Positions 1-14,896 of a stretch of DNA of 14,896 nucleotides are shown here, piece after piece (the stretch's first letter is position 1; each line of letters begins with the position of its first letter). Where the stretch lies: NCBI GenBank assembly GCA_020353515.1, contig CP070695.1, positions 2,115,575 to 2,130,470 on the forward strand, written 5' to 3'. The notes beneath the pieces were generated by a model. The model was not told the DNA's origin and did no database searches. It worked only from the letters and a program-made list of their open reading frames with translations. This DNA is from Candidatus Heimdallarchaeota archaeon. GTDB lineage: Archaea > Asgardarchaeota > Heimdallarchaeia > Hodarchaeales > Hodarchaeaceae. Both the position numbers and the translations under genes were made by a program.

Positions 1-1
1 T

Positions 2-3000
2 CATGGTAATACGACCATGGTTGTGAACGCCAGTTTACTCGCCGTTAATACCACGTGGTATGTCCTGTTAGACGCACCGAACTATCTTCTGGCATTCAAT
101 TTATCTAGGGGAGGTCAATATTTAGATTTTCCTTATGAGGCTAATGTAACAGATATTCTAGATTTAAACTTCCAAGTTCCAGAAACAGGGGGTAATTCTA
201 GTTATTGGATCGAGTATTTCACCTTACCAATTAATAGTAGTATTAATTTTAACTCTTTAGTGCTTTCATTTACTGAAACATGGGATATTAATAAGACAGT
301 TTCCCAAATTACAAATGTAAATGGTACTTACGATTTACAAGCGTTTTGGAAAAGTAGTGATAAGACCAAAGTTGGAACACTGACACGAAAATTGGATGTC
401 TTTATCAATACAACATTAACAATCAATTCCACTGATACTATTGAAGTCTTAATAGGAGAAAAAATTACTATCTGGGCGAATTATACCTCAAATCACAACT
501 CAACACTGAGTGATTTATCACATATTAATTATGCAAAGATTTGGTGTAATGCAAGTTGGCCTGACGGCACTAGACAGAATACAACTATGAATCAACCGAC
601 TGGAACATATTATAACTCCTCATTTACATCAGATATGGAAACTCCAGGTACTTCAGGGACAATTACAATTTCTACACAGTTAAGTTGGTTCGTTAACTGG
701 ACAAGGACGGTAACTGTTCTATTTGTTCAAAATACTACATTTTCTGTAGATGTAAAAGATCTCACTTTACAATGGCGAGAGAATGCTACAATAAAATTTG
801 ATTACAATGAAACAGGAGGAAACAGGATACCTGTAGCCACTGTCACCATTGTGGATACTAATGAAATTTTTACTTACTCTACTGGAAAGGATTTATTTCA
901 GTTAAATTCGACATCATTTCCAGGGGTTGATACATATGCAAATGTGATAATAAGGGCAAATAGCTCTGGATACCTTACACGTGAATGGTACTTTAATCTC
1001 ACGATTGCCCCAGGTCGTACCAATATAACAGGAAAGATAGGTAGTAATCAAGTTTTGAATGACAGCACTATAATTACTAAGAAGTTTTCGAATAGCTCGT
1101 ATGATACTGTTACTCTTAACTTACACTACTACCACAACCTCACGGGAGACCCTTTGGATATTGACATGCCAATACTAGATTCATCTATCCCTGTCACAAA
1201 TATACAAAAAGAATCGAATCTTTCGTGGAGTATTACTCTCAATCCAAACGAAACTGGTGTTTTTCTAATTAATTTCACATTTTTCTTGAATAATTATAGG
1301 AGTAGTATATTTGTCTTTCATCTAAGTGTCGTTAAAGCAGGAACTATAATTGAACATATACCTTTGGAAAACATTCAAGTCTATTATACTGAGTATTATG
1401 ACTTCTTCTTATTGTACAAGAACACAGAATATAATGAAAATGTAACTGGGTTAATAAAAGACTCTGGTATTACAATTAATAATTCCATGGTGGTTGATGT
1501 AAATCAAACAGATGAGGGGTATTGGTTCCGTTTCAATCCTTCTCCTTCAATGTTATCTTTAGGTCGATATTCGATCAATATCACCTTTTCCCATATTTAT
1601 CTCAATCCCAGCTCTATTGAAGTGACTTTTATCGTAGTAAATATGCCTACAAAACCTCTGAATATCACTAATTTCCGCTATAACCAATCTATTTTTGTTG
1701 AGGATGTCCTTTATATTGGTGGAGAAGGGTATCAAACCATCAGAGGACAGAATATTTCTAGCCTTGATACTCTTGTTCTAAGGATGAATGGTACCCTAGT
1801 AATGAAATCTTTGTACAACTATCAAGCAAGTGAAAATTGGTTTGATATCAACTTCACAACGACATCGTTTCATTATGGTAATTACTCCCTTACTTTGGAA
1901 ATAGGTAAGGTTGGTTTTCAAAATCAGACCATTAATTTCAATATAACATTGTTAGGCCGACAAATAATCCTTGAAGTTACCTTACCTGGAAAGAAGTTTG
2001 AACAAGGTGACCCCATTGAAATTACAGCTATCTTAACTTATGTACAGGAAATAGCTGGTGGTTTTGGCGCGGGATTATCACTTGCTCCCTTGGAGGCTGT
2101 CAATGTCTCTTTTTATGTCGTTCTGAAATATGAAAATGATACTAATCGGGTATTTGAAATCACAAATCAGACTAATGACCTGGGTCAAACATCATTCACA
2201 ATTGACGGTAAGTATACCCTTGGGGCTGTTAAATTCACCAATATTACCGTATGGAGTGGCCCCAGTTTATCAGGTTTACCCTCAAGTTATAGCATGTCAA
2301 GGGAAGAGCTCGAAGGATATCAAATCATAAAAATAATAGATCCACTCGAAATTATTGTCTCTGTGATCATAATAGGATCAATTCTGTTACTTTCTGTTGG
2401 AACCTTGACAGCGAGTAGTATTTTCCTAAATCGAAAACGAAAACAACGGAGTCAACTCATTCGGCGAAAACGACTGAAAATTGAACAAAGTTTTGAGGAT
2501 ATCAAATCTATCCGCTTATTAATCGCTCGTCATGAATCTGGACTACAATTTTATTCAGAAAAAACCATTGCAGAGTTAAAAACTGACACGGATGCACTGT
2601 CTGGAATGTCTGCAGCTTTGAGTACTTTTATGGAAGAGGTTTCAGACGGAATGCGATCACGTACTGAGGAGGAAAAAGAGAAGGAGAAAATTGAAGTTAT
2701 GAGTCGTGAAGGGCTGCATATGTTAATATGGCACGGTTCACGCTCGAGCTTCATAATCATTTCAGAAACAAGATTACCTGATTACTTCAAAGAACGTTTG
2801 GCAAAATTAGGTCGAGAAGTCGAATCCAAATATACTCATGATTTGGAAGACTTTTATAGGTCTGATCAGATACCTACTAATCAAATAAAGAAGATGATTC
2901 GCAAACATATTCCTCTGCACTATTTCTCAGCTTTTATCCTGAATGAGGGAGTGTTAACCCTAGAAAACATTAAATTGTCAAAGAAAGAAAAGAAAATGTT

Positions 3001-3184
3001 AAAGCTTATAAAAGAGATCCTTTTTCAGAAAGAGGGTGTACAGTTCTTTTTCAGTGAACAAATTATCTCACACTTGTCTAAGTACTACAACCGCAGTGAA
3101 GCAATCAAATTCTTAGACCGATCAATTGAAATTAACCTCTTAATCGAGGCCAGTCAAGAAGACATATTGAGTATCACGGAATAA
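2..3184 (+). CDS. Large single-pass membrane protein (5'-truncated): glycosylated beta-rich ectodomain, TM helix, cytoplasmic longin-like domain, possible winged-helix C-terminus
   Basis: The frame is open upstream of the ATG at 17 (H-G-N-T-T from position 2) and there is no signal peptide, so the true start probably lies outside the window. About 45 N-x-S/T sequons (manual count) occur before the TM helix IIVSVIIIGSILLLSVGTLTASSIFL (2351-2428), which is followed by the basic stretch NRKRKQRSQLIRRKRLK. The cytoplasmic part DIKSIRLLIARHESGLQFYS...DALSGMSAALSTFMEEV...LHMLIWHGSRSSFIIIS...FKERLAKLGREVESKY fits the beta-beta-alpha-beta-beta-beta-alpha longin pattern. Confidence 0.8.
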   Translation, partial: HGNTTMVVNASLLAVNTTWYVLLDAPNYLLAFNLSRGGQYLDFPYEANVTDILDLNFQVPETGGNSSYWIEYFTLPINSSINFNSLVLSFTETWDINKTVSQITNVNGTYDLQAFWKSSDKTKVGTLTRKLDVFINTTLTINSTDTIEVLIGEKITIWANYTSNHNSTLSDLSHINYAKIWCNASWPDGTRQNTTMNQPTGTYYNSSFTSDMETPGTSGTITISTQLSWFVNWTRTVTVLFVQNTTFSVDVKDLTLQWRENATIKFDYNETGGNRIPVATVTIVDTNEIFTYSTGKDLFQLNSTSFPGVDTYANVIIRANSSGYLTREWYFNLTIAPGRTNITGKIGSNQVLNDSTIITKKFSNSSYDTVTLNLHYYHNLTGDPLDIDMPILDSSIPVTNIQKESNLSWSITLNPNETGVFLINFTFFLNNYRSSIFVFHLSVVKAGTIIEHIPLENIQVYYTEYYDFFLLYKNTEYNENVTGLIKDSGITINNSMVVDVNQTDEGYWFRFNPSPSMLSLGRYSINITFSHIYLNPSSIEVTFIVVNMPTKPLNITNFRYNQSIFVEDVLYIGGEGYQTIRGQNISSLDTLVLRMNGTLVMKSLYNYQASENWFDINFTTTSFHYGNYSLTLEIGKVGFQNQTINFNITLLGRQIILEVTLPGKKFEQGDPIEITAILTYVQEIAGGFGAGLSLAPLEAVNVSFYVVLKYENDTNRVFEITNQTNDLGQTSFTIDGKYTLGAVKFTNITVWSGPSLSGLPSSYSMSREELEGYQIIKIIDPLEIIVSVIIIGSILLLSVGTLTASSIFLNRKRKQRSQLIRRKRLKIEQSFEDIKSIRLLIARHESGLQFYSEKTIAELKTDTDALSGMSAALSTFMEEVSDGMRSRTEEEKEKEKIEVMSREGLHMLIWHGSRSSFIIISETRLPDYFKERLAKLGREVESKYTHDLEDFYRSDQIPTNQIKKMIRKHIPLHYFSAFILNEGVLTLENIKLSKKEKKMLKLIKEILFQKEGVQFFFSEQIISHLSKYYNRSEAIKFLDRSIEINLLIEASQEDILSITE

Positions 3185-3202
3185 GGCACATTAAGGGATT
3201 TA

Positions 3203-4132
3203 ATGACAATGTCCAATAATTATTATCGCTTTTGGCTCTTGAACCATCAAGGATTATACATTTTTGATAAAAAACTGCATAAAAAAGTCATCTTAACAAA
3301 AGCTGAAGAAGATGCGTTGATTGCAGAGGTGTTTCAAGACCCAAAAGTAATATCAGAGGATGATACTACACTTTTTACTCGAGAATTACCCTCTTATTTC
3401 ACTAGGCTTCATTATCGAAAATATAAGAAAGACTTGTATATTCTTCTGACCGATGAATTGATTGATATTACAGAAGTTGATGCAAGGCTCCAACCTTGGA
3501 TCGAATTACGAAATCAACAAAGGGAACACCTTCAGGGTTTAACTCTTTCTATGTTTGATGATATTGAAGGACCTAAAGTAGTCTATAATAGTGGTACATT
3601 ACTATCAGAGAATGCTTTACTATTAGCAGTTCAAGGACAAACAATTTCTGCAATGGGACGAATGGTGGAATATACAAGTGGGTTTAAGGATCCCCTTAAC
3701 GTACCGAATCGTGAGGACTTGACCCACTTGAGCTACATCTTTTTACAACCAGCTCCTGACTCGAAAGATCCACGTATCGCAAAAATGGGAAGAATGACAA
3801 GCATCCATCTACTTTTCCTTTTAGGTTTTCATTTTGTCAATGAGACTCTTTTCCGGAGCTATCTGGAAGCTTTTCTTGACGAATGGGTCTATAATTGGAA
3901 CTCTCAGAGAGAAAATAGTCAGTCTTATCCAAAAGAAATTTTCGATGAATTGCTAGAAGATCTTCGATCCGCGATATCAACAGCAATTGATCTTACTACC
4001 CATGAAGAACGGGAAGAAGCGAAACTTAAGGAATATGTTATGGATTTATTGAGTCAAAACAAAGTTCTGAATTATCAAGTCCGAAGATTAAGAGAAAAAA
4101 TCAAAGAGCTAGAAAATCAGCTCTCCAATTAA
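3203..4132 (+). CDS. Longin-like + uDENN-like domain protein with C-terminal leucine zipper
   Basis: 309 aa ORF starting 18 nt after the upstream stop, with an AAGGGA SD-like motif at 3193-3198. The N-terminal YRFWLLNHQGLYIFDKK resembles the first hairpin of longins. The central LTLSMFDDIEGPKVVY resembles the F-x4-GP signature of uDENN longins. The C-terminus has Leu at every seventh residue five times. The start may be 3203 or 3209. Confidence 0.65.
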   Translation: MTMSNNYYRFWLLNHQGLYIFDKKLHKKVILTKAEEDALIAEVFQDPKVISEDDTTLFTRELPSYFTRLHYRKYKKDLYILLTDELIDITEVDARLQPWIELRNQQREHLQGLTLSMFDDIEGPKVVYNSGTLLSENALLLAVQGQTISAMGRMVEYTSGFKDPLNVPNREDLTHLSYIFLQPAPDSKDPRIAKMGRMTSIHLLFLLGFHFVNETLFRSYLEAFLDEWVYNWNSQRENSQSYPKEIFDELLEDLRSAISTAIDLTTHEEREEAKLKEYVMDLLSQNKVLNYQVRRLREKIKELENQLSN

Positions 4133-4263
4133 AGACAATACAAAATATTGAGAAAACATTGAAAATGAAATATATTCGAAGTATCGAAATCATTATTTTA
4201 TCAACTAGCTTAATATAATAAAAACGATAGAACATATTCATTGATTGTTAGGATGGTTATCTA

Positions 4264-5511
4264 ATGCGAGTTTTACATGTGCAAGGTAAAAATCTGAAAG
4301 AAATTAATGCTCCTTATGAATTTTTAAATGGCGATGTCTATGTCGTCGATAATAGTGATGTCAGTGTTGGATTGAAAAAGAAGGTCTATATCTGGCTTGG
4401 ATCCCAAGCTTTTGCAGATGACCGAGCGGTAGGCGCTTGGGCGGCTAAATGCTTGGATCTAGAGGATGAAGAAATTGACATTGATACTGAGGTTGAGGGC
4501 AATGAATCTGAAGAATTCAAAGGACTGCTGGATTTCGTGGTGGTCACAGGAGATACCCCTGGATTTTTAAAACATGTCGAAGTTAACAAGGAAGACATTT
4601 CCTACGCCCTCTACCGTGTTAGGGATATTGATCTTACTGATGGATCATCATCAGATGATATTGTGATTGAAAATATCCCCCTTACCCGAGAATCATTTGT
4701 CAGTGATGATGTTTTTGTCTTGGATGCCTATCACGACCTATACGTATGGGTTGGTTCTCAAGCCCAGGTTGGTGAGAAAGCTGCTGGCAATCGACTTGTG
4801 AGGAAATTTGATGTTGAACGGGAACGAAATCCTATGGTGTATACTATTAGTGAAGGGTATGAGCCAAAAGGCTTCTTTGAATTAGTGAATCAACTTGCTG
4901 ATTCTGGAGAAGTACGAACAGAGGATGCTGCTGATGTTGCTAAAGGAATCACTGGTAGTATTGCTGATCTATCGAGTGAGACTGCAGAGACAGGAATTGT
5001 TACACCTGTGACACCAAGGCCTGAACCAGGACATCCTCCCGTTACGCCTCCCCCTGAATTAGAACGCCCACTTATTTCAGAACCCATCCCCAGGCCTCCA
5101 ATCCCAGAACCAGAACCAGAATATACTCCCCCACCTCTGAAGACTCCGATTCCAACACCTCAACCAGAACCCAAACCTGTCGATCTAGGATTGGGCCCAA
5201 CAGGAGAACCCGCACCTAAAGCTAAAGCTGTGAAGCTATATTATATAGATGGAGAATTTGGAGAATTAGGTGGAAATGAGGACGCAGTTTTAGAAATCGA
5301 TGAAGGAACAAGAGTGGCAACCCTTTCTTTTGCAGAAGGAACAAGTCTTATTGCTCAACGGACAGCAGGACGACAAGCACGAGGAATCTGTAAAGCAGGT
5401 TTCCTTCTGAAAGCGGGATATCGAGTCGGGCAAAACTGTGATCTGAGAGAAGTTAAAGGTGAGCGAGGTATACACGACCGACTCTTACAAGAAGGACATA
5501 AATACAAATAA
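4264..5511 (+). CDS. Gelsolin-family actin regulator: two gelsolin domains, proline-rich linker, C-terminal divergent domain
   Basis: G1 motifs: NGDVYVVD...VYIWLGSQ...TEVEGNESEEF. The linker TGDTPGFLKHV resembles gelsolin GGVASGFKHV. G2 motifs: SDDVFVLDAYHDLYVWVGSQAQVGEKAAG...ISEGYEPKGF. Pro-rich segment at 5002-5178. Confidence 0.9.
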   Translation: MRVLHVQGKNLKEINAPYEFLNGDVYVVDNSDVSVGLKKKVYIWLGSQAFADDRAVGAWAAKCLDLEDEEIDIDTEVEGNESEEFKGLLDFVVVTGDTPGFLKHVEVNKEDISYALYRVRDIDLTDGSSSDDIVIENIPLTRESFVSDDVFVLDAYHDLYVWVGSQAQVGEKAAGNRLVRKFDVERERNPMVYTISEGYEPKGFFELVNQLADSGEVRTEDAADVAKGITGSIADLSSETAETGIVTPVTPRPEPGHPPVTPPPELERPLISEPIPRPPIPEPEPEYTPPPLKTPIPTPQPEPKPVDLGLGPTGEPAPKAKAVKLYYIDGEFGELGGNEDAVLEIDEGTRVATLSFAEGTSLIAQRTAGRQARGICKAGFLLKAGYRVGQNCDLREVKGERGIHDRLLQEGHKYK

Positions 5512-5524
5512 GATACCTTAAATC

Positions 5525-5552
5525 TTTTCCTTTTTTCCTTTTTTTGCGTTTT
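5525..5552 (+). terminator. Probable archaeal oligo-T terminator of the gelsolin gene
   Basis: TTTTCCTTTTTTCCTTTTTTTGCGTTTT begins 13 nt after the stop codon. Confidence 0.6.
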
Positions 5553-5642
5553 GAATGATTGGGAGGAGAATGAATGCACATTATCCCATTTTTTGCGTTG
5601 ACATTGACTGAAGTGTTGAATTCCAATTAAATCATCATCAGA

Positions 5643-5656
5643 GAAAATTTATGTAA
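5643..5656 (+). promoter_or_regulatory. Candidate BRE/TATA promoter of the MFS gene
   Basis: GAAAA followed by TTTATGTAA, about 55 nt upstream of the ATG; SD-like GAGGGT at 5699-5704. Confidence 0.4.
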
Positions 5657-5710
5657 TTGATGTCTATCTTACTTGTTCATCCCTTATCGGAATCTTAAGA
5701 GGGTAAAATT

Positions 5711-7138
5711 ATGTTGACATACAAAGAAAAGGTAAGTTATGGGATTGGGCGACTTGGATCTTCCATCACGATGGATATGGCAGATTTATTTACTGGATAT
5801 GTTTATTACGCCTTCTTTGGTCTAGAAGAAAACGCTTTTTTAGCATTTCTAGGTGTCGCTTTTGGTAAGATTGTTATTGCTTTTACTAGCTACTTTTCTG
5901 GATATATTTCTGATCGAACACAAACACGATGGGGGCGACGAAGACCCTTTGTTATTCTAGGAGCTCCTTTACTAGCAATTGCCTTTTTCTTTCTCTATTC
6001 TCCTCACATAATACTTCCCTTCCTAGGCTTCCAGTATGAAACAATGGTCATTTTCTCTTATTTAATTATCGTTAATTCGATCTATCAAGGAACTTATGGA
6101 TTATTATTAACACCTTTTCAATCCTGGATGCCAGAAATTACCACAGAGGATGAACGTCTAGAAATCAGTGGGTATCAAAACACTGTAAATCTCATTGCAT
6201 TTGTTATAGGAGCGGGTTTTGCTTTTCTATTACCTGGCTTACTTGGAGGTTCAGCTGAAGAATTAGACCTAGATAGAGCCAATGAAGTGTTTACTGGGTT
6301 AACAAATAAAGATGTGTTGACAACTATTCTTCCATTTATTATTGGAGTATTCGCCCTTCTTGTAATAATCTTTTTTATCCCCTCAATTATTGGAATTAAG
6401 GCAAAAGAGGTCTTTATCCCTCAACCAACTATTCGAGAAGAATTAAATGTTGTCTTTGACAATAAAAATTATATTTCTTGGACTCTTGCCAGAGGGTTTA
6501 TCTCAGTCGCATTAAGTATGATAATGGGGATCGTATTAACGTGGATTGACAAGGCCCTTTATTTTACTGGCGTTATAGAGTATCTATTATTTGGAGTAAC
6601 CCTACTTGGTGTAGTTTTTTCTGGATTCATATTTTGGGCGCGGTTTGGCAACAGACATGGAAAAACCAAGAGTTATATATATTCAGCAGTTTGGATGGCA
6701 GTCTGGATACCTTTTACTTTAATTGTAGGCCAAATTGAGATGATTTCACAAATCATTCCAATTCTTCTTCAAGCAATCATTTTTGTGATATTTGCTGGAA
6801 TAGGAGTCTCAGGTTTTTATCTGCTCCCTTACGCTATTGTAGCTGATATAGTTGAAGAGGATGAACGACGGACTGGAGAATCTCGAGCTGGGATGTATTA
6901 CGGATTTGAATCGATTCCTCTAAACTTTTTTCAAGTATTTGGGTTTTTAATCGTCGGATACTTGTTACAGGAGAATTTTCCTTTTAATATTCCAACCCTA
7001 CCTCTATTTACAGACTGGCAGGGTCATACTTACAGTCTTGGGTTAATTATTTGGGGACCCATTGCTGCAATTTTTATTTTAATTTCTGTTATTGTCTTCT
7101 GGAAATTCGTAAACGCCGACCCATTAAAAAAAAGTTGA
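5711..7138 (+). CDS. MFS transporter, GPH (glycoside-pentoside-hexuronide:cation symporter, MelB-like) family
   Basis: Multiple hydrophobic helices. Family motifs LTYKEKVSYGIG, GYISDRTQTRWGRRRPF and IVADIVEEDERRTGESRAGMYYG. Confidence 0.9.
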   Translation: MLTYKEKVSYGIGRLGSSITMDMADLFTGYVYYAFFGLEENAFLAFLGVAFGKIVIAFTSYFSGYISDRTQTRWGRRRPFVILGAPLLAIAFFFLYSPHIILPFLGFQYETMVIFSYLIIVNSIYQGTYGLLLTPFQSWMPEITTEDERLEISGYQNTVNLIAFVIGAGFAFLLPGLLGGSAEELDLDRANEVFTGLTNKDVLTTILPFIIGVFALLVIIFFIPSIIGIKAKEVFIPQPTIREELNVVFDNKNYISWTLARGFISVALSMIMGIVLTWIDKALYFTGVIEYLLFGVTLLGVVFSGFIFWARFGNRHGKTKSYIYSAVWMAVWIPFTLIVGQIEMISQIIPILLQAIIFVIFAGIGVSGFYLLPYAIVADIVEEDERRTGESRAGMYYGFESIPLNFFQVFGFLIVGYLLQENFPFNIPTLPLFTDWQGHTYSLGLIIWGPIAAIFILISVIVFWKFVNADPLKKS

Positions 7139-7305
7139 TGAATAGCAACACTTAGACTTTAGAAAGGAAGTATTTGTTTAAAGACAGTTTTTTTATCTTT
7201 CCACTTATTAGACTCCACATCTAACAGACTTAAAATTAAAAAACTTTAGGGCTTAAATAGATCCGAAAACTGAATTATTACCTCCTATAGGAGAAAGAAG
7301 CTCAT

Positions 7306-8583
7306 ATGATTGATATTAAAGTGTTTCGTGAAAATCCCCAGATTATTCGTGACTCAGAAATTAAACGTTTTAAAGATCCCAATCGAGTAGATGAAGTCAT
7401 CGCATTAGATTCGAAATGGCGGTCATTATTACAGCAAGTGAATGAGCTCCGGAAAGAAAGGAATCAACTTAGTCGCGAAATTGGCCCAATGAAGAAGAAA
7501 GGGGAAGATATCGAACCACTGAAAGAGAGAGTAAATCAAATTAAATTAGAAATTTCCTCCCTTGAAAAGTCAGTAAAAGATACATTAGAAGAAAGAGATC
7601 GATTACGTTATAGCATTGGTAATATATTATTACCAGGGGTTCCAATTGCTGAAACAGAGGAGGGGGACGTCACATTACGCGAATGGGGAACCATCTCAAA
7701 GTTTCCCTTTAAAACACGAGCACATACAGATTTAGTTGAATCTCTTGGTCTTGCTAACATTGAAAAAGCTGCTCAAGTTAGTGGAGCTAGAACATTTTTT
7801 TTAACAAATCAGATGATTTTTTTAAATTTAGCCTTGATCAGATTCGCTGTAGACTTTCTCGTTAATGAACGTGGATTTATTCCCATGTGGACTCCTCCTT
7901 TCATGCGTCGTAAATCAATGGAAGGAGCTAGTGAGCTAGGCGATTTTGAAGACGCGTTGTATAATGACCCTAAAGAAGATGTATTTTTCATTGCTACATC
8001 CGAACAACCTCTGGCCGCATTCCACATGGGTGAACTACTAGATGAGGATACACTACCCCGTAAATATTGTGGAATCTCACTATGCTATCGTCGGGAAGCT
8101 GGAAGCCATGGAAAAGATACAAAGGGAATTTTTCGGGTTCATCACTTCCATAAGGTCGAACAATTTGCCTTCACTCATCCAGAAAAATCTCAAGAAATGC
8201 ATGAAAAAATGATTGGAAATGCAGAGACATTATTTCAACGGTTAGAATTACCCTATCGTATTGTTAATATCGCTTCAGGTGAGTTAAATGACAACGCAGC
8301 CAAAAAATATGATCTGGAAGCATGGTTCCCTGCTCAAAACACTTATCGCGAATTAGTTTCCTGTTCCAATGTAACAGACTATCAAGCTAGAAAACTTAAT
8401 ATGACCTTTGGTAAAGCTGGAGGAGATAAAGATTATCTTCACACATTAAATTCAACTGCTATTGCCACTGAACGGACTCTCTGTGCCATATTAGAGAACT
8501 ATCAACAAGAAGATGGGTCAGTTCTCATTCCGAAGGCTTTACAACCACATATGAATGGAATAGAGAAAATTTCTCCACAATAG
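7306..8583 (+). CDS. serS: Serine--tRNA ligase (standard type, class II)
   Basis: N-terminal coiled-coil arm (MIDIKVFRENPQIIRDS...), IATSEQP, motif 2 CYRREAGSHGKDTKGIFRVHHFHKVEQF, ELVSCSNVTDYQAR, and motif 3 HTLNSTAIATERTLCAILEN. Confidence 0.97.
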   Translation: MIDIKVFRENPQIIRDSEIKRFKDPNRVDEVIALDSKWRSLLQQVNELRKERNQLSREIGPMKKKGEDIEPLKERVNQIKLEISSLEKSVKDTLEERDRLRYSIGNILLPGVPIAETEEGDVTLREWGTISKFPFKTRAHTDLVESLGLANIEKAAQVSGARTFFLTNQMIFLNLALIRFAVDFLVNERGFIPMWTPPFMRRKSMEGASELGDFEDALYNDPKEDVFFIATSEQPLAAFHMGELLDEDTLPRKYCGISLCYRREAGSHGKDTKGIFRVHHFHKVEQFAFTHPEKSQEMHEKMIGNAETLFQRLELPYRIVNIASGELNDNAAKKYDLEAWFPAQNTYRELVSCSNVTDYQARKLNMTFGKAGGDKDYLHTLNSTAIATERTLCAILENYQQEDGSVLIPKALQPHMNGIEKISPQ

Positions 8584-8584
8584 C

Positions 8585-8591
8585 TTTTTTT
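8585..8591 (+). terminator. Possible oligo-T terminator after serS
   Basis: A T7 run starts 1 nt after the stop codon; a second T run follows near 8609-8615. Confidence 0.4.
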
Positions 8592-8666
8592 AATACTGAG
8601 AAGAGAACCTTTTTTTCTTCTGAAGGCCACCGAGCTAATTCTATATATTTGCTTATCTTTGTATCT

Positions 8667-8681
8667 GAATTTTTTATATAA
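8667..8681 (+). promoter_or_regulatory. Candidate TATA box for the 107 aa gene
   Basis: TTTATATA at 8673-8680, about 40 nt upstream of the ATG; SD-like AGGTGA at 8705-8710. Confidence 0.5.
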
Positions 8682-8719
8682 TCTAAAACAATGATGACTT
8701 TCTAAGGTGATGAAAGGAT

Positions 8720-9043
8720 ATGACCAAAAATGAAGTTGATTCTGGGACAGAAAAAGACAGTATCCACTTTCTTGATTCAATAGAATTTCCACCACCCATT
8801 GAAAACATTGAATTATCTCCAACTGAACAACGAGTTTATCTACAATTATCATTAAAATTTCAAAAAATGTTAGACGATGCTCCTAGTTTTCAGATGGGTG
8901 CTTATCGATGGAATCAAGCACTTCCTATGATTCTCCAGAGATATGCTATAACTGCTGATGTATGGGAACGAATATCAGAAATTGGAGATCAAGATGACGA
9001 TATCCAAGCGCAATTGAATCAAATGATTGAAGAAATGGAGTAA
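8720..9043 (+). CDS. Small acidic, predicted helical hypothetical protein
   Basis: 107 aa ORF filling the gap between serS and the convergent UbiA gene, with its own TATA-like and SD-like elements. Confidence 0.75.
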   Translation: MTKNEVDSGTEKDSIHFLDSIEFPPPIENIELSPTEQRVYLQLSLKFQKMLDDAPSFQMGAYRWNQALPMILQRYAITADVWERISEIGDQDDDIQAQLNQMIEEME

Positions 9044-9078
9044 TCTTACCTGTAATCATAATTTTTCAATGAGATCTG

Positions 9079-10023
9079 TTAAATGAAAAAGCTGCTTACG
9101 TAAATGAGGGCTGTGGCCCACCATAAAGACCAGCGAGTATATTTTCGTCCTTTGATTGCAGTCTCTAAGGTAGGATTACGAATTAGTAAGATTGTAGTAA
9201 AGAGTAACAAAATTACTAATAGAATAAAACCTATTAGGAATACCCAATTATTTCTAAAACCCAAAAAAAACAATAACGACCCAAAAAATATACTTATTAG
9301 GTATATTATTCCTGAAATCCGTGCTGCCCAATGGGATCCTAGAGAAATTGCTACTGATCGTTTTCCTGTTTCTAAATCTCCTTCAATATCCATAATATCT
9401 TTCAAGACCTCTCGACCTAACGCTAAAAATAATACAAAAAAACAGATTACAAGAATATTCAGGAAGACCCACTCGTTTAAAATTCCTACAAGGAGGGTTC
9501 CCATCAAGAATGGCGCAACATATCCTGTACTCACCCAAGCATTTCCAATAATTCCATATTTCTTTACCCCCAAATTATAACCGATACCTAATCCAATGAA
9601 AAATAATGCAAATAGAATTAATAAAGGTGATAACCCATAAAATACGACCTCTATGACTGTGACTAAAAAAGCAAGAAAATAAAATCCGATTGCGAGGTTT
9701 CTTGCAACGTGTAAAGGTATTGTTCCTCGTACTAAAGGACGATCAAAACGTTGGTTTAATACATCATTAGAATAATCAAAATAGTCATTAATCACATGTG
9801 TTCCAGCTATCATAGAAAAAGGAACAAGAAGTCCAAGGAGTACACCATCTAAAGGGACTATTTCATTGTTCAGAATAAATTCAAAAAAATTCTGTGGAGA
9901 GAAATTAACCTCATTTGCTCCATTTAATCGATAGCTAAGGTAACCTGCTATCATTATAACGAGGCTGGCAAGGAAACATAGGCTAATTCGTAATAAATCA
10001 GAAATATCTTTAATTCTTGACAT
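9079..10023 (-). CDS. UbiA prenyltransferase, probably digeranylgeranylglyceryl phosphate (DGGGP) synthase-like
   Basis: Asp-rich motifs VINDYFDYSNDVLNQRFDRPLVRG and REVLKDIMDIEGDLETGKRSVAI; the RE-x-x-KD-x-x-D-x-EGD form is typical of archaeal DGGGPS. Multiple TM helices. Confidence 0.85.
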   Translation of the reverse strand: MSRIKDISDLLRISLCFLASLVIMIAGYLSYRLNGANEVNFSPQNFFEFILNNEIVPLDGVLLGLLVPFSMIAGTHVINDYFDYSNDVLNQRFDRPLVRGTIPLHVARNLAIGFYFLAFLVTVIEVVFYGLSPLLILFALFFIGLGIGYNLGVKKYGIIGNAWVSTGYVAPFLMGTLLVGILNEWVFLNILVICFFVLFLALGREVLKDIMDIEGDLETGKRSVAISLGSHWAARISGIIYLISIFFGSLLFFLGFRNNWVFLIGFILLVILLLFTTILLIRNPTLETAIKGRKYTRWSLWWATALIYVSSFFI

Positions 10024-10044
10024 ATAACCAGATGATTAAGCAAA

Positions 10045-10833
10045 CTAAATATATGTTTTATCCTTGACAGGATGTTGAATATCAGCTTCGATAGCATCTT
10101 GGGCTTGATTTCTCATAGAGAGAGCCATTTGCTCAATTTTTTCAGCTTGGGCAAGAATAGGTTCAATACCAATATTTAACGAGGGAATAAGGTGATTCAA
10201 AACCTCAATCACTCTGGCAGCAGTCCGAACCTCTGGATAATGTTGACGAACTTCTCCTAAAATTACTATGACTTCGGAACGATTATACCAACCTTCATTT
10301 AGTAATACTGCACTTAATCCCTTAATTACTCCATGATCTAAAGGAGGGATATCTTTCTCTCTCAAATAATCTCTACACGATTCTGTTGTTCCTACTCCAT
10401 AGACACGATAGGGCATCTCTCTTGGAGATTGAGTATAATCACTCTTAAAACCTTCAACTGAAACAATACGTTCAATACCTTTTTCTTTAGACCAATTGAA
10501 TATTTTTTTACCTATTTCACGAGTAATAGGGGGATATTGAGGGACTTCAGATGCAAGGAGTGCCACTCGAATCTCTTGACTCGCGTAGATCCGTATTGGG
10601 AATTTAGGTTTAGAATAATATACCACACAAATCGCAGGGATTTGATTGCTATCACCTACAGCAACTTGATCAAGATTCCACTCATCTCGTCTCCCTGCAG
10701 ATTCAAGAATAATGTTTGCTGTAATAAGAGCGAGAGCACTTATGGAGGGAAAACATTCGATTAGTGTTCCCCCTTCTAAATCCATATCGATGACATCACG
10801 TATCTCAAAATAGTTAGAATTCATCATAATCAC
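10045..10833 (-). CDS. PAC2-family proteasome assembly chaperone (PbaA/PbaB-like)
   Basis: Motifs TLIECFPS, PKFPIRIYAS, IERIVSVEG, VYGVGTT, GVIKGLSAVLL, YPEVRTAARVIEVL and LAQAEKIE; C-terminus KTYI. The start may be GTG 10833 or ATG 10827/10824. Confidence 0.85.
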   Translation of the reverse strand: MIMMNSNYFEIRDVIDMDLEGGTLIECFPSISALALITANIILESAGRRDEWNLDQVAVGDSNQIPAICVVYYSKPKFPIRIYASQEIRVALLASEVPQYPPITREIGKKIFNWSKEKGIERIVSVEGFKSDYTQSPREMPYRVYGVGTTESCRDYLREKDIPPLDHGVIKGLSAVLLNEGWYNRSEVIVILGEVRQHYPEVRTAARVIEVLNHLIPSLNIGIEPILAQAEKIEQMALSMRNQAQDAIEADIQHPVKDKTYI

Positions 10834-10981
10834 TGAAATATGCTCTCTGTTAAAAGAGTAAAAACGTAATAATAAAGATTCCCTTTTCAGCTAAAAATTT
10901 AGCCCGAAAAAAGTACTTTTATCTCAATTTGAAGCCCAATGTATTTTTGAATTTCTTTCCCTTGGATTGAGAAATATTCAG

Positions 10982-10997
10982 AAAAAAAGAAAATAAA
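10982..10997 (-). terminator. Probable oligo-T terminator of hsp20-cdc48
   Basis: The minus strand reads TTTATTTTCTTTTTTT about 15 nt after the cdc48 stop. Confidence 0.55.
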
Positions 10998-11011
10998 GAG
11001 AGGAGGGCTCC

Positions 11012-13213
11012 CTAAACAAAAGATAAACGATCTACTTCCTCTTGCATACCCTCTAGTTTTTGAGTAGGAGTAATCCGTCCTGTTTTACGAGTACCTAGAA
11101 TCTTATCATAAGCCTCCTCAAAATGTCTTGCAGAGACTTTGTATCCGCTAAAATCCTCGTCTTTCTCTTTTATGCTAGGGAGATGATCTTCTATCGCGTT
11201 GAGAACAGCTTCGTGACATAGCCCAGCCAAATCTGCTCCTGAAAAATTCTCTGTTTTTTTGCTTAATGCATCCAAATCAGTATCTGCTGCTAAGGGTACC
11301 TCTCTTGTATGAATCTTGAGAATCTCTAAACGAGCGGTTTGATCAGGAAGACCAATAGTAATTATCTTGTCAAATCTGCCTGGCCGTAACAGCGCAGGGT
11401 CGATCATATCGGGCCGATTTGTCGCTGCAATAACGACGACCCCTTTAAGTTCTTCTAATCCATCAAGTTCAGTTAAGAATTGACTAATCATCCGTTCTGT
11501 TACCCCTGAATCGAAAGATTTACCTCTTACAGGTGCAATGGAATCAATTTCATCAAAGAAGATAATCGAAGGGGCTGCTTGTCGAGCTTTACGAAACACT
11601 TCACGAATCCCTTTTTCGGATTCACCAACCCATTTTGATAGCAATTCTGGACCTTTTACACTGATAAAGTTTGCTTGTGTTTCATGAGCAACTGCTTTCG
11701 CTAAAAGGGTTTTACCTGTCCCAGGAGGTCCATAGAGGAGAATCCCTTTGGGCTGTTGAGCTCCCATATGAGAGAAAAATTTGGGATGCTTTAGGGGAAG
11801 TTCAATACTTTGTCTGATTTCCTTTTTCTCTGAAATAAGTCCTCCAACATCTTTCCACCCGATATTTGGGACTTCAACAAAGACCTCCCGTAGAGCAGAA
11901 GGTTGAATTCCTAGGAGAGCTTCATTGAAGTCATTTTGTGAAACTTCAAGCTCACTCAAGATGTGAGCAGGAATCGTATCTTCCTCAAGATTCAATTTCG
12001 GAATTACTTTCCTTAATGAGTGCATTGCAGCCTCTTTAACTAATTGCTCAAGATCAGCTCCAACAAAGCCATGAGTTACTTCTGAAAGATAATCCAAGTT
12101 AACATCATCTGCTAGTGGCATTCCTCGAGTATGAATCAGTAAGATTTCCTCTCTACCATGTTTATTCGGAATACCTATCTCAATCTCACGATCAAAACGC
12201 CCTCCTCGCCGTAACGCAGGATCTAAAGCATTAACACGGTTAGTTGCACCAATTACGACAACATCACCACGATCACTCAATCCATCCATGTTTGACAAGA
12301 GTTGAGCAACCACTCGTCGCTCTACTTCTCCAGTGACTTCCGATCTTTTTGGTGCAATTGAATCTATCTCATCAATAAAGATGATACTAGGAGAATTCTC
12401 TTTTGCTTCATCAAAAAATTGACGTATCCTCTGTTCACTCTCTCCATAGAATTTTGACATGAATTCAGGTCCAGAGACAGAAATAAAGTGGGAATCTGTT
12501 TCTGTAGCTACTGCTTTCGCAAGTAAGGTTTTTCCAGTACCAGGAGGACCATGCAATAATACCCCTCTTGGGGGTGTGACTCCAAGACGTTTGAATAGTT
12601 CGGGATGTCTCATTGGAAGTTCAATCATTTCACGAACTTTTTGGATTTCCTCACCCAATCCCCCAATGTCCTCATATCTTACTCTCTGTAATGTTTCTTG
12701 CTTAATATCTTTAACTGGGGTCTGTGAGATCGCAACTCGAGTATTTTCTTGCATAAATACAGCTCCACTACTCGGGGATATTTTTGAGACAACAAGAATT
12801 ATTCGTTGATTGTAAACAGGAATTTCAATGAAATCACCTTTAGTAAGAACACGACCCATTAGAATATGTTTGAGATGTCTTTCCCCCCCTTGGATTCGTA
12901 AGTTCTGAATAGGGGCGAATTCTATACGAGTAGCGTTTTTGGGTTCAATAGAAACAATCTCAATAGTGTCATCTATTCCCACTCCAGCATTACGACGTGT
13001 GCTACCATCTATACGAGCGATTCCTGTATTACGATCACCGGCATATCCTGGCCAATAAATAGCAGCTGTACGGCGTTTTCCAATTATCTGTAGAGCGTCA
13101 CCAGCAGAGATGTCAAATTTTTCAGCAATTTCAGGGTCAATACGAATAATTCCCCGTCCAACATCACGTGCGGCGGCTTCTCTTACTTTACATTCAAATG
13201 TATCATTAACCAT
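11012..13213 (-). CDS. cdc48: CDC48/VCP (VAT) family double-ring AAA+ ATPase
   Basis: N-domain [11 protein letters not shown]...[10 protein letters not shown]; two GPPGTGKT Walker A motifs; Walker B IIFIDEID and IIFFDEID; SRH ATNR...[11 protein letters not shown] and [11 protein letters not shown]; SD AGGAG at 13224-13228 (minus strand). Confidence 0.97.
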
Positions 13214-13266
13214 GGTAAATCCACTCCTTCTTGGTATAAATTGAAAATTTGGTTCTCAATTAGAGA

Positions 13267-13698
13267 CTATTCAACATTAACTTTGGTTTTAGGAACCTTA
13301 TCAACAAAGGGGGCGGTGATTGTCAAGATACCTGCTTTAAGGAGAGCTTTTATCTCGTTTGGACGTATGCGTTTCTTAAAATAGAAATGATGTCTGTAAT
13401 GGTTTTTAAATTCAGTACCCTGAGCTGAAAACCATAATTCATCATTTGTAGCCTCTAGATTGATCTCGTCTCGTGAGATCCCAGGTATTTCCATAGTTAT
13501 ATTGTATTTCTCTTGATCACGTTTAACTTGAGTAATAGGAACCCGAGCCCCCTTATTAATCCAATCTCCCGAGTGCCAAAATCCCTTTTTGAAAAAAGGC
13601 TTCATTCTTGGAAATGTTTTCCAGAAAGTATGAAAGGGTGGGAAACAATGAAAATTAAAATCATTATCTTCATTACGATCATTTGTCTTATCATTCAT
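13267..13698 (-). CDS. hsp20: Small heat shock protein (Hsp20/alpha-crystallin domain)
   Basis: YNITMEIPGISRDEINL...IKALLKAGILTITAP, with a C-terminal V-x-V (IXI-type) motif KVNVE. Located 53 nt upstream of cdc48. Confidence 0.9.
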   Translation of the reverse strand: MNDKTNDRNEDNDFNFHCFPPFHTFWKTFPRMKPFFKKGFWHSGDWINKGARVPITQVKRDQEKYNITMEIPGISRDEINLEATNDELWFSAQGTEFKNHYRHHFYFKKRIRPNEIKALLKAGILTITAPFVDKVPKTKVNVE

Positions 13699-13729
13699 CT
13701 TGTTTCTTTCCTTAATTATCCTTATATGC

Positions 13730-13758
13730 TTTAATAACCAAAATATTAGTTATGTAAA
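13730..13758. promoter_or_regulatory. Imperfect inverted repeat, candidate repressor operator of hsp20-cdc48
   Basis: TTTA-ATAAC-N10-GTTAT-G-TAAA, lying 15-43 nt downstream of the TATA box on the minus strand. Confidence 0.4.
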
Positions 13759-13772
13759 TTTATTCACACTAG

Positions 13773-13786
13773 TTTATAACTTTTAC
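13773..13786 (-). promoter_or_regulatory. BRE + TATA promoter of hsp20-cdc48
   Basis: The minus strand reads GTAAAAG-TTATAAA: a purine-rich BRE directly before a TATA box, about 75 nt upstream of the hsp20 ATG. Confidence 0.65.
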
Positions 13787-14010
13787 TCACATGGCAAATA
13801 TAAAATAAAATTCTAATGTTTTATATCTTCAATCGCCAAGTACTCTTTTACAATATCCTTCCTCTTAAGAATAATAATCTACATACCAATAAAGATAATT
13901 AAACCGATTTTTATGCCATCTAACATCAAATTTACCTAAGAACAAAACCAATAACAGTAACTGAGATGATTATTCATCACAAGAAACAATACAGTACACT
14001 AGGTTTGAAG

Positions 14011-14895
14011 TCAGGAAAGCTTGTTTGATCGCTTTTTACGATTCAATAAAGCCATAACACCAAGAACAAAAATTCCAAAGTAAAAAATAAATCCCGAACT
14101 TTCAACCTTTTGGGTTTCATCTATTGATACTGTCAAATTTGACTCTGCCCTTTTCCCATCACTGTTTTCCACAAGGATCTTTATTTCGTTTATACTCGAA
14201 TTTTGGTAAGGGATTTCGTATGTGAGTTGTGTTTCTTGCCAATGGGGAAGAAAATTGAAAGATTCATTAATTAGAATATTTTTCCCTAGATAGAACAATA
14301 TCTTAGCTTGTGTTGGGTATCGCGTTCTGTGAGTGTTCCAAACGCTCAATTCAACTTTGGTATTTTCCCCTTCTTCAGTCTGGTTAAGAATTTTCGTTAT
14401 TTTTATTAACGGGACTTTGAAGAACCTTTCTGCTTGATAGATTTTTGTACGCATATTTGGTAGATGTCCAAATTCTATTTCCCACGCAGTTTTACCTTCG
14501 GGGGTTACTTCTGTAAGGTGAGTAGGATGAGAAAAGCTTGCTCCAAAAGCTCCGAGTGTATTTCCATTTGGAAGTCTATCAGCATCTCCCCACGGTTCAC
14601 AGTAATATTCTTCTGGAGCAATCCAAGACCAAACTTCTCTTGCTATTTTTGCATTTTCATTTACTTCAATTTCTACAAGTCGAGATCGGTGGTTTAGTGG
14701 ATTAGTTTGATTCAGATGGTCGTTATCAAATAATATAAATCGATTTGGCTCAATCATTTCAAGAGCGTGGCTATGCCACCATAATGTCGTTCGTTTTCTC
14801 CCATATTTATCATAGAGAGTGAAATCCCCTAGCTTACCAATGGCCTGGATAATCTCCCCGGTTTGTTTATTAATTTTATAGAATGTATCTAAATT
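14011..14895 (-). CDS. Arylsulfotransferase (ASST)-like beta-propeller surface protein with C-terminal membrane anchor (5'-truncated by the window edge)
   Basis: The frame stays open from 14757 to the window edge (NLDTFYKINKQTGEIIQAIGKLGDFTLYDKYGRKRTTLWWHSHALEM...). ASST-like motifs FILFDN, SRLVEIEV, WGDADRLPNGNTL, LTEVTPEGKTAWEI and IYQAERF. The C-terminus is SSGF + hydrophobic helix + NRKKR. Confidence 0.8.
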   Translation of the reverse strand, partial: NLDTFYKINKQTGEIIQAIGKLGDFTLYDKYGRKRTTLWWHSHALEMIEPNRFILFDNDHLNQTNPLNHRSRLVEIEVNENAKIAREVWSWIAPEEYYCEPWGDADRLPNGNTLGAFGASFSHPTHLTEVTPEGKTAWEIEFGHLPNMRTKIYQAERFFKVPLIKITKILNQTEEGENTKVELSVWNTHRTRYPTQAKILFYLGKNILINESFNFLPHWQETQLTYEIPYQNSSINEIKILVENSDGKRAESNLTVSIDETQKVESSGFIFYFGIFVLGVMALLNRKKRSNKLS

Positions 14896-14896
14896 T

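Follow-up and report, generated by a model that had tools for sequence, protein, structure and literature searches.

The window, which is the whole 14,896-nt stretch analysed here, is one contig of a MAG from the Hodarchaeales (Heimdall-group Asgard archaea), and the 114 contigs of this MAG are concatenated with 100-N spacers. Three consecutive + strand genes are found at positions 2/17–3184 (ORF1), 3203–4132 (ORF2) and 4264–5511 (ORF3), with intergenic distances of 18 nt (3185–3202) and 131 nt (4133–4263). There is no run of ≥5 T in either gap; oligo-T tracts (T6, T7 and T6; 5525–5552, + strand), likely an archaeal terminator, begin ∼15 nt past the stop codon of ORF3, the gelsolin gene. Our coordinates agree with a preliminary description of this DNA, which had reported these three genes and gaps and placed the first strong T-tract only past the third gene; its domain assignments (a longin tail, a longin/zipper protein and a gelsolin) are likewise borne out by Pfam, AF2 and VIA. 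It had also stated that the window has no GTPase or actin gene, and indeed none of the ten large ORFs of the window that were scanned with Pfam matched a Ras or actin family. No GTPase gene is present on the 14.9-kb contig; ∼24 kb of the concatenated assembly, with contig breaks in between, separate it from the nearest one.

ORF1 (2–3184, + strand) encodes a type I surface glycoprotein, of which the 3′ 1055 codons of roughly 1530 aa are present. The gene is truncated at its 5′ end because the window is a single contig and ORF1 is at the contig end; ORF1 aligns to residues 485–1529 of a 1531-aa orthologue, such that ∼480 N-terminal residues are missing. The outer part of the protein contains 45 NxS/T N-glycosylation sequons, compared to 14.7 expected from composition, and a hydrophobic signal or anchor is found at the N-terminus of full-length orthologues. 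No Pfam family matched ORF1. The only membrane helix (residues ∼779–803; 2351–2425, + strand), which corresponds to the hydropathy maximum (2.68 at residue 779) and is a helix in the AF2 model, is followed by a basic stretch, NRKRKQR..., and thus the tail is cytoplasmic. This tail contains a longin domain (residues ∼831–969; 2507–2923, + strand) with a beta-beta-alpha-beta-beta-beta-alpha topology in an AF2 model of only moderate confidence (pLDDT 69). Its best VIA matches are longins (synbindin, Z 12.7; sedlin, 10.9; Sec22, 10.8; VAMP7, 10.6), VAMP7 and Sec22b were found with Foldseek, and the domain has no GP motif. Based on AF2 secondary structure and VIA, the C-terminal domain (residues ∼970–1049; 2924–3163, + strand) is winged-helix-like, although its similarity to the winged-helix part of TbtB (VIA Z 8.7, rmsd 1.9, 77 residues) is a generic fold match only.

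The tail of ORF1 is 70–94% identical among orthologues, compared to 25–77% for the ectodomain, and one relative retains 93.5% identity in the tail with just 41–49% in the ectodomain. Across 20 relatives, tail identity is 53–85%. ORF1-type glycoproteins span 1,400 to about 2,250 aa, while the tail family comprises 78 clusters (50% identity) in which most full-length members, proteins of roughly 1,100–3,500 aa, have the tail at the C-terminus. MglB and SRX are both among the structural matches of the tail. In the prokaryotic MglB–MglA platform and in SR-alpha SRX with SR-beta, a small GTPase docks on, or is regulated by, the surface of a longin/roadblock fold at the membrane; the arrangement here differs in that the longin forms the cytoplasmic part of a glycoprotein, with a winged helix C-terminal to it, and in that the ORF1 locus has no cognate GTPase gene.

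ORF2 (3203–4132, + strand) encodes a soluble 309-aa protein in which two longin domains precede a coiled coil (AF2 pLDDT 81). Longin domain 1 (residues ∼5–109; 3215–3529, + strand) is SNARE/sigma-adaptin/roadblock-like in VIA (VAMP7, Z 11.4; Sec22, 10.4; Gse1, 10.1; MP1-p14, 9.5) and lacks a GP motif. Longin domain 2 (residues ∼110–236; 3530–3910, + strand) is of the FLCN/NPRL2/SMCR8 type, based on VIA (8yqg, Z 14.2; 6nzd_H of the FLCN complex, 11.9; Lst4, 11.6; GATOR1, 10.9), on atlas clusters with PF11704 Folliculin in 23% and PF06218 NPR2 in 19% of members, and on the GP motif FDDIEGP at residues 118–124 (3554–3574, + strand). D120, G123 and P124 do not vary among 32 orthologues and 10 outgroup homologues. 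The GP motif has been reported to be specific to the GAP longins FLCN, NPRL2, SMCR8 and C9orf72 and to a Heimdall longin class (PMC12290439). Arginines R170, R191 and R197 of domain 2 are conserved; R191 and R197, kept in most homologues, are candidate arginine-finger residues. The C-terminal coiled coil or leucine zipper (residues 244–308; 3932–4126, + strand) is modelled by AF2 as one long helix, and its sole PDB sequence match, a GCN4 zipper chimera, is weak (E 0.29). Of the 53 homologues of ORF2, nearly all that are named come from Heimdall-group/Hodarchaeales MAGs, with a few labelled Thorarchaeota or Promethearchaeota.

Domain 2 of ORF2 shares its fold with FLCN-FNIP, GATOR1 NPRL2-NPRL3 and SMCR8-C9orf72 (Z 10.9–11.9). 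Similar to these eukaryotic longin GAP complexes, ORF2 carries the GP motif in the turn between beta1 and beta2 with conserved arginines downstream, it has a second, non-GP longin as a possible partner, and its homologues adjoin Rag/Ras-like GTPases. ORF2 differs from FLCN, SMCR8 and related proteins in that no DENN module is present in its AF2 model, and from the complexes in that two longins are combined with a zipper in one chain, whose apparent partner is a longin-tailed giant surface glycoprotein and not a lysosomal scaffold. The two longins of ORF2 could pair in cis, and since both are carried by one protein, the ORF1 tail is possibly dispensable as a partner. Domain 2 is also like the Heimdall 'FLCN/SMCR8-type' GP-motif longins, described computationally, in fold and GP motif (PMC12290439). 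Its top structural match is the Lokiarchaeota Roadblock-Longin (8yqg, 8yqk; Z 14.2, 148 residues, rmsd 3.1), which is likewise built of two modules, a roadblock/longin-like one at the N-terminus and then a dimerising longin. However, the first module of ORF2 has longin and not roadblock topology, with no N-terminal helix, ORF2 adds a 65-residue coiled coil, and no sequence-level similarity was found between ORF2 and Roadblock-Longin (8yqg, 8yqk).

The two-domain gelsolin core of ORF3 (residues 1–215; 4264–4908, + strand) matches Pfam PF00626 in two stretches (E 3.4e-19), its domains G1 and G2 match each other in hhalign (probability 93%), and a WH2-like linker motif, FLKHVE, is found at residues 101–106. 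Residues 2–212 match Heim2DGel (PDB 7whf, chain 7whf_G; E 2e-91), and in both proteins a WH2-like motif separates two gelsolin domains. Actin capping, severing and sequestration by Heim2DGel are controlled by Ca2+ (PMC9433394). ORF3 is the Heimdall-type 2DGel of this lineage and is probably Ca2+-regulated. Compared to Heim2DGel, ORF3 adds a proline-rich linker (40% Pro; residues ∼246–310; 4999–5193, + strand) and a C-terminal 98-aa 'domain X' (residues 318–415; 5215–5508, + strand). This genus shares both additions with some members of one other family; the roughly 205–260-aa 2DGels of most Heimdall families have neither. Domain X represents a pan-Asgard family of ∼100 aa, with matches, including stand-alone proteins, in 323 of 400 Asgard genomes. 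Searches of Pfam and the PDB gave no match to domain X, and profile comparison showed no similarity to either G1 or G2; among its atlas look-alikes is a 104-aa cluster with PF00626 in 28% of its members.

The 18-nt junction between ORF1 and ORF2 (3185–3202, + strand) is free of T-tracts. Because all 16 orthologous loci have a gap of 0–58 nt with no T5 run, ORF1 and ORF2 look like an operon, in which the two genes would be co-transcribed. This is the sole tight junction of the conserved block, the other co-directional gaps being 131–199 nt, and ORF1 and ORF2 adjoin wherever both are assembled. We favor, at about an even chance, a reading in which ORF1 and ORF2 form a co-transcribed unit, ORF2 regulates a Ras/Rag/Arf-like GTPase in trans, and the gelsolin is a conserved neighbour. 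ORF1 would be a fast-evolving, heavily N-glycosylated, single-pass protein whose conserved longin and winged-helix tail may provide a membrane anchor or a platform for docking. ORF2, a lineage-specific Asgard 'GP-motif' longin of the FLCN/NPRL2/SMCR8 type, probably dimerises via its zipper. It would control, most likely through GAP activity, a small Ras/Rag/Arf-like GTPase whose gene is elsewhere in the genome, which has roughly 58 such GTPases.

Ras-family GTPases are found ≤2.5 kb from three of the seven longin-tailed giants in this genome, compared to a 6% background (P about 0.006, in a post hoc test on 7 loci of one genome), and beside two of these three giants the GTPases are in tandem pairs. 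In another genome, a paralogue is followed by a Ras gene, and in four other families Ras/Rag-like GTPases flank homologues of ORF2 domain 2 that have a single longin. This adjacency of Ras/Rag-like GTPases to related longin-tailed giants and to ORF2 outgroup relatives is new; together with the GP motif, it points to the longins as putative GTPase regulators, as had been suggested earlier.

The preliminary description had proposed that the ORF1 tail pairs with ORF2 and that both direct the neighbouring gelsolin in local actin remodelling, all as one co-regulated unit. In line with this, the genes of the trio adjoin on the same strand in 18 of 19 assembled loci, their order being kept across the genus where the region is assembled, and the ORF2–gelsolin gap has no strong T-tract in the window and in 9 of 16 loci, such that read-through is possible. 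Moreover, a one-domain gelsolin with a PT-rich tail elsewhere in this genome has two GTPase genes downstream, within 22 nt, and a stand-alone domain X gene has a Ras GTPase within 49 nt downstream, as it does in a sister family; a longin–gelsolin GTPase bridge is therefore conceivable. However, the ORF2–gelsolin gap (131 nt; 4133–4263, + strand) is AT-rich, with a TATA-like box, TTAATATAATAAAAA, at 4210–4224 and AGGATGG at 4250–4256. It is 114–313 nt in orthologous loci, with a T5+ run in 7 of 16 and similar AT-rich boxes 5′ of the gelsolin ATG in several, while T-tracts are found 3′ of the gelsolin gene in all 16. This gap is a probable, sequence-predicted gelsolin promoter, a caveat that had been raised at the outset, and coupling of the gelsolin to the receptor–longin pair would need a GTPase in trans. 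Furthermore, a ten-gene block that includes MFS, SerRS, PAC2, Cdc48 and Hsp20 downstream is as syntenic as the trio; since this entire block is conserved, and within one genus only, adjacency alone is weak evidence. In one genome, G065, a different gene is 5′ of the gelsolin gene, and no longin, tail or Ras/GTPase gene adjoins any of 17 2DGel loci in six other Heimdall families. We consider the three-gene unit quite improbable: of the earlier longin–gelsolin proposal, the domain assignments, the gene order, the operon-like link of ORF1 with ORF2 and the reading of the longins as GTPase regulators are supported, and membership of the gelsolin is not.

Longins serve sorting, insertion or clustering in SNAREs or SR-alpha, and the tail might function similarly for the glycoprotein, with ORF2 belonging to some unrelated GTPase pathway of the cytoplasm, the gelsolin independent, and all three genes neighbours by descent only. 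The block synteny does take in unrelated housekeeping genes, the best structural matches of the tail are TRAPP-/SNARE-type longins and not GAP longins, the other longin-tailed giants of this genome have no ORF2-like neighbour, and ORF2 relatives elsewhere are in GTPase clusters without a receptor. We nevertheless regard descent alone as a rather unlikely explanation, as the ORF1–ORF2 junction is uniquely tight and T-tract-free in every locus compared, and full-length ORF2 orthologues are confined to the genus (g1) that possesses the ORF1 orthologue.

Among the signature systems of eukaryotes are the GAP and GEF platforms built from longins and the Ca2+-regulated gelsolins, and three consecutive genes of the window, all in the same direction (+), encode longin-type proteins and a gelsolin: ORF1 (17-3184), a longin-tailed glycoprotein; ORF2 (3203-4132), a two-longin protein; and ORF3 (4264-5511), a gelsolin. 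The trio is followed on its 3' side by genes for an MFS transporter, seryl-tRNA synthetase (SerRS), UbiA, PAC2, Cdc48 and Hsp20 and an arylsulfotransferase-like gene. The host MAG (G000, 4.94 Mb) is made up of 114 contigs linked through 100-N spacers (for example, at locus L003, 9901-10001), and the window (1-14896) is exactly one of these contigs; thus, ORF1 is truncated at its 5' end, and distances across spacers are meaningless. ORF1 aligns to residues 485-1529 of an orthologue of 1531 aa, and its full-length relatives have 1400-1550 aa or more. The missing 5' end may be represented by an ORF at another contig end (G000:C1:1270773-1271536): it begins with a signal-peptide-like stretch, runs off the contig, and shares 38% identity with residues 7-254 of a full-length orthologue of ORF1.

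The 790 extracellular residues of ORF1 contain 45 NxS/T sequons, compared to 14.7 expected from composition. A single hydrophobic helix (residues ~779-803) is followed by a basic stretch, and ORF1 orthologues carry an N-terminal signal or anchor. We found no Pfam family for ORF1 or for three full-length orthologues. An AF2 model of the ORF1 tail, based on a 20-sequence alignment (pLDDT 69), has the elements E43-50, E55-60, H69-89, E102-108, E111-117, E121-127 and H134-149, that is, a beta-beta-alpha-beta-beta-beta-alpha topology without an N-terminal helix, followed by helices and a winged-helix-like domain. Longins top the VIA ranking for this model (synbindin, Z 12.7; sedlin, 10.9; Sec22, 10.8; VAMP7, 10.6), and Foldseek concurs (VAMP7 and Sec22b, probability 1.00). 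Both the modelled topology and the similarity to solved longins, which is well above background, point to a longin fold, as the preliminary description had proposed in calling ORF1 a longin-tailed membrane protein.

At 50% identity, the tail family falls into 78 clusters, and in most full-length members the tail is the C-terminus of a protein of ~1,100-3,500 aa. Across the genus, the tail (window 2489-3181) is 70-94% identical but the ectodomain (window 17-2350) is only 25-77% identical; in one relative among the loci compared (L013, L014 and L016), the tail is 93.5% identical and the ectodomain 41-49%. Ectodomain length is variable too, and the open frames range from ~1440 to 2265 aa. Judged from these alignments, the contrast has the pattern of a conserved, putative signalling end combined with an outer end that changes fast, and the divergence and length variation of the ectodomain are as would be expected if diversifying selection or domain shuffling acted on a surface protein.

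ORF2 has 53 homologues, of which the named ones are almost all from Heimdall-group or Hodarchaeales MAGs, with a few labelled Thorarchaeota or Promethearchaeota; full-length orthologues are found only in one GTDB genus, that of the host (g1). The AF2 model of ORF2 (pLDDT 81) consists of two longin-type modules and a terminal helix of 65 residues. Module 1 matches VAMP7, Sec22 and roadblock proteins, while the best VIA matches of module 2 are a Loki RB-longin (Z 14.2), 6nzd_H from the folliculin complex (11.9) and Lst4 (11.6), with lower scores for GATOR1 (10.9) and C9orf72-SMCR8 (9.9). Shape neighbours of ORF2 in the Atlas include archaeal clusters with PF11704 (Folliculin) or PF06218 (NPR2). 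At the level of sequence profiles, Pfam returned nothing for the ORF2 longins, and the sole match of a PDB profile search with ORF2 was a GCN4 zipper (E 0.29). Fused or longer forms of ORF2 were sought among proteins of 542-2000 aa and none was found, which is weak evidence.

Module 2 (residues ~110-236) carries the motif F-D-D-x-x-G-P at residues 118-124, between strands E112-119 and E123-129 of the AF2 model. The motif is invariant among the ORF2 orthologues (alignment A1, 32 sequences), and its D..GP core (D120, G123, P124) is unchanged in ten outgroup homologues (A5). This GP motif has been reported to be specific to the GAP longins FLCN, NPRL2, SMCR8 and C9orf72 and to one class of Heimdall longins (PMC12290439). 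Thus, module 2 resembles the FLCN/NPRL2/SMCR8-type GAP longins both in its closest longin fold and in the GP motif. With respect to arginines, R197 is invariant among orthologues (A1) and R170 and R191 are nearly so, and a D-x-R-I...G-R motif is common to ORF2 and most outgroup homologues; R191 and R197, conserved in most homologues, are candidate arginine fingers. However, the FLCN/NPRL2/SMCR8-type proteins have a C-terminal DENN module and ORF2 does not: the longin is followed in the AF2 model only by helices H215-235 and H244-308, and there is no DENN match in Pfam. The earlier label of ORF2 as a longin/uDENN-zipper protein therefore holds for the longin fold, which is present in two modules, and fails for uDENN, as there is no DENN core. 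The tri-longin GEFs (Mon1, Ccz1, Fuzzy, Inturned) were likewise considered and ruled out, since ORF2 has two longins only; the whole-chain Foldseek matches to CCZ1 and Fuzzy have a TM of just 0.22-0.26.

The preliminary description had joined ORF1, ORF2 and the gelsolin into a candidate surface-to-cytoskeleton module, with the first strong oligo-T tract after the third gene. The tail, ORF2 and gelsolin are indeed contiguous and co-directional in every genus member in which the region is assembled (~18 loci), but the order of the MFS, SerRS, small ORF, UbiA, PAC2, Cdc48 and Hsp20 genes is kept equally well. Because the whole block is equally syntenic, adjacency of the trio within the genus says little by itself. 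Three genus members seem to lack the trio; in these the neighbouring SerRS gene is also missing or at a contig end, and we rejected co-loss in favour of an assembly effect. The oligo-T observation is borne out in the window, where T6/T7/T6 tracts begin ~15 nt past the gelsolin stop and neither gap, of 18 nt (ORF1-ORF2) and 131 nt (ORF2-ORF3), contains a T5 run. Across loci, the two links differ in junction anatomy: ORF1 and ORF2 are 0-58 nt apart without a T-tract in 16/16 loci, whereas 114-313 nt lie between ORF2 and the gelsolin gene, often with a TATA-like box before the ATG and, in 7/16, with a T5+ run. In one genome (G065), the gelsolin gene is preceded by a different gene, on a contig separate from that of ORF2. 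At 17 loci for two-domain gelsolins (2DGels), drawn from six other Heimdall families, no gene for a longin, a tail or a Ras protein neighbours the gelsolin gene. The sequencing runs listed as containing window 2800-4600 are all sediment-metagenome DNA, with none from RNA. Complex prediction for the tail (residues 37-266 of the tail-alignment model) with ORF2 1-245 gave ipSAE values of 0.00 / 0.00 in a run made without controls, and speaks neither for nor against binding. The ORF1 tail may pair with an ORF2 longin, or the two longins of ORF2 may pair with each other in cis.

Members of both the tail family and the GP-longin class have small-GTPase genes as neighbours. The host MAG has seven longin-tailed giants and 58 Ras-family genes, and a Ras gene lies within 2.5 kb of 3/7 giants, compared to 6% of all large ORFs (p ~0.006, a post hoc value from one genome). 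Two of the giants (G000:C1:2090477-2094193 and 2428144-2436254) each directly adjoin a co-directional tandem pair of Ras/Rab-like GTPase genes (at 2090477-2091631 and 2434995-2436254), and in another genome a longin-tailed paralogue is followed by a Ras gene. Similarly, Ras/Rag-like GTPase genes flank single-longin homologues of the ORF2 GP-longin in four other families, which is indirect evidence that ORF2 may act as a GAP on a GTPase of the Rag/Arf type. These neighbours fit the role described for roadblock and longin dimers as GTPase platforms (PMC10933270). On these grounds, we interpret ORF1-ORF2 as a regulator that is anchored in the membrane and acts, probably as a GAP, on a small GTPase encoded elsewhere. 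Outgroup relatives of the GP-longin (L077 2054-6022; L086 3259-6852; L087; L090; L081) are 250-280 aa long and end in an additional domain, and their genes stand among Rag/Ras-like GTPase genes. Pfam, and hhalign against the gelsolin repeats, did not bear out a gelsolin identity for this additional domain.

ORF3 is a polyproline gelsolin, in agreement with its earlier description: two stretches match PF00626 (E 3.4e-19), residues 2-212 match the solved Heim2DGel 7whf_G (E 2e-91), and the core is followed by a linker of 40% proline and then by a 98-aa domain, which we call domain X (residues 318-415; window 5215-5508). Like other Asgard 2DGels, ORF3 has two gelsolin repeats with an LKKT-type WH2-like motif between them, here FLKHVE (residues 101-106), which is also present in the G065 orthologue; the human gelsolin counterpart is FKHV, and Ca2+-dependent severing, capping or sequestering of actin has been demonstrated for Heim2DGel (PMC9433394). 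Most Heimdall 2DGels have 205-260 aa and no such extension; the fusion of 2DGel, linker and domain X occurs in this genus and some members of one other family. The gelsolin part thus adds a new extended 2DGel architecture; it does not establish a pathway.

Domain X itself belongs to a pan-Asgard family (window 5215-5508; L011 37-318; L040-L059), found in 323/400 genomes, mostly as stand-alone proteins of ~100 aa, and Pfam and PDB searches gave no match. Feature look-alikes in the Atlas, among them a 104-aa cluster with PF00626 in 28% of its members, hint at a degenerate gelsolin; a profile comparison by hhalign was negative, with a probability of <1% against either gelsolin domain of ORF3. A weak hhalign match (probability 33%) to the C-terminal domain of outgroup longin proteins is a lead only. 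In the host MAG, a stand-alone domain X of 93 aa is encoded 49 nt upstream of a Ras GTPase gene (G000:C1:867463-867966); this order recurs in a sister family, a further family (f6) has a Ras gene in the vicinity, and Asgard lineages that are more distant have none. Elsewhere in the host MAG (G000:C1:2587516-2589810; L078 9516-11810), a 313-aa one-repeat gelsolin with a PT-rich tail is encoded 22 nt before the gene for a Ras-family GTPase, and an Arf-like GTPase gene comes next; 3-6 kb upstream of the gelsolin gene are genes for a domain-X protein and another Ras protein.

It is conceivable that the gelsolin is linked to the longin pair via a GTPase, for which the X-Ras and gelsolin-GTPase neighbours are leads rather than tests. 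The longin-tailed glycoprotein would bring the GP-longin ORF2 to the membrane, recruited ORF2 would switch a trans-encoded Ras/Rag-like GTPase, and domain X of the gelsolin would bind that GTPase as an effector module. We consider it improbable that a GTPase bridges the locus in this full form. If it did, a close relative of eukaryotes would have one pathway that leads from a receptor through a GTPase switch to actin severing and foreshadows the control of the actin cortex by Rho/Arf-type GTPases.

The conserved and operon-like association of a giant longin-tailed glycoprotein with a GP-longin of the folliculin type would give Hodarchaeales a concrete case of GTPase regulation anchored to a receptor, and bears on how small-GTPase switches were first coupled to membranes and to cues at the surface. 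Publications already exist on the GP-longin class and on extended 2DGels; a longin-tailed surface receptor paired with a GP-longin was not found described in the literature searched. New in this analysis are the control for block synteny, the statistics on the junctions, the gelsolin loci of the outgroups, the enrichment of GTPase genes near members of the tail family, and the finding that domain X is spread across Asgard lineages. Asgard GTPases have been reported to be hard to match to regulators from genomes (PMC10933270), and the recurrence of the tail family beside Ras-like GTPase genes provides candidate client GTPases.

Two further features of the window are conserved. A 107-aa ORF (8720-9043, +) between the SerRS and UbiA genes keeps its position in most genomes of the genus, at 50-78% identity, and the genes for PAC2 (proteasome assembly chaperone family), Cdc48 and Hsp20 (10045-13698, -) form a conserved, co-directional proteostasis block.
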